DNA of 64,000 nucleotides from Phototrophicaceae bacterium (GCA_965208285.1 OZ242333.1:1637078-1701077); one strand, 5' to 3'. Shown: positions 1 to 64,000, numbered from the stretch's first letter. Numbers and translations: made by a program. Notes: a model not told the origin generated them from the sequence alone.

Positions 1-1
1 G

Positions 2-568
2 ACGGCGTCCAGGTTCCGGCGCGAACGGCGCGAAGGTCTGGCCAGTCTGGCGACCCAGTTCGTGGTCGGCGCGGTCGGTGACACGGACCTTGAGTTGCTG
101 GCGCTGGGCGACCGCCTCTACAACCAGCTGGGCCTGGCCCGCACCTACTTCTCGGCCTTCAATCCGGTGCCGGGTACGCCTTTCGAGAATCTGCCGGCCA
201 CGCCCGCCATCCGCGAATTTCGCCTCTACCAGTCCAGCTTTCTCCTGCGCGACTACCAGTGGGAGCTGGAGGACATGCCCTTCGTCGGAGAGGGCAACCT
301 GCGCCTGGATATCGACCCCAAGCGCGCCTGGGCGGAGAAGAACCTGCGTCACGCGCCGCTGGATCTGATGAAGGCTGACCGAAGGCAGTTGCTGCGCGTG
401 CCGGGCATCGGGCCAACATACGCGCAGGTCCTGCTGCGCGCGCGCCGGCAGGCGACCTTGCGCGATTTGTCGCAATTGCGCGCCCTCGGCATCCGCGCGC
501 CGGAGCAGCTGGCGCCCTTCGTCCTGCTGGACGGTCGGCGACCGCAGCAGCAGCAGAGGTTGTTTTAG
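2..568 (+). CDS. Radical SAM protein, C-terminal part with helix-hairpin-helix tail (putative DNA modification/repair radical SAM family). The 5' end lies outside the window.
   Basis: The frame is open from base 2 to the TAG at 566-568. Diagnostic strings are QFVVGAVGDTD, LYQSSFLLRDY and the C-terminal LLRVPGIGPTYAQVLLRARR HhH-like motif. Family assignment is from memory of the pattern. Confidence 0.6.
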   Translation, partial: TASRFRRERREGLASLATQFVVGAVGDTDLELLALGDRLYNQLGLARTYFSAFNPVPGTPFENLPATPAIREFRLYQSSFLLRDYQWELEDMPFVGEGNLRLDIDPKRAWAEKNLRHAPLDLMKADRRQLLRVPGIGPTYAQVLLRARRQATLRDLSQLRALGIRAPEQLAPFVLLDGRRPQQQQRLF

Positions 569-569
569 T

Positions 570-791
570 CCGGCGGCCCTCACCCTAAATCCCTCTCCCT
601 GAGGGAGAGGGACTTTAAGTGCCTGAGAGCAAAGAGGGATCTGTATCACTACATCACTCGGGGATTGGTCGCCTCGATTGCTGTTGTATTTCTCTCTGCT
701 CCCCCCTCTCCTTGAGGAAGGGCTCCCACCGAAGGAGGAAAGGGCTCCCCCTCTCCCGCGGGAGAGGGGGTTGGGGGGTGAGGGCCGGCGG
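570..791. repeat. About 220-bp intergenic element bounded by 16-nt inverted repeats, with internal CCCTCTCCC/GGGAGAGGG palindromes (REP/MITE-like).
   Basis: ccggcggccctcaccc (570-585) is the reverse complement of gggtgagggccggcgg (776-791) with 1 mismatch. There is a hairpin tccctctccc-tga-gggagaggga at 590-612 and a perfect 24-nt palindrome CCCCCTCTCCCGCGGGAGAGGGGG at 747-770. A degenerate third copy lies at about 699-727. Confidence 0.7.
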
Positions 792-920
792 AATCACAAA
801 TGACGATAGCTTCGTAATGCAATGCCCGGCCAAGGTCAGTTGCTCCGCCCTGTAATGCGGGCCTGGCCTGCGCTATAGTCGCGCCATTCGGTCAGAATCA
901 CTTGCATGCAGGAGGCGATG

Positions 921-1916
921 ATGGCGCGGGTTGCGATTAACGGCTTGGGGCGGATTGGGCGCGCGGCGCTTAAGGTCGTGCTGGACACGCCCGAACTGGA
1001 ACTGGTGGCGGTCAATGACCTCGGCGAGGTTGAGAATTTCGCCTGGCTCATTCGCTACGACACGGTCTACGGTCGTTACGACCGCGAGGTCTGCGCCGAA
1101 GATGGCGACCTGGTCATCGACGGCCGGCGCATCCGCTACCTGAGCGAGCGCGACCCGGCCCAACTCCCCTGGGGCGACCTGGACGTCGACCTGGTGTTTG
1201 AGTGCACCGGTTTCTTCACCGAAATCGAGGACGCCGGCAAGCATGTAAGCGCCGGCGCTGACAAGGTCATCATCTCAGGCCCGACCAAGAGCGCCGATGT
1301 GCCCATGGTCGTGCATGGCGTCAACAGCGCCAACGGCGCCCGGGTGGTCTCCTGCGCCAGCTGCACCACCAACAACATCACGCCCGTGATGGAGGTCATG
1401 AATCGCCGCATTGGCGTGAAGAAGGCCATTATGACCACGGTGCACGCCTACACCTCCACCCAGGCGCTGGTGGACATGCCGGGCGGCACGAAAGACATGC
1501 GCCGTGGCCGAGGCGCGGCTGACAACATCGTGCCCTCCTCGACGGGCGCGGCCATCGCCACGACGAAGGCGCTGCCGGCCATTGAGGGCGTTTTCGACGG
1601 CCTGGCGCTGCGGGTGCCGGTGGCGGTGGGCTCGATAGCCGACGTGGTCTTTCTGGCGGCGCGCGACACCTCGGTCGATGAGGTCAATGTCATTTTCCGC
1701 GAGGAGGCCGCGACGGCGCGTTACGAGGGCATCCTGGGCGTCTCGGAGGACCCGATCGTCTCGGCGGACATCATCGGTGACGCGCGCGCCTCGATCGTCG
1801 ACCTGGAACTGACGCAGGTGGTCGACGGCGACCTGGTGAAGGTGCTCACCTGGTACGACAACGAGTGGGGCTACACCAACCAGATGGTGCGCGAGGCGCT
1901 CACGCTGCTGGGGTAG
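921..1916 (+). CDS. gap: Glyceraldehyde-3-phosphate dehydrogenase, type I
   Basis: MARVAINGLGRIGR Rossmann N-terminus, active-site SCASCTTNNITP, and C-terminal WYDNEWGY. AGGAGG at 910-915 favours the ATG at 921 over 906 or 918. Confidence 0.93.
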   Translation: MARVAINGLGRIGRAALKVVLDTPELELVAVNDLGEVENFAWLIRYDTVYGRYDREVCAEDGDLVIDGRRIRYLSERDPAQLPWGDLDVDLVFECTGFFTEIEDAGKHVSAGADKVIISGPTKSADVPMVVHGVNSANGARVVSCASCTTNNITPVMEVMNRRIGVKKAIMTTVHAYTSTQALVDMPGGTKDMRRGRGAADNIVPSSTGAAIATTKALPAIEGVFDGLALRVPVAVGSIADVVFLAARDTSVDEVNVIFREEAATARYEGILGVSEDPIVSADIIGDARASIVDLELTQVVDGDLVKVLTWYDNEWGYTNQMVREALTLLG

Positions 1917-1966
1917 GGGATTGCCAGGGCGAAGGCGTCTGGTGTTTACATCTTGACAATAGTCAG

Positions 1967-1986
1967 GGGCAGGCGCCGGCCTGCCC
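1967..1986 (+). terminator. GC-rich hairpin downstream of gap (possible terminator, weak T tract)
   Basis: GGGCAGGC (1967-1974), loop GCCG, GCCTGCCC (1979-1986), followed by tgttgacc. There is no real U-run. Confidence 0.35.
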
Positions 1987-2287
1987 TGTTGACCAATCAA
2001 ATTGGGGCCATAAGGCGCTGAAACCGGTTGCCCTGGCTCAATTCAGGTTGCCATCTGTACTTTGGTCTTCCTGGTGGAATTCGTAATCCCTTTCTGAAAA
2101 CAATTCACCATTTTGTGCTTTAACGTGATGCCAGAATGCTGTTGGAGCCATGAGGACTTTCTTGCCCACCATCCGATTTGGCCGGCGGATACGAGCTTTG
2201 TTGCTGCAAGCGTCCTGCAACCCGGTGCCCGCAGCAGACCTCGTTGCAAGTCTTTGGGCAGAACACTGACACCTTGTTCTCCCTGAA

Positions 2288-3094
2288 TTACACATCCAGC
2301 AGCAGGGGGACGTCCAGGCGCCAGGCGAGGTAGAGGGCGTGCAGGAAGGCGCGCAGGTCGGCGGTCGAGTCGTCGTCCCGGGCGTCGCGCAACGGAATGA
2401 GGAAGTCGAAGGCCGCCCGCTCCTCCGGCGGCAAAGCGCCCAGCTCGGTGATCTGCATGGCCTCCAGTTGCTCGCGCGCCAGGGCGTCGAAGAAGAGCAG
2501 CAGGATGGCCGCGTGGCTGGGCTGAATGTGGCCGGTCAGGAAGGTCATCTCGAAGACCTGGTCGGAATCGACCGGCAACTCGCCGAAGTCGCGGCGCAGC
2601 GCGTACTCAGCCACGAAGATGTTGCGGTCCTCCGCGCGCAACGGACGCACCGTGCCGCCATCGTAGTTGAAGTCGCGGATGCCCTGCTTCAGGAGCAGCC
2701 AGACCAGCGGCGCCGTCGGCGGGTCCGGCAGACGGTCAAGCAGAAAGGCCTCACCCCTGGGCGAAATCGGGTAGTCGATGCGGCTCATGCAGCCGAAGGG
2801 CGCGCCCGTCCGGTTGGCGGGGCAGCCTTCGCAATGTGAGGCCAGCGGGTCGAGCTCGGCGGCGCTGTCCAGCAGATGCTGCACGACGACGATTTGCGTC
2901 TCCTCGCTGCCATCCGCGGCCGTGCGCAGCATCTCGAAGCCCATTTCGCGCGGCGAACGTTGGTCGCCGCTGCGGCGGTAGAGGCGGATGATCGTTGCCG
3001 CGCGTTCGCGGGCCTTGAGCCGCTCCAGGATGCCGGCCGTTGTCAGCGCCCGCTTCGGCGCGCAGTCGTGGTCGATAACGTAATCGAGGGCCAT
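2288..3094 (-). CDS. Hypothetical protein (268 aa), no family recognised
   Basis: Long ORF with host-like G+C, ATG start and coherent sequence. It contains HCEGCPANRTGAPFGCMSRIDYP. It is transcribed divergently from hps. Confidence 0.6.
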   Translation of the reverse strand: MALDYVIDHDCAPKRALTTAGILERLKARERAATIIRLYRRSGDQRSPREMGFEMLRTAADGSEETQIVVVQHLLDSAAELDPLASHCEGCPANRTGAPFGCMSRIDYPISPRGEAFLLDRLPDPPTAPLVWLLLKQGIRDFNYDGGTVRPLRAEDRNIFVAEYALRRDFGELPVDSDQVFEMTFLTGHIQPSHAAILLLFFDALAREQLEAMQITELGALPPEERAAFDFLIPLRDARDDDSTADLRAFLHALYLAWRLDVPLLLDV

Positions 3095-3220
3095 AAGACG
3101 ACTATCCTGCTGCCTGGCGCGAGCCCTGTCAACGGCGGGCGAGGCCGGGATTGGTCTGTTGAGCAGGGTTGCGGAAGGCTATAGACTGATAGAGGGAAAC
3201 ATCAGCCTGAGTATGGACCC

Positions 3221-3844
3221 TTGAAACTTCAACTGGCGCTCGACGGGACGCTGGAAGATGGTCTGCAGGCGCTGCGGCCGGCGCAGCCCTGGGTGGACGT
3301 GGTCGAGGCAGGCACGCCGCTGCTGCTGCGCGAAGGCGTGCGGGCGTTACGACGGTTGCGCGCGGAGTTGCCCGACACGCCGCTGCTGGCGGACTTCAAG
3401 ATCATGGACGCCGGCGACCTGGAGGCGCGTATCGCCTTCGCCGCCGGCGCGGACCTGGTGACCGTGCTGGGCGTCGCCGGCGATGCGACAATCGCGTCGG
3501 CTCTGGCGGCGGCGCGCGAATGCGGCGGCGAGATCCTAGTGGACCTGATGGCCGTGCCGCACCCCCATGAACGGGTAGAGCATTTGTTGGCGCTGGGCTG
3601 CCAGCGATTCTGTGTGCACCGCGCCCATGATGGCTGCGGCGACCCGGTTGCTCCCCTGCGAGAATTGCGCGCGGCGTTGCCGGAGCTGCAGCTGGCCGTG
3701 GCCGGCGGCATCGACGAGCGCTCGATCGAGGCGCTGGCGCCCTACAACCCCGACACCGTCATCGTGGGCAGCGCCATCACCGGCTCCGCGCAACCCGGGC
3801 TTGCGGCGCGCCGAATTATGGAGAAAATGCGGGCCCATGTCTGA
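3221..3844 (+). CDS. hxlA: 3-hexulose-6-phosphate synthase (OMP-decarboxylase fold)
   Basis: MKLQLALDG start (TTG), then VDVVEAGTPLL and ADFKIMDAGDLEA, typical of HPS/KGPDC proteins. It is followed by and overlaps a PHI gene. Confidence 0.8.
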   Translation: MKLQLALDGTLEDGLQALRPAQPWVDVVEAGTPLLLREGVRALRRLRAELPDTPLLADFKIMDAGDLEARIAFAAGADLVTVLGVAGDATIASALAAARECGGEILVDLMAVPHPHERVEHLLALGCQRFCVHRAHDGCGDPVAPLRELRAALPELQLAVAGGIDERSIEALAPYNPDTVIVGSAITGSAQPGLAARRIMEKMRAHV

Positions 3845-4403
3845 TTTCAACGCGCTGCTGGGCGCGATTTTGCAGGAACTACAGTCGGCGCTCACGGGCA
3901 TCGACCCCGAGGCCGTGGCCGACCTGCGCCGCGATATCCTGCAGGCGCGGCGCATTTTCGTCGCCGGGCGCGGCCGCTCCGGCCTGCAGATGCAGGCCTT
4001 CGCCATGCGCCTGATGCATCTCGACCTTGACGCACACGTCGTCGGGTCGGTGACGACGCCGGCCATCGGCGCCGGCGACCTGCTGATCATCGGCTCGGGC
4101 TCCGGCCGGACGGACTCCATCATCGCCCAGGCCCGGCGTGCCAGCGAACTCAACGCACTGGTTGCCCTGATCACCATTGCCGAGGAGTCGCCGGTCAGCC
4201 AGTATGCGGACCATGTCCTGCGCATCCGGGCCTCCAGCCCCAAGCTGCAGGATGTCCAGGCGGAAAGCGAATCGGTGCAACCGATGGGCTCGCTCTACGA
4301 GCAATCGCTGGGCATCCTTTGCGACGTGCTGACGGCGCTGCTCATGCAGGAACTGGGCACGGACCCCGGCCTGATGTTTGCCCGCCACGCCAATCTGGAG
4401 TAG
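3837..4403 (+). CDS. hxlB: 6-phospho-3-hexuloisomerase (SIS domain)
   Basis: The ATG at 3837 overlaps the hps stop (ATGTCTGA). The SIS pattern is RRIFVAGRGRSGL ... LLIIGSGSGRT ... ALVALIT. The longer track ORF starting at 3612 is an in-frame upstream artefact. Confidence 0.8.
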   Translation: MSDFNALLGAILQELQSALTGIDPEAVADLRRDILQARRIFVAGRGRSGLQMQAFAMRLMHLDLDAHVVGSVTTPAIGAGDLLIIGSGSGRTDSIIAQARRASELNALVALITIAEESPVSQYADHVLRIRASSPKLQDVQAESESVQPMGSLYEQSLGILCDVLTALLMQELGTDPGLMFARHANLE

Positions 4404-4412
4404 GGGTCCGGC

Positions 4413-4940
4413 TCAGCCGGGGACGCTTTCCGGCGCCTTGTCGCGGTAGCGCATGATGAAGGCGGTCAGGGCGTCGCGGTCCGGCGCATCCAGTTTGAGC
4501 AGGCGACCCCAGGCCGCCGCCGCCAGACGTTTGTCGTTTTCCGGCCGGTGACTGACGACAACCCATTCCGGAAATTGCTCGTGCAACTGGCGGAACAGCT
4601 CAATGGCCTCACGGTCGGCTTCGTCGCGCCAGGACAGCCAGATATGGCCGTGTTCCAGGTTGTGGACCAGGTAGGCGTCCGGCACCTGCTGTTCATAGAA
4701 GGCGGCGCGCAGGGGCGCCGGGTAGTGATCGCCCGAGGTCGGCGGGTTGGAGTTGTAGCGTGACGGCGGCGCGCCAGGGGCGATGTGGTCGCGCCCGACG
4801 ATGGGCACGGGCTGGCTCTCGTCCTGTATGGCGGCGAGGTTGAAGGGCCTGTCCCGTTGCAGGACCAGGAACAGGACCAGCGCCAGCGCGAATCCTGCGG
4901 CCAGACCGACCAGGAGCAGTCGGTGACGTTTGTTTGACAT
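4413..4940 (-). CDS. DUF3105-like membrane-anchored protein
   Basis: N-terminal TM segment LLLVGLAAGFALALVLFLVL, then PPTSGDHYP ... LVHNLEHGHIW, characteristic of DUF3105. The start is ambiguous (ATG 4940 or GTG 4952). Confidence 0.7.
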   Translation of the reverse strand: MSNKRHRLLLVGLAAGFALALVLFLVLQRDRPFNLAAIQDESQPVPIVGRDHIAPGAPPSRYNSNPPTSGDHYPAPLRAAFYEQQVPDAYLVHNLEHGHIWLSWRDEADREAIELFRQLHEQFPEWVVVSHRPENDKRLAAAAWGRLLKLDAPDRDALTAFIMRYRDKAPESVPG

Positions 4941-5002
4941 GGGCGTGCCCACCCTGTGCCAATCACAACATCAATTGTAGCGATAGCGCAGGTCGCCGAA
5001 GA

Positions 5003-5866
5003 TTAACGCATTCCTGGCACGGGCCCCTGGGCCGGATTGGCCGCGCGCCAGGTGTACATCAACACGCCGCCGGCCACGGCGACGTTGAGCGATTCGGCGC
5101 GGCCCTGTTGCGGCAGGGCGGCCAGAAAATCGCAACGGGCTGTCAGCGCCTCGTCCAGTCCCTCGGCCTCGTTGCCGAGGGCCAGCGCCATACCGCCGCG
5201 CCAGTCGAGCGCCGTCCAGAGCTGGCCGCCGGCATCCCCGCCATAAAGTGGCAATCCCTGCTGCCTGAGCCAGGCCGGCAGCGCTTCCGGGGAATCGACC
5301 GTGACGACGGGCAGGCTGAAGCAGGAACCCATACTGGCGCGCACAACCTTGGGGTCAAGCGGGTCGACGCAGGGCGGCAGCAGGAGCACGGCGCTGGCGC
5401 CGACGGCGTCCGCCGTGCGCAGCAATGTACCCAGGTTGCCGGGGTCGCGCAGGCGGTCGAGCAGCAGCACCAGAGGATCGGGCGAAAGCTGAATGTCCGC
5501 CAGCGCGGTCTGCGGCAGGGCGAAGGTCGCGACAAGCCCCTGGGGTTCTTCCCGCTCCGACAGCCCGCGCATCACGTGCTCGCTGACTTCGACGGGTCTG
5601 ACGCCGCCCTCGCGAAAGCGCCCCAGCAGATCCGCAGCGGCGGGGCTGTTGAACAGGGACGGACAGTAGTAAAGCTCCTGAGGTTTCCAGCCGGCCTCCT
5701 GCGCCATGTGCAGGGCTTGCAGACCTTCGGCGAGGAAGCAACGCTGCAGCAGGCGCTGCCGCCGCCGGCCAAGTTTGCGCAGGGCGACGATGCGCGGGTT
5801 GCGGAGTGACGTGATGATCACGGGCGTGACTGTGCCTGTATCGGAATGTCTGTCAAACTGTAGCAT
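5003..5866 (-). CDS. SpoU/TrmH-family RNA 2'-O-methyltransferase
   Basis: LRNPRIVALRKL, LLDRLRDPGNLGTLLRTADAVGA and ESLNVAVAGGVLMY are the three SpoU motifs. Confidence 0.85.
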   Translation of the reverse strand: MLQFDRHSDTGTVTPVIITSLRNPRIVALRKLGRRRQRLLQRCFLAEGLQALHMAQEAGWKPQELYYCPSLFNSPAAADLLGRFREGGVRPVEVSEHVMRGLSEREEPQGLVATFALPQTALADIQLSPDPLVLLLDRLRDPGNLGTLLRTADAVGASAVLLLPPCVDPLDPKVVRASMGSCFSLPVVTVDSPEALPAWLRQQGLPLYGGDAGGQLWTALDWRGGMALALGNEAEGLDEALTARCDFLAALPQQGRAESLNVAVAGGVLMYTWRAANPAQGPVPGMR

Positions 5867-5906
5867 GGCCCCGGTTCAGGCCGGCTGTCAAGCGTCATGG
5901 TCGCCC

Positions 5907-5935
5907 TTGACACACCCTGGCGGCACTGATAGCAT
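5907..5935 (+). promoter_or_regulatory. Putative sigma-70-type promoter of the rpsL operon
   Basis: TTGACA (5907-5912), 17-nt spacer, TAGCAT (5930-5935), about 170 nt upstream of rpsL. Motif match only. Confidence 0.3.
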
Positions 5936-6105
5936 GCCCGGCCATACCCCGGCAGCACACCCTGGCGTCAGGCAATGGACTGGCGGGAACCGGACAGATG
6001 TGGCGACAGCGCCCTTGCGGGGGAAGGCTCGTCATGGCGGGGACAACCAGGCGTTCTGTGCGGACCGCCTTTTTTATGTGAAAGCAGGTTTTACCGGAGC
6101 GAGGC

Positions 6106-6525
6106 ATGCCGACCATCAACCAGCTGGTACGCAGGGGGCGCAAAAGCCGCAAGGCCAAGTCCAGTTCACCGGCGCTGCAATACACCTTTAACGCCAACAA
6201 CCAGCGGCGCACCCGGCAGGCCCGCGGCGCGCCGCAAAAGCGAGGCGTCTGCACCCAGGTCAAGACCATGACGCCCAAAAAGCCCAACTCGGCGCTGCGC
6301 AAGGTGGCGCGGGTGCGCCTCACCAACGGCATTGAGGTGACGGCCTACATCCCGGGCGAGGGGCATCAGTTGCAGGAACACAGCGTGGTGCTGGTGCGCG
6401 GCGGTCGAGTCAAGGACCTGCCAGGCGTGCGCTACCACATCGTACGCGGAACCCTGGACGCCGAGGGCGTGCAGAACCGCAACCAGGCCCGCAGCAAGTA
6501 CGGCAGCAAGCAGCCGCGCGACTGA
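6106..6525 (+). CDS. rpsL: 30S ribosomal protein S12
   Basis: [13 protein letters not shown] ... [18 protein letters not shown] ... [17 protein letters not shown]. It carries an internal insertion ([16 protein letters not shown]). Confidence 0.97.
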
Positions 6526-6541
6526 GCGAAGGGAGTTCAGG

Positions 6542-7009
6542 ATGCCCAGAAGAAATCGTCCGCCCAAACGCGCAGTGGCGCCGGATACCAAATACAGCAA
6601 CGTGCACATCGCCATGTTCATCAATCGCATGATGCATGGTGGCAAGAAGAGCACCGCCGCCCGCGTCATGTACAAGGCCCTGGACATCGTTGAGGAACGC
6701 GCCCGACGGGACCCGGTCGAGGTCTTTGAGCAGGCGCTGCGCAATGTGCAGCCGACGGTTGAGGTCAAACCCAAGCGCGTTGGCGGCTCGACCTATCAGG
6801 TGCCGATCGAGGTGGCCGGCGACCGCTCGCTGACCCTCGCCATGCGCTGGATCCTGGAGTTTTCGAGGACCCGCGGCGGGCGCGGCATGCACGAAAAACT
6901 GGCGGCCGAGTTAATGGACGCTGCCAACAGTCAGGGCAATGCCATTAAGCGGCGCGACGACACCCATCGTATGGCGGAGGCGAACCGCGCCTTCGCCCAT
7001 TTCCGCTAA
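6542..7009 (+). CDS. rpsG: 30S ribosomal protein S7
   Basis: MPRRNRPPKR ... GKKSTAARVMYKAL ... RVGGSTYQVPIEV. Confidence 0.97.
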   Translation: MPRRNRPPKRAVAPDTKYSNVHIAMFINRMMHGGKKSTAARVMYKALDIVEERARRDPVEVFEQALRNVQPTVEVKPKRVGGSTYQVPIEVAGDRSLTLAMRWILEFSRTRGGRGMHEKLAAELMDAANSQGNAIKRRDDTHRMAEANRAFAHFR

Positions 7010-7045
7010 CAATACGCGGACAGGCAGGAGAACGCAGGCAATAGC

Positions 7046-9169
7046 ATGAGCACCAGGGCGACAGGCACCCTTGATCTCAATCGGGTGCGCAACATCGGCA
7101 TCATCGCCCATATTGATGCCGGCAAGACGACCACAACCGAGCGTGTGTTGTATTACACAGGCATGGTGCACCGCATCGGCGAGGTGCACGATGGCGCGGC
7201 GACAACCGATTACATGGCGCAGGAGCGCGAACGCGGCATCACGATCACCTCGGCGGCGGTTAGCGCCAGCTGGAACGAACACCAGATCAACATCATCGAC
7301 ACGCCCGGCCACGTGGACTTCACGGCCGAGGTGCAGCGCAGTCTGCGCGTACTGGATGGCGGCGTGGTCGTTTTCGATGGCGTCGCCGGCGTGGAACCGC
7401 AGTCCGAGACGGTGTGGCGTCAGGCCGACGACTACCAGGTGCCCCGCATTTGTTTCATTAACAAGATGGACCGAACCGGCGCCGACTTCGCTCGCTGCGT
7501 GCAGATGATCAGCGAGCGTCTGGGGGCCAATCCCGTGCCCATACAGATGCCCTACGGTGAAGGCGAGGCCTTCGCCGGCATCATCGACCTGATCAGCATG
7601 GAACTGGTGACCTCGGGCGACGCGCCAGGCAGTGAACTGGAGCGTTACCCGATCCCGGAAAGCCACCGTGAGCAGGCCGAAACCATGCGCGCCGAAATGA
7701 TAGAGGCGGTCGCCGAGGTTGACGATTACCTCACCGAAAAATTCCTGCTCGAGGAGCCGATCACCAACGATGAATTGCTGGGCGCCCTGCGCGCTGGCAC
7801 GATAACCAACAGCCTGCAACCGGTGCTCTGTGGCTCCGCCCTGAAGAATCGCGGCGTGCAGGACCTGCTGGACCGTGTCGTCGACTTTTTGCCCTCGCCG
7901 CTGGACGTTCCGCCGGTGGAAGGCATCAATCCGAAAACCGGCGATGAGGTCTCGCGCGCGCCTTCCGATGACGAACCCGTGGCAGCGCTGGTCTTCAAGA
8001 TCGTGACGGACCCCTTTGTGGGGCGGCTGGCCTTCTTCCGTGTCTATTCGGGCGTCCTGCGCACCGGCACAATGCTGCAAAACTCGACCAGCGACAAACG
8101 CGAACGCATCGGCCGCATCGTGCGCATGTTCGCCGACCGGCGTGAAGACGTGGATGCGGTGCATGCCGGCGACATCGCCGCCATCCCCGGCCTCAAGACC
8201 ACCTTCACCGGCGACACCCTTTGCGACCGCAATCATCAGGTTGTGCTGGAGCAGATCAGCTTTCCCGAACCCGTCATCGAGGTTGCCATCGAGCCCAACA
8301 CCCGTGGCGACCAGGACAGGATGGGCATTGCCCTGCAGCGCCTGGCGGAGGAAGACCCGACCTTCAAGGTCGAGGTGGACGACAAGCTGGGCCAGACGCG
8401 CATCCGTGGCATGGGTGAATTGCATCTGGAAGTGCTGGTCGACCGCATGATGCGCGAGTTCGGCGTGGATGCCCGCGTGGGCCGGCCGCGGGTCGCCTAC
8501 CGTGAGGCGATCACCCGCCCCGCCCGTGTCGACACGATCTTCCGGCGCCAGACGGGCGGATCCGGACAGTTTGCGCGCGTGACGGTGGACTATGAACCGC
8601 TTGGCGAGGAGGAGCAGTCGCTGGCGCGGGACGGGTTGCTCTTCGAAAACAACATTCGCGGTGGCGCCATTCCCCTTGAGTTCATTCGTCCCGTCGAAAA
8701 CGGCATCCGCGAGGCCATGCAGGGGGGCGTGCTGGCCGGCTATCCGGTGGTGAGCCTGAAGGCCAGCCTGGTGGATGGCAGCCATCACGAGGTGGACTCG
8801 AGCGAGATCGCCTTCAAGATCGCCGGGTCCATGAACCTCAAGGAAGGTGTACAGCAGGCCGGTCCGGTGTTGCTGGAGCCGACCATGAGCGTCGAGGTAG
8901 TCGCGCCGGATGATTACACCGGCCCCGTGGTCGGAGATCTGTCCGCCCGGCGCGGCGTCGTGCAGGGGATGGAGCCCCGTGGTGACGGCTCCACTTCCAT
9001 TCGCGCCAACGTACCGCTGGGCGAGATGTTCGGCTACGCCACGGGCCTGCGCAACCTGACCCAGGGCCGCGGCAATTTCACCATGGAGTTCGACAGGTAC
9101 GCGACAGCACCGCCCGCCATTGCTGACGGGGTCATGCATGGCGGCGGACAGGTGTCAGTTCGTTCGTAA
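7046..9169 (+). CDS. fusA: Elongation factor G
   Basis: [33 protein letters not shown] and NKMDR GTPase motifs; 707 aa. Confidence 0.97.
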
Positions 9170-9212
9170 GGCGCGGTGGCGCCAGATTGTTTGCAGCAGG
9201 CAAGAGGAAAAC

Positions 9213-10412
9213 ATGGGCAAGCAAAAGTTCGACCGCAGCAAACCGCACGTCAATATCGGCACCATCGGGCACGTCGACCACGGCAAGACGACGTTGACGG
9301 CCGCCATCACCAAGGTGCTGAACATGGCCGGCCGCGCCAAGCTGATGGCCTACGAGGAAATCGACAGCGCGCCGGAAGAGAAGGCCCGGGGCATCACCAT
9401 CAACATTCGGCACGTGGAGTACGAGACCGAGAACCGGCATTACGCCCACGTCGACTGCCCCGGCCACCGCGACTACATCAAGAACATGATCACCGGCGCG
9501 GCGCAAATGGACGGCGCCATTCTGGTGGTCAGCGCGCCGGACGGACCGATGCCGCAGACGCGCGAGCACGTCCTGCTGGCGCGTCAGGTGGAGGTGCCGG
9601 CCATGGTCGTCTACCTCAACAAGATCGACCAGATGGACGACGAGGAATTGCTGGAACTGGTCGAGCTGGAGCTGGCCGAATTGCTGGACAGTTACGGCTT
9701 CCCCGAGGACACGCCCATTGTGCGCGGTTCGGCGCTGGCGGCCATGGAGAGCGAAAGCGATGACCCCGACGCGCCCGAGTACGCCTCCATTCTGGACCTG
9801 ATGGGGGTCGTGGACGAATGGATCCCGACGCCGGTGCGCGAAGAGGACCGTCCCTTCCTGATGCCGATCGAGGACGTCTTTTCCATCAAGGGCCGCGGCA
9901 CCGTGGTCACCGGGCGCGTGGAGCGCGGCCGCCTGACCAAGGGTGAGGAGATCGACATCGTCGGTCTGCGCGACTCGATTGACAAGACGGTCGTCACCGG
10001 GATTGAGATGTTCTACAAGGAACTGGACGCTGCAGTAGCGGGCGACAACGCCGGCATTTTGCTGCGAGGCAAGACGCGTGACGAGGTTGAGCGCGGCCAG
10101 GTGCTGGCCCGCAGCGGCAGCATCGAACCGCACAAGCGCTTCAAGAGCCAGGTCTACGTGTTACGTCGCGACGAAGGTGGCCGCCACAAGGCCTTTTTCC
10201 CTGGCTACCGTCCGCAGTTCTACATTCGCACCATGGACGTCACTGGCACCATCAACCTGCCGGAAGGCGTGGAAATGGTCATGCCTGGCGACAACGTGGA
10301 GCTGGAAGTGGAACTGATCATCCCGGTCGCGCTGGAGCAGGGGTCGAAGTTTGCCATTCGCGAGGGTGGTCTGACGGTCGGCGCCGGTTCCATCACCGAG
10401 ATTCTGGACTGA
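9213..10412 (+). CDS. tuf: Elongation factor Tu
   Basis: [36 protein letters not shown] and NKID. The ATG at 9213 follows GAGGAAA. The track ORF from 9120 is an upstream extension. Confidence 0.97.
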
Positions 10413-10417
10413 GCCGC

Positions 10418-10451
10418 GGACGCCGGGGCGGAGACACCGCCACCGGCGTCC
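10418..10451 (+). other. Long GC hairpin in the tuf-rpsJ spacer
   Basis: GGACGCCGG (10418-10426) pairs with CCGGCGTCC (10443-10451). An inner GCGG/CCGC also pairs. No T tract follows. Confidence 0.4.
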
Positions 10452-10472
10452 CCTGTGAATGAGACGAGGTTT

Positions 10473-10784
10473 ATGGCTGCAAAAAGCAGGATCCGGATCC
10501 GACTGAAAGCCTACGATCATCGCGTGCTGGACCAGTCCGCCAGTCGCATTGTGGAAACGGCCGAACGCACTGGCGCGAGCGTGGTGGGGCCCGTGCCCCT
10601 GCCCACGCGCATTGAGCGCTTCACCGTGCGGCGTTCGCCGTTTATCGACAAGACCTCGCAGGAGCACTTCGAGATTCGCACCCACAAGCGCCTGATCGAC
10701 GTGCTGGACCCGGACAGCCGGACCATCGACACGCTGATGCGGCTGAACCTGCCGGCCGGCGTGGATATCGAAATCAGGATTTGA
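10473..10784 (+). CDS. rpsJ: 30S ribosomal protein S10
   Basis: [22 protein letters not shown] ... [24 protein letters not shown]. The ATG at 10473 is preferred over the GTG at 10455. Confidence 0.95.
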
Positions 10785-10854
10785 CCCGCACGCAGGCCTG
10801 CCCGGCCTGCCGCTGCTCTGAAGTCGCGGGGTCGCGTCCCCGCGGGAGGTCAGG

Positions 10855-11511
10855 ATGAAGGGCATTATCGGTAAGAAGGTCGGCATGACCCAGGTGTTTG
10901 ACGAGCGTGGCGACGTCATCCCCGTCACGGTCATTGAGGCCGGCCCCTGCTATGTGACCCAGGTGCGAAGCGCGGAGCGCGATGGCTACACGGCCATCCA
11001 GCTGGGCTTTGGCGAGACCAAACCCCGGCGTCTGACGCGCGGTCAACTGGGGCATTTGCAGCGCAATAACCTGCCGGCCTTGCGTTACCTGCGTGAGTTT
11101 CGTATTCGTGAGGGCGAACCCGACGTAGAAGAGGGTCAGCAAATTAACGCCGACGTGTTCGAGGTCGGCGACCGCGTCGACGTCATTGGCAAGAGCAAGG
11201 GCCGCGGCTTTCAGGGCACGATCAAGCGTCACGGTTTCCGGCGTCAGCCGAAGACTCATGGCCAGTCCGACCGCGAACGCGCTCCGGGTTCGATCGGCGC
11301 CGGCTCCACGCCGGGCCGCGTCATCAAGGGCATGCGCATGGCGGGTCGCATGGGCAACGATCGTATAACGATGCAGAACCTGGAAGTTGTCGTGGTGGAT
11401 GCAGAGAAAAACCTGATCGCAGTCAAGGGGTCGATACCCGGCACCCGCGGCGGCATCGTCATGTTGAAACCCGCGCGTGAGCGCAGGCGCACGCGGCGCG
11501 AGAGGAGCTGA
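10855..11511 (+). CDS. rplC: 50S ribosomal protein L3
   Basis: MKGIIGKKVGMTQVFDERG ... GKSKGRGFQGTIKRHGF. GGGAGG RBS. Confidence 0.97.
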   Translation: MKGIIGKKVGMTQVFDERGDVIPVTVIEAGPCYVTQVRSAERDGYTAIQLGFGETKPRRLTRGQLGHLQRNNLPALRYLREFRIREGEPDVEEGQQINADVFEVGDRVDVIGKSKGRGFQGTIKRHGFRRQPKTHGQSDRERAPGSIGAGSTPGRVIKGMRMAGRMGNDRITMQNLEVVVVDAEKNLIAVKGSIPGTRGGIVMLKPARERRRTRRERS

Positions 11512-11516
11512 CGGCC

Positions 11517-12143
11517 ATGCAGGTACCGGTGCTGGACCAGAGTGGCAGGGAAGTGCAGCAGATCGAGTTGTCGGCCGATATTTTTGGCGTCGAGGTCAAC
11601 GTTGGCCTGATGCATCAGGCCTATGTGCGGCAGATGGCGAACGCCCGCCAGGGAAGCCACAAGACCAAGACGCGCAGCGAAGTCCGTCTGACGAAAGCCA
11701 AATGGTACCGGCAAAAGGGCACCGGGCGCGCCAGACACGGCGCCCGCAGCGCGCCAATTTTTGTCGGGGGTGGCGTGGCCCACGGTCCGCGCCCGCGCAA
11801 GTATACGAAGGCCATGCCGCGCAAGATGCGCCGCGGCGCCATCCGCTCCGCGCTGAGCGCGCTGGCCCGCGATGACCAGCTGATCTTTGTGGACCGGCTG
11901 CAGGCCGACCGACCCAAAACCAGCGAGATGCGTGAAACCATCAGGACGCTGGCGGGCGACGGCAAGACCCTGGTGCTGCTGGCGGAGCGCGACGACAACG
12001 TGCAGCGCGGCATCCGCAATTTGCCGCAGGTGCGCTGGCTGCGGGCGAATCTGCTGAACATCCGGGACCTGCTGGGACACGACAAGGTCATCGTTCCGCT
12101 GGACGCGCTGGACACCATCCAGCTCATCTGGGGCCAGGAGTAA
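11517..12143 (+). CDS. rplD: 50S ribosomal protein L4
   Basis: [30 protein letters not shown]. Confidence 0.96.
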
Positions 12144-12148
12144 CAGGC

Positions 12149-12445
12149 ATGCCCGAGCTTCACATTTACGACGTCATCCGCCGCCCGGTCATCACGGAAA
12201 AGGCGACCGTTCAGGCCGATGAACTCAACCAGTACGTTTTTGAGGTCGACCGGCGTGCCAACAAGATCCAGATTCGGGAAGCGGTCGAGGTCATCTTCGA
12301 GGTCAACGTGACCAAGGTGCGCACCATGGTGCAGCCGGCCAAACGCGGCCGTCGCGGCAGGGACTGGATGATGCGCACGAAGGAATGGAAGAAGGCCATA
12401 GTGACCCTGGCGCCCGGCGACGAAATCGACCTGTTCAATCCATGA
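12149..12445 (+). CDS. rplW: 50S ribosomal protein L23
   Basis: [14 protein letters not shown] ... [19 protein letters not shown]. Confidence 0.96.
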
Positions 12446-12467
12446 GCGGTGGAGGCGAGGGATAACG

Positions 12468-13304
12468 ATGCCGGTTAAGGTCTACAAGCCCACCTCCGCC
12501 GGCCGGCGGGGGATGACGGGTCACACATTCGAGGAAATCACGAAGAAGCGGCCGGAGCGTTCGCTGACTGAACCGCTGCGTCGCAAGGGCGGTCGCAACA
12601 ATACCGGTCGCATCACCGTGCGTCACCGCGGCGGCGGTCACAAACGGCGCTACCGCATCATTGACTTCAAGCGCGACCGCATGGACGCCCAGGCCGAGGT
12701 GAACGCCATCGAATACGACCCCAACCGATCGGCGCGCATTGCCCTGGTGCAGTATGAGGACGGCGAAAAGCGTTACATCATCGCGCCGCTGGGGCTGAGG
12801 GTCGGCGACCGCATCGGCAACGGCATAGAGAACACCAACCTGCGCACGGGCGATGCCCTGGCGCTGGGCGATATTCCACTGGGCACGATGATACACAATA
12901 TCGAATTGCAGCCCGGGCGGGGTGGCCAGCTGGCGCGCGCGGCGGGCACATCCGCCCAGTTGATGGCCCGCGAGGGCGACTGGGCGCAGGTGCGTCTTCC
13001 CAGCGGGGAAGTGCGCCTGATTCACAACCGTTGCAAGGCCACGATCGGCCAGGTCGGCAACACCGATCACGGCAACATCAAGATCGGCAAGGCAGGTCGC
13101 AAGCGCTGGCTGGGCTGGCGCCCCACCGTGCGCGGCTCGGCCATGGACCCGGCCAGTCATCCACACGGCGGTGGCGAAGGGCGCTCGCCGATCGGCATGC
13201 CGGGGCCCAAGACGCCCTGGGGCAAGCCGGCGCTGGGCAAACGCACGCGTCGCAACAAGCGGACCAACCGCTACATTATTCGTCGGCGCGGCCGGCGGCG
13301 GTAG
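12468..13304 (+). CDS. rplB: 50S ribosomal protein L2
   Basis: [28 protein letters not shown] ... [16 protein letters not shown]. Confidence 0.97.
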
Positions 13305-13322
13305 CAGAGGGGGACGGAGCGA

Positions 13323-13601
13323 ATGTCACGTTCACTGAAGAAGGGGCCGTTCGTCAGCCACAAGCTGATGCGCAAGATCGAGCGGCTAAACCAGCAGAAC
13401 CAGAAGACTGTGGTGCGCACCTGGAGCCGCGCCAGCACGATCTTCCCGCAGATGGTGGGCCACACCATTGCGGTGCATGACGGCCGGCGTCACGTTCCCA
13501 TTTACATCACCGAGAACATGGTCGGCCACAAACTGGGTGAATTTGCCCCAACCCGCACTTATCGCGGCCATCTGGTCGAACGCAAGAGACGCGTGGTGTA
13601 A
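13323..13601 (+). CDS. rpsS: 30S ribosomal protein S19
   Basis: [11 protein letters not shown] ... [33 protein letters not shown]. Confidence 0.97.
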
Positions 13602-13603
13602 TC

Positions 13604-13942
13604 ATGGACGTTCGGGCGACAGCCAAACATTTACCCATATCGGCGCGCAAGCTGCGCCTGGTCATCGACCAGGTGCGCGGCATGGACGCGGACCAGGCGT
13701 TGACCGTGCTGAAGTTCATGCCGAAAAAGGGCGCTGACTTCACCGGCAAGGCCGTGGCCTCGGCTTTGGCCAATGCCGAAAACAATTTCGACCTGAACCG
13801 GAACGCGATGTTCATCTCCACCATTCATGCCGACGAAGGCGTGACCCTGAAGCGCATGAAGGCCGGCGCGCGTGGTCGTTACAAGCCGCGCCTGCGCCGC
13901 ACCTCGCACCTCACGGTCATCCTGTCCGAGCGAGAGGAGTAA
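13604..13942 (+). CDS. rplV: 50S ribosomal protein L22
   Basis: AKHLPISARKLRLVIDQVRGM ... ALTVLKFMPKK. Confidence 0.96.
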   Translation: MDVRATAKHLPISARKLRLVIDQVRGMDADQALTVLKFMPKKGADFTGKAVASALANAENNFDLNRNAMFISTIHADEGVTLKRMKAGARGRYKPRLRRTSHLTVILSEREE

Positions 13943-13948
13943 GCAGCC

Positions 13949-14626
13949 ATGGGTCGCAAGGTACATCCCGTTGGCTTCCGCCTGAAAATCATCCGGGACT
14001 GGGACGCGCGCTGGTACGCCGAACGACAGCAATACCGGGACCTGCTGCAGGAAGATTTCGCGATCCGCCGCTACATTGGCAACCAGGGCTCGCGCGCGGC
14101 CATCTCGCGCGTGGAGATTGAGCGTTATCCGAACCAGTTGGTCATCAATATTCACACGGCGCGGCCGGGCATTGTGATCGGTCGCAAGGGTGAAGCCGTC
14201 AAGCAGATGCGCAGCGATCTCGAGAAGCTGACGGACGGCAAGAAGGTCAAGGTGGAAGTCAGCGAGATCGACAAGCCTGACACCGACGCGAAGCTGGTGG
14301 CCGAGAATATTTCCGGCCAGCTGGAGCGGCGTATTGGCCACAGCCGCGCCATCAAGCGCGCCATTGGCCAGGCGATGCGCCAGGGCGCCCAGGGCATTCG
14401 CATCGAGGTCAGCGGCCGCCTGGGCGGCTCCGACATGGCCCGCCGCGAATGGCAGACCGAGGGCCGCATTCCGCGGAATACCCTGCGCGCGGACGTGGAC
14501 TATGGCACGGCCGAGGCCCTGACGACCTTTGGCCGCATCGGCGTCAAGGTCTGGGTATACAACGGAGAGGTCCTTGATTACGGGGAGATCGGGCGGGCGC
14601 GTGTCGGCGCCGGCGGGCCCGGCTAG
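13949..14626 (+). CDS. rpsC: 30S ribosomal protein S3
   Basis: MGRKVHPVGFRLKIIRDWDARWYA ... GRLGGSDMARREW. Confidence 0.97.
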   Translation: MGRKVHPVGFRLKIIRDWDARWYAERQQYRDLLQEDFAIRRYIGNQGSRAAISRVEIERYPNQLVINIHTARPGIVIGRKGEAVKQMRSDLEKLTDGKKVKVEVSEIDKPDTDAKLVAENISGQLERRIGHSRAIKRAIGQAMRQGAQGIRIEVSGRLGGSDMARREWQTEGRIPRNTLRADVDYGTAEALTTFGRIGVKVWVYNGEVLDYGEIGRARVGAGGPG

Positions 14627-14641
14627 GCAGGAGAAGCAACC

Positions 14642-15076
14642 ATGTTGATGCCCAAGCGGGTCAAGTGGCGCAAGCAGAGTCGCGGCCGCATGCGCGGGAC
14701 GGCGCAACGCGGCAACCGCGTACAGTTTGGCGACTATGGTTTGCAGGCCACTGAACCGGTCTGGATGACTAGCCGGCAAATCGAGGCGGCGCGCCGCACA
14801 ATGGTGCGTTACGTGCGGCGGCGGGGCAAGGTCTGGATCCGCGTCTTTCCGGACAAACCGGTCACGCAGAAGGCGGCGGAGACGCGTATGGGCAAGGGCA
14901 AGGGTTCGGTCGAAAAGTGGGTGGCCGTCATTCGCCCGGGTCGCGTGCTCTTCGAAATGGGCGGCATCAGCGAGGAAGAGGCGCGCGAGGCCCTGCGCCT
15001 GGCGTCCTACAAGCTGCCCTGCAAGACCCGGATCATCAAGCGCATCGATCCGATTTCCGGCCAGGAGTTGAACTGA
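14642..15076 (+). CDS. rplP: 50S ribosomal protein L16
   Basis: [19 protein letters not shown] ... [24 protein letters not shown]. Confidence 0.97.
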
Positions 15077-15300
15077 TGCACATCAGCGAAATACGCGCCA
15101 TGGACCGGGAGGCCATTCTTGATGCGATCGAGGACCTCAAGGCGACGCATTTTCGGCTGCGCCTGGAAAAGGCTTCCGGCCAGTTGGCCAACCCCAACGT
15201 GGTGCGCGAGACCAAACGAGATATCGCCCGTTGCCTGACGGTTCTGCGCGAGCGCGAACTGGCGGCCGACATGGCAGGTGAGGACAGGGACGATGCCTGA
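15076..15300 (+). CDS. rpmC: 50S ribosomal protein L29
   Basis: The ATG at 15076 overlaps the rplP stop (TGATG). Sequence [40 protein letters not shown]. Confidence 0.93.
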   Translation: MHISEIRAMDREAILDAIEDLKATHFRLRLEKASGQLANPNVVRETKRDIARCLTVLRERELAADMAGEDRDDA

Positions 15301-15574
15301 CAAACGTAAACGTCTGACCGGGCGGGTGGTCAGCGACAAGATGCAAAAGACCGTGGTGGTGGCCGTGGAACGGCGGCGGCGCCACCCCGTCTACGGCAAG
15401 GTCGTAAGGACTGTGAGGAGGGTCTATGCCCACGATGAGTCCGATTCGATCCGGGAAGGCAGTCTGGTGCGGGTCGTGGAAAGCCGGCCCCGCAGCAAGC
15501 TGAAACGCTGGGCCGTCGATGCCGTGCTGGACGCAGCGCCCGAACCGGTCGCCGGGGAAACGGTCGAGACATGA
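15293..15574 (+). CDS. rpsQ: 30S ribosomal protein S17
   Basis: The ATG at 15293 overlaps the rpmC stop (ATGCCTGA). Sequence [31 protein letters not shown]. Confidence 0.95.
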
Positions 15575-15942
15575 TCCAGACTGAATCGCGGCTCAAGGTC
15601 GCGGACAACAGCGGCGCGCGCGAACTGTTGGTGATTCGGGTGCTGGGGGGTTCGCGCAAGCGCTACGGTCGCGTTGGCGACGTGGTAGTGGCCACGGTAA
15701 AGGCGGCCACCAGCGATGGCAGCGTGAAGAAGAGCGAGGTCGTGCGTGCGGTCATTGTGCGCACAGCGAAGGAATTCGGTCGCCGTGACGGCTCCACCAT
15801 TCGCTTTGACGAAAATGCGGCGGTGGTGCTGGCGGAAGACATGACCAACCCGCGTGGCACGCGCGTATTTGGGCCGGTAGCCAGAGAATTGCGGGACAGG
15901 GGCTATATGAAAATCGTGTCCTTGGCCCCGGAAACGCTCTGA
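15571..15942 (+). CDS. rplN: 50S ribosomal protein L14
   Basis: [32 protein letters not shown] overlap with rpsQ. Confidence 0.97.
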
Positions 15943-15965
15943 CGCGGCCGGATGGAGAGGCGGAG

Positions 15966-16292
15966 ATGCAGCGAATCAGAAGAGGCGACCAGGTTGAGGT
16001 AATTGCTGGCAGGGACCTGGGGGAACGCGGCAGCGTGATCTTGGTCTACCGCAAGCAGAAGCGCGTGGTGGTCGAGGGCGTCAACATCCTCAAGAAACAC
16101 CAGAAGGCGCAGCAGGCCGGGCGGCAGCAGGTGCAGGCCCAGATCCTCGAATTTGAGGGGCCGATCCACGTCTCGAACGTGATGCTGGTTTGCCAAGAGT
16201 GTAACGAGCGCACGCGGGTCGGCCGTCGCATCCGTGAGAGTGACGGCTTCAGGACGCGTTACTGCAAGAAGTGCAACGCCGATTTCGATTGA
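15966..16292 (+). CDS. rplX: 50S ribosomal protein L24
   Basis: [24 protein letters not shown] motif. The C-terminal part contains CQECNERT ... YCKKCNA. Confidence 0.95.
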
Positions 16293-16306
16293 CCGGAGCG
16301 CAAACG

Positions 16307-16867
16307 ATGAGCGTTACGCCAGTGATGAAACAACGTTATCGGGAGGAAGCCGTCCCGCAACTGGTCGAGGCATTTCGCTACGGCAATCTGATGCAGGTGC
16401 CCGCGATCCAGAAAGTCGTGGTCAACGTCGGTGTGGGCGAGGCGCTGGATAACCCCAGGGCGCTCGAGGGCGCGATCGAGGACGTGCGCACGATCACCGG
16501 GCAGCAGCCAGTGGTCACCCGTGCGCGCAAGAGCATCGCCAACTTCAAGTTGCGTGAAGGACGCTCGATTGGCGTCAAGGTAACGCTGCGTGGCGAGCGG
16601 ATGTGGGCCTTTCTGGACCGGTTCGTCAACGTCGCGCTGCCGCGCGTGCGGGATTTCCGCGGTGTGTCGCCGGACAGCTTTGACGGCCGTGGCAACTACA
16701 CCATCGGCCTGCGCGAGCAATTGATCTTTCCGGAAATCCACTACGATCGTATTGACAAGGTGCGCGGGATGGAGATCACTATTGTGACCACCGCCCGCAC
16801 CGACGAGGAGGGCCGGCGCCTGCTGCGTTTGCTGGGCATGCCCTTCCAGGAATACCAGGGAGTCTGA
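16307..16867 (+). CDS. rplE: 50S ribosomal protein L5
   Basis: [23 protein letters not shown] ... [23 protein letters not shown] at 16307 after GGAG. Confidence 0.96.
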
Positions 16868-16869
16868 CG

Positions 16870-17076
16870 ATGGCCAGGAAATCATTGACAGCCAGGGAAA
16901 AGCGGCGGAAGTACGCGGTGCGCGTGCGCAACCGCTGCCAGTTCGTGGATCCCAATTCGGGCAAGATTTGCGGACGGCCGCGCGGCTACATTCGCCGCTA
17001 CGGGCTGTGCCGCATTCACTTTCGCGAACTCGCGCTGCAGGGGCAAATCCCTGGCGTCGTGAAATCGAGCTGGTAG
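16870..17076 (+). CDS. rpsN: 30S ribosomal protein S14 (short, type-Z-like, atypical zinc knuckle)
   Basis: [23 protein letters not shown] ... [24 protein letters not shown]; 68 aa. Confidence 0.93.
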
Positions 17077-17087
17077 GAGGCGCTGCC

Positions 17088-17492
17088 ATGATGACAGACC
17101 CCGTTGCGGACATGCTTACGCGCATGCGCAATGCCCTGATGGTGGGCAAGCCGGAGGTTCGTATTCCCTCCTCAAAGCTCAAGGTGGAGATCGCGCGCAT
17201 TCTGAAGTCCGAAGGCTACATCGACGACTTCAACGTCAGCGATGAGAAACCGGCGAAGATGATCACCATCCAGTTGAAATATTTCGGCTCCCGGCGCGAT
17301 CGTCGGCCGGTCATTTCCAAATTGCAACGCGTCAGCAAGCCCGGACGGCGCGTCTATCGCGGCACGCGGGACATGCCGCGCGTGATGAGCGGCATCGGCA
17401 TCGCCATTGTGACGACGCCCCGGGGCGTCATGACGGATCAGCAGGCGCGGCGCCAGCGAGTGGGCGGCGAAGTGCTCTGCTACGTCTGGTAA
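17088..17492 (+). CDS. rpsH: 30S ribosomal protein S8
   Basis: [16 protein letters not shown] ... [31 protein letters not shown]. Confidence 0.97.
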
Positions 17493-17504
17493 GGGAGGAT
17501 CAGG

Positions 17505-18056
17505 ATGTCACGCATCGGCAATCTGCCCGTTCCCTTGCCTGAGAAGGTCAGGGCGACCATTGAAGGGCAACGCGTCACGGTCAACGGGCCGAAGGGCGAA
17601 CTGGCGCATGAGGTGCACCCGGCCATAAGCGTGGAGCAGGGTGATGGCGTGTTGCGGGTGACGCGTCCCAGCGATCACCGCCAGCATCGCTCGTTGCATG
17701 GTCTGACGCGGGCGCTGGTCGCCAACATGGTGACGGGCGTCGACCAGGGCTTTCGCAAGTCACTGGAGACCCGGGGCGTGGGATACAGCGCGGAAGTGCG
17801 CGGCGATACGCTGGTCATGCGCCTTGGATTCTCGCATGACGTAGAGATGGAAGCGCCGTGTGGCATCCGCTTTACTGCGGAACGCGCCCCCGACAACCGC
17901 TATCTGATTCACGTCGATGGCATTGACAAGCAGCTGGTGGGGCAGGTGGCGGCCGACGTGCGCGGCAAGCGCCCGCCGGAACCCTACAAGGGCAAGGGTG
18001 TGCGTTACCTTGGCGAATACGTCCGCCAAAAGGCGGGCAAGGCCGGCAAGGTCTAG
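17505..18056 (+). CDS. rplF: 50S ribosomal protein L6
   Basis: MSRIGNLPVPLPEKV ... LVGQVAADVRGKRPPEPYKGKGVRY. Confidence 0.97.
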   Translation: MSRIGNLPVPLPEKVRATIEGQRVTVNGPKGELAHEVHPAISVEQGDGVLRVTRPSDHRQHRSLHGLTRALVANMVTGVDQGFRKSLETRGVGYSAEVRGDTLVMRLGFSHDVEMEAPCGIRFTAERAPDNRYLIHVDGIDKQLVGQVAADVRGKRPPEPYKGKGVRYLGEYVRQKAGKAGKV

Positions 18057-18106
18057 AGGAAGCGACGGGAACCTGACACAGGGCCGCTGCGGTCCGGGAT
18101 GGAACT

Positions 18107-18475
18107 ATGGACGCCAGCAAAAGGAAACACAAGGCACGTGAGCGACGGCATCGTCGCCTGCGCGCGCGCGTGCAGGGCAGCAGCGAACAGCCGCGTCTTT
18201 GCGTCTATCGCAGTCTGACCAACATCTACGCCCAGCTGATCGACGACGGCCAGGGCCATACCCTGGTCGCCGCCTCCACGATCGACCGGGACCTGCGGGC
18301 GCAGGTCGCGGACAAGAGCCCGATCGAGGCCGCGCGCATGGTGGGCCAGCTGGTCGGCGAGCGCGCCCGGCAGGCCGGTGTCAAGCGGGTGGTCTTTGAT
18401 CGCGGCGGCTATCGTTATCACGGGCGCGTGGCGGCCCTGGCGGAAGGCGCGCGGGCAGCCGGGCTGGACTTTTAA
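18107..18475 (+). CDS. rplR: 50S ribosomal protein L18
   Basis: [18 protein letters not shown] ... [28 protein letters not shown]. Confidence 0.96.
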
Positions 18476-18499
18476 CCTTCCGGGGTTTGGGAGCGAAAC

Positions 18500-19060
18500 A
18501 TGGCAGACAGAAGACGGGAACGGCGCGGTTCACGCCGGGATGACGACCGCGAGGAACTTGACGAGCGCGTCGTGGATATCAAGCGTGTGGCCAAGGTGAT
18601 CAGTGGCGGCCGGCGCTTCGCCTTTCGGACCGTGGTGATCGTCGGTGACAATCGCGGCCGCGTGGGCGTCGGCGTCGGCAAGGCGCGGGGCGTGCCGGAC
18701 AGCATTCGCAAGGGTTCCGAGCGGGCGCGACGCAACATGGAACGCGTGTCCCTGGCCGGGGCGACCATTCCGCACCAGATCGTCGGACGGCACGGCGGCG
18801 CGAGGGTGCTGCTCAAGCCGGCCACGCCCGGCACCGGCGTCATTGCCGGGGGCGGCGTGCGGGCCGTGCTGGAAGCCGCCGGCGTGCGCGACATCCTGAC
18901 CAAGAGCCAGGGCAGCGCCAACCTGCTGAACGTGACCATGGCGACCCTGCAGGCGCTTCAATCGCTGCGCAGCCCGCATCAGGTCGCGGCCATGCGTGGC
19001 GTGCCGGCAGCCAGGTTGATGCCCTTTGGCCAGGGTGAAGATGCCGGAGACGGGCGTTGA
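18500..19060 (+). CDS. rpsE: 30S ribosomal protein S5
   Basis: [40 protein letters not shown]. Confidence 0.97.
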
Positions 19061-19260
19061 TGGCTGGCAAACTCAAGGTCACCCTGGAACGCAGCGCCAC
19101 CCGTCGCGCGCCCAACCAAAGGGCAACCGTGCGGGCGCTGGGCCTGAACAAACTGCGTGCCAGCGTCATCCATGACGATACGCCGTCCATTCGTGGCATG
19201 CTCTATACGGTCCGACATCTCGTGACGGTGGAAAAGGTGGACCAGAATGAAACTGCATGA
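19060..19260 (+). CDS. rpmD: 50S ribosomal protein L30
   Basis: The ATG at 19060 overlaps the rpsE TGA (TGATG). Sequence [29 protein letters not shown]. Confidence 0.94.
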   Translation: MAGKLKVTLERSATRRAPNQRATVRALGLNKLRASVIHDDTPSIRGMLYTVRHLVTVEKVDQNETA

Positions 19261-19792
19261 CCTGAGGCCGGACCCCGGCTCCCGCAAGAAACGCCGGCGG
19301 GCGGGCCGTGGCATCTCTGCAGGACGCGGCAAGACGGCCGGTCGCGGTCACAAGGGCCAGGGCGCCCGCGCCGGTGGCGGCAAGGGCCCCTACTTTGAGG
19401 GCGGCCAGCTGCCGCTGGTGCGCAGAATGCCTTTCAAACGCGGCTTTACCAACATCTTCCGCATTGAGTACGAGGAAGTGAATGTTGGCCTGCTCAACGA
19501 GCACGAAGGCATAGAGGACGGCGCTGTGGTGACGCCCGCCTCACTGGCGCAACTGGGCATCATTCGCGACGCGACCGACCCGGTCGTTATCCTGGGCGAT
19601 GGCGACCTGGCGAAGAAGCTGACCATCAGCGCGCATCGCTTCACGAAAGGCGCCAGGCGCAAGATCGGCGAGGCCGGCGGCACGATCAGGGAACTGGAAT
19701 TGAAGCTGACCGGCGCCCGCGCGACCGTGAAACTGCCGAAGAAGGAAGAACTGGCCAGAATTCTGGCGGATGAAGGCGACGCCCAGGCTTGA
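19247..19792 (+). CDS. rplO: 50S ribosomal protein L15 (with C-terminal extension)
   Basis: MKLHDLRPDPGSRKKRRRAGRGISAGRGKTAGRGHKGQ. Confidence 0.96.
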   Translation: MKLHDLRPDPGSRKKRRRAGRGISAGRGKTAGRGHKGQGARAGGGKGPYFEGGQLPLVRRMPFKRGFTNIFRIEYEEVNVGLLNEHEGIEDGAVVTPASLAQLGIIRDATDPVVILGDGDLAKKLTISAHRFTKGARRKIGEAGGTIRELELKLTGARATVKLPKKEELARILADEGDAQA

Positions 19793-19837
19793 CGTCCCTT
19801 CCCGCAGGCGGCCGAAAGTGGGCGATGGAGGAGCACC

Positions 19838-21163
19838 ATGCAGGCAATTGAGGCGCTAAAAAACGCATGGCGTTTGCCGGACGTGCGCAGCAAGTTGCTG
19901 TTCACCGGGCTGATCCTGGTGGTCTACCAGTTCGCCGCCCACGTGCCGGTCATCGGCGTGGACCGCAACGCGCTGCAGGCCGTGCTGGAAAGCAACGCCG
20001 GCGGTCTGGTGGGCGTGCTGAACCTGTTGTCCGGCGGCGCGGTCTCCAATTTTAGCGTCATTGCCATGGGGGTCTACCCCTATATCACGGCCTCGATCAT
20101 TTTCCAGTTGCTGGTGCCGGTGATTCCGCAGCTGGAAGCGATTCAGCGCGAACCGGGCGGCCAGGAAAAGATTCAGCGTTACACCTACTACCTGGCGATC
20201 CCGATGGCCATTCTGCAGGGCGTGGGACAGATCGCCATTTTTGGCAATCTGGGCGGCGCGCCCATCATCCCCGAATTTGGCCAGAATCCCCTGGTGACGA
20301 TTACGGTCATCTCGACCATGACGGCGGGCACCATGTTCGCAGTCTGGCTCGGCGACCTGATCACCGAACAGGGAATCGGCAACGGCATCTCCATCATCAT
20401 CTTTGCCGGCATCGTCGCTTCGGCGCCCTCCAACCTGGGTAACCTGCTGACGACCTCGACGCAACCGGTGTACAACGCCGTGCTCTTCGTGTTGATCGTC
20501 CTGGTGACGATCGTGGTCATCGTCTTCATTCAGGAGGGGATTCGGCGAATCCCGGTGCAATACGGCAAGCGCGTGCGCGGACGCAAGCAGTACGGCGGCG
20601 CCAGCACGCACATCCCGCTGCGCGTCAACCCGGTGGGGATGATCCCGCTGATTTTCGCCCAGTCGATCATCACCTTTCCGGCCATCCTGGTGAATCTCTT
20701 TCCCGACGGGCCGGTGGGCCAGACGATCAACACCACCTTTGGCAACCAGCAGGGCCTGTGGTACTGGGGCAGTTTCTTCCTGCTGACAGCCGGGTTCACC
20801 TTCTTCTACGCCGAGACCATGATCGCCAACCAAAATCTGGCCGAGAGCCTGCAACGCCAGGGGGGCTACATCCCCGGAATCCGTCCGGGCAAACGGACCC
20901 AGGAGTTCATTCTGCGTGTGTCGCGGCGCATCACGTTGGTGGGCGCGCTCTTTCTGGGGACCATCGCCGTTGTGCCAGGTATGGTGGACCTGCTCAACAG
21001 CCTGCTGTTCCCGACCGAGTTCGTGGCCGGCGCCGGCACGCTGAATGCCGCCAGCGTGATTACGGGCTCCGGCCTGATCATCGTGGTGGGTGTGGTGATC
21101 GACACGATGCGCCAGCTGGAAGCACAGCTGGTCATGCGCAACTATGAAGGCTTCATGCGCTAA
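19838..21163 (+). CDS. secY: Preprotein translocase subunit SecY
   Basis: 441 aa, 10 hydrophobic segments, with VSNFSVIAMGVYPYITASIIFQLL and IPGIRPGKRT. Confidence 0.97.
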   Translation: MQAIEALKNAWRLPDVRSKLLFTGLILVVYQFAAHVPVIGVDRNALQAVLESNAGGLVGVLNLLSGGAVSNFSVIAMGVYPYITASIIFQLLVPVIPQLEAIQREPGGQEKIQRYTYYLAIPMAILQGVGQIAIFGNLGGAPIIPEFGQNPLVTITVISTMTAGTMFAVWLGDLITEQGIGNGISIIIFAGIVASAPSNLGNLLTTSTQPVYNAVLFVLIVLVTIVVIVFIQEGIRRIPVQYGKRVRGRKQYGGASTHIPLRVNPVGMIPLIFAQSIITFPAILVNLFPDGPVGQTINTTFGNQQGLWYWGSFFLLTAGFTFFYAETMIANQNLAESLQRQGGYIPGIRPGKRTQEFILRVSRRITLVGALFLGTIAVVPGMVDLLNSLLFPTEFVAGAGTLNAASVITGSGLIIVVGVVIDTMRQLEAQLVMRNYEGFMR

Positions 21164-21184
21164 ATCGGGAGAAATCTGTATACG

Positions 21185-21895
21185 ATGGGACTCTATCTGA
21201 TCCTGCTGGGCGTTCAGGGCGCGGGAAAGGGCGTGCAGGCCGCCTGGATCCAGCAGCACTACGGCATTCCGCATGTATCCACCGGTGACCTGTTCCGCGC
21301 CATGCGCACGCGTGAAGACGAACTGGCGCAACGCATTCAGGCCATCATGGCCTCCGGTCAACTGATATCCGACGAGATCACCAACGAGGTCGTGCGCGAC
21401 CGTCTGTCGCAGCCGGATGCGGCCGGTGGCGCCATTCTGGATGGTTTCCCCCGCAACGAGGTCCAGGCGGCCTGGCTGGACGACTATCTGGCTTCCAAAT
21501 GCGAGGCGGTCAATGCCGTCCTGCTGATGGAGATCGATCTTTACGTCGCCTTCAAACGCGCCTACGGTCGAATCGCTTCCGAAGATGGCGCGCGCATTTA
21601 CAACCTCTATTACCAAAACGAGAACATCGACTGGCGCCTGGAGGAACACCCGGAAGGGGCCTGGCCGCCGCGGGTGTCCGGCTGCGAACGCGACACGGGC
21701 ATGTCCCTGGTGCGTCGCCCGGACGATGCCAGCGCTGACGTGGTCATCCGCCGCATCGACACCTACCTGGAAACGTCGATGCCACTGGTGAACTGGTACC
21801 GCGGGCGCGGTCTCTTGCGCAGCGTTGATGCGGAACAATCCATTGAGGACGTCAGCGCGGCCATTCAGGCGGTCATCGAGACCAACCGGTCCTGA
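21185..21895 (+). CDS. adk: Adenylate kinase with an expanded, Cys-poor LID region
   Basis: LILLGVQGAGKG P-loop, STGDLFRA, ILDGFPRN and RRPDD. Confidence 0.92.
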   Translation: MGLYLILLGVQGAGKGVQAAWIQQHYGIPHVSTGDLFRAMRTREDELAQRIQAIMASGQLISDEITNEVVRDRLSQPDAAGGAILDGFPRNEVQAAWLDDYLASKCEAVNAVLLMEIDLYVAFKRAYGRIASEDGARIYNLYYQNENIDWRLEEHPEGAWPPRVSGCERDTGMSLVRRPDDASADVVIRRIDTYLETSMPLVNWYRGRGLLRSVDAEQSIEDVSAAIQAVIETNRS

Positions 21896-21896
21896 G

Positions 21897-22688
21897 GTGA
21901 CGGGCGGCATTCACTACAAAACCGGCGAAGACATTGCCATCATGCGCGAGGCCGGCCGCATCGTGGCCAACGCCCACGGAGAACTGCGCGCCGCCCTGCG
22001 GCCGGGCGTCACCACGGCGCAACTCAACGACCTCGTGGAGACAGTCCTGCGCGACCACGGGGCACAGCCAGTTTTCCTGGGTTATCCGAAGGAAAACGCG
22101 CCAGACTTTCCGGCCTCGATCTGCGCCTCGGTCAATGAGGAACTGGTGCATGGCATCCCTGGCCCGCGCGCGTTGCAGGCCGGCGACATCATCAGCGTGG
22201 ACATCGGCGCGCGCTACCAGGGTTTCGTCGGCGATGCGGCCTGGACCTATGCCGTCGACGAGGTGCCACCGGCGGTACAGAGACTGCTGGACGTCTCTGA
22301 GGAAGCCCTGTGGGTTGGCATCCGCGCCGCCGTCATGCCGGCTGAAACGCGAGACGTCGCCCAGGCGATCCAGCGTTTCGTGGAGCGCAAGGGCTACAGC
22401 GTGGTGCGGGAATACACCGGTCACGGGGTGGGGCGGTCGATGCACGAGGAACCGCAGGTGCCCAACTGGTGGCCCCGCAGGCGCAGGCAGCAACCCCGGT
22501 GGGAGAGCGTGCCGCTTTGTCCTGGCATGACGATCGCTCTGGAGCCCATGGTCAACAGCGGCCTGGCGGAGACGGAGGAACTGGAAGACCAGTGGACGGT
22601 GGTGACGCGCGACGGCTCACTTTGCACGCATTTTGAACACAGCATCGCCATCACGGAAGGCGAGCCACTGGTACTGACCTTGCCGTGA
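21897..22688 (+). CDS. map: Methionine aminopeptidase, type I
   Basis: YKTGEDIAIMREAGRIV, ISVDIGARYQGFVGDAAWTY, TGHGVGRSMHEEPQV and HFEHSIAI metal ligands. The GTG at 21897 lies 1 nt after the adk TGA. The track ORF from 21825 overlaps adk. Confidence 0.92.
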   Translation: MTGGIHYKTGEDIAIMREAGRIVANAHGELRAALRPGVTTAQLNDLVETVLRDHGAQPVFLGYPKENAPDFPASICASVNEELVHGIPGPRALQAGDIISVDIGARYQGFVGDAAWTYAVDEVPPAVQRLLDVSEEALWVGIRAAVMPAETRDVAQAIQRFVERKGYSVVREYTGHGVGRSMHEEPQVPNWWPRRRRQQPRWESVPLCPGMTIALEPMVNSGLAETEELEDQWTVVTRDGSLCTHFEHSIAITEGEPLVLTLP

Positions 22689-22757
22689 CTTGCTCTGGAC
22701 AAGGGACGAGGGGAATGCTATGATGCGTCGCTTGCATCACCAGCAGGGAAAGCAACC

Positions 22758-22871
22758 ATGATCGTTTCGGCATCGGTAAAGCGGCGCTGTCCGAAGTGCC
22801 GCATCATCAAGCGCCACGGGCGCGTGCGGGTGATCTGCGAAAACCCGCGCCACAAGCAGCGTCAGGGTTAG
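22758..22871 (+). CDS. rpmJ: 50S ribosomal protein L36
   Basis: Hand-translated [37 protein letters not shown] plus TAG (37 aa). It is too short for the ORF track. Confidence 0.93.
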
Positions 22872-22889
22872 GGGCAGGAAGGGGTCGTC

Positions 22890-23276
22890 ATGGCACGCAT
22901 CGAAGGGGTTGACCTGCCGCGCGACAAACGAGTCGAGATTGCACTGACCTACATTTACGGCGTGGGCGTGCCCACCAGCAACAAGATCCTGGCCACGGCC
23001 GGCATAAATCGCGATACTCGCGTCAAGGACCTGAGCGAGACCGAACTGCAGCGCATCCGTGAACAACTGTCGCAAATGACGGTCGAGGGTGACTTGCGGC
23101 GTGAAGTCCAGTTGAACATCAAGCGGCTGCAGGAGATCGGCAGCTACCGGGGACTGCGGCACCGGCGCAATTTGCCGGTACGCGGCCAGCGTACGCGCAC
23201 CAACGCACGCACACTGCGCGGCGCCAAGAAGACCGTCCCCGGGCGCGGGCGACGGCGCGGCGCGACCAAGAAATAG
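22890..23276 (+). CDS. rpsM: 30S ribosomal protein S13
   Basis: [26 protein letters not shown] ... [21 protein letters not shown]. Confidence 0.97.
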
Positions 23277-23353
23277 CGCAAATCGGCGCCAGGATTTCCC
23301 TGCCCCTTTGATTCGGGTCGTGATCGGGCGGATCGCCCGACAGGAGAGCATGC

Positions 23354-23758
23354 ATGGCACGTCAGCAAGCCAGAAGTGGCGCCCGCCGCACGGCGCGTCG
23401 GGTGACCCGCAATATTCCCTATGGCCAGGCGCATATATTTGCGACCTTCAATAACACCATCGTTACCCTGACCGACCAGTCCGGCAACGTCGTGACCTGG
23501 GCCAGCGCCGGCACCTCGGGCTTCAAGGGCAGCCGCAAGAGCACACCCTACGCCGCGCGACTGGCCGCGCAGAACGCCTCCGAGGCTGCGCAGGGGCACG
23601 GCATGCAGGAAGTCGACGTCTTCGTCAAGGGCCCCGGTCCCGGCCGCGAGGCGGCGGTCCGCGCCATTCAGGCGAGCGGGCTGAAAGTTCGTTCTATCAC
23701 GGATGTAACGCCGATCCCGCACAACGGCGTTCGCCCGCCCAAGAAACGCCGTATGTAG
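23354..23758 (+). CDS. rpsK: 30S ribosomal protein S11
   Basis: [18 protein letters not shown] ... [13 protein letters not shown] ... [16 protein letters not shown]. Confidence 0.97.
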
Positions 23759-23783
23759 GCGTGTGAATTCAGGAGGTTCGGTC

Positions 23784-24815
23784 TTGGTCGCCACCTGGAA
23801 TTTCGTGCTCCCCCACAACGTGCAGGGGGAAGCGACTTCCCGCAATTATGGACGCTTTATCATCAGCCCGCTGGAAAGCGGTTATGGCCTGACGCTGGGC
23901 ACGGCCTTGCGCCGTGTGCTGCTCTCCTCGCTGCCAGGCGCGGCAGTCACCAGCATGCGGGTCTCGGACGTACACCACGAATTCTCGGCCATCCCGGGCG
24001 TGCGCGAGGACATGACCCAGTTGTTGCTGCAGGTCAAGCAACTGCGGCTGCAACTCTTCGATACGGCCGAATCGGCGCGGCTGCGCCTTGAACACCAGGG
24101 CGAGGGGACGGTCACGGCGGCGGACATCATCTGCCCGTCGGACGTGGAAATCATCAACAGCGACCTGTACCTCTTCACCGTTGACGAAGCGGACACACGC
24201 CTCGAGATTGAATTCGAGGCGCAACCGGGACGCGGTTACAGCCCCGCCGAGGAACGCGGTCGCCTGCCCATCGGCGAGTTGCCGGTGGACGCCGTCTTCA
24301 GCCCGGTACGCCGCGTCAATTTCGACGTGGAACGCGCCCGTGTGGGCCAGCGAACAAACTATGACAAGCTGGTCATCGAAATCTGGACGGACGGCACGGT
24401 TCGGCCCGAGGACGCGCTGGGCAAGGCCGCACAGATCCTGATGCGGCATCTCACGCCGATCGCGGGAGTGGAGCCGATGATGGCGCTGGACGCCGACGAA
24501 TCCTACGGCATTGCTCTGGGCGTCGACGACGAGGAGCAACGCAAGAAGAGTGAGTTGTACGAGCGCCAGATCGAGGAACTGGACCTGAGCGTCCGCGTTT
24601 TCAATTCGCTGAAGCGCACCGGCATCACTTCCATCGGTAGCGTGCTGGATATTCTGGACCGTGGCCCGGACGCCATGCTGGCGATCCGCAACTTCGGCGA
24701 AAAGTCGCTGGATGAACTGGTAGAAAAACTGCAGGACAAGGGTTACCTGCCGCAGCCCGAGACCACGGTCCCGGCAGTAGGCGAGGAAATGCCGGATCTG
24801 GGTGAACAGGGATGA
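23784..24815 (+). CDS. rpoA: DNA-directed RNA polymerase subunit alpha
   Basis: YGRFIISPLESGYGLTLGTALRRVLLSSLPGAAVTS and the C-terminal domain ELDLSVRVFNSLKRTGITSIG. The TTG at 23784 lies 7 nt after AGGAGG (23771-23776). Confidence 0.94.
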   Translation: MVATWNFVLPHNVQGEATSRNYGRFIISPLESGYGLTLGTALRRVLLSSLPGAAVTSMRVSDVHHEFSAIPGVREDMTQLLLQVKQLRLQLFDTAESARLRLEHQGEGTVTAADIICPSDVEIINSDLYLFTVDEADTRLEIEFEAQPGRGYSPAEERGRLPIGELPVDAVFSPVRRVNFDVERARVGQRTNYDKLVIEIWTDGTVRPEDALGKAAQILMRHLTPIAGVEPMMALDADESYGIALGVDDEEQRKKSELYERQIEELDLSVRVFNSLKRTGITSIGSVLDILDRGPDAMLAIRNFGEKSLDELVEKLQDKGYLPQPETTVPAVGEEMPDLGEQG

Positions 24816-25204
24816 GACATCACGTCAAGGGCAAGAAACTTAACCGCGACGCCGCGCAACGCAAGGCGCTGGCGCTCAACCTCTCGCGCGAACTGATCAC
24901 CCACGAACGCATCCGCACGACGCGGGCCAAAGCCGATTTTGTGCGCGGCAAGGTCGAGCGCATGATCACCATCGCCCGCCGCGGCCTGGCGCACGAAGAC
25001 CCGCAGCGGGCCGTTCACGCGCGGCGCATCGTGGCCAGCCGTCTGAACAACGACCGGAAACTGGTGGGCAAGGTATTTGACGAACTGGCGCCCCGCTACG
25101 AGGATCGACCTGGCGGCTACACGCGCATCTACCGCCTGGGGCCCCGCAAGGGCGACAACGCCCCCATGGTGATGCTCGAACTGGTCGACCGCGAGGAGGA
25201 CTGA
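24812..25204 (+). CDS. rplQ: 50S ribosomal protein L17
   Basis: MRHHVKGKKLNRDAAQRKALALNL ... RPGGYTRIYRLGPRKGDNAPM. ATGA overlap with rpoA. Confidence 0.97.
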   Translation: MRHHVKGKKLNRDAAQRKALALNLSRELITHERIRTTRAKADFVRGKVERMITIARRGLAHEDPQRAVHARRIVASRLNNDRKLVGKVFDELAPRYEDRPGGYTRIYRLGPRKGDNAPMVMLELVDREED

Positions 25205-25956
25205 GGCTGCGCTACCGGGCGACGCTGGCCTATGACGGCAGCGCCTACGCCGGCTATCAGCGTCAGAAAACCGGCACAGCTACAATACAGGGCGCGGTGG
25301 AGGCGGCCCTGTCGCAACTCGCGGGCCAGGCCGTCACTGTATATGCCAGCGGCCGCACCGACAGCGGCGTTCACGCCAGCGGACAGGTCATCGCCTTTGA
25401 CCTCGTCTGGCGCCACAGCGAGTTGCAGTTGCTGCGCGCGCTCAACGCCCTGCTTCCCGAAGACATCGCCCTGCAGACCCTGCGTACGACCCGGCCGGAC
25501 TTTCACCCGCGCTTCGATGCGCTTGCCCGAGTTTACGAATACAGCATCGTGAATGCCGCGACGCGCCAGCCCTTGTGGCGGCGTGGCGCCTGGCAGGTGT
25601 TCGGCGATCTGAATTTCGACTTGCTTCAGCAAGCTGCGAACCTGCTGGTTGGCAGTCACGATTTTGGCGCCTTCGGTCAGGCGCCACAGGGCAACAACAC
25701 GGTGCGCGAAGTCACGCTGTCACGCTGGACAAGAGGACCTCTGCGGCGCGGCCGGTTGCTGCGCTACCGGGTGGAAGGCAACGCCTTTCTCTACCACATG
25801 GTGCGGCGCATGGTTGGCATGCAGGTTGACGTGGCGCAGGGGCGGCTGGACCTGGCGGCCTTTGAACAGGTCTTCCGCAGCGGCGATCTGGCGCAGGCAG
25901 GGACCCTGGCGCCGGCACAGGGGTTGGTGTTGCTTGAGGTCCGATACGCGGACTGA
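25201..25956 (+). CDS. truA: tRNA pseudouridine(38-40) synthase TruA, apparently with a non-canonical (CTG) start
   Basis: RYRATLAYDGSAYAGYQRQ, catalytic GRTDSGVHA and FLYHMVRRMVG. The conserved N-terminus (25207-25296) lies upstream of the first canonical start (GTG 25297). No ATG, GTG or TTG occurs back to the in-frame TGA at 25078-25080. Confidence 0.85.
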   Translation: MRLRYRATLAYDGSAYAGYQRQKTGTATIQGAVEAALSQLAGQAVTVYASGRTDSGVHASGQVIAFDLVWRHSELQLLRALNALLPEDIALQTLRTTRPDFHPRFDALARVYEYSIVNAATRQPLWRRGAWQVFGDLNFDLLQQAANLLVGSHDFGAFGQAPQGNNTVREVTLSRWTRGPLRRGRLLRYRVEGNAFLYHMVRRMVGMQVDVAQGRLDLAAFEQVFRSGDLAQAGTLAPAQGLVLLEVRYAD

Positions 25957-26041
25957 TTGCGCCTTGAATCCCTGAGGCGCAGCCCGTAGAATGACGCAGT
26001 TCGGCGTGGGCGGGGCCTTGTTGGGCTTGCCGGAGGAAGAC

Positions 26042-26491
26042 GTGCCAAAATACAGAACCTGGGTGGCTCGCGAAAGGGACATCGAACGCGACTGGTGGGT
26101 GGTGGATGCCAGCGGGCAGACGCTCGGTCGTCTGGCCTCACGCATTGCGCCCGTCTTGCGCGGCAAACACAAACCGGCCTTTACCCCCAATGCGGACGTC
26201 GGTGACTACGTCATCGTCATCAACTGCGAAAAAGTCGCTGTGACCGGCAACAAACTGGACCAGAAGAATTATTATCGTCATTCGGGATACAACGGCGGGC
26301 TCAAGGTCATTTCCCTGCGCAACCAGTTGCAGCGCTTCCCGGAGCGCGTCATCGAATCGGCGGTGCGGGGCATGCTGCCGAAGAACGCCCTTGGCCGGCG
26401 CACCATGAAGAAGCTGCGCGTGTACGCCGGCGAAGCACATCCGCACGGCTCCCAGAATCCGCAGCCGCTGCTGCTGCAGGAGAACAACTGA
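26042..26491 (+). CDS. rplM: 50S ribosomal protein L13
   Basis: [46 protein letters not shown]. The GTG at 26042 follows GGAGGAAG. The longer track start at 25991 is unlikely. Confidence 0.94.
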
Positions 26492-26492
26492 C

Positions 26493-26888
26493 ATGTCGGC
26501 ACAGTATTACGAAGGTATCGGGCGCCGCAAGGCGGCGACCGCGCGCGTGCGCCTGTTTCCAGGGGGCACGGGCAACATCATCATCAACGATCGTGAGGCC
26601 GACGACTATTTGCCGCGCCATGGCGACCTCGACAACATTTCCGAGCCGCTGCGCGCCGTGGGCCAGGAGCGACAGTACAACATCAGCGTACACGTGCAGG
26701 GCGGGGGGATCTCGGGCCAGCGCGACGCCATTCGCCTGGGCATCGCCCGTGCGCTGCTGAAAATCGACCCGGACCTCAAGCCGGAACTCAAGTTGAAAGA
26801 CCTGCTCACGCGGGATCCGCGCGTCAAGGAGCGCAAAAAGCCCGGTCTGCGCCGAGCGCGCAAGGCGCCCACCTACACCAAGCGCTAA
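26493..26888 (+). CDS. rpsI: 30S ribosomal protein S9
   Basis: YYEGIGRRKAATARVRLFPG ... RDPRVKERKKPGLRRARKAPTYTKR. Confidence 0.97.
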   Translation: MSAQYYEGIGRRKAATARVRLFPGGTGNIIINDREADDYLPRHGDLDNISEPLRAVGQERQYNISVHVQGGGISGQRDAIRLGIARALLKIDPDLKPELKLKDLLTRDPRVKERKKPGLRRARKAPTYTKR

Positions 26889-26920
26889 CGCAGACAGCTG
26901 GCGCGAAGGGAAGATTACGG

Positions 26921-26945
26921 GGCAGGCCGGTGGGCCTGCCTTTTG
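26921..26945 (+). terminator. Rho-independent terminator closing the ribosomal superoperon
   Basis: GGCAGGCC (26921-26928), loop GGTG, GGCCTGCC (26933-26940), then TTTTG. Confidence 0.7.
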
Positions 26946-26961
26946 CTTGCGGGGGGACAGC

Positions 26962-27282
26962 ATGAGCGACTTTACGCACTTCAGCGAACATGTCGGCTCC
27001 AGGGCGGACAAGCACTACAAGACCACGCTCTTCAGCGGCGACCGGATGATGGTCGGCCTCAACTGCCTGGAGCCCGGCCAGGAACAGGCGGTGCACGACC
27101 ACAGCGACCAGGACAAGGTCTACCAGGTGCTGGAGGGCGAGGGCGTCTTCAACGTCGGCGGGGAAGAGCGCCGCGCCGACGTCGGAAGCGTCATTTGGGC
27201 GCTGGCCGGCGTTCCGCATGGCGTGCGCAACGAGGGCGCGGATCGCCTGACGTTGCTGGTGTGCATCGCGCCACCCCCCTGA
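26962..27282 (+). CDS. Cupin-domain protein
   Basis: GQEQAVHDHSDQDKVYQVLEGEG ... GVPHGVRNEG cupin motifs 1 and 2. Confidence 0.75.
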   Translation: MSDFTHFSEHVGSRADKHYKTTLFSGDRMMVGLNCLEPGQEQAVHDHSDQDKVYQVLEGEGVFNVGGEERRADVGSVIWALAGVPHGVRNEGADRLTLLVCIAPPP

Positions 27283-27301
27283 AGCGTCGAAAGGTACCCA
27301 G

Positions 27302-28594
27302 GTGCGCCTTGCCCTCTGCACCTTCGGCTCACGCGGTGACGTGCAGCCCTACCTGGCGCTGGGCCAGGGGCTGCTGCGAGCCGGGGTTCAGCTGCGCCTC
27401 GCTACCAGTCGCTATCACGAAGCGCTGGTGCGCCGCCATGGCCTGGAGTTTTACGCGCTGACGGACGCCAGCCCGCAGGACATGCTGGCGTCAGAAGCCG
27501 GCTTGCGCTGGCTGGAGACCGGCGGAAATCCACTGGCCAATCTGCGGGCCATGCGCGATCTGGGCGGGGACATGCTGGACGCGCAGACCGGTGTTGTGCT
27601 GCGGCTCTGCGAGGAGTCGGATGCGCTGGTGTATTCGGTCACGACCATGCTGGCCGTCGCGCCGGTCGCTGAAAGGCTGGGCGTCCCGGCCGCCGGCGCA
27701 TGGCTGCAACCCTTCCATCCCACGCGCGCCTTCCCTTCATTCCTTTTCCCGGAATGGCCGCGCTTTCTGCCCCTGGGCCGACACTACAACAGGGTGACCT
27801 ACGACCTGCAACGCCGAATGGCCTGGCAGCTGATACGGGACAGGTTCAATGCCGTGCGCGGCCGGCACCTGGGGCTGGCGCCCGCCCGACGTCCCTACGA
27901 TGACCAGCATTTGCGGCCGGACCCGGTGGTCTACGGCTTCAGCCGGCATGTGGTCCCGCGGCCTTCAGACTGGGACGATCTGACACAGGTCAGCGGGTAC
28001 TGGTTTCTGGACGACAGGGACTGGCGGCCTCCGGACTGCTTGCTGGACTTCCTGCAGGCCGGTGCGCCGCCAGTCTACATCGGTTTCGGCAGTATGATGG
28101 AGCGCGACTCCGGACGGACCACGGACATCATCCTTGAAGCCCTGCGGCGCAGCGGTCTGCGCGCCCTGCTGTCGGGGGACTGGGCCGGTCTCGGCGCCGG
28201 CGACCTGCCGGACTCTGTGCTGCGCCTGGATGATGCGCCGCATGACTGGCTGTTTCCCCGTATGGCAGCGCTGGTGCATCACGGTGGCATGGGCACGGCG
28301 GGCGCCGGACTGCGGGCGGGGCGGCCGGCACTGGTTATCCCGCGCTTTGCCGACCAACCCTTTTGGGCAATGCGGCTTCAGGCCCTGGGCGTCAGTCCGC
28401 CCCCGATTCCGCACAGGCGGCTCAACGTGGAGCGACTGGCCCATGCCCTGCGACAGTTGACGACGGATTCGACCTTGCGCCGTCGCGCGGAAACGCTTGC
28501 CAGGCAGGTTCGCGCCGAGGACGGCGTGAACGCGGCCGTGCGCTTTCTGATTCGCGCGCTGGAGCGCAGTCCCCGTCGTCGTCGTGTCCGCTAG
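27302..28594 (+). CDS. GT1-family glycosyltransferase (UDP-glycosyltransferase / MGT-like)
   Basis: N-terminal LCTFGSRGDVQPYLALGQGL and C-terminal VHHGGMGTAGAGLRAGRPALVIPRFADQPFWA nucleotide-sugar signature. Confidence 0.8.
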   Translation: MRLALCTFGSRGDVQPYLALGQGLLRAGVQLRLATSRYHEALVRRHGLEFYALTDASPQDMLASEAGLRWLETGGNPLANLRAMRDLGGDMLDAQTGVVLRLCEESDALVYSVTTMLAVAPVAERLGVPAAGAWLQPFHPTRAFPSFLFPEWPRFLPLGRHYNRVTYDLQRRMAWQLIRDRFNAVRGRHLGLAPARRPYDDQHLRPDPVVYGFSRHVVPRPSDWDDLTQVSGYWFLDDRDWRPPDCLLDFLQAGAPPVYIGFGSMMERDSGRTTDIILEALRRSGLRALLSGDWAGLGAGDLPDSVLRLDDAPHDWLFPRMAALVHHGGMGTAGAGLRAGRPALVIPRFADQPFWAMRLQALGVSPPPIPHRRLNVERLAHALRQLTTDSTLRRRAETLARQVRAEDGVNAAVRFLIRALERSPRRRRVR

Positions 28595-29844
28595 GCTCCC
28601 AGTTCGCGGCGCAGCTTGACACGGAACTGTGCATTGCCGCGGCGACCGAACTTCAACCGGGTGGCGCCGTGGAAGGCCATGAAATCGCGGATCGCCGCCG
28701 CCAGTTCGCTGACCAGCCGCTCGTCCGGCTCGATGCCGGGTTCCAGGTGCAGTGCGCGGATGTGGAATGTGTTGCTTTCGCGTTCCAGCCTGGGGTCGAG
28801 GCGGCCGATCAGGCGGTCGCGATGCAGTATCGGCAGGGTGAAGTAGCCCCACTTGCGCTTTGGCTGCGGCACGTAGAGCTCGATGGCGTGGTGATAGTTC
28901 CACAGGGCATGGCCATGCACCTTGGACCAGAGCAGGCTTTCGAAGGGGCTGAGCAGGGTCGTGTGTTGCGACTGCAACTCGCCGTCCAGCGCGCGCTGCA
29001 GGTCCGTCAGTCGGTCGCGGTGTACCAGGAGATCATCCAATTTGCCGTCGCAGACCTCACACGCCACGGTGACCAGCTTTCCCTCCTGACGCAGAATGTC
29101 GAGCACTGGCCTGATGCGCTGACGCAGCAGGTAGGTGTAGTCAAACAGTGAGCGTGGGCGGCAGATCCCGAGTGCGCGCAGGGCCAGTTCGACGTCGTGG
29201 CGATCGGCCTCCTCGCGGGTGGCGGGGGAGGTATCGACCCAGTTCGGCAGGACCCGTTCCGGCAGATCATAGACGCGCTGGAAATTGACGCGGTCGCTGA
29301 TCATAAGCTCGCCGATGCCGTAGAGATACTCCAGAGCGGCCTTGGCCGGCTTCCAGTCCCACCAGGCGCCGCGCTTCTCTCCCTCCCAGGCGAAGTCGGC
29401 GGCGCGCAGGGCGCCCTCCGCGGCGATGCGCTTGCGTACCAGCTTCAGCGCAGACGCCGCCTCCTCGCGTTCGAGCCAGTTACGCCAGTTTGTACGCGGT
29501 GAGTCCAGACGTTGCTGCATGCGGGGCATACTGAAGCGATAGTGCTCCAGCGGGATGATCGAGGCTGCCTTTTTCCAGTATTCGAAGAAGCGTTTCCTGC
29601 CCGGCCTGAAGAGCAGCGCGTCCAGCTGCGCCGGATCGTAACAACCGAGGCGGCTCCACAGCACAAGGTACTGGCTGCGCGCGACGACCTGCAACGTGTC
29701 GATTTGAATGGAGCCGAGGGCATGCACAGTGTTGACAATGGCGTCCATGTCCGCAATGTTGGCAGGGGCCGCCAGACCTTGCGCGTGCAAGGCCAGGGCA
29801 CGGCTGGCTCGCAAGGGGATTGGGCTGGCGGGCAAGTCGGTCAC
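28591..29844 (-). CDS. YcaQ/AlkZ-like winged-helix protein (putative interstrand-crosslink DNA glycosylase family)
   Basis: ALALHAQGL ... ALGSIQIDTLQVVARSQYLVLWSRL (Q-I-D motif), WDWKPAKAALEYL and GYFTLPILHRDRLIGRLD. The pattern is as remembered for the family. Confidence 0.7.
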   Translation of the reverse strand: MTDLPASPIPLRASRALALHAQGLAAPANIADMDAIVNTVHALGSIQIDTLQVVARSQYLVLWSRLGCYDPAQLDALLFRPGRKRFFEYWKKAASIIPLEHYRFSMPRMQQRLDSPRTNWRNWLEREEAASALKLVRKRIAAEGALRAADFAWEGEKRGAWWDWKPAKAALEYLYGIGELMISDRVNFQRVYDLPERVLPNWVDTSPATREEADRHDVELALRALGICRPRSLFDYTYLLRQRIRPVLDILRQEGKLVTVACEVCDGKLDDLLVHRDRLTDLQRALDGELQSQHTTLLSPFESLLWSKVHGHALWNYHHAIELYVPQPKRKWGYFTLPILHRDRLIGRLDPRLERESNTFHIRALHLEPGIEPDERLVSELAAAIRDFMAFHGATRLKFGRRGNAQFRVKLRRELGA

Positions 29845-29930
29845 GGGCGTCTCCCTGTCTGCAGGGCGGGTCAGGAACCGTCACCATAGCACAGGTGTTC
29901 AGAGCGGGCAACGACGGAGCAGGAGAGCGC

Positions 29931-31382
29931 ATGGGTATCACCATTGCAGGGCTGGGGCCGGGCTCGGTGGAGGACCTGACGCACAGGTCCTGGCGTGCGC
30001 TGACGACGGCGCCACGCCTGTATCTACGCACCGCCCACCATGGCTGCGTGGCAGCATTTCCGCTGTCGCTGCACTATGAAAGCTTCGACGCGCTTTATGA
30101 GACGCATGATCGCTTCGAAGACGTCTACAGGGCGATTATCCTGGTGGTGATGGCCGCCGCGCGCGAGGGCGATGTAGTCTACGCCGTGCCGGGCGACCCG
30201 CTGGTGGGCGAAGCCACCACAACCGGCCTGCTGGAGGCGGCGCGTGAAGCGGACATTGCAGTTGACATCGTCAGCGGCGTCAGTTTTGTGGAGCCCTTGC
30301 TGGCGCTGTTGGGCGTGGACGCGCTGGACGGTCTGCAACTGCTGGACGGCCTGCAGGTGGCGGCCATGCACCATCCGCCGATCAATCCCGCCTTCCCGGC
30401 CCTGCTGGCCCAGGTCTACAGTCCGGCGGTTGCCTCCGATATCAAGCTGACCCTTATGAACCAGTATCCGGATGACTTTGAGCTGCAGCTGGTGCAAAGC
30501 GCCGGCACGGCAGATGCGCGAGTTGAGACCCTGCCGCTGTTCGCGATGGATCGCAGCGAAGCGATCGGCGCGATGACGGCGCTCTATCTGCCGGCGCTGG
30601 GTGAACACAGCAGTTTCGAGGGCGCGCAGGAGATCATCGCCCATCTGCGCGCGCCGGAAGGTTGCCCCTGGGACCGCGAACAGACGCACGAATCGCTGCG
30701 TCGCTTCCTGATCGAGGAGGCCTGGGAGGTGCTGGAGGCCATTGAGGAGGGCGACGCGGCGGCGTTGGCCGAGGAACTGGGAGACCTGCTGCTGCAAATC
30801 GTGTTGCACGCGCAGATCGCCACAGAAGATGGGCGCTTCCGCATGAGTGATGTGTTGCAACACATCATCGCCAAGATGATCCACCGACACCCGCACGTCT
30901 GGGGCGACATCGACGTTCGGGGTGACCCCGACGCCGTGCTGCGCAACTGGGAAGAACTCAAACGCGCCGAGAAGGCGGCTGTCGGTATGGACAAAGGGTT
31001 TCTGCTCGACAGTCTGCCGCGCGGCATGCCTGCCCTGCTGGAGGCCCTGCGCCTGCAGGAGCGCGCGGCGAGCGTCAACTTTGACTGGCCGCACCGGTCT
31101 CTGGTGCTGGACAAGTTGAGCGAGGAGCTGGAGGAACTGCAGGCGGCGCAAAGCGATGCAGAACAGGAGCAGGAACTGGGCGATCTGCTCTTTACGCTGG
31201 TCAATCTGGCGCGCTGGATGAAGCTTGAACCCGAAAGCGCCCTGCGCGCCGCCAACGCCCGTTTCCGGGGACGTTTCCGCTTCGTCGAGGAACGCGCCCG
31301 CGACTCCGGTCAGCTCTTGAGCGAACACAGTCTGGCGCAACTGGATGCGCTGTGGAACGAGGCCAAGCAGGCCGGCCTGTAG
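29931..31382 (+). CDS. YabN-type fusion of a tetrapyrrole-methylase-like domain and a MazG nucleotide pyrophosphohydrolase
   Basis: N-terminal MGITIAGLGPGSVEDLT ... VVYAVPGDPLVGE. The C-terminal half has two MazG repeats (EEAWEVLEAIEEGD ... EELGDLLLQI and EELEELQAA ... ELGDLLFTLVNLAR). Confidence 0.85.
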   Translation: MGITIAGLGPGSVEDLTHRSWRALTTAPRLYLRTAHHGCVAAFPLSLHYESFDALYETHDRFEDVYRAIILVVMAAAREGDVVYAVPGDPLVGEATTTGLLEAAREADIAVDIVSGVSFVEPLLALLGVDALDGLQLLDGLQVAAMHHPPINPAFPALLAQVYSPAVASDIKLTLMNQYPDDFELQLVQSAGTADARVETLPLFAMDRSEAIGAMTALYLPALGEHSSFEGAQEIIAHLRAPEGCPWDREQTHESLRRFLIEEAWEVLEAIEEGDAAALAEELGDLLLQIVLHAQIATEDGRFRMSDVLQHIIAKMIHRHPHVWGDIDVRGDPDAVLRNWEELKRAEKAAVGMDKGFLLDSLPRGMPALLEALRLQERAASVNFDWPHRSLVLDKLSEELEELQAAQSDAEQEQELGDLLFTLVNLARWMKLEPESALRAANARFRGRFRFVEERARDSGQLLSEHSLAQLDALWNEAKQAGL

Positions 31383-31390
31383 AGACGCGT

Positions 31391-32467
31391 TCAGTCGCGC
31401 CTCGCCAGCAGGTATATTCGGGGGTGCAGCCCCCCCTGAAAGACCCTGACCTCCTTTTGCAAGGTCCAGCGGTCGGCGCAGGCGCGCAGAATGCGTTCCA
31501 TCAATCGAATCTCGTGTGTGATGAAGACGGCGCGCGCGCCCGGGGCTGCCACCCGGGCGGCCTCGGCCAGCACCTGGGGATAGAGCGTCAGGTTGCTTTC
31601 GTGCGAACCCAGCAACTGGCCCCAGGGCAGGTCCGCGCAGAGAACGTCGATGCCGGCGTCCGGCAACTGAAGTTGTGTCGCGTCCATCGGAAACAGTTGC
31701 GCGTTTTCCGCCGCGCCGGAAGCGCGCAGGTTGTCCGCGGCGCAGCGCAGGGCGTGCGGGTCCGTGTCACAGCCCGCCGCCGCCAGCAGCGGCGCGCGCA
31801 ACAGGCGCTCCACTAGCAGGGTGCCGCTGCCGCACATCAGGTTGAAAAAGCGGTCATCGGGCTGCGGGTGAGTCATTTCGACCATGGCGGCAGCGATGGT
31901 GGCGTTCAGGGCGCCGGGCAAATTGCATACCCGCCAGGCGCGCGCCGACAGGGGCCGCGGTGTCAGGCGGGTCAGCAGTTCCCAGCCATTCCGGTGCAGG
32001 TCCGCCTTGCGGATGCGCAGCAGCAGATCGCCCTCGCGATCGTCGTACACCAGTCCGGTTTGCCTCGCGATGGCTTCCTTCAGGCGTTGCATCACCGCCG
32101 AATCACGCCCGGCGGCGCTGATGCGAAAACTGCGGAAGCTGCCCGATTCCTGCAAACTGCGGACGCTGTCGATTTGTCGCAGCAGACGCGTCAGATGCTG
32201 GTGACCCAGAAATGCTGCCGGCCGCGGGATGTCGAAGTGCTGTACCACATTGATGACATTGCTCTTGCCGATGGCGCCCAACGCCGCCAGATCTCCGTGA
32301 AAATGGAAGGGCAGTTCATCGGGACGCGCCTTACGCAACAGACGCGCGTCGGAGCCAAAGCGCGTGCGCAGCTCGCTGGCCGCCTGCTCCTTCAGGCCGG
32401 CGACGACCTCGGCCTCGCAGAGCTGTTGCGGCCGCGCAGGCGCCGCCCGCCGGCGTGGGGGACTCAT
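31391..32467 (-). CDS. THUMP-domain class I SAM-dependent RNA methyltransferase
   Basis: LNATIAAAMVEMT ... FFNLMCGSGTLLVE (SAM motif I) and LCADLPWG (DPPW-like motif IV). The ATG at 32467 is preferred over 32545. Confidence 0.75.
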   Translation of the reverse strand: MSPPRRRAAPARPQQLCEAEVVAGLKEQAASELRTRFGSDARLLRKARPDELPFHFHGDLAALGAIGKSNVINVVQHFDIPRPAAFLGHQHLTRLLRQIDSVRSLQESGSFRSFRISAAGRDSAVMQRLKEAIARQTGLVYDDREGDLLLRIRKADLHRNGWELLTRLTPRPLSARAWRVCNLPGALNATIAAAMVEMTHPQPDDRFFNLMCGSGTLLVERLLRAPLLAAAGCDTDPHALRCAADNLRASGAAENAQLFPMDATQLQLPDAGIDVLCADLPWGQLLGSHESNLTLYPQVLAEAARVAAPGARAVFITHEIRLMERILRACADRWTLQKEVRVFQGGLHPRIYLLARRD

Positions 32468-32549
32468 CGGCCTGGGGGTGTGTGACGACCGCCGCGCAAG
32501 ATGATTCCTCCCACAATGGATTCCCGGCGCAAGGGCATCATGCATTCCG

Positions 32550-33602
32550 GTGGCTGACAGCGCAATACCGACCCGCTATGCTGGAGATGTGTGTACTGTC
32601 CTGAATCATGAGTCTCATCTTGCTGCGCTGGAATCCACCGCGCCCGAAATCGCTGCCGCTTTCGGCATGGGCCTGTGTGGTATCCGGCGCTTGCCCTCCC
32701 TGACCCGCGCCGTCTTCGCCCTGGAAACCGGGGAGGGACGTTTTGTGTTGCGCGTGCATTCCGGCGATGCGCGCGATGAAGAGCTGGAATCGCTGCTGAC
32801 CTGGCTGGAGGCGCTGGCTGCCGCCGGTTTTCCGGTACCCGGGCCCTGCAGGACGCTGCAGGGCGAATGGCTGGCGCCGCTGGCGCTGGACGAGCTGCCA
32901 GGTCTGCAGCGTTGCAGTCTGCTGACCTGGCTCGACGGGACGGCGCTGACGCCGGAGGAAATGACCCCCGACCACGCCAGGTCCATGGGCGACCTGTTGG
33001 CGCGCCTGCACGACTTTGCCTCGCGCTGGCGCGCGCCAGCCGGCTTTGTTCGGCCATGTCTGGATGCCGAGGGACTGTTTGGCGATCGCTCGCCCTATGC
33101 TTCCGACGAAGGGGAAGCATTGTTCTCAGCCGAATTGCGGGAAGCGATGCATGGGGTGGAACTCCTCGTCTGCGCCCTTTTGCAACGCACCCGGGAGCTG
33201 CCTGGTACATGGGGGCTGATTCACGGCGATCTGATTGCGAAGAATTGTCTCTTCGGCGATGATGGGACCCGCGCGCTGGACTTTGACAACTGCGGCCATG
33301 GCTGTTTTTTGTATGACCTGGCGCCGGCCACCCTGCAATTCAGCGCCCTGCCTGCGGGTGAAACGCTGTCGGGCGCGCTCTGGACGGGCTATACGGCGCG
33401 CAGGTCGCTGTCTCCGGCGCGGCCGGCCGACCTGCAGACACTGGTTGCCGCGCGTCTGGTCGCCTCATGTCGCTGGCTGGTGGCCAATCGCCAGGCGCCG
33501 GCCCTGCGTGACCGGATGGAAGACCTGCTGGAGCAGCGCACATTGACCTTGCGCGATTACCTGGCCACCGGTCGGGTGCGCCGTCGCTCGGAAATGTTAT
33601 GA
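32550..33602 (+). CDS. Aminoglycoside/choline-kinase-type phosphotransferase (APH family)
   Basis: LIHGDLIAKNCLF (Brenner motif) and ALDFDNCGHGCFLYDLA. GTG start. Confidence 0.8.
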   Translation: MADSAIPTRYAGDVCTVLNHESHLAALESTAPEIAAAFGMGLCGIRRLPSLTRAVFALETGEGRFVLRVHSGDARDEELESLLTWLEALAAAGFPVPGPCRTLQGEWLAPLALDELPGLQRCSLLTWLDGTALTPEEMTPDHARSMGDLLARLHDFASRWRAPAGFVRPCLDAEGLFGDRSPYASDEGEALFSAELREAMHGVELLVCALLQRTRELPGTWGLIHGDLIAKNCLFGDDGTRALDFDNCGHGCFLYDLAPATLQFSALPAGETLSGALWTGYTARRSLSPARPADLQTLVAARLVASCRWLVANRQAPALRDRMEDLLEQRTLTLRDYLATGRVRRRSEML

Positions 33603-33633
33603 GGACAGGGACAGGGACACGGGGAGCGGGACG

Positions 33634-34929
33634 ATGAACGCCCTGACGGAGCACATTCAGCAGACCTCGCTGGTCGACACGCACGAGCACATGCAGCCTG
33701 AGCAGCGTTACGTCGACGAGGGGCCGGACGTGCTCGTCGACCTGTTTGGCAACTACGTGGCCGCGGACCTGATCTCCGCCGGCGCCACACAACGAGCTGT
33801 TGACGCTCTGCTCGACAGCAACAATTCGGACATTGAGCAGCGTTGGGCGGGCGTTCGTGAGGCATGGCAGCACTGTCGCCACACGGGCTACGGTGAGGCG
33901 ACGCGCAGCGTCGCGCGCGACGTTTACGGCATGGACGAGATCAGCGTGGCGGGTATTGAAGCTGCGGCTGAGACGAACCGGCAACTACGACGGCCGGGCG
34001 AACGTCTGCGCATTCTGCGTGAGCGCGGGCGGCTGGACCACATCCAGACCGACGACATGCAGTGGCGCTGCGCGCCGGATGCATCCGGACCCGACTTTTT
34101 CCTCTACGACTTTTCGCTGCGCGACTTTGCCGTCGGGGTGTTTGACGCGCAGGCCCTGGAGGAGGAGACGGGTATCGAGGTGCGTGACCTGGCCAGTCTG
34201 GATGCCGGCCTTGAAGCGCTTTACGCAAGGTATGGCCCGCTGGCGATCGCAGTGAAGACCCAGCACGCCTACGACCGCACGCTGCTCTGGCGCAAACGCA
34301 GTCGCGCAGAGGTGTCCCCGGTTTTGGCCAGGCATCTGCGCGGCGAGGCACTGGACGTGGCCGAAAGGCTCTGCCTCGGCGACTGGTGCCTGGACCGCGG
34401 CGCGGCGCTGGCAGCGGAATATAATCTCCCGCTCAAGATCCACACCGGCTATTACGCAGGCAACAACCGCATGCCGGTGGATTTCATTAAACCGGGCAAC
34501 CTCTGCGCCTTGCTGGCCGAACACCTCGACACGCGTTTTGTGCTGATGCACAGCGGCTGGCCCTACGACGCCGAACTGGCGGCGCTGGCCAAGCACTACG
34601 CCAACGTGTGGGTGGACATGTGCTGGGCCTGGAGCATCGATCCGCACAGCAACGTTGATTTCCTGCGGCGCATGATCCACAGCGCGCCGCTGAACAAGAT
34701 CTTCGCATTTGGCGGTGATACGGCCTGGCCCAACGCAGCCGTGGCCTATGCGCAACAGGCGCGGCGCGGCCTGGCGCGGGCCCTGCAGGCCGAGGTGGAG
34801 GAAGGGACGTTTGACGAAGGTGAGGCCATGGCGCTGGCCACCAAACTGATGAGCGGCAATCAATACGCATGTTTCGACGTCGCCGGGCGGCGCGGCGCTC
34901 TGCGCGCTGCGCTGGCGACGGCAAGGTAA
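33634..34929 (+). CDS. Amidohydrolase-family (TIM-barrel metal-dependent hydrolase) protein
   Basis: LVDTHEHM N-terminal metal motif, LKIHTGYYAG and FVLMHSGWPY. Confidence 0.7.
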   Translation: MNALTEHIQQTSLVDTHEHMQPEQRYVDEGPDVLVDLFGNYVAADLISAGATQRAVDALLDSNNSDIEQRWAGVREAWQHCRHTGYGEATRSVARDVYGMDEISVAGIEAAAETNRQLRRPGERLRILRERGRLDHIQTDDMQWRCAPDASGPDFFLYDFSLRDFAVGVFDAQALEEETGIEVRDLASLDAGLEALYARYGPLAIAVKTQHAYDRTLLWRKRSRAEVSPVLARHLRGEALDVAERLCLGDWCLDRGAALAAEYNLPLKIHTGYYAGNNRMPVDFIKPGNLCALLAEHLDTRFVLMHSGWPYDAELAALAKHYANVWVDMCWAWSIDPHSNVDFLRRMIHSAPLNKIFAFGGDTAWPNAAVAYAQQARRGLARALQAEVEEGTFDEGEAMALATKLMSGNQYACFDVAGRRGALRAALATAR

Positions 34930-34980
34930 GGCGGGAGTTTCGTGGCGCTGTCGCAGGAACGCCAGATTGTTGCTGCAAGC

Positions 34981-35006
34981 AAAATCCCGCACCGGAAGTG
35001 CGGGAT
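34981..35006 (-). terminator. Rho-independent terminator downstream of tRNA-Pro
   Basis: The minus strand reads ATCCCGCAC-ttccg-GTGCGGGAT followed by TTTT (plus-strand stem 34984-34992 / 34998-35006). Confidence 0.6.
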
Positions 35007-35011
35007 GCCTG

Positions 35012-35085
35012 TCGGGGCGACGGGATTTGAACCCATGACCTCACCGACCCGAACGGTGCGCGCTACCGGGCTGCGCCACGCCCCG
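35012..35085 (-). tRNA. tRNA-Pro (anticodon CGG), CCA not encoded
   Basis: Hand-folded 74-nt cloverleaf: acceptor CGGGGCG/CGCCCCG, D arm GCGC-AGCCCGGTA-GCGC, anticodon arm CACCG-TTCGGGT-CGGTG, variable loop AGGTC, T arm ATGGG-TTCAAAT-CCCGT, discriminator A. Confidence 0.9.
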
Positions 35086-35094
35086 AACGATGCA

Positions 35095-35123
35095 AGTGTA
35101 GCGACGAATGGCGCGAAGGGCAA
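35095..35123 (-). promoter_or_regulatory. Putative promoter of tRNA-Pro
   Basis: The minus strand reads TTGCCC, 17 nt, TACACT, ending 9 nt before the tRNA 5' end. Confidence 0.3.
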
Positions 35124-35729
35124 GTGTCGTCTGTGGCGGACAATCCTGCAACGTTGAGCGGCCGTATTCGCCTGCTGGCCACCCGACCGCTGGCTCGCGT
35201 CGGGCTGGCCCTGCATCGTCTGGGCGTTTCGGCGGACGCCGTCACGCTCGCCGGGTTCGCATTGACGCTGCTGGCGGCCCTCTTCATTGCCCGCGGCCGC
35301 CTGCAGGAAGGCGGTCTGCTGCTGCTGATCAGCCTGCCGCTGGACGCACTGGATGGCGCGGTCGCACGGGCGGCGCAGCGCGACAGTCGTTTCGGCGGCG
35401 TGCTCGATTCCACCCTGGACCGCTACGCCGACGCTGCAATGTTCGCGGCGCTGGTGTATTATTTCGCCAGTCTGGGGCAGATGGAGCATCTGGCGTTGGC
35501 CTTGCTGGCGCTGGTTGGCAGCTACGGCGTCAGTTACGTACGCGCCCGGGCCGGCGAGGCTGGCATTGAACTGCGGGAAGGCCTGTTCACGCGCCTGGAG
35601 CGCGTCCTTGTCCTGCTGTTGGCCCTGCTGATCCCGGGGCTTCTGCTGCCGGGGCTGTGGCTGCTGGCCCTGGGATGCAACCTGACTGCGCTGCAACGCC
35701 TGTGGCTGGTCTACCGACAGGAACCTTGA
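35124..35729 (+). CDS. CDP-alcohol phosphatidyltransferase
   Basis: DALDGAVARAAQRDSRFGGVLDSTLDRYAD matches the D-x2-DG-x2-AR-x8-G-x3-D-x3-D signature. Multiple TM segments. Confidence 0.85.
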   Translation: MSSVADNPATLSGRIRLLATRPLARVGLALHRLGVSADAVTLAGFALTLLAALFIARGRLQEGGLLLLISLPLDALDGAVARAAQRDSRFGGVLDSTLDRYADAAMFAALVYYFASLGQMEHLALALLALVGSYGVSYVRARAGEAGIELREGLFTRLERVLVLLLALLIPGLLLPGLWLLALGCNLTALQRLWLVYRQEP

Positions 35730-35741
35730 GGGAGAAGGCAG

Positions 35742-36749
35742 ATGGAATTCGAGCGAGAGCTGATCGTCCTGTTTGACCGCGTTCAGCTGCGCTATTACGG
35801 CATCATTCTCGTCGTGGCGATGCTGGTGGCGGCCAACGTGGCGGCGCGCCTGGCCCGCCGCAGCGGCCACGACCCGGAACACATTTGGGGCGCCTTGACC
35901 TGGGGCATCATCCCGGCCATCGTGGGCGCGCGCCTGTGGTTTGTCTTTTTCCCGCCGGCGGCGCTGGTGGATGAAGGCATCACCACGGTCTGGATGCTGC
36001 AGAACTTCTTCGACATGCAGCAGGGCGCCATCGCCATCTGGAGCGGCGGACTGGGCATCTTTGGAGCGGTGGGCGGCGGACTGCTGGGTGTGCTGCTCTA
36101 CCTGCGCCGCAACAACCTGATGCCCGGCCCCTGGCTGGACATCGCTGCAGTGGCGCTGCCGGTGGGGCAGGCGACAGGCCGCTGGGCCAACTTCGTCAAC
36201 CAGGAGCTCTACGGCACGCCCACCGACCTGCCCTGGGGCATCACCATCGACGCTTCCAGCCGGGTCGCGCCCTATCGCAGCCTGATCGACTACCCGCTGG
36301 ATACCGGCTTTCATCCGCTCTTCCTCTATGAGTCGCTCTGGAGCCTGCTGGGTTTTCTGGTCCTGCTCAATCTTCACCGGCGCTGGCAGCGGCGACTGCC
36401 GGGCGACATCTTCATCGCTTACCTGGCCTTCTATTGCGCCGGCCGCTTTCTGCTGGAATTCATCCGCGTCGAGGTCGTGCTGATCAATACGCTCAACGTC
36501 AACCAGACGATCGTGGGACTGTTGTTTCTGCTGGCGGTCGCCCTGCTGCTCTACCGCCGGCGCGGCGGCGAGGAGGCCTTCGCAGCGCGTCTGGCGCTGG
36601 CCGGGGAGCAGGAACGGGCATCGCGACATGCTGAAGAGGAAATGATCGCGGCCCGCGAGGCCGCCGCCGAGTGTCGTCGGGCGCAGCAGCAACCCCTGCG
36701 CGAGGTGATTCGGTCGCGCATTGCAAGACTGCGCAACCGTCATGACTGA
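35742..36749 (+). CDS. lgt: Prolipoprotein diacylglyceryl transferase with C-terminal extension
   Basis: IVGARLWFV, GGLGIFGAVGGGLLG, GQATGRWANFVNQELYGTPTDLPWGI and HPLFLYESLW. Confidence 0.88.
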   Translation: MEFERELIVLFDRVQLRYYGIILVVAMLVAANVAARLARRSGHDPEHIWGALTWGIIPAIVGARLWFVFFPPAALVDEGITTVWMLQNFFDMQQGAIAIWSGGLGIFGAVGGGLLGVLLYLRRNNLMPGPWLDIAAVALPVGQATGRWANFVNQELYGTPTDLPWGITIDASSRVAPYRSLIDYPLDTGFHPLFLYESLWSLLGFLVLLNLHRRWQRRLPGDIFIAYLAFYCAGRFLLEFIRVEVVLINTLNVNQTIVGLLFLLAVALLLYRRRGGEEAFAARLALAGEQERASRHAEEEMIAAREAAAECRRAQQQPLREVIRSRIARLRNRHD

Positions 36750-37254
36750 ATCGATTCCCCTCGGTCCGTTGGCAGCCCAGGCGGAGAGCATTTGGCAACT
36801 CTGCGCGGGCGTCGATGAATCGCAGGCCCGCTGGCGACCGGACGCGGTTTCCTGGTCGATGCTGGAGGTGATCAACCATCTGGCCGATGAGGAAAGCGCG
36901 GATTTCCGCGCGAGACTGGACTGCATCCTGCACCACCCGGAAGACCCCTGGTCGCCCATTGATCCGACCGGTTGGGTGCTGCAGCGCGGCTACAACCAGC
37001 GCGACCTGGGGGAGTCGTTGCAGCGCTTCAGCGCAGCGCGTGAGGAGTCGCTGGTGTGGTTGCGCTCGCTGGGCGACGCAGACCTGAATGTGTCAGCCCC
37101 CGCGCCCTGGGGCGGCCGGATTTGCGCCGGCGACATGCTCGCCGCCTGGGTGGCCCACGACCTCTTGCACCTGCGTCAACTGGTCGAATTGCACTACGCC
37201 TGGACGGCGCAGCGCATGCAACCCTGGAGCGTCGCCTACGCCGGTGACTGGTAA
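36742..37254 (+). CDS. DinB-family (four-helix-bundle metalloprotein) protein
   Basis: [14 protein letters not shown] ... [13 protein letters not shown] His triad spacing. The ATG overlaps the lgt stop (ATGACTGA). Confidence 0.7.
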
Positions 37255-37373
37255 AATGTACGCATGGCTATTCGCGGGATGGGCGCGGATTCCAACGCGA
37301 CGTTAACTCCCCTGTGCCACAATGTTCAGGTACCCTGCTAAAGGGTCATCCCGCCGGAAACCTGGACAACACC

Positions 37374-39857
37374 ATGAGCGACTCCGTCGCAGATCACGAA
37401 GAAGCGGTAGAAATCAGCGAAAACGCGGTTGTCAACGGCGCGGAACCGACTGCCAATGGCGAAAGGGACGAGGCTGCGCCCCGGCCCCTGGAGCTGCCGG
37501 TGCTGCCGCTGCGCGGAATGGTCGTCTACCCGCAAACAGCGGTGCCGCTGACCGTCGGCCAGCCCCGCAGCATGAAGCTGGTGGATGACGCGGTCAACGG
37601 CGATCGGGTCATTTGCCTCGTGGCCTCCCTGGACCCCGACAACGAGACGCCAGGCCCGGACGAGGTCTGCCGCATCGGGACGCGGGCGTCGATCCACCGT
37701 CTGTCGCGCTCGCCGGATGGCACCCTGCGCCTGCTGGTGCAGGGCCTGACGCGCCTGCGCATCGACGAGTTCGTGGAGCATGAGCCCTGGCTGAAGGCCA
37801 GCGTCAGCGAGATTCCGGAGGACACCGAGGCCGAAGAACTGGAAATCGAGGCGCTGACGCGCAACGTGGTCGATCAGTTCACGCGCATGGCCGAAATGGT
37901 GCCCAGCATCCCCGGCGAACTCATTTCTTCCGCGTTGAACATGGAAGACCCGCTGCAACTGGTCTACGCCATCGCCACCTACGTGCGCATTGAACTGGGC
38001 GAGGCGCAGAATCTGCTGGAGATCGACTCGCTGGAGAGCAAGCTGCGCCATTTGATGGCCCTGCTGGGCAAGGAACTGGAGGTGCTCGAGCTGGGCCGCA
38101 AGATCCAGACTGAAGCGCAGTCCGGCATGGAAAAGGTGCAGCGCGAGTACTTCCTGCGTGAACAGTTGAAGGCCATCCAGCGGGAGCTGGGCGAAAGCGA
38201 CGAGCAAACGGCGGAAATCGAGGAGTTCCGCAAACGCATCATGGAAGCCGGCGTGACGGAGGAGGCGCAAAAGGAAGGACTGCGCGAACTGGAGCGCCTG
38301 TCGCGCCTGCCGACCGCCGCCGCCGAATACGGCGTCATCCGCACCTGGCTCGACTGGCTGACCAGTCTGCCCTGGTCGAAGCGCAGCGAGGACAAACTGG
38401 ACATCGGCCACGCCCGCGCCGTGCTGGATGAGGACCACTACGGCCTCAAGGACATCAAGGAGCGCATCCTCGAATACCTGGCCGTGCGCAAGCTGCGCGC
38501 CGAACGCGCCGAAGAACAGGACGCGCGGGATGAACCGGCCGACCGCATCCGGCGCGATCGCAAGGGCGCGATCCTGGCCTTCGTCGGGCCGCCGGGCGTC
38601 GGCAAGACCTCGCTGGGCGCTTCCATCGCGCGCGCCATGGGGCGCGAATTCGTGCGTATGAGCCTGGGAGGAGTGCGCGACGAAGCCGAGATTCGGGGCT
38701 TCCGCCGCACCTATGTCGGCGCGATGCCCGGCCGCCTGATCCAGACCCTGCGTCGCGTCGAGTCCATCAACCCGGTCATCATGATGGACGAGGTCGACAA
38801 ACTGGGGCGCGATTTCCGTGGCGATCCGGCCAGCGCCTTGCTGGAAGTGCTCGACCCCGAACAGAATTTCGAGTTTCGCGACCACTATCTGGACGTGGCG
38901 CTGGACCTCAGCGAGGTGCTGTTTATCACCACCGCCAACGAGCTGGAACCGATTCCCGGGCCCTTGCGGGACCGCATGGAGATCATTCAGCTCAGCGGTT
39001 ACACCGAACTGGAGAAACAGGAGATCGCGAAGCGCTATCTCGTGCCGCGGCAGACCCGCGAGAACGGCCTGCGCCCATCCGAGATCGCCTTCGACGACGA
39101 GGCCCTGCAGTTGCTCATTCGAGACTACACCCGCGAGGCCGGCGTGCGCAGCTTGGAGCGGGAAATCGGGCGCGCGGCGCGCAAGGTGGTCACCCGCATC
39201 GCCGAGGGCGAAGGGGACAGCGTGGAGATCGACACGGCATTGCTGCGCGACCTGTTGGGCAAGCCGCGGCACGGCTGGCGCGAGGAGATCGCCGGACGAA
39301 CCGACCGACCGGGCGTGGCGACCGGGCTGGCCTGGACGCCCGTGGGTGGTGAGGTGCTCTTCGTCGAGGCGGCGAGCATGGCCGGCAGCAAGGGCTTTCA
39401 GTACACCGGCCAGCTGGGCGAGGTCATGCAGGAGAGCGCGCTGACGGCGCTCAGTTACGTGCGCTCGCAGGCGGAAGCGCTGGAAATCGATCCGGCGCTC
39501 TTTGACAACAACGACATTCACCTGCACGTGCCGGCGGGCGCGGTGCGCAAGGACGGCCCCTCCGCCGGCGTGACAATGGCCGTGGCCCTGGCTTCCCTGC
39601 TGACCGGCCGCCCTGTGCGCAGCGACGTGGCCATGACGGGCGAAATCACACTGCGCGGCCAGGTGCTGCCGGTGGGCGGCATCAAGGACAAGGTGCTGGC
39701 CGCGCATCGTCTGGGTGTGGGCACGGTGGTCATCCCGCACAAGAACGAAAACGACCTGGACGATCTGCCGGGCGAGGTGCGCGATTCGCTGGACTTTGTG
39801 CTGGCGGAGCGCGTCGACGACGTGCTGGGGGCCTCGCTGGGGGAACCTGGCGGGTAA
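37374..39857 (+). CDS. lon: ATP-dependent Lon protease
   Basis: [17 protein letters not shown]-domain, [15 protein letters not shown] Walker A, and protease site [14 protein letters not shown] with [12 protein letters not shown]. Confidence 0.95.
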
Positions 39858-39868
39858 CCCGTCGCAGA

Positions 39869-40267
39869 CTAGCGTAGCAGGTGCCAGCGGCCGTCGCTGC
39901 ACAATTCAATCTGGCCGCGCCGCTTCAGGCCTTGTTGCGCGTTGCGGACATAGTGCTTCCAGCGTTTGCCAAAGTGGACGCCGTCAATCACACGGTCGAT
40001 TGCATCATCGCAGATATCCGGATGGATGGCCTGAATGCAGGGGTGTAGATCTTCAGTCAAAAGCGGCCCATTGCGTTCGAGCAGGAACAGGATTGTGTTC
40101 ATCAGAATGCCGTTGGTTGTCTTGCCGCGTGCGCGGGCCTTCAACAGGGTGACTTGCGATTGTGCCAGCCCTTTGGTTAGTTTGGCCCTTGCTTCCCTGC
40201 TGGCTGAGTCTTCCATCGTTCGATAGTCCTGCTGAAGTTGCCGAATATCGCTCGCGGAACGCTGCAC
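39869..40267 (-). CDS. Winged-helix (Mrr_N-like) DNA-binding ORF. It is either a separate small gene or the frameshifted C-terminal half of the upstream PLD nuclease.
   Basis: The C-terminal 77 aa (MNTILFLLERNGPLLTEDL ... GKRWKHYVRNAQQGLKRRGQIELCSDGRWHLL) fit the Mrr_N-type wHTH pattern. Possible starts are GTG 40267, ATG 40216 or ATG 40102. It overlaps the PLD ORF by 91 nt in another frame. Confidence 0.5.
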   Translation of the reverse strand: MQRSASDIRQLQQDYRTMEDSASREARAKLTKGLAQSQVTLLKARARGKTTNGILMNTILFLLERNGPLLTEDLHPCIQAIHPDICDDAIDRVIDGVHFGKRWKHYVRNAQQGLKRRGQIELCSDGRWHLLR

Positions 40268-40701
40268 CCCAGCAAGGCAAAATCCTCAAAATCCTTGCGA
40301 ATCCGTTTCACGGTTTCTTCATCGCGCAACAGGACACCATACTCCAGGTTTTCCCTTAGGCCGCGTGTTGTCAGATTTGCTGACGAAATGATGGCTGCGT
40401 GATTGTCAGCGATGTAGACCTTGGCATGCAGCGAGGGCAGATGTGAGACCGTTGTCGGCCCGACATGTTCAGAGAACTCAACTAGGGCATCAACATTTAG
40501 CGAACCTGTGCCGTCACTGCCATTGAAGAGATTCGTGAGAATGTGTGTATGCAAAAGACGCGACTGTGCGTTCAGTACGCGGGCAACCTGTTCCAGCGGC
40601 CAGCGGGTGATGAAGGGTGAGGCAATGAAGAGCGATGAATTTACGCCACGCACGAGCTCCATGAGATGCATGGACCAGTTTCTGGAATGGATTTCAGGCA
40701 T
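40177..40701 (-). CDS. PLD-superfamily (single HKD motif) nuclease-like protein
   Basis: H-A-K-V-Y-I-A-D-N-H-A-A-I-I-S-S-A-N (40375-40428) fits HxK-x4-D-x6-(G/S)SxN. An upstream SSLFIASPFIT strand is typical of the fold. The region has low G+C. Confidence 0.75.
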   Translation of the reverse strand: MPEIHSRNWSMHLMELVRGVNSSLFIASPFITRWPLEQVARVLNAQSRLLHTHILTNLFNGSDGTGSLNVDALVEFSEHVGPTTVSHLPSLHAKVYIADNHAAIISSANLTTRGLRENLEYGVLLRDEETVKRIRKDFEDFALLGCSVPRAIFGNFSRTIERWKTQPAGKQGPN

Positions 40702-40712
40702 TTGGCCCCCGA

Positions 40713-40741
40713 ATTGGTAGCTCGAACGAACATTGGTAGCT
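40713..40741. repeat. 10-nt direct repeat ATTGGTAGCT x2 (19-nt register) in the divergent promoter region
   Basis: attggtagct at 40713-40722 and again at 40732-40741, separated by cgaacgaac. It lies between the PLD start (40701) and the small plus-strand ORF (40822). Confidence 0.6.
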
Positions 40742-40821
40742 TGCCCTCACGAGGTGCCCGGCCTACAGATTTAATATGCAGGCCACTGCAAGGGTGCGGG
40801 TTGTTGGGAAGGAGCGTACCA

Positions 40822-41097
40822 ATGAATAGCATGCCACCACAGGCATTTTACTCCAGCAAAATCTGCTGGCGAGGGGTCTGGACGCTGGGGCTTCTCAGAC
40901 TGAACGAGGAAATCAGCGACAGAATGGTGCAACTGCTGGAGCAAGAATTGGCCGACCTGTACAGGGTAACCGAAGCGAAGTTGCGCCGCGAAAGCAGGGA
41001 CGTGGATGTTGACCTGAGGGATCTGAAAACATCGTATCAGGATGTTTGTGGAGTCTTGGGGAGTGACTTTCTGGATCCAGCGGATGTCGGTGTGTAA
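40822..41097 (+). CDS. Small hypothetical protein (91 aa)
   Basis: The ATG at 40822 lies 8 nt after GGAAGGAG. The protein is predicted helical and acidic. No family was recognised. The longer track ORF (from 40666) would overlap the PLD start. Confidence 0.4.
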   Translation: MNSMPPQAFYSSKICWRGVWTLGLLRLNEEISDRMVQLLEQELADLYRVTEAKLRRESRDVDVDLRDLKTSYQDVCGVLGSDFLDPADVGV

Positions 41098-41182
41098 CGG
41101 TCTTCACAGCCAACAAGGTCGGCCTGACATTCCAAAAAACTGGCTTGAGCGGAAAAGAAACGGCCCAATGCGCAGAAGACCG

Positions 41183-41211
41183 CTGACGATCCACAGGGAT
41201 TACGCTATACT
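41183..41211 (+). promoter_or_regulatory. Putative promoter of the PHP-AlbA_2 gene
   Basis: CTGACG (41183-41188), 17 nt, TATACT (41206-41211), about 75 nt upstream of the ATG at 41287. Confidence 0.3.
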
Positions 41212-41286
41212 GCAAACGGGCGGCGGGAGATTTTGCCCAGGCAGCGGAGAGAGACGAAAAACTTGCCATCCAGACGCAAGGTGCGC

Positions 41287-43041
41287 ATGAAGTGGTACCG
41301 CGCCGACCTGCATCTGCACACACCCGCTTCTGATGACTATCAGCAGCGTTCTGTTTCCACCCTCGATATCCTGCGCCAGGCCGAAAGTCGCGGCCTGGAC
41401 ATCGTGGCCTTCACCGACCACAACACGGTCGGGGGCTACGCCGCCATGCAGCAGGAGATCGAGCAACTCATCTGGCTGGAACAACTGGGCCGCATCCAGG
41501 CCGCCGAGCAGGACAAGCTGACGGACTACCGTCGCCTGCTGGAAAAAGTCCTCGTGCTGCCCGGTTTTGAATTCACCGCCACGCTGGGCTTCCACATCCT
41601 TGGCATTTTCGCGCCGGAAACCCCCTTGCGCCAACTGGAGCATGTGTTGCTCAGTCTGAACGTGCCGCCCGAGGCGCTGGAAGCCGGCTCCTCGCGGGTC
41701 GGCGCTTCCGCCGACGTGCTCACGGCCTATCGCCTGATCAACGAGGCCGGCGGCATCTGCATCGCAGCCCACGTCAACAGCACGCACGGCGTGGCCATGC
41801 GCGGCGTGGATTTCGGCGGTCAGACGCGCATCGCCTATACGCAGGACCCCAACCTGCACGCGCTGGAGGTCACCGACCTGGCCAGCAGGACGCGCAACAG
41901 CACGCAGCGCTTCTTTTCGGGCACCAAGCCGGAGTATCCGCGACGCATGCGCTGTGTGCAGGGCTCGGACGCGCATCGACTGCGCGCCGGCAGTGGCAGG
42001 GACAGGGCCCGAAACCTCGGCATCGGCGACCGCGTGACCGAGGTGCAATTGCCGGAACGCTCCTTCCCGGCGTTGCTGGAATTGTTCCGCAGCAACGATT
42101 TCTCGCGCTCCAGACCCTGGACCGTCAGCAGCAACAACTACGACTACGTGGCCCTGGCGCGGGAGGATGGCAGCAGCGTCATTCAGTCATTCCACGAATC
42201 GATGACGCGGCGCGGCGGACGTCTTTACAACATCATCAGTGACGTCTGCGCCTTCGCCAACGGCAATGGCGGCACCATCTGGGTGGGGGCCAGCGACGAC
42301 CGCAAACAGCCACCCGCCGGCGTGAGCCGCGTGAAGGACAGCATCAAGACCCTCGGCGAGGCGATCAACAGCATGCTGACGCCAACGCTGGAAGTCACCA
42401 TTGACGCCCTGGAGAGCCAGGGCAAGCAGGTCGTGCGCCTGCGCGTGCCACGCGGTGAGGACAAGCCCTACGCCATTGAGGACTACAAGATTTACGTGCG
42501 CTCCGAGAGCGAGACCAACCTCGCCGTGCGTGACGAGATCGTCAATCTGGTGCGACAACAGTCCGACGCGGATTCGTCTGGCGCCGCGGCCGGCACGCCG
42601 GCCCAGGGGGGTGACGACGCACAGGGCAACGAGCGCGCCAAAGATTCAGCGGCGGGTAACGCGAAGGAATCGGGCGCAGACGACAAGGGCGTCAAACCGC
42701 CGCGTGGCGGCGTCGAGATCGTCGGCACCGAGCAGCGCAACGACGTGCGTTATCATGTGCTGCGCGACCTGCGTAACGGCAACATCGTCAAAAACGTGAC
42801 GCGTTCCTCCGCGCGCCGGCTCTGGCACTACGCCATCACACGGCGCGAAAACAACCCGGTGCGCGCCGGCAACGTGCAGTGGCAGGGCGACATCGGCCTG
42901 GTGCGGCGTTACCAGCGCGATGGCAAACCCCGTTTTGACCTGGCGCAGCGCAACAACGGCGACATTCGCGTCTATTACGGCGTTGCCGAAAGCGGCATGC
43001 ACGGGGAATGGCAGGTCTTCCTCAGCGAAGAGGAAAACTGA
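41287..43041 (+). CDS. PHP-domain phosphoesterase fused to an AlbA_2 (Schlafen-type) DNA-binding domain and an unrecognised C-terminal domain
   Basis: PHP ligand motifs are present in order: [35 protein letters not shown]. AlbA_2 core: [18 protein letters not shown] ... [16 protein letters not shown] ... [18 protein letters not shown] low-complexity acidic/Gly linker follows, then about 110 aa of unknown sequence. ATG at 41287 ([11 protein letters not shown]). Confidence 0.75.
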
Positions 43042-43581
43042 TCAAGCTGGAACTGGCCCGTCAGTTGCTTCGCGATAGCGGCTGCGAAAGGCCGAATCGT
43101 TCATGTGCCAGGGCTCACCGGCCGAGCCGATTAATAACCACTGACCTGCCGCCACCTGGACCGGCGCCGCGCTTTCCAGCGACTGAATGAGTTGCCGGGT
43201 CGCCAGCTTCCGGGCCCAGACGCCGCTGTGCTTGTACCAGGCGGAGCAACCGGCCTGAAAAAACAGGGGGAGATCTGTCAGGTCCGGCAACTGCTCGTCC
43301 CAGGGACGATAATTCTTCTCGAAGAGGTCCCGACGCACGGGCCAGTGTTCGTGTTCTTCCCGGTGAGCGCGGGTTTGTTCGTCCGGCCGGTAGCACAGCA
43401 TGTCGCCGGGCCAGGCCTGAAGCGCACCGTCGGCCGTCCTGACCGTTCGCGCGCAGCCCAGTTCGCGCGCCATGACCAGGCGCTTGCGTGGATGAAAAAG
43501 GCGGAAACCCGTGGCGCGCAGCGCTTCTTCAGTCCAGTCGCGCTGTCTCAGAACCGCATCCGCATCCCTTGCGCTTCCCAT
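43042..43581 (-). CDS. Hypothetical protein (about 180 aa)
   Basis: Host-like G+C ORF directly downstream of the J-domain gene. No motif was recognised. The start is ATG 43581 or TTG 43611. Its stop abuts the stop of the convergent PHP gene (TGATCA). Confidence 0.45.
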   Translation of the reverse strand: MGSARDADAVLRQRDWTEEALRATGFRLFHPRKRLVMARELGCARTVRTADGALQAWPGDMLCYRPDEQTRAHREEHEHWPVRRDLFEKNYRPWDEQLPDLTDLPLFFQAGCSAWYKHSGVWARKLATRQLIQSLESAAPVQVAAGQWLLIGSAGEPWHMNDSAFRSRYREATDGPVPA

Positions 43582-43640
43582 GGTGGTCTGGTCCCGCGCT
43601 GATTTCGGCAAGTATAGCGCGACGCCGGCAATGGGCGTCC

Positions 43641-44540
43641 CTACCTGTTCCAGCCGCGGGCCGCGCGTATGCGTTCCAGGGCTTCGCTGAGGGCGAGGAA
43701 ACGTTCCTCTGCGACGTCCACAGGCAGGGCGCTGACGTCCGGGTGCAAATTGAAAGCCTCACGACGCCAGGCCTCCTGCACCTCCTCGCGGGCGGCGTCC
43801 GGTTGCAGACCCAGCGGGGCGTAGCTGCGCAGCAGATTGTGATCGCAGGGATCGGACGGGACCCCTGCGAACCCCTGACCTGTGCCCCCGTCGATGCACC
43901 GGGCATTGGCAAAGCGCTCTTGCGCTACCTGTTGCCAGAATGGCTCGACGCCGAAATGGGCCAGGTTCCAAAAGCCCCGTACGCTGCGATGCCGGATGCT
44001 GACGCGACCCACGTGCAGGCGACGCGGCAGCAGCGACGGCCCGAAGCGCGCCACGTGGCGCAGACCGCCGTTCAACGGCTCAAGGTGGAAGGGCTGAAGT
44101 CCGGGAGTCCTGTCTCGAACAAATCCAACGTAGATTTGCTCCTGCCCAAGGCTGTGCAGGGCCAGCATCCAGTCCGGCGGCTTGAAGGTCTGGCCTGGCT
44201 GTGGCGCCAGGGTGACGGCCATGGTAAAGAGCGATGCGCAGCTGGCTTCTTCGTCATCCTGCAAGAGGCGGCGTAACTGGCGCGCTTTTGGCGCCGCCGT
44301 CAGGCTGTGGACATGAACGAAAACGCCAGTCCACAACCCGATCCGCAAGGCCGGGGCGTTGGGCCGGCTGTGACTCAATGCTGCAGGCGCCGGCACACAG
44401 AAACGCACGTCCACCAAAGGGCGCAGTTGTTGGCACAGCCAGTCACGCAGGGTCGGGTTCACGCGCTGGCCCTGTTCGGGTTCACCACGGGCCCGATCGG
44501 CAATCGACTTTCCACACGGCCTCTCCTGCAGCGGGCACAT
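43641..44540 (-). CDS. Protein with a C-terminal J domain (DnaJ-like, HPD motif) and an unrecognised N-terminal region
   Basis: SYAPLGLQPDAAREEVQEAWRREAFNLHPDVS ... AEERFLALSEALERI. HPD is encoded at 43737-43745. The start is uncertain (ATG 44540, or an internal ATG at 44222). Confidence 0.6.
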   Translation of the reverse strand: MCPLQERPCGKSIADRARGEPEQGQRVNPTLRDWLCQQLRPLVDVRFCVPAPAALSHSRPNAPALRIGLWTGVFVHVHSLTAAPKARQLRRLLQDDEEASCASLFTMAVTLAPQPGQTFKPPDWMLALHSLGQEQIYVGFVRDRTPGLQPFHLEPLNGGLRHVARFGPSLLPRRLHVGRVSIRHRSVRGFWNLAHFGVEPFWQQVAQERFANARCIDGGTGQGFAGVPSDPCDHNLLRSYAPLGLQPDAAREEVQEAWRREAFNLHPDVSALPVDVAEERFLALSEALERIRAARGWNR

Positions 44541-44564
44541 TGCCGTACAGTAACACAGCGGGAA

Positions 44565-45020
44565 TCACTTTCCTCGCCTGCCGAAACCATGCGCCGGTCT
44601 CCCGTTTTTCTGAAAGCAGAGGCCCGACAGGCCCAGGACCGTTCCTGCGAGCGCGCCACCCAGGGCCATCTGTGGTGCCAGTTGCAGGGTGGAAAACAAG
44701 ACCGCGAAGGGAAAATCCGGGATACTGTGGGCGTGTTGCACGTTTTTTAGCTGCATCAGGCCGACGGCAATTGGCGCGGCGCCGGCGCCGGCCAGGGTTC
44801 CGCCGGCCGCAGTCAGCAGCAGGCGACGACCTGCGCCGATGTCTCGTCTGTACAGGCGGCCAACGAGGACCTGCAGCGTGAGCATACTCGCGAAAGCTGT
44901 GCCCAAACTCAGTGGCGGCCACAGGGACGGGTCTTCAAGCGGGAGCCACACGAGAGCGGCGGCGCCGGTCAGCAAGAGCGCGAGACGAGGGCCACCGGGT
45001 CGGGCCGGGGAGCGGTTCAT
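44565..45020 (-). CDS. Hypothetical integral membrane protein (about 4 TM segments)
   Basis: Hydrophobic segments LALLLTGAAALVWL, LLLTAAGGTLAGAGAAPIAVGL and ALGGALAGTVLGLSGL. ATGA overlap with the GH13 stop. Confidence 0.5.
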   Translation of the reverse strand: MNRSPARPGGPRLALLLTGAAALVWLPLEDPSLWPPLSLGTAFASMLTLQVLVGRLYRRDIGAGRRLLLTAAGGTLAGAGAAPIAVGLMQLKNVQHAHSIPDFPFAVLFSTLQLAPQMALGGALAGTVLGLSGLCFQKNGRPAHGFGRRGK

Positions 45021-46507
45021 GCAGGTCGGAAACGGAACAAATGCGCGCCCCGGGCCGGCAGCAAAACCTCCAGACCCTCACGCGTCATACGGGCGCCATC
45101 GCGGTCGTAGCAGGCATCGTCGAGGCAGTCTTCCAGTCTCCAGCTGCCGGTGGCGATCTCCGGCCAGGCCGCAAGCGGCACCCGCCCCCAGGCCGCGGAT
45201 GCGCCCAGGTTGACGATCACCAGGCGCCAGTCGCCAGGGCAGGCCCAGCCATGCGCGAAGAGCTGGTCAGGCCGGTCGTGACCGTCGAGTGGGGGAAGCA
45301 CCTCAAACAACTGCCATTGGCCCAGTCGAAATGGCGCCGCGCCCAGTTCCCGCAGCACCCGACGCTGATAGTCCTCGTGGTCAGGCAGTGACGCTTCCAC
45401 CGGTCGACGCGTCAGTTGCACTGGTAAGTGGGTGGCATGACCCTCCAGCTGGCCGCCATGCAGCAGAAAGGCTCCGGGGAGGGTGGCGGTGAGGGTGAAG
45501 GCAGCCCGGCTGCGGGCCTCGCCAAAAGCCGTGACGGCGCGACGCTCGTCATGGTTCTCGGTGAAGCGCAGCAAACGGTCCTGATGTGCGACGGGCGTGG
45601 ACAGCATCGCCCGCAAACGACCGGCGTCGCAATGGAGCAGGGCATCGTAAAGGGGCTTGTCATAACAGTAATCGAAGCCGAGCCGAAGCAGTTCCGCTTC
45701 CATGTCCCAGTAAACTTCGGCGATTAAGAGGATGTCCGGAAACTGTTCACGCAGGGCAGCAATGAGTTCCTGCCAGATTTCCTCCGGCGGACTGTCAAAG
45801 GGGTCGATGTGGTCGCGCCAGGTGGTTGCGAAGACTTCGTTGCAGAGCAGCATGGCCATGTCGCAACGCAGGCCGTCGCATTGCGCCGCAAGGTCGAACA
45901 ACACTTGCCGGACGGCCTGGCGGTAGTCAGGATTGAAGGCATTGACCTGTGCGGTATCCGTCCAGCCCGGGAACCAGGGGTCACGGCCATGCGCAAAGAT
46001 CCGCCGGCCGGCCCGCGTTTGCGACGCAAAAAAGTCACCAGGTCGTTCCTGCAGGTCACGTTCGCTGCCCTGAATGAACCAGTCCGGCTGACGGTATAGC
46101 CAGGGATGGTCCCGCGCGACGTGATTGGACACGTAGTCCAGAATCAACCCGATTCCGCGCTGGCGCAGCCGCCGTCGCAGATCGGCAAGGGCTTCCCTGC
46201 CGCCCAGTTCCGGCGCCACCTGCCAGTCGAACACCGCATAAGGTGAGGCGATCACGTCGGCTGCCACGATGTCCGGCAACGCTCCGCGAAACTGTGGCAG
46301 GAGCGCAAGGGCCTGTTCGCGGCCCTTCGGGCTGCGGGTCCAGACACCCATCAGCCACAGGAAGTTGGCGCCAACGCCGGCAATGCGGTCCAGCGCCGCA
46401 TCCGGCACCTGCGCCAGCGTCAGGGGACTGTGGTCGTCGCGGTTCAGGGACTGCAGCCAGACACGGGTGTTGAGTTCAAGGATTACAGGTTTCTGCGTCT
46501 GCAACAT
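45017..46507 (-). CDS. GH13 alpha-amylase-family glycoside hydrolase
   Basis: GLILDYVSNHVARDHPW (region I), GLRCDMAMLL (II), LLIAEVYWD (III) and RFTENHDERR (IV). ATG at 46507 (MLQTQKPVILELN). Confidence 0.8.
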   Translation of the reverse strand: MLQTQKPVILELNTRVWLQSLNRDDHSPLTLAQVPDAALDRIAGVGANFLWLMGVWTRSPKGREQALALLPQFRGALPDIVAADVIASPYAVFDWQVAPELGGREALADLRRRLRQRGIGLILDYVSNHVARDHPWLYRQPDWFIQGSERDLQERPGDFFASQTRAGRRIFAHGRDPWFPGWTDTAQVNAFNPDYRQAVRQVLFDLAAQCDGLRCDMAMLLCNEVFATTWRDHIDPFDSPPEEIWQELIAALREQFPDILLIAEVYWDMEAELLRLGFDYCYDKPLYDALLHCDAGRLRAMLSTPVAHQDRLLRFTENHDERRAVTAFGEARSRAAFTLTATLPGAFLLHGGQLEGHATHLPVQLTRRPVEASLPDHEDYQRRVLRELGAAPFRLGQWQLFEVLPPLDGHDRPDQLFAHGWACPGDWRLVIVNLGASAAWGRVPLAAWPEIATGSWRLEDCLDDACYDRDGARMTREGLEVLLPARGAHLFRFRPA

Positions 46508-46612
46508 GGTGTATCCTGAAGCGGCGGGCATCCCGCATTTTAGCAGGGACGTGGCCACCGCGATGGCCATGCGGCATAATGCAGGCGTCAGGCAGAGTCA
46601 GGAGCAGACACC

Positions 46613-46951
46613 ATGGGTTACTTTGTGACTCCCGGCGATGTCGGGCAAATTGAAATGGACGGTGGCTTGCGTCGGCGCACGATGGCGACGACCGACGAGG
46701 CCATGCTTTGTGAGTTTTTGATGGAACGCGGCACGGTGGTCCCGCCCCACAGCCACGGCAACGACCAGGTGGCTTACCTGGTTTTCGGGCGCCTGGAAGT
46801 TACGATTGGAGCCGAGACCCGTGTGGTGCAACCGGGGGAAAGCTACGCGATCCCTGGCGGTGTTGAGCACAGCGCGAAGGCGCTTGTGGATTCCCTTTCA
46901 ATCGATGTGTTTTCCCCGCCCCGCAGGGACTATCGCAGCGAAGCCCGCTAA
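46613..46951 (+). CDS. Cupin-domain protein
   Basis: GTVVPPHSHGNDQVAYLVFGRLE ... IPGGVEHSAKA. Confidence 0.7.
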   Translation: MGYFVTPGDVGQIEMDGGLRRRTMATTDEAMLCEFLMERGTVVPPHSHGNDQVAYLVFGRLEVTIGAETRVVQPGESYAIPGGVEHSAKALVDSLSIDVFSPPRRDYRSEAR

Positions 46952-47010
46952 ACTTCATGTATACTTTTTGCATGTTCTGACGTCCGGCACACATTTGGGA
47001 GGGTGTGTCC

Positions 47011-48732
47011 ATGGACGATACCTGGGTGCCGCGGCGGCAACGCCCGGAAAGTCGGGTTCGTGCCCGGCAACAGCGTCGCCGTCAGCACCAGATGTTGCGG
47101 GCGGAAAACCCCGGTCAGCCGGTCGTTTCACCAGCCCTTCAGATTTTGCAGGAATTGTCCCTGCCCCTGCGCGATGCGTTGTGGCACCTGCGTCGCACCA
47201 ACGTGGCGCTGGTGCTCGCGGGTTCGCTGCTTGCGCTTGCCCTGCTGGCCTTCGCCGCTGTGCATGTGGCCCAGGCCCGGGTTTTCCCGGGAGTGTGGGT
47301 CGCCGGCGTTTACGTTGGAAGTATGACGGAAGGGGAGGCGAAAGAAGCCCTGCTGCTGGGCTGGGGCCGGGAGGTTGTCCTGCGCCTGGTGGACCTGGAC
47401 CGCTACTGGGAGGCAACGCCGGCGGACCTGGGATTAAGTCTCAACAGGGAAGGGGCGGTCGCCGCAGCCCGGGGCGTGGGGATGGCGGGAATACCCTTTG
47501 GCTGGAACGTCGAGCCGGAAATTGAAACGGATTACATCACCGCCCAAAGCTATCTGCTTGATCTGGTCCCCGAAGTCGAGGTGCCGCCGGCAAATGCCAG
47601 CTTCAATATGGACGAACAGCGCCTGGTCGGAGTGCGCGGACGGGTGGGGAAAATTCTGGAGGTCGGCCAGACGATGGCCAATCTGACGAAGAACAGCGGC
47701 GCCGTGGTGCAGCGCCGCCAGCTTGACCTCGTGACGCGGCCGCTGGTGCCCGATGTCATTGACCCGACGCCCTACCTGGAGGGAGTGCGGGAACTCATCC
47801 GCAGGCCCTTCCAGATGATTGGCTACGATCCCTACCTGGACGATACGGTCGTGTGGGAAACCAACACCGAGACCTTCGTCTCCTGGCTGGAGGTTGAGGA
47901 ATTCGGCCCCACCTTGCGGGAAGAGACCTTCCTGCCCTTCTTTCACGCCCAGAACGCCACGCTCAATCCACCGCGCACGGCTGATCCTCGCTATCTGGAC
48001 CAGGTGGACACGCTGGAGAAAATGAGACGCGCGATCGCCAGTCGCAGCCCCAACGTACAGTTGCGCGTCCGTTACCGGCCCACCCATTACGTGGTCCAGC
48101 GCGGCGACCGCGGCTTTTTCATTTCGCGCAAAACGGGCATCCCCTATTTTCTCATTGAGGAAGTCAACCGCGACTATGACATGGACTTTCTGTTTCCCGG
48201 CGACGTGCTGAACCTGCCGTCACGCGACGTGGCCGTGCCGCTGGACCCGGTTCGCAACAAGCGCATCATCGTCGACCTGACCTACCAGCGTCTGACGGCC
48301 TACGAAAACGGCAGGCCGATCTTCAACTGGAACGTTTCCTCGGGCATCCAGGGCAACCCAACCTCCCCTGGCATTTACCAGATCCTGACCCACGACGAGA
48401 TCGCGCATGGCAGCAGTTTTAACCTTTGCGGCAGCCAGGGTTGCGGCCAGTGGAAGATGAACTGGTTCATGGGGGTTTATGAAGTTCGGCCCGGTCTCAT
48501 GAACGGCTTTCATGGCGCGGTGGAATTGCCGAACGGCGCCCTGCTCAACAACGGAATCGTGGGCGTGCCGGCCACATTCGGCTGCATCATGTCCATCGAT
48601 GACAACGCCCGGTCGCTCTACGACTGGGCCGAGGTGGGCACGCTGGTCGAGATCATTTCCGACGAATACACGCCCAGGAGCGAAATTGCGCGTCAGGCGC
48701 GCGCCGCCACACTGGCGGACATTTTCGCCTGA
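47011..48732 (+). CDS. L,D-transpeptidase (YkuD) with TM anchor, PG-binding-like region and LysM domain
   Basis: LysM: YVVQRGDRGFFISRKTGIPYFLIEEVN ... GDVLNLP. YkuD: SPGIYQI ... HG ... ATFGCIMSIDD. The ATG at 47011 follows GGGAGGG. Confidence 0.8.
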   Translation: MDDTWVPRRQRPESRVRARQQRRRQHQMLRAENPGQPVVSPALQILQELSLPLRDALWHLRRTNVALVLAGSLLALALLAFAAVHVAQARVFPGVWVAGVYVGSMTEGEAKEALLLGWGREVVLRLVDLDRYWEATPADLGLSLNREGAVAAARGVGMAGIPFGWNVEPEIETDYITAQSYLLDLVPEVEVPPANASFNMDEQRLVGVRGRVGKILEVGQTMANLTKNSGAVVQRRQLDLVTRPLVPDVIDPTPYLEGVRELIRRPFQMIGYDPYLDDTVVWETNTETFVSWLEVEEFGPTLREETFLPFFHAQNATLNPPRTADPRYLDQVDTLEKMRRAIASRSPNVQLRVRYRPTHYVVQRGDRGFFISRKTGIPYFLIEEVNRDYDMDFLFPGDVLNLPSRDVAVPLDPVRNKRIIVDLTYQRLTAYENGRPIFNWNVSSGIQGNPTSPGIYQILTHDEIAHGSSFNLCGSQGCGQWKMNWFMGVYEVRPGLMNGFHGAVELPNGALLNNGIVGVPATFGCIMSIDDNARSLYDWAEVGTLVEIISDEYTPRSEIARQARAATLADIFA

Positions 48733-48753
48733 AACAGGGGAACGGAGTTGCAA

Positions 48754-50637
48754 ATGCAAAAGGAAGTTCGCGCCTGGGGGACATGGCCCGGCGCTTTAAC
48801 GCCGCGATCGCTGGCGGCCGGCCTGACCCTGGTGGATATGCAGTGGGATTCGCACAGTGACACCCTGGTGTGGCTGGAGAATCGCGGCGCCCAGGGTGTT
48901 CTGGTCGCACAGGGTAGTGAAGAAGCGCCGCGAGACCTGACGTCGGAGTTGTCGGTGCGCGCCATGGTGGGTTATGGCGGCGGCGACTTCACCGTCGCTG
49001 CCGGCCAGGTCTACTTTGCCGGTCCCGGCGGTCGGCTGTATCGACAGGCGCTGGCGAGCGGCGAGGCGCGACCGGTCACACCAGGTTTCGGCGTCGTCGC
49101 TGCGCCGCGGGTCTCCGGGGACGGGCGCTGGCTGGCCTACGTCTACAGCCATGAAGGTGAAGACGGCCTGGCGCTGGTGGACAGCGGGGGCGCGGCATGG
49201 CCCGCGAAAGTGTACGCCGACAGCGACTTTGTGATGCAACCGTCCTGGCACCCGGAGGGGACGGCGATCGCCTGCATCACCTGGGATCAGCCAAACATGC
49301 CCTGGGACGGCACCACCCTCCGTCTGCTGTCGCTGGAAGAGGGCGGGGCGACTCTGCCGCAGGTCGTGGACGAGGTCGTACTGGCCGGCGATGAAAACAC
49401 GGCCGTTTTCCAGCCGGAGTTCTCGCCGGACGGGCGCCATCTGGCCTACGTCAGCGACGTCAGCGGCATTGGGCAGCTTTGGCTGCATGATCTGGAAGAC
49501 GGGTCGCAGCGTCCGCTTACAAGTGCGGACGCCGAGCACGGCATGCCCGCCTGGGCGCAGGGGATGCGGGCCTTCGCCTGGTCGGTGGATGGCGGCGGGC
49601 TTTACTTTCTGCGCAATGAACGCGGCTTTGTCAGCCTGTGGCGCCATGACCTGGCCAGTGGCTCGGAGGCGCGTCTCGGCCAACTGCAGGACTACAGCAG
49701 CCTTGGGCAGCCGGCCGTCTCGCCCCAGGGTCAGGTGGCGACACTGGCCAGTTCGGCGCGTATTCCGTCCCGGCTGGTCACCCTGGACGCGGAAGGCGCC
49801 ACCCGCGTACGACGTCGTTCCACGACCGAAAACGCAACCGGCGATCAGCTGGCCGCCGTGGAGGCCCTGACCTGGCAGGGCGACGACGGCGAAACCGTAC
49901 ACGGCCTGTACTACGCTCCGCATAGCGAGCGTTACAGGGGCGAAGGACCACCGCCGCTGATCGTCATGGTCCACGGCGGGCCCACGTCCCAGAGCAGGGC
50001 CGACTATGACGGTCGCGCCCAGTTCTTCGCCACGCGCGGCTTCGCGGTGCTGGACGTGAACTACCGCGGCAGCACGGGCTACGGTCGCGCCTACATGCAG
50101 CGGCTCTACGGCAACTGGGGCGTGTGCGACGTGGAGGATGCCCTCAGCGGCGCGGAGTACCTGGTCGGGCGTGACCTGGCCGACCGCGAAAGGCTGGTCA
50201 TCATGGGGGGCAGCGCCGGCGGCTTCACCGTGTATCAGGCCCTGGTGGATCACCCGGGGTATTTCCATGCGGGCATCTGCCTTTACGGCGTGGCCAACCA
50301 GTTCAGTCTGGCGATGGAGACTCACAAGTTTGAAGCGCGCTATCTGGATATGCTGCTGGGGCCCTTGCCGGCCGCCGCAGAAATCTATCGCCGGCGATCA
50401 CCGGAATTTCAGGCGGACAACATCGTCGATCCGATCGCCATTTTTCAGGGTGACGTCGACCAGGTGGTGCCGCGCAACCAGTCCGATGCCATCGTGGCGT
50501 CGCTCAGGGCGCGCAACGTGCCCCACGAATACCACGTGTACGAAGGTGAGGGACATGGCTGGCGCCGCGCGGAGACGATCGAGGCTTTCTATAACAGCGT
50601 CCTGCGTTTCCTGCAGCAGTACGTGATCTTCGCCTGA
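48754..50637 (+). CDS. S9-family serine peptidase (beta-propeller + alpha/beta hydrolase)
   Basis: Nucleophile elbow IMGGSAGGF, with downstream GDVDQVVP and GEGHGW triad context. Confidence 0.85.
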   Translation: MQKEVRAWGTWPGALTPRSLAAGLTLVDMQWDSHSDTLVWLENRGAQGVLVAQGSEEAPRDLTSELSVRAMVGYGGGDFTVAAGQVYFAGPGGRLYRQALASGEARPVTPGFGVVAAPRVSGDGRWLAYVYSHEGEDGLALVDSGGAAWPAKVYADSDFVMQPSWHPEGTAIACITWDQPNMPWDGTTLRLLSLEEGGATLPQVVDEVVLAGDENTAVFQPEFSPDGRHLAYVSDVSGIGQLWLHDLEDGSQRPLTSADAEHGMPAWAQGMRAFAWSVDGGGLYFLRNERGFVSLWRHDLASGSEARLGQLQDYSSLGQPAVSPQGQVATLASSARIPSRLVTLDAEGATRVRRRSTTENATGDQLAAVEALTWQGDDGETVHGLYYAPHSERYRGEGPPPLIVMVHGGPTSQSRADYDGRAQFFATRGFAVLDVNYRGSTGYGRAYMQRLYGNWGVCDVEDALSGAEYLVGRDLADRERLVIMGGSAGGFTVYQALVDHPGYFHAGICLYGVANQFSLAMETHKFEARYLDMLLGPLPAAAEIYRRRSPEFQADNIVDPIAIFQGDVDQVVPRNQSDAIVASLRARNVPHEYHVYEGEGHGWRRAETIEAFYNSVLRFLQQYVIFA

Positions 50638-50668
50638 ACCGGGGGCCTGCGGGCGGCGGGCGGCCGGG

Positions 50669-51739
50669 TCAGTCCAGCTGGACCCAACGACGCTCCTGCG
50701 AGGAGCGCCTCAGCGCGTCGAGCGCCAACTGACACTGCAGGCCGTCTTCGAAGGTAGCGCCGGCACGCAGCGGACGCCCCTCGCGGATGGCGGCGCAAAG
50801 TTCCTGCATCAACGCGACGAAAGACACGTTCCAGATTCCGCCATTGACCAGCGGCAATTGCGCGTTGGGGTCTTCCACGCTGAGGTCCCTGAACTCTTCG
50901 CCGGCGCGGGCGACCAGCAGGCGTTCGTCGGCGTCGCCGAGCACAATCGTGCCTTCGCTGCCAAAGATTTGCAGGCTGCTGCCACCGCTGTGACGCGCGG
51001 CGCCGCTCATAAATACCGACACCAGCGCGCCATTTTGCATTTCCAGCAGGACGCTGTACTGGTCGTCCGCCGTCGCCCGCCAGGTCTCGCCTGTCCTGGC
51101 GTCGATGCGATCCGCCACCATGGTGGCGACCTGACCGCTGAGCGCGGCGACGTCACCGAGCCACCAGCGCATGAGGTCGATGGCGTGAGAGCCGGCTGCG
51201 CCGAGACGGCCACCGCCCATGTCGGCCATGGACCACCAGTCGCCGGCCGGCCGCGAGGCGGGGTCGCCCCAGCCGGCGTTGATGCTGGTCATGTTGACGT
51301 GTCGCACCGCGCCGATTTCGCCGGCATCCAGCAGGGCCTTGATGCGACGGCGGTTGGGGTTGAAGCGCAATTCGTGGCCGATGATATGCAGCACGCCGGC
51401 GGATTCGGCGGCATCCAGCATGTCGCGGGCCTCGCCGGCGTTCATGGCCGTCGGCTTTTCGCAGAGGACGTGGGCGCCGGTCTCCAGCGCGGCCAGGGTC
51501 ATGGGCGCGTGGTACAGGGGCGGGGTGGCGATGCACACCAGGTCCGCCTCGTGGCGTTCCAGCATGACCTGCCAGTCATCGTAGGCCTGCGGGATACCAA
51601 ACTGCTCCGCCGTGGCGCGGGCGCTCTCCAGGCGCGCGCTGGCGATGGCCACCACCTCGGCGTCGTCGATGTTGGCCAGGGCGGGCAGATAGGCGTCGCG
51701 GGCGAAACTGGCGCCGATCACGGCAGTGCGAATGGTCAT
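50669..51739 (-). CDS. Gfo/Idh/MocA-family oxidoreductase
   Basis: IRTAVIGASFARDAYLPAL Rossmann N-terminus, HVLCEKP, and EIGAVRHVN dimerisation region. Confidence 0.85.
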   Translation of the reverse strand: MTIRTAVIGASFARDAYLPALANIDDAEVVAIASARLESARATAEQFGIPQAYDDWQVMLERHEADLVCIATPPLYHAPMTLAALETGAHVLCEKPTAMNAGEARDMLDAAESAGVLHIIGHELRFNPNRRRIKALLDAGEIGAVRHVNMTSINAGWGDPASRPAGDWWSMADMGGGRLGAAGSHAIDLMRWWLGDVAALSGQVATMVADRIDARTGETWRATADDQYSVLLEMQNGALVSVFMSGAARHSGGSSLQIFGSEGTIVLGDADERLLVARAGEEFRDLSVEDPNAQLPLVNGGIWNVSFVALMQELCAAIREGRPLRAGATFEDGLQCQLALDALRRSSQERRWVQLD

Positions 51740-51807
51740 GTCACTTCTCCCGGTAAGTGGTCAGCCGCGGCCCCCGGCCCAATGGTTGAAAGGCCACGGG
51801 CCTGTCA

Positions 51808-52515
51808 TCAGGATCCCTGTCTCTGCAGTGGCGCGGGCATCGCGCCGACTTCCCAGTCCTCGGCCACCAGGTCGCCGCCTGTGGCGACGTGCGCCTCTAT
51901 GGCGCTGGTGGCGCGTTCCCCGTCCCGGTCGCGAATGGCATCAAGGATGGGAAGGTGGCTGTAAGCGACCAGGCGAATGTCATCGTTGCGCATGTTGCGC
52001 AGGGTCATCACGCGGCGCACGCGCAGGGCAACCAGATTCCAGGTGGTCTGCAGCAGGCTGTGGCCGCTCATGGCGATCAGTGTGTCGTGAAAGCTGTGGT
52101 CGAGTTCGTTGACCTTGCGCAGGTTGCCCTGGTTGGCCGCGCGCAACATCCGCTCGCTGATCGCCTCCAGGCGCCGCAGATCGCAGGGATCGCTCTGGTC
52201 AATGATGCAGCGAATGGCCAGCGCCTCCAGCACGCCGCGCAGGCTGTAGAGTTCGACGATGTCCTTGCGCTCCAGGGTGGAGACCCGCGTGCCGCGTCTG
52301 GGGATGGTTTCGACCAGACCCTCACTGTTGAGGATTTGGATGGCTTCCCGCAGCGGCGCGCGGCTCACGCCAAGTTGGGCCGCCAGGTCCGTCTCGATCA
52401 GGGGCTGGCCCGGGCTCAGGTCGCCGCAAAGGATGGCCTCGTGCAGGACGTCCACGATGTGTTCCCGCAGGGACTTGCTCTGCAAATGGCTGAGGGTAAG
52501 CAGGGTGTCAGGCAT
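51808..52515 (-). CDS. GntR-family transcriptional regulator (FadR/FCD type)
   Basis: LREHIVDVLHEAILCGDLSPGQPLIETDLAAQLGVSRAPLREAIQILNSEGLV wHTH, then an FCD-like helical domain. The ATG at 52515 was verified. The longer track ORF to 53001 runs antisense to the next gene. Confidence 0.85.
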   Translation of the reverse strand: MPDTLLTLSHLQSKSLREHIVDVLHEAILCGDLSPGQPLIETDLAAQLGVSRAPLREAIQILNSEGLVETIPRRGTRVSTLERKDIVELYSLRGVLEALAIRCIIDQSDPCDLRRLEAISERMLRAANQGNLRKVNELDHSFHDTLIAMSGHSLLQTTWNLVALRVRRVMTLRNMRNDDIRLVAYSHLPILDAIRDRDGERATSAIEAHVATGGDLVAEDWEVGAMPAPLQRQGS

Positions 52516-52755
52516 GGGCGATGTTTTGACAGACCTGCCGGGCCATCCTATACTCCCGATGATGGCTGGCTGTCGACAATCGACTGGCGACAGGCGAAGT
52601 ATAGGCCGGCGCGTGACGTTTGTCAACCAGCGCCGCTGGCCCGGATGATGCGGAACACAGGGCGGGCCAGGCATTGGGCTGGCCGTGCCTTTTGGACGCG
52701 AAACAGGTAACGGTACGGCGCAGGTTGCGCTTGAGTGCAGATTCAGGAGGCAGGA

Positions 52756-53223
52756 ATGGCGGACGGGCGATACATCAAGCACATGGCCTTCGCGGTGAAG
52801 GACGCCGCGCTCGCCTGGCAACAATACAAGGACTTCCTCGGCATCGGCCATGACGGGCGCATCGAGGACTACGAAAAGTCGCGCAATCGCGTCGTCCTCT
52901 TTGAAGTCGGCGGCGTGGAGTACCAACTTTGCCAGTCGATGGACGAAGGCGGCCGCTACGACCAGTGGATCAAGGACCGCGGCCAGGAAGGGTTGCATCA
53001 CATCTGCTACGCCGTGCCGGATATCGAGGCGGCGCTGGCAGAGGCCCAGGCGCGGGGCGGCACCTTAAAGTTATGCCCGGCCTGCAACGTGACGGGCAGT
53101 CACGTGCATCCGGAAGGCTGGGTAGCCTTTCTGGAGGAAGAGCCCGGTGGCATCGAACTGGAGATGATGCAGGTCTACACGCCGGAAGAACTTGAAGAAT
53201 ACAAGGCGGTACAGGGCATCTAG
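52756..53223 (+). CDS. VOC/glyoxalase-family protein (methylmalonyl-CoA-epimerase-like)
   Basis: IKHMAFAVKD ... GLHHICYAVPDIEAAL ... IELEMMQ. The ATG at 52756 follows AGGAGG. Confidence 0.7.
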   Translation: MADGRYIKHMAFAVKDAALAWQQYKDFLGIGHDGRIEDYEKSRNRVVLFEVGGVEYQLCQSMDEGGRYDQWIKDRGQEGLHHICYAVPDIEAALAEAQARGGTLKLCPACNVTGSHVHPEGWVAFLEEEPGGIELEMMQVYTPEELEEYKAVQGI

Positions 53224-53287
53224 GCTGCAAGGGCAGCGACTTTTCATTTCTTCGCGGCGACGCGCTACGATCCTGGAAGAAACGGAC

Positions 53288-54442
53288 ATGGACGGCGTCG
53301 AGCTTTTGCGTCAGCTGGTACAGATCCCCTCTCCGAATCCACCGGGCGATACGCGGGCCATCGCGACATTTGTCGCCCGGCAAATGGGGGGCATCGGCTG
53401 TGAAGTGCGCATGGTTGCGCCGCCTGAAAAGTCGGAGGCCCTGAACACCATCGCCAGCCTGGGCGAGGGCGATCCCGTCATCATGCTGCATGCCCACATT
53501 GACACCGTGCCCATCGCCAAAAACGAGGCCGAAAAGTGGAGCGTCGACCCCTATGCGGGGATCGTGCAGGATGGCGCGCTCTACGGCAAGGGCAGCGTCG
53601 ACGACAAGGCGCCGCTGGCGTCCATGATGCTGGCCATGCGGGACGCGGCAGGGCGGGGCGGCCTGCGGGGCAGGCTGGTGCTGGTGGCGGCTGCGGAAGA
53701 GGAAGTTGGCGGGCAACTCGGCAGCAAATGGATGGCGGACGAGGGCCACCTGCCCGCCTGCGACTTCATCATCGTTGGCGAGCAAACGGGCAATCGCGTG
53801 GCGATCGCGCACAAGGGCGTGATGCGCGCCACGGTGCATACCCATGGCAAGGCGGTGCACGCCACCAATCCCGATCGCGGCATCAATGCCATTGTCGCCA
53901 TGGCGAAGGTCATCGCAGCGCTGCAAACCTATCATCAGCGACTGGCAGGGCGGGTGCATCCCGTGGTCGGCAGCCCTACCTGCAACATCGGCGTCATTGA
54001 AGGTGGCAGCACGGCCAACGCCGTGCCGGATGCCTGCCATGTCAAGCTGGACCGACGTATGATCCCGCGCGAGGACCCTCAGGACGTGCAGGCGGAGCTT
54101 GTCGGGGTGGTCAACTCGGTCGACATCGCGCCGGCAAGGGTCAGCATAGACGGCTTCGTCCACTCGCCCTGGTTCGATTCCGCGCTCGACAGCGAAGCGG
54201 GGCGGACCTTTCTGTCCTGCGTTCAGGATGAGATCGGCGGGGACGGCGGACCGGTCGGCTATTTGCCGGGCAGTGACGCCAAGCATTTGACCGGTCTGGC
54301 GCGGGGCGACATGATCATCTTTGGTCCAGGCAGCTATGAGGTCGCCCATGGCGCCGACGAGCACGTGGTCTTGTCGGAGTTTCAGGCGACGACCCGAATT
54401 TTGCTCGATTTTCTGCGGCGGACGCTGTACCCCGGAGCGTGA
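53288..54442 (+). CDS. M20-family metallopeptidase / deacylase (ArgE/DapE/carbamoylase-like)
   Basis: LLRQLVQIPSPNPPG, MLHAHIDTVP, GKGSVDDKAPL and AAAEEEVGG. Confidence 0.8.
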   Translation: MDGVELLRQLVQIPSPNPPGDTRAIATFVARQMGGIGCEVRMVAPPEKSEALNTIASLGEGDPVIMLHAHIDTVPIAKNEAEKWSVDPYAGIVQDGALYGKGSVDDKAPLASMMLAMRDAAGRGGLRGRLVLVAAAEEEVGGQLGSKWMADEGHLPACDFIIVGEQTGNRVAIAHKGVMRATVHTHGKAVHATNPDRGINAIVAMAKVIAALQTYHQRLAGRVHPVVGSPTCNIGVIEGGSTANAVPDACHVKLDRRMIPREDPQDVQAELVGVVNSVDIAPARVSIDGFVHSPWFDSALDSEAGRTFLSCVQDEIGGDGGPVGYLPGSDAKHLTGLARGDMIIFGPGSYEVAHGADEHVVLSEFQATTRILLDFLRRTLYPGA

Positions 54443-54469
54443 CCTTCATTCAGGCGTGAGGACAGGACC

Positions 54470-55855
54470 GTGACACTGGACACCCTGATCAAAAACGCGC
54501 AGGTGGTTTTGGAAACAGGCATCGCCCGTATCGACGTCGGCATTGAAGGCGGACGTATCGCGGCCCTGCAGCACAACAGCGATGGCGTCCATGCCCGTCA
54601 GAGCATCGACGCCGGCGGGCAGTTGCTCCTGCCCGGCGCCATCGACATTCACTTTCATTGCCGCGCGCCCGCCTGGCCGCAACGTGGCGACTTCTCGACC
54701 GAGACGCGGGCCGCAGCGGCGGGTGGTGTTACGACCATCTTTGAGATGCCAGTCTCCAAACCTTGCTGCGCCACGGTCGACATCTTTCGCCGGCGCAGGG
54801 CCCTGGCGGACGCCGATGCCTGGGTCAATTACGCCTTGTATGCCGCGCCCGGCCTGCTGCAAAGGGATGAAGTGCTGGGCATGGCAGCGGAAGGCGCCAT
54901 CGCCTTCAAGATCTTCATGACGTCGGCGCCGGCAGGGCGGGACGACGAGTTTGAAGGGCTTTGTCTGGTTGATGCGCCCGAGCAACTGGCGGCGATGCAA
55001 CTGGTGGCGGAAACGGGCCGTGTGCTGGTCGCGCATGCCGAGAACAACGCCTTGCTGGAACATTACATGGGGCAGTTGCGCGCCGCCGGCCGCAATGACC
55101 TGCAGGCCCACAATGAGTCACGGCCGCCGCACGTAGAAGCGCTGGCGATCGCCAACCTGCTCAGTCTGAACGAAATCGCGGGCGTCAGATTGCACATCGC
55201 CCACGTCAGTTCGCGGGCAGCACTGGCCACGATCCAACGCTATCAGGCGGAAGGCGCGGACGTCAGCGGCGAGACCTGTCCGCACTATCTGTTTTTCACA
55301 GAGGAAGACTTCCTGCGCGTCGGCGCCTGGGCACGGGTCAACCCGCCCATTCGCGGGCAGGATGACCAGGACGCTCTGTGGGACGGGTTGGCCGACGGGT
55401 CCCTGCTGGCCGTCACCACGGACCATTCCCCCTTTATGGTGGAGGAGAAGGAACGGGCGCAGACGGACATATTTGCCGTTCCACCCGGCGCGCCAGGCGT
55501 GGAAGAACTTGTGCCATCCATGATGGATGCCGCGCTCTCCGGCCGCCTGTCGGTAGAGAAGGCCGTACGCCTCATCAGCACCAATGGCGCGCGACGCTTT
55601 GGCATCTACCCTCGCAAGGGCGTCATCGCGCCCGGCGCGGACGCGGACCTGGTGCTATACGACCCCGAAGCCACCACCACCATTCATCCAGACATGCTGT
55701 TCAGCAAGGCGCGCGCCTGCGACAAACTCTACGAGGGGATGACCTTCCGCGGCCGGGTGACTCGCACGATCGTCAATGGCGCGACCGTTTACGCCGACGG
55801 CGACATTGTTGGCGTTCGTGGCGGCGGACGATTCGTGAGACCGGTTACGGACTAA
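54470..55855 (+). CDS. Cyclic amidohydrolase (dihydroorotase/allantoinase/hydantoinase family)
   Basis: LLLPGAIDIHFHCR HxH motif, GGVTTIFEMP, AFKIFM (carboxylated-Lys context), HIAHVSS and VTTDHSPF. GTG start. Confidence 0.8.
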   Translation: MTLDTLIKNAQVVLETGIARIDVGIEGGRIAALQHNSDGVHARQSIDAGGQLLLPGAIDIHFHCRAPAWPQRGDFSTETRAAAAGGVTTIFEMPVSKPCCATVDIFRRRRALADADAWVNYALYAAPGLLQRDEVLGMAAEGAIAFKIFMTSAPAGRDDEFEGLCLVDAPEQLAAMQLVAETGRVLVAHAENNALLEHYMGQLRAAGRNDLQAHNESRPPHVEALAIANLLSLNEIAGVRLHIAHVSSRAALATIQRYQAEGADVSGETCPHYLFFTEEDFLRVGAWARVNPPIRGQDDQDALWDGLADGSLLAVTTDHSPFMVEEKERAQTDIFAVPPGAPGVEELVPSMMDAALSGRLSVEKAVRLISTNGARRFGIYPRKGVIAPGADADLVLYDPEATTTIHPDMLFSKARACDKLYEGMTFRGRVTRTIVNGATVYADGDIVGVRGGGRFVRPVTD

Positions 55856-55891
55856 CCCCTTGCCCGGAGTCAGGGCCGGTAACTCTCTGCT

Positions 55892-56761
55892 TCAGCGACC
55901 AGGCATTGAGGGCACACCGGGACCCGTGCGGCGCCTGCGTTGACGGAGCGCGCGTCCGGCGTAGACCAGACCGAACACCGCGCTCAGTTCGAGCACGATG
56001 GCACTGCCCGGCGGTACGTTGGTCCACCAGGACAGGTAAAAGCCCATCACGCCGCCGGCGCAGCCCAGCAGCCCGGCCAACCAAACCATGTGTGACATGC
56101 GTTTGGTGAGCAGGCGCGCCGTCGCCGCGGGTGTCAACAGCAGCGCCAGCATCAGGGCCAGGCCAACGGCCCGCAGACTGAGCACGATGGTGACGGCGAC
56201 CAGCACCAGCAGCAGCGCGCGCAGGAAAGCGACGGGCAGGCGCAGCACCTGCCCCAGTTCCGGGTCGAAACAGACGATGATCAATTGTTTGTAAAAGACC
56301 AGAATTGACAGGAGCACCAGACTGCCCAGAAGTACCATGTAGGTCAGGTCCGCATCGTCGATGCCGCTGATGCTGCCGAACAAAATGTGAGCCAGGTCCA
56401 GGCCGTAACTGGGACGGATGCTGATGATGGCGATACCCAGGGCGAACATCGTCACGAAAACGATTCCGATCGCCGTGTCTTCCTTGACCTTGCGGTCCCG
56501 GGTCATGAAGACGATGGTCAGCGCTGCGAGAATGCCGGCGCCGAGGCCACCGACAAAGAGGTTGCCGCCGGTGGTATAGGCGACGGCCACACCGGGCAAC
56601 ACCGCATGGGCGAGCGCGTCACCGAAGAAGGCCAGGCCGCGCACCACCATGAAACTGCCAACCACGGCGCTGAGAAAGCCCACGAGAATCAGGGCCAACA
56701 GCGAACGTTGGGCAAATCCGTAGGACAGCGGCTCCAGCAAGGCGTCCAGAATCTCAGTCAT
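55892..56761 (-). CDS. Metal (Zn/Mn) ABC transporter permease (ABC-3 family)
   Basis: About 8 TM segments and FFGDALAHAVLPGVA, typical of ZnuB/MntB. The ATG at 56761 overlaps the ATPase stop. Confidence 0.85.
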   Translation of the reverse strand: MTEILDALLEPLSYGFAQRSLLALILVGFLSAVVGSFMVVRGLAFFGDALAHAVLPGVAVAYTTGGNLFVGGLGAGILAALTIVFMTRDRKVKEDTAIGIVFVTMFALGIAIISIRPSYGLDLAHILFGSISGIDDADLTYMVLLGSLVLLSILVFYKQLIIVCFDPELGQVLRLPVAFLRALLLVLVAVTIVLSLRAVGLALMLALLLTPAATARLLTKRMSHMVWLAGLLGCAGGVMGFYLSWWTNVPPGSAIVLELSAVFGLVYAGRALRQRRRRTGPGVPSMPGR

Positions 56762-57566
56762 CGTGCAGACCTGCGTGCTCACGAGGATTCGCAACGTGCA
56801 ACACGCCGTCCTTCAGGGGCAACACGCTCGCAGAGTCGCCATACGCCTGATGCAACAGGTCCGGACGCAGCACTTCCTCGGGCGGCCCGTCGGCCACGAC
56901 CGTTTCTCGCAGGAGAAGCAGCCGGTCGAAGTCGCGGGCAGCGCGTACCATGTCGTGGGTCGCCATCAGCATGGTGATGCCCTGCTCGCGCAGGGTTTCC
57001 AGGGCTGAGGTGATTTCGGCCGCGGCAGCCACGTCGACGCCGCTGAAGGGTTCGTCCAGCAGCAGGATGTCGGATTCCTGGGCGAGGGCGCGGGCGATGA
57101 GAATGCGTTGCTGCTGGCCGGCGCTCAGTTCGCCAAAGGCCTGGTGCGCGATTTCCCCCAGCTGAAACAGTTCCAGTAGCTCAAGGGCGCGTTGCCGGAC
57201 CATTCCTGGCCACCAGGGCAGCCAGGAGTTACCGCGGGCGAGACCCATCATCACGACGTCATGGGCGGTGACAGGGAAGTTCTGGTCCACGGCGTTGCGT
57301 TGCGGGATGAAACCGACCTGGACCTCCCTGTGGCGACAGTCGATGCCATGCACCAATACTTCCCCGGTGTCGATCGGGATCAGGCCGGCGATGGACTTCA
57401 ACAGCGTGGTTTTGCCGGCGCCGTTGGGGCCGACCAGCGCCACGCACTCACCGCAGCACAGGGTGAAGTTCAGTTGATCGATGGTGCGGGGCGCCCAGGG
57501 ATAGCCGGCCCCAAGCTCCCGCACCATCAGCGCCGGTGTTTCCGGCGCGTTGTTGCTGCGCGTCAT
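56754..57566 (-). CDS. Metal ABC transporter ATP-binding protein
   Basis: GPNGAGKTTL Walker A, LSAGQQQR signature and ILLLDEPFSGVD Walker B. Confidence 0.9.
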   Translation of the reverse strand: MTRSNNAPETPALMVRELGAGYPWAPRTIDQLNFTLCCGECVALVGPNGAGKTTLLKSIAGLIPIDTGEVLVHGIDCRHREVQVGFIPQRNAVDQNFPVTAHDVVMMGLARGNSWLPWWPGMVRQRALELLELFQLGEIAHQAFGELSAGQQQRILIARALAQESDILLLDEPFSGVDVAAAAEITSALETLREQGITMLMATHDMVRAARDFDRLLLLRETVVADGPPEEVLRPDLLHQAYGDSASVLPLKDGVLHVANPREHAGLHDD

Positions 57567-58831
57567 CCACTCATCTCGCCGGAGAGCGCCCCGACGATGG
57601 CCTCGGTGTTGCTGCGCATCAAACCAATCCAGGTGCCGATCGGGCTGCCTTCCTCTCCCAGGGTTTCCAGGTCGAGGTCGACCAGGGCTGCGCCGGTCTC
57701 GTTGCTCACCTGGCGCATGAGGTCGTCGTCCGAGGTCGCCTCGCCAAAGATGGCCGACAGGTTACGTTCGCGCACAAGGTCGATGATCGCTGCCAGTTCC
57801 GCTACCCCTGGCTCCGCCAGGCCACTGAGGCCGGGCACGACGGTGCCGAGCTCTGCGAAGCCGTAGGCGCCGGCGAAGTAACCCAATGAGAAGTGGTGGC
57901 TGACCAACAGCCGCTGTTCCACAGGCAGGGTTGCGATCAGGGGCAGCAACTCATCCTGTTCCAGCGCCTCGATTTCGTCGAGGAAGCTGTCAGCGCGCGC
58001 ATGGTAACCCTCCGCGTGGGCGCTGTCATGGGCAGACAGGATGTCGCGGGCGCTCAGGACCCAGTGCGCGATGCCGCGTACCTGCAGCCAGACGTGCGGG
58101 TCACAGCCGCCAATGGCCTCGCAATCCACGGCGTGCAGCGGACCGGGGCTGACTTCGTCGTCCTGCAGTTTCTGGAAGCGATCGCCAAGCTCCATCTCGT
58201 GCCGGGCGCAGCGTTCCCCTGCATCCTCGTGGATCCCCAAGTCGTGATGGTGGTCCTCGCCTTCATGGTCATGCTCATCGGCGTGGTCGTCGTCCTCGCC
58301 TTCATGATCGTGCTCGTCGGCGTGGTCGTCGTCCTCGCCTTCATGATCGTGCTCGTCGGCGTGGTCGTCTTCGTCCTCATGGTCATGCTCATCGGCGTGG
58401 TCGTCGTCCTCGTCTTCATGGTCATGCTCGTCGGCGTGGTCGTCGTGCCCGTGGTCGTGGTGATCATGCATGTGACCGCCTGGTATGATCGGCACGCATT
58501 CAGAAATCACGAACAGTGCCTCGTCATCAACCGCGGCACCGATCACGGCGAGCAGGCCTTCCTCGTAATTGGCGCCGTTGATGAAAACCAGGTCAGCATC
58601 CGCCAGTTGTCGCAGGGCGGCCGGAGTCGGTTGATAGCTGTGCGGGTCCAGTCCGCGGGGGATCAGTGACGCGACCTCCGCATCGTCGCCGGCCACGCGC
58701 GCGATGATGTCGCCAGCGATGCTGGTGCTGGCGACGATCGATAACGGCGCTTCCTGGGCGTAAAGAGCTGGGGTGAGTAACAGGAAAAGAACCACAAGCG
58801 GGAACAGAATGCCTGATCTGAATCGATGCAC
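57563..58831 (-). CDS. Metal ABC transporter substrate-binding protein, ZnuA-like, with a very long His/Asp/Glu-rich loop
   Basis: TroA-fold strings (IVASTSIAGDI, DPHSYQPTP, NGANYEEGL, DPHVW) and an 80-aa HDE loop. The GTG at 58831 lies 6 nt after GAGGAG and gives the signal peptide MHRFRSGILFPLVVLFLLLTPALYA. The track start TTG 58897 falls on the putative -35. Confidence 0.85.
   Translation of the reverse strand: MHRFRSGILFPLVVLFLLLTPALYAQEAPLSIVASTSIAGDIIARVAGDDAEVASLIPRGLDPHSYQPTPAALRQLADADLVFINGANYEEGLLAVIGAAVDDEALFVISECVPIIPGGHMHDHHDHGHDDHADEHDHEDEDDDHADEHDHEDEDDHADEHDHEGEDDDHADEHDHEGEDDDHADEHDHEGEDHHHDLGIHEDAGERCARHEMELGDRFQKLQDDEVSPGPLHAVDCEAIGGCDPHVWLQVRGIAHWVLSARDILSAHDSAHAEGYHARADSFLDEIEALEQDELLPLIATLPVEQRLLVSHHFSLGYFAGAYGFAELGTVVPGLSGLAEPGVAELAAIIDLVRERNLSAIFGEATSDDDLMRQVSNETGAALVDLDLETLGEEGSPIGTWIGLMRSNTEAIVGALSGEMSG
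58253..58445. repeat. In-frame tandem repeat (36-42-nt units, about 5 copies) encoding HADEHDHE(D/G)ED(D)(D)
   Basis: Plus-strand units cctcgccttcatg(g/a)tc(a/g)tgctc(a/g)tcggcgtggtcgtcgt repeat head to tail. The translation is HADEHDHEDEDDD / HADEHDHEDEDD / HADEHDHEGEDDD x2 / HADEHDHEGEDHHH. Confidence 0.85.
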
Positions 58832-58868
58832 GTCGACTCTCCTCAATAGCCGCCAAACAAGTGCGTAA

Positions 58869-58897
58869 ATGATACCCGGTATCAATAAGAAGCGCAA
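58869..58897 (-). promoter_or_regulatory. Putative promoter of the metal-uptake operon
   Basis: The minus strand reads TTGCGC (58897-58892), 17 nt, TATCAT (58874-58869), about 38 nt upstream of the GTG at 58831. Confidence 0.35.
58870..58884. promoter_or_regulatory. Fur-family (Zur-like) 7-1-7 palindromic operator
   Basis: TGATACC-C-GGTATCA is a perfect 7-1-7 inverted repeat. It shares the TGATA/TATCA arms of the Fur-type TGATAATnATTATCA box and overlaps the putative -10. Confidence 0.5.
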
Positions 58898-58941
58898 GGG
58901 AGTTTAGAAGGTTGACGCGCCGGAATGACAGGGACAGAATC

Positions 58942-59688
58942 ATGGACGAAGAGTTCCGGAGCTCCATGGACCACTGTGCAGGGCCCAGAACGCTGCTGAT
59001 CGTACCGGCCCTGAACGAGGCCGCCAATATTGGCCGGGTTCTGGTTGATGCGCGCTGCTGCCTGCCAGGTGTTGACCTGCTGGTCATTGACGACGGCTCC
59101 TGCGACGGCACCGCCGCCGTCGCGAGAAGCGCCGGCGCCATGGTCCTGTCGCTGCCCTACAACCTGGGCATCGGGGCCGCGGTGCAGACCGGCTTCGCAT
59201 TCGCCGACCGTCATGGATACGATTGCGTACTGCGCAGCGACGGCGACGGCCAACATGGCGCTAGGGACCTGCGACGCTTGCTGGTGGCGTTGCAGACCGG
59301 CGATTGCGATGTCGTCACCGGCACGCGCTTTGGCGCCCACGAGGGTGACCGCTCGGTCTCGCCGGGCCGGCGGGTGGGAATCGTGCTGCTGGCGGGGCTC
59401 CTTTCGCTCATCACCGGGCAGCGAATCAGCGATCCCACATCGGGCCAGGCGGGATTTAGCCGCAGGGCAGTCCGTCTCTTTGCGCGGGAGTACCCGCACG
59501 ATTACCCGGAGCCCGAGGGCCTCGTGCAGGCGCATCGAGCCGGCCTGCGTATGCGTGAGTTGCCGGTGACGATGCGTCCCCGCAGGGCGGGCCGGTCCTC
59601 GATCGGGCAACTTGATGGCGTCTACTACATGATCAAGGTTACTCTGGCCATCTTCATCAACCTGCTGCGCCCGCCGCAGCCGCATTGA
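58942..59688 (+). CDS. GT2-family glycosyltransferase (polyprenyl-phosphate glycosyltransferase-like)
   Basis: [26 protein letters not shown] and SDGDGQH (DxD context). The start is ATG 58942 or 58966. Confidence 0.8.
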
Positions 59689-59702
59689 ACGCCCGCTGAG
59701 CC

Positions 59703-60812
59703 ATGCGCGTACTCATGCTCTCCCGGGCCTGCATGGTGGGCATTTACCAGCGCAAGCTTGAGGAAATCGCTGCCCGCGGCGTGGAATTGCTGACCCTGGT
59801 GCCCCCGTACTGGCGGGACGGCAGTGGCGCGACGCGCCTGGAGCGTCTCCATACCCGTGGCTATCGTCTGGAGACCACAGCAATCCGGGCCAACGGCCAC
59901 TTTCATCTGCACCACTTTCCCGAACTCGGCGCCGCGCTGCGGGACTTCCGGCCGGATGTGCTGCACGTCGACGAGGAACCCTACAATCTGGCCGCCTGGC
60001 ATGCGCTGTGGCTGGGACGCCGCGCCGGTTGTCGAACCTTGTTCTTTTGCTGGCAAAACATCCTGAGGCGCTATCCGCCACCCTTCAGCCTCGGTGAGCG
60101 CTACGTGTTGCGCGGCGCCGACCACGCCATCGCCGGCACCAGGGGCGCCGCAGACGTTCTGCGCGCCAGGGGCTATCGCGGCCCACTGAGCGTCATCCCG
60201 CAGTTCGGTGTTGACCCGCAACGTTTCCGGCCTGCAGGGGAAAGGCCGTCGCGTCCTTTCACTATTGGCTATTTCGGGCGCTTCGTGCCTGAAAAGGGGC
60301 TGCACAGCCTGCTGGAGGCGCTGGCGCAGCTGGACCGTGACTGCCATTTACTCGCGGTCGGCGACGGGCCGCTGCGCCCACACCTGGAAACCATGGTGAT
60401 TCAGCTAAATCTCCATGGGCGTGTGCGACTGGAAGCGGCGCAACCTTCGTCCGCCATGCCGGCGCAGTACGGTCGTATCGATGCGCTGGTGCTGCCTTCG
60501 CAGACGCGGCGCAACTGGAAGGAGCAATTTGGTCGCGTGCTGGTCGAGGCGATGGCCAGCGGCGTACCTGTGGTCGGTTCAGACAGTGGCGCCATACCCG
60601 ATGTCATCGGCGACGCCGGACTCGTTTTCCCGGAGGGAGACGCTGCAGCGCTGGCCGGGCAGTTGCGTCGCCTGCAGCGGGAAGACGGGCTGCGCCGACA
60701 CCTGGCGCAGCGGGGCAGGGAACGGGCCACCCGGAACTTCACACACGCCGGCGTGGCGGAAGCGACTGTAGCGGTCTATCGTGAGTTGAAGGGTTACCCG
60801 GCGTCGTCCTGA
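59703..60812 (+). CDS. GT4-family glycosyltransferase
   Basis: MRVLMLSR ..., C-terminal ALVLPSQTRRNWKEQFGRVLVEAMASGVPVVGSDSGAIPDVIGD (E-x7-E context). Confidence 0.85.
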   Translation: MRVLMLSRACMVGIYQRKLEEIAARGVELLTLVPPYWRDGSGATRLERLHTRGYRLETTAIRANGHFHLHHFPELGAALRDFRPDVLHVDEEPYNLAAWHALWLGRRAGCRTLFFCWQNILRRYPPPFSLGERYVLRGADHAIAGTRGAADVLRARGYRGPLSVIPQFGVDPQRFRPAGERPSRPFTIGYFGRFVPEKGLHSLLEALAQLDRDCHLLAVGDGPLRPHLETMVIQLNLHGRVRLEAAQPSSAMPAQYGRIDALVLPSQTRRNWKEQFGRVLVEAMASGVPVVGSDSGAIPDVIGDAGLVFPEGDAAALAGQLRRLQREDGLRRHLAQRGRERATRNFTHAGVAEATVAVYRELKGYPASS

Positions 60813-62305
60813 CTCGTGTCCGCCGCCCGAGCTGATGTTTTGAGGGCGGCGCGCAGCGACGCGGGCAAGGGCAACGAATGACCCAGTTGGAGCAAAAGGG
60901 CGCGATCTCCGGCATCCAGAATCCGCGTCAGCCCGGTGAAATAGAGCAGCATGCCGGTCACCATGGCTGCCAGCGGGCTCAGGGCTTGCGAGACGACGGT
61001 CATCCATGCGGCCAGCACCAGGGCCAGCGTAACGAGGGGGACGCTGCGTTTCAGTAGCGGTCGCCAGGCCGCGGCCGGCGCGCTGTAAAGCAGGATGACC
61101 AGCACGAGCAGGACGGACCCCAGAGAAGCAAGGGCTGCGCCGTTGATGCCCAGGCGCGGCAGGAGCAGGGCGTTCAGCGCGATGTTCAGGGACAGCCCCC
61201 CTGCGCGCACGATCAACATACGTCGCTGCCGGTTGCTTGTGATGAGCGCCTGGATGTAAACGTCGGCCACCAGGCGCAGCAGGGCGTACCATACCAGAAT
61301 GCGCAGGACGGCGGCCGCCGGCACAAAGTCGGCCCCGAAGAGTGGGACTGTGATCTCCGGCGCAAAGAGGGACAGCAGAAGGGTCAGCGGCAGGCCGGCC
61401 AGAAGGGTGAACCAGGCCAGGCGACTGACGATACTGCTCAGGGCGGCGCCGCTGACGCGGGACATCATGGGGAACAGTGAGGTCAGAACGGTCGTGCCCA
61501 GCAGTTCGATCATGCCGGTGACGATCACGAAGGCGGCGGTGAGCCAGCCGTTCTGCGCCTCGCCCAGCAGGCGAATGGTCATCAGTTTGTCGGCGTGCAT
61601 CCAGGCGAGGGACAGGAGGCTGGTGATTGCAAGGGGCAGACTGTCGACCAGCAGGCTGCGCAGCAAATCCCTTCGCATTCGCGCGGGCCGCAGACCGCTC
61701 CGCAGGACCAGGCCCCAGAGCATGGCCGCGCGCGCCAGGCCCGCGGCGACGGTTGCGACGTTAAGGCCCTGCAGTCCATGGCCGGACGCCAGGGCCAGGG
61801 CCGCAGCGGGCAGCAACAGCAACATGTGCAACACTGTCACCAGGGAAGTTGAGCGCATGCGTTCCTGCGCCATCAATTGCTCGAAACACAGGTTTCCCCA
61901 GGCGTCCACCAACAGACTGAGGGTGGCCAGGGCCAGCAGGTTTCGGAACTCCGGGTCGAAGCCGGCAAGGGGCGCGGCGATGTTCAACAGCAGCCAGGCG
62001 AGTATGGCCATGCCGCTGCGCAATATCAACGACGTTCCAAGATAGGCTCCGGCGCGCCCCGGCTGACGCGCCACCTCGCGCACGATGATGACCCCGGTGC
62101 CAAAGTTGGTTAAGGCTGCGCCGATGGCGATGAAAGAGCCTATGGCGCCGTAAATGCCGTAGCCGGCTTCGCCGAGGAAACGGGCCAGCGCCAGTTGCCA
62201 GAGAAAGAGCAGGCCCCTGGAGATGATCAGGGACAGCGTCACCGCGCTGACGTTGCGCAGGGCGCGTTGCGTGTCGGCCAGGGATACCGGGCCGCCGGTC
62301 GTCAT
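60794..62305 (-). CDS. Polysaccharide/oligosaccharide flippase (Wzx / MOP superfamily)
   Basis: About 12-14 TM segments, N-terminal ALRNVSAVTLSLIISRGLLFLWQLALARFLG. ATG at 62305 (ATGA overlap with the upstream gene). Its 3' end overlaps the convergent GT4 gene by 19 nt. Confidence 0.75.
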   Translation of the reverse strand: MTTGGPVSLADTQRALRNVSAVTLSLIISRGLLFLWQLALARFLGEAGYGIYGAIGSFIAIGAALTNFGTGVIIVREVARQPGRAGAYLGTSLILRSGMAILAWLLLNIAAPLAGFDPEFRNLLALATLSLLVDAWGNLCFEQLMAQERMRSTSLVTVLHMLLLLPAAALALASGHGLQGLNVATVAAGLARAAMLWGLVLRSGLRPARMRRDLLRSLLVDSLPLAITSLLSLAWMHADKLMTIRLLGEAQNGWLTAAFVIVTGMIELLGTTVLTSLFPMMSRVSGAALSSIVSRLAWFTLLAGLPLTLLLSLFAPEITVPLFGADFVPAAAVLRILVWYALLRLVADVYIQALITSNRQRRMLIVRAGGLSLNIALNALLLPRLGINGAALASLGSVLLVLVILLYSAPAAAWRPLLKRSVPLVTLALVLAAWMTVVSQALSPLAAMVTGMLLYFTGLTRILDAGDRALLLQLGHSLPLPASLRAALKTSARAADTSQDDAG

Positions 62306-62700
62306 GACGCGTCTCCCGCATCCCGGCGCCACAGCGCCAGCACCGCTGCCGCCTCCGTTTCATCGTCGACGAAACGCAATACACGCTTGCTGTCGCGATA
62401 GATGCCGGCCCTGCCGCCAAGCATACCCTTTAGCGTCGGCTCAAGGCCGATGACCAGCAGTCGGTTGCGCATGCGCGGGTGTAGCGCAACGCCCAGACTG
62501 CGGATGTGACCGAAAGCGCCGGCCGGTAGTTTCCCGGACTGACGCAGGTCAAGCAGCAGTTCGACGGGGGGTCCCGCCTGACCCAGTTGCAGGGCGGCGC
62601 GCCGCATCCCCTTGTGCAGGTCGTTCCAGTTCCAGGGCGGCGTTGGCATCAGGACCAGGACGTCGCCGCTCTCTTCGTTCAGCGTGCTGTTCAGTGGCAC
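62302..62700 (-). CDS. Hypothetical protein (115-132 aa), possibly of STAS/SpoIIAA-like fold
   Basis: ORF wedged between the Nudix and flippase genes, with overlapping stop/start signals. The start is GTG 62700 or ATG 62649. The fold guess is only a pattern impression. Confidence 0.45.
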   Translation of the reverse strand: MPLNSTLNEESGDVLVLMPTPPWNWNDLHKGMRRAALQLGQAGPPVELLLDLRQSGKLPAGAFGHIRSLGVALHPRMRNRLLVIGLEPTLKGMLGGRAGIYRDSKRVLRFVDDETEAAAVLALWRRDAGDAS

Positions 62701-63131
62701 GGCTGTGACTGCAGCAGGTCGGACAGCCCCTCCGGCACCAGCGGGGCGTCCTGCATCGCATCCGGGGCCAGCCAGCGGGCGATGATGCGACGCTCACCTT
62801 CGCGCGCTTCGACACATTCCCTTTCATAGATTTCGCGATCGAGAAAGTCGGCGTCGAAAATCAGCAGCAACTCGTGGCGGGGCTTGCCCCGATAAGTGAA
62901 GATGCTCTCCAGCGTGCCCAGATAGCGCGGAGCACTGATCGCGGCCCCGAGTTCCTCATCGATTTCCCGGATGATGGCCTCGGAGCCGGTTTCACCGAAA
63001 TCGATGCCTCCACCCAGAGGCCGATAAAAACTCGCCCCGTTGTTGCTGTCGCGACCTCTGGCCACGAGAATTCGACCCCTGTGTCGGAATACACAGAGCG
63101 CCATGGGGCGAATGCGGGGCTTGCGCGCCAT
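62691..63131 (-). CDS. Nudix hydrolase
   Basis: Nudix box GGGIDFGETGSEAIIREIDEELG (G-x5-E-x7-REUxEExGU). Confidence 0.85.
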   Translation of the reverse strand: MARKPRIRPMALCVFRHRGRILVARGRDSNNGASFYRPLGGGIDFGETGSEAIIREIDEELGAAISAPRYLGTLESIFTYRGKPRHELLLIFDADFLDREIYERECVEAREGERRIIARWLAPDAMQDAPLVPEGLSDLLQSQPCH

Positions 63132-63961
63132 CAGCCTTCCTGCGCCCTGGATATCGCCTTCTCAATGCGCTGATGCAGGTCGGCCAGGCGCTCGCAGGCA
63201 TCGTTGAGTTCGACGATATCCTCGCGACGCTCGATCAGGGGGCGTGTGGGGTGGCTGATGCGATTGCGGACGCCCTGCAGGTCCATCGCCTTGCGGCATT
63301 GGCTGTTGGATGCGAATCCCAGCAGGTTTCGGACGTCATCGTGTTTGCGGGCGATGTCGGTGATGTCGCCCAGGTCCATCATCTGCAGCAATTCCAGCTC
63401 AACGTCACCACGGGCCTGGCGCACGCGGTCCGCCTGCAGCCTGTCCCAGCGTGCCGCGGTGAAGAAGGGGCGAAAGTCTTCGTCGCCGTCCAGTACGAGC
63501 CGGAGCAGGCGGGCCAGTTCCATCTCAAAGTGCGCGACCAGCAGATAAACGCTGGCCCGCGCCGGGATTTTGTTGAGGTCTGCGGGAGCCACAAGGCCAA
63601 CGACGGCGCTGGCCTGCAGCACCAGGAATACGCGGCCCGGCTGTTGCGCAAAGACCCGTATCAGTTCAAGGATGGAGGTGTCGGTCGCCAGCAGCCAGTC
63701 CGCCGTGAGCGGCAGGGGCATGGCGCCGGCGGCGAGGTCGTCGCGGCTGATGACGCCATCCAGGCCCTTTTCGTCCAGCACCGGGATGAAGCTCAGGTTA
63801 TGGGCGATCGCCGCCTTCACCACGACGTCGCGTGGCTCGCCAACGCGCCAGCAGGTCAAGTCTTCCAGCGGCGTGGCGATGTCGAGTACCGTATAGTCCG
63901 GCTCGAAGCTGGCCCTCATGGGTTTCCCTGTACCTGCGTCGCCGTCGATTGTGAGCGTCAC
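63131..63961 (-). CDS. CBS-pair protein with a C-terminal HEPN-like (Swt1-type) domain
   Basis: Two CBS-like repeats (AIAHNLSFIPVLDEKGLDGVISRDDL and ILELIRVFAQQPGRVFLVLQASAVVGLVAPADL). An R-N-R-I-S-H (Rx4H) motif is encoded at 63251-63268 within a helical C-terminal domain. The start is GTG 63961 or ATG 63919. Confidence 0.6.
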   Translation of the reverse strand: MTLTIDGDAGTGKPMRASFEPDYTVLDIATPLEDLTCWRVGEPRDVVVKAAIAHNLSFIPVLDEKGLDGVISRDDLAAGAMPLPLTADWLLATDTSILELIRVFAQQPGRVFLVLQASAVVGLVAPADLNKIPARASVYLLVAHFEMELARLLRLVLDGDEDFRPFFTAARWDRLQADRVRQARGDVELELLQMMDLGDITDIARKHDDVRNLLGFASNSQCRKAMDLQGVRNRISHPTRPLIERREDIVELNDACERLADLHQRIEKAISRAQEG

Positions 63962-63969
63962 TCCGCACG

Positions 63970-63975
63970 ATTATA
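63970..63975 (-). promoter_or_regulatory. Perfect TATAAT hexamer upstream of the CBS-HEPN gene
   Basis: The minus strand reads TATAAT (plus-strand attata at 63970-63975). No convincing -35 was found, and the window ends at 64000. Confidence 0.25.
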
Positions 63976-64000
63976 CTCGGCCCATTCCTTCTGGCCCTGG

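Follow-up and report, generated by a model that had tools for sequence, protein, structure and literature searches.

Does the DNA directly behind lon in a Phototrophicaceae bacterium (GCA_965208285.1, OZ242333.1:1637078-1701077) encode one defence-like system, or do its genes belong to separate units? We analysed a window of 64 kb, in which the locus spans positions 39869-43041. A sequence-only reading had described an HKD/PLD nuclease with a winged helix, a small ORF and a PHP-AlbA_2 protein as one module, and nearly all of the features it listed were found where it had placed them. The locus nevertheless probably holds two independent units, a PHP-AlbA_2-CTD core gene and a damaged PLD cassette, and not one system. 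The cassette sits between lon and a conserved PHP gene that nearly always neighbours lon in this Chloroflexota group. The lon ORF (37374..39857, + strand) is a flanking core gene for a LonA protease, the orthologue of which matches the LON_substr_bdg, AAA and Lon_C Pfam families; besides lon, the neighbours in the window are a pgsA-like gene, lgt, a DinB-family gene, a DnaJ-domain gene, an amylase, a cupin and a YkuD gene.

The PHP-AlbA_2-CTD gene occupies 41263..43041 on the + strand. Its probable start is the TTG at 41263 (592 aa), preceded by the Shine-Dalgarno sequence GGAGAG at 41247-41252; an alternative ATG at 41287 gives the 584 aa protein described earlier. The PHP metal-dependent phosphoesterase domain (41287..42096, + strand) carries all ligand motifs, and an alignment of 23 homologues showed that H9/H11, D44-H45, E95, H162 and D228-A-H230 are invariant. 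The Pfam PHP model stayed below threshold on the 584-aa protein (20.9 versus a cutoff of 26.4), whereas the PHP modules of the NCBIfam Ppl and TrlF models matched it with 86 bits over about 230 aa, and Foldseek detected the PHP phosphoesterases 3e0f, 2anu and 2yb1 (E 1e-4 to 8e-4). The core of the AlbA_2/Schlafen-type domain (42214..42519, + strand) matches PF04326 (SLFN_AlbA_2) at 6.5e-18 and 65.8 bits (cutoff 25.3), and the structures 2kyy and 3lmm were found by Foldseek. Both lobes of SLFN11 align weakly with this domain, and only in the central AFAN…GG…VG core; the invariant D319 falls where SLFN11 is acidic, with an uncertain alignment register upstream. The conserved C-terminal domain (CTD; 42694..43038, + strand, 115 aa) is confidently predicted to fold (AF2 pLDDT 95.6, pTM 0.89) as two beta-sheet-plus-helix units. 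The earlier reading could not place about 110 aa in this region, and the CTD indeed has no relative among solved structures (best PDB match E 0.015, TM ≤ 0.33) and a best match of only E 0.026 among viral structures. It is confined to PHP-AlbA_2 proteins (268 representative clusters).

Homology searches revealed more than 7000 homologues of the PHP-AlbA_2 gene, the top 120 of them full-length with 62-99% identity, and a distribution over at least 554 species. In the best 80 species loci identity is 55–90% across the full length, and all hosts are Chloroflexota-type MAGs except for one MAG labelled Bacteroidetes. The lon gene lies immediately upstream on the same strand in 66 of these 80 loci, and in 58 of the 66 a single-domain response regulator (REC) gene stands between lon and the PHP gene; where the gap of lon-linked loci was scanned, a Response_reg gene was found in 59 of 61. 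Scanning of the conserved neighbours of the PHP gene detected no defence genes. PHP-AlbA_2-CTD thus belongs to the core genes that Anaerolineae-type Chloroflexota inherit vertically, is uncharacterised so far, and ancestrally formed a tight co-directional triad with lon and the single-domain REC gene, in the order lon, REC, PHP-AlbA_2-CTD. It would accordingly not seem to be a mobile defence gene.

The segment between lon and the PHP gene has a different history. Alignment with the cassette-free loci L001, L002, L082 and L084 delimits an accessory cassette of ~1.4 kb with approximate boundaries 39845..41246, which contains the PLD–wHTH gene, the 91-aa gene and a pair of 10-nt repeats. It enters lon in its last codons, after ...LGE844, so that the inserted DNA supplies the final codons and the stop; the window lon is 97% identical to that of L082 through LGE and divergent beyond. 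The cassette replaces the native lon–PHP intergenic region, which measures 145-191 nt in L082-85 (94-95% identity), L001/2 (89-90%), L172 (81%) and L003/4 (75-78%), where the gaps have in common a conserved GCGCTATACT box and the same Shine-Dalgarno sequence. The G+C content is 54.5% over 39861-41246, compared with 66% for lon and 64.5% for the PHP gene, and in three lineages cassettes of 53-55% lie between flanks of 65-67%, with GC3 differing as well. The earlier proposal of an accessory insertion beside a housekeeping gene therefore holds for the PLD/wHTH and small-ORF segment, which is lower in G+C and patchy, and its suspicion of separate origins for the two halves, drawn from the host-like G+C of the PHP gene, was correct. 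The cassette is restricted to some lineages of one family, being found at exactly the same site in five or so of them (window/L081, L167/168, L169, L086 and L170). The L170 cassette lies between ~20-nt direct repeats of the lon terminus; the window cassette has no clear flanking repeat and no recombinase gene. Since the native promoter region is replaced in cassette-bearing strains, read-through from the small ORF may drive the PHP gene, and this may couple the expression of the two genes. A promoter-like site, CTGACG-17-TATACT (41183..41211, + strand), matches the consensus only, and its (C)GCTATACT box also occurs in cassette-free intergenic regions. As all cassettes share this position beside the PHP gene, a functional link between the two that is specific to these lineages is possible.

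On the minus strand, the cassette encodes a truncated PLD-domain ORF of 174 aa (40177..40701) that matches PLDc_2 (7e-14; 52.2 bits versus a cutoff of 27) and RE_NgoFVII (2.6e-6). Its single HKD motif HAKVYIADNHAAIISSAN (40375..40428), already recognised in the sequence-only reading, has H92, K94, D99 and N109 invariant in the family alignment. Profile matches of the domain to solved relatives comprise SauUSI, PLD3/4, Zucchini, BfiI, Nuc and NucT, and with the Pfam matches they place it among the nucleases of the PLD superfamily. A winged helix had been read into the same ORF; the region is present (39869..40267, minus strand), but as a detached coiled linker and winged-helix-like part in another frame, with a possible 115-aa product from the ATG at 40216. 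This fragment is identical to residues 170-284 of an intact 284-aa allele and reads …HPDICDD…GKRWKHYVRNAQQGLKRRGQIEL…GRWHLL, the C-terminal motif being highly conserved in the family. For the C-terminal 90 aa of the window protein and two relatives, no Pfam family, Mrr_N included, matched at E ≤ 10, so that the label 'Mrr_N-like' stays a resemblance; a sub-threshold DUF7669 match (0.0068) is the sole signal for the winged-helix-like region, and in the profile search no solved structure covered it. The deletion that separates the two parts is known from one assembly, and separate synthesis of the 174-aa PLD and the 115-aa wHTH fragment is conceivable.

At metagenomic loci, relatives of the PLD–wHTH protein adjoin N6_N4_Mtase sequences (38/80), Mrr_cat-like genes (17/80) and MTaX1-HNH genes (13/80), and this company of DNA methyltransferases, Mrr-like and HNH genes gives the protein the look of a restriction-type nuclease. 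It shares with Nuc, BfiI, NgoAVII/NgoFVII and the SauUSI PLD domain the one HxK(x)4D(x)6(G/S)SxN motif per chain; the combination of a nuclease domain with a separate DNA-binding domain is likewise a common feature, and its own relatives lie beside DNA methyltransferases. The DNA-binding part differs, however: BfiI and NgoAVII use a B3-like domain and SauUSI a helicase/TRD, whereas the window protein has a small winged-helix-like module. The subclade at the lon site differs further in having no methyltransferase, a private 91-aa partner and operator-like repeats, and the window copy is in addition frameshifted. A tblastn search with both methyltransferase halves revealed no DNA methyltransferase in the 64-kb window, L081 or L086, and with no adjacent methyltransferase in these three an R-M system with a cognate methyltransferase at the lon site was rejected. 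DISARM was likewise considered, as PADLOC DrmC-type PLD models match the ORF at up to 2e-16 and the PLD domain of DrmC is similar in size. DrmC lacks the wHTH tail of the window protein, the NCBIfam DISARM_DrmC_I score is 71.6 bits against an equivalog cutoff of 133, and DrmA helicase, the DrmB DUF1998 protein, DrmD/E and DrmM are all absent from the window neighbours; an assignment as DrmC was therefore rejected.

The cassette-specific 91-aa ORF (40822..41097, + strand) points in the same direction as the PHP gene and diverges from the PLD gene; it encodes an acidic protein (pI 4.6). The good ribosome binding site ascribed to it is an AAGGAG box 7 nt upstream, and a dN/dS of about 0.17-0.27 indicates purifying selection. 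Homologues stand at the same place in L086 and L169 (56-59% identity to the window copy), in L170 and, more divergent, in L167; profile and homology searches detected no family match and no homologues beyond those cassettes. The 120-nt divergent region (40702-40821) contains the direct repeat reported earlier, two copies of ATTGGTAGCT at 40713-40722 and 40732-40741, spaced by 19 nt next to the 5' end of the PLD gene. By estimate, chance alone would give about 0.006 exact 10-nt pairs in 120 nt, and ATTGGTAGCT is found nowhere else in the window. Pair and spacing are kept in L081, L086, L169 and L170, with a single copy in L167/168; L086, L169 and L170 keep them although their cassette proteins are only 55-59% identical. 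Judged from its sequence, the repeat pair is probably an operator.

A single multi-gene defence-like system, made up of the PLD–wHTH nuclease, the small ORF and PHP-AlbA_2, with the nuclease paired to a sensing or targeting partner, could be argued from adjoining genes, from nuclease-type domains in both large proteins, from a co-directional small ORF and PHP gene and from the recurrence of the arrangement in L081, L086, L170, L167 and L169. We consider it very improbable. PLD, wHTH and small-ORF genes occur in none of the 80 PHP-AlbA_2 loci, which represent different species, and these homologues stand instead in the conserved lon(-response regulator) context; conversely, neither PHP-AlbA_2 nor the 91-aa gene accompanies PLD–wHTH homologues at any of 80 metagenomic loci. 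Between relatives with and without the cassette the PHP protein is 75-99% identical and its synteny unchanged, cassette and PHP gene are unlike in G+C and GC3, and the PLD gene decays while the PHP gene stays intact. PADLOC and NCBIfam matches are sub-threshold and at domain level only. The cassette might rather be a selfish homing-like element, whose PLD–wHTH protein, as a sequence-specific nuclease, would cut the empty lon/PHP junction and which would spread between related genomes by recombination of the conserved flanks. The identical insertion point of cassettes with proteins only 55-71% identical, their patchy presence in close relatives of which those lacking it keep one conserved 'empty' allele, the foreign G+C in all hosts, the target duplication around the L170 cassette and the absence of a recombinase gene are consistent with this. 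Vertical descent with repeated loss gives the same pattern, however, and cassette divergence roughly tracks the host (in L086, PLD 55% and PHP 75%). The PLD–wHTH relatives elsewhere, with a methyltransferase upstream, resemble ordinary R-M components, and the phage collection contains no homologue and the plasmid collection one 30%-identity PLD-domain match only. Homing is thus quite unlikely, and we regard the cassette as an accessory lower-G+C insertion beside lon.

In the window this insertion is a decaying remnant and not an active two-nuclease system. At the scar (40246..40251) the PLD gene has lost the 22 bp ATCGTTCGCGTAATTCACCAGA that are present in L081, flanked by an imperfect repeat ATCG(T/C)TCGCG, and the resulting frameshift after residue about 151 leaves, in place of the 284-aa gene, two ORFs of 174 aa and 115 aa in different frames with a 91-nt overlap. 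The single ORF assumed in the sequence-only reading is thus two. The verdict rests on this deletion, which detaches the DNA-binding half, and on the change of a family-invariant glycine just past the HKD motif to arginine (G114R; 40360..40362, minus strand). One could object that gap and substitution are assembly or consensus errors, or that the enzyme works in split form, as the split products occur on one 3.05-Mb contig only, identical intact alleles exist in at least 3 other MAGs and the wHTH fragment has its own ATG with a weak AGGA box. Loss of 22 bp between imperfect direct repeats is typical of slippage and atypical of sequencing error, though; a second lesion hits an invariant residue while the neighbouring intact small ORF has a synonymous change only, and the break severs the catalytic from the DNA-binding half, which makes an intact and active cassette rather improbable. 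For the core gene itself, a role as chromosomally fixed immune effector, a Schlafen-type RNase with a PHP nuclease curbed by Lon and REC, is unlikely. It would fit the function of AlbA_2/Schlafen domains as tRNA nucleases in prokaryotic immunity (PMC13462974), the closeness of the PHP module to those of Ppl and TrlF and the tight linkage of the gene to those for a protease and a signalling receiver. Being conserved by vertical descent throughout the class, at 55-90% identity and in fixed synteny, the gene is unlike known defence genes, the conserved neighbours include none, and for the Schlafen catalytic acidic residues the alignment supports only the central core.

The N-terminal ~230-aa PHP module aligns with Ppl (PADLOC 5e-20), the TrlF family and the Spaf_1101 family, and since those of the anti-phage Ppl and TrlF are its closest profile matches, a defence-related ancestry of the core gene is possible. 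Only this module matches, though, with 86 bits against cutoffs of 1000 for Ppl and 350 for TrlF; the ATPase of Ppl-type PHP-ATPase proteins is replaced by AlbA_2 and the private CTD, and anti-phage PHP-ATPase genes are patchy whereas PHP-AlbA_2 is a core gene syntenic with lon. An assignment as Ppl, for which the match covers profile positions 3-209 of 882, was rejected. Mammalian SLFN11-14, prokaryotic Cash and RecG-related AlbA_2 regulators (2kyy, 3lmm) have the same PF04326 domain; in contrast to the Schlafen proteins a single AlbA_2 lobe is fused here to PHP and a new CTD, and in contrast to Cash/SLFN there is neither a sensor domain such as Csx15 nor a helicase.

From its domains, PHP-AlbA_2-CTD may be a constitutive nucleic-acid-binding metal phosphoesterase or nuclease, whose AlbA_2 domain and CTD would grip the substrate for cutting or trimming by the PHP domain, and which may be co-expressed or co-regulated with Lon. 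For the PLD protein the Nuc/BfiI paradigm, a homodimer in which two HKD motifs build one active site, suggests the same arrangement, with the C-terminal domain directing the enzyme to DNA. Having no methyltransferase, the lon-site nuclease could be modification-dependent (Type IV-like) or restrained otherwise, perhaps by the small acidic protein together with autoregulation at the repeats.

As a lead, the conserved lon–regulator–PHP/AlbA_2 triad is of more interest than the cassette. The single-domain response regulators CpdR and RssB steer the AAA+ protease ClpXP, and in related genomes the REC gene is likewise a stand-alone receiver directly after a protease gene. The protease here is Lon and not ClpXP, so that a role of REC as Lon adaptor would be an analogy. 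In the window's family REC has been lost from the lon–PHP site, and the gene is absent from the window and from the flanks of the family's loci. Elsewhere it matches Response_reg at 3.3e-20 and keeps all phospho-acceptor residues. The lon–REC and REC–PHP spacings are about 5–100 nt, with medians of about 79 nt and 88 nt; several lineages have only a few nt between the lon stop and the REC start.

ORF listing and profile searches placed the end of lon (plus strand) at 39857; its start is probably ATG 37374 rather than the GTG of the longest ORF. On the minus strand lie a winged-helix-like ORF (39869-40267), for which no family was matched in Pfam, Mrr_N included, and, overlapping it in another frame, a PLD ORF of 174 aa (40177-40701) with a PLDc_2 score of 52.2 bits (cutoff 27) and the catalytic HKD motif at 40375-40428. 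A 91 aa ORF preceded by an AAGGAG box (40822-41097) and the gene of the PHP-AlbA_2 protein (41287 or 41263 to 43041; 584 or 592 aa) are located on the plus strand. The latter protein displayed a PHP module, an AlbA_2 domain (65.8 bits versus a cutoff of 25.3 in the profile search), a low-complexity linker and a conserved tail of 115 aa (CTD). Inspection of the sequence confirmed a direct repeat of 10 nt, ATTGGTAGCT, with copies at 40713 and 40732. The features listed in the sequence-only reading were present as described, except that PLD and winged helix do not form one ORF here and lie in different frames. The G+C content drops to 53-57% across ~39.8-41.3 kb, versus ~65% on either side. A search for Rfam families revealed none in 37-45 kb. 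A tRNA-Pro(CGG) gene (35011-35085, minus strand) is found upstream of the pgsA-lgt-DinB-lon block, and a hypothetical gene of 189 aa (43042-43611, minus strand) converges with the PHP gene, the two ORFs ending at the adjacent bases 43041/43042. It is kept in closer relatives only (14 of 80 loci), and its match to PGDYG is weak and sub-threshold.

A database search with the PHP-AlbA_2 protein revealed more than 7000 matches; the best 120 were without exception full-length proteins, 62-99% identical, encoded in MAGs of Anaerolineae/Chloroflexota. Alignment of 23 of these best 120 homologues showed that all PHP metal-ligand motifs are invariant, as is much of the tail, and a scan with one genome per species detected the gene in at least 554 species. 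Among the 80 best PHP-AlbA_2 loci, 66 have lon directly upstream in the same orientation, and the PLD, wHTH and small ORF of the window had no match in any. Likewise, neither the 91-aa gene nor PHP-AlbA_2 was present in any of 80 metagenomic loci containing more distant members of the PLD family. The proposal of the sequence-only reading that both halves form one two-nuclease defence module, in which PLD/wHTH genes might be conserved neighbours of PHP-AlbA_2, is not supported by these neighbourhoods. Such a defence system would have mattered if true. Membership in DISARM or Ppl was also rejected, as the curated cutoffs were not reached and the partner genes are missing. The locus instead contains a small accessory nuclease cassette of the PLD-wHTH type, in a state of decay, inserted between lon and the PHP-AlbA_2-CTD gene, and the latter is a conserved, uncharacterised core gene tied to lon and not to PLD. 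Adjacency in a single genome was misleading here, and it was the comparative context that separated core gene and decaying accessory insert.

Alignments with related loci identify the PLD/small-ORF segment (~39845-41246) as an insertion between lon and the PHP gene. In four cassette-free relatives (L082-L085; PHP protein 94-95% identical) lon and the PHP gene are separated by 145 nt. With 97% identity in Lon, the homology to these relatives extends as far as ...LGE, breaks off there and resumes at the Shine-Dalgarno sequence of the PHP gene, GAGAGAGACGAA. The same empty allele, with a conserved GCGCTATACT box, was found in relatives at 89-90%, 81% and 75-78% identity. The cassette is present in a MAG of the same species (L081, 99%), and the closest PLD relatives (71%, 59% and 55% identical; L167/168, L169, L086 and L170) all occupy the identical site, in the order lon terminus, PLD gene, homologous small ORF and PHP gene. 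In every host the cassette has a G+C content of ~54% versus a background of 65-67%. The insert rewrites the Lon C-terminus, which reads ...LGE-PGG* in the window (39845-39860), ...LGE-PGGKAVAD*, overlapping the PLD stop, in L081 (4570-4590) and ...LGE-VELT* in cassette-free relatives.

Two histories fit this distribution of filled and empty alleles: an ancient insertion that was later lost repeatedly, and spread of the cassette among relatives via recombination in the conserved flanking DNA. A direct repeat of ~20 nt from the lon terminus flanks the cassette of L170 on both sides (2909-2938 and 4276-4313; 1367 nt apart) and might allow precise excision; its right-hand copy has expanded to three tandem GGGGTGAC units. 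Such a flanking repeat was found in L170 only, and no convincing terminal inverted repeats or target duplication were detected around the cassette of the window. No link of the cassette to a recombinase, phage or plasmid was found: searches with the PLD gene gave no match in the phage collection and one distant PLD with 30% identity in the plasmid collection.

PLD and wHTH are encoded by a single ORF of 284 aa in L081, and three NCBI MAG proteins show this intact form as well. A stretch of 22 bp at ~40246-40251, located between imperfect repeats (ATCG(T/C)TCGCG) in the intact allele, is missing from the window. Its loss shifts the frame after residue ~151 and results in products of 174 and 115 aa; these split products are recorded on the window's own 3.05-Mb contig only. 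The window also carries G114R, which affects a glycine found without variation in 16 family members, and its small ORF differs from that of L081 by one synonymous change only. The pattern of lesions, with the 22-bp loss, G114R and an intact small ORF, is consistent with relaxed selection on the nuclease.

The PLD-wHTH family (~290 aa) has at least 662 detected members and a strongly conserved C-terminal motif, HPDICDD…DRVIDGVHFGKRWKHYVRNAQQ. In profile comparisons, the nearest relatives of the PLD half are PLDs of the nuclease type (SauUSI, PLD3/4, Zucchini, BfiI, NucT and Nuc). Among the 80 metagenomic loci with more distant members, 38 have adjacent N6_N4 DNA methyltransferase sequence, 17 adjacent Mrr_cat-like proteins and 13 adjacent MTaX1-HNH proteins. 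Because of these neighbours and the nuclease-type profile, the family looks like a restriction-type nuclease. The N-terminal half of the methyltransferase lies 330-420 nt upstream in 24 loci, most simply as part of a full gene, and 13 loci have a C-half-only ORF on the downstream side, 20-40 nt away (L087, L090, L097-L102, L104, L107, L120, L127 and L157); both halves occur in one locus. The C-half-only ORFs (117-183 aa) correspond to the AdoMet-binding half of an N6_N4 methyltransferase, the catalytic SPPF/DPPY half is absent from them, and no N-terminal half was found elsewhere in these 13 loci. Homing of the PLD gene into methyltransferase genes, an idea raised by the half-size ORFs, was abandoned after an HMM re-scan, in which the N-half class was most simply explained by a full upstream methyltransferase, complete in L156.

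No methyltransferase was found in the lon-site PLD subclade. Its private partner is the 91 aa acidic protein (pI 4.6), which is under purifying selection (dN/dS 0.17-0.27). A large-database search with this protein returned only itself, and its relatives came solely from reading homologous cassettes; searches of Pfam, PADLOC and NCBIfam gave nothing except a sub-threshold DUF6236 match. The DNA around the ATTGGTAGCT pair diverges, but the pair has kept its sequence and its spacing of 19 nt. In some relatives the repeats sit in different reading frames of an N-terminal extension; it is therefore the DNA that is conserved, and the pair is most likely an operator. The PLD-wHTH protein is predicted to be an HKD nuclease that acts as a dimer and is directed by its C-terminal domain; the nuclease would be either modification-dependent or restrained by the small protein together with autoregulation. 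As a secondary possibility, PLD-wHTH, the 91 aa protein and the operator may represent a new type of minimal, methyltransferase-free nuclease/inhibitor module. The lon-site subclade, in which operator repeats and a small acidic protein of its own take the place of the methyltransferase, offers a tractable candidate minimal module for restriction or addiction.

A role in housekeeping or stress is favoured by the vertical conservation of the PHP-AlbA_2 gene across the class and by its fixed synteny with lon. A defence ancestry of this core gene is conceivable, since its PHP module is similar to the ones in Ppl and TrlF and since AlbA_2 domains act in immunity (PMC13462974). The most likely start of the gene is TTG 41263 (592 aa) behind GGAGAG (41247-41289 region), with ATG 41287 as the alternative; the TTG start agrees with the NCBI call for the orthologue and with the MASRKKxRM N-termini of homologues. 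In L171 (1-4346; PHP protein 80% identical) two large proteins of 755 and 654 aa with no Pfam match are found upstream instead of lon.

Structure prediction for the C-terminal ~110 aa, which the sequence-only reading had left unplaced, gave a confident fold with no relative among PDB or viral structures. An AlphaFold model of the CTD (42694-43038, 115 aa), built on 36 diverse sequences, reached a pLDDT of 95.6 and a pTM of 0.89 and showed two beta-sheet-plus-helix units; the full-length AF2 model of the protein was poor (pLDDT 63), and the CTD-only model alone was usable. Foldseek searches with the CTD gave a best E of 0.015 (TM 0.33) in the PDB and of 0.026 in the viral structure set. SsgB, tandem dsRBD and Tudor matched weakly (TM ≤ 0.33), and homology was not accepted. 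An exhaustive HMMER search found the CTD in only 268 representative clusters. In all longer proteins that were tested, the CTD is accompanied by AlbA_2, either together with PHP or in its absence; the CTD is private to the PHP-AlbA_2 family.

The gap between lon and the PHP gene is usually ~500 nt long and encodes a single-domain response regulator (REC) of ~117 aa in 58 of the 66 lon-linked loci, or in 59 of the 61 in which the gap was scanned (among L005-L080, for example, L007 9347-10001 and L063 9592-10001). The protein was identified as Response_reg (Pfam, 3.3e-20). Its median distance is ~79 nt on the lon side and ~88 nt on the side of the PHP gene, and in several lineages the lon stop and the REC start are at most a few nt apart. 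Where extra DNA is present, REC remains beside one of its two partners, lon or the PHP gene. Owing to this synteny across loci, the order lon, REC and PHP-AlbA_2-CTD is taken as the ancestral one. The window's family has no REC at this site (L001-L004, L055, L067, L070, L082-85 and L172, and the window itself at 39858-41286), and searches of the window and of the flanks of the family's loci revealed no displaced copy of the lon-linked REC.

The triad of lon, REC and PHP/AlbA_2, together with the novel CTD, is the most promising lead. It is kept in hundreds of Chloroflexota species, seems to be undescribed and offers a testable link from regulated proteolysis to nucleic-acid metabolism. Tentatively, these genes could form a conserved, class-wide operon in Anaerolineae-type Chloroflexota, encoding an unrecognised nucleic-acid processing or quality-control enzyme that is controlled by a phospho-signal, works with or is controlled by Lon and carries a CTD fold absent from solved structures. 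Insertions recur at the lon-PHP site to a modest degree, and the cargo of this hotspot shows no specific link to defence. Gaps of 1.5-4.8 kb were observed in L005, L006, L008, L009, L029, L033, L041 and L052, and other cargo at the lon/REC/PHP junctions of other lineages includes a membrane protein of ~550 aa and an NmrA/epimerase-like protein of ~330 aa.
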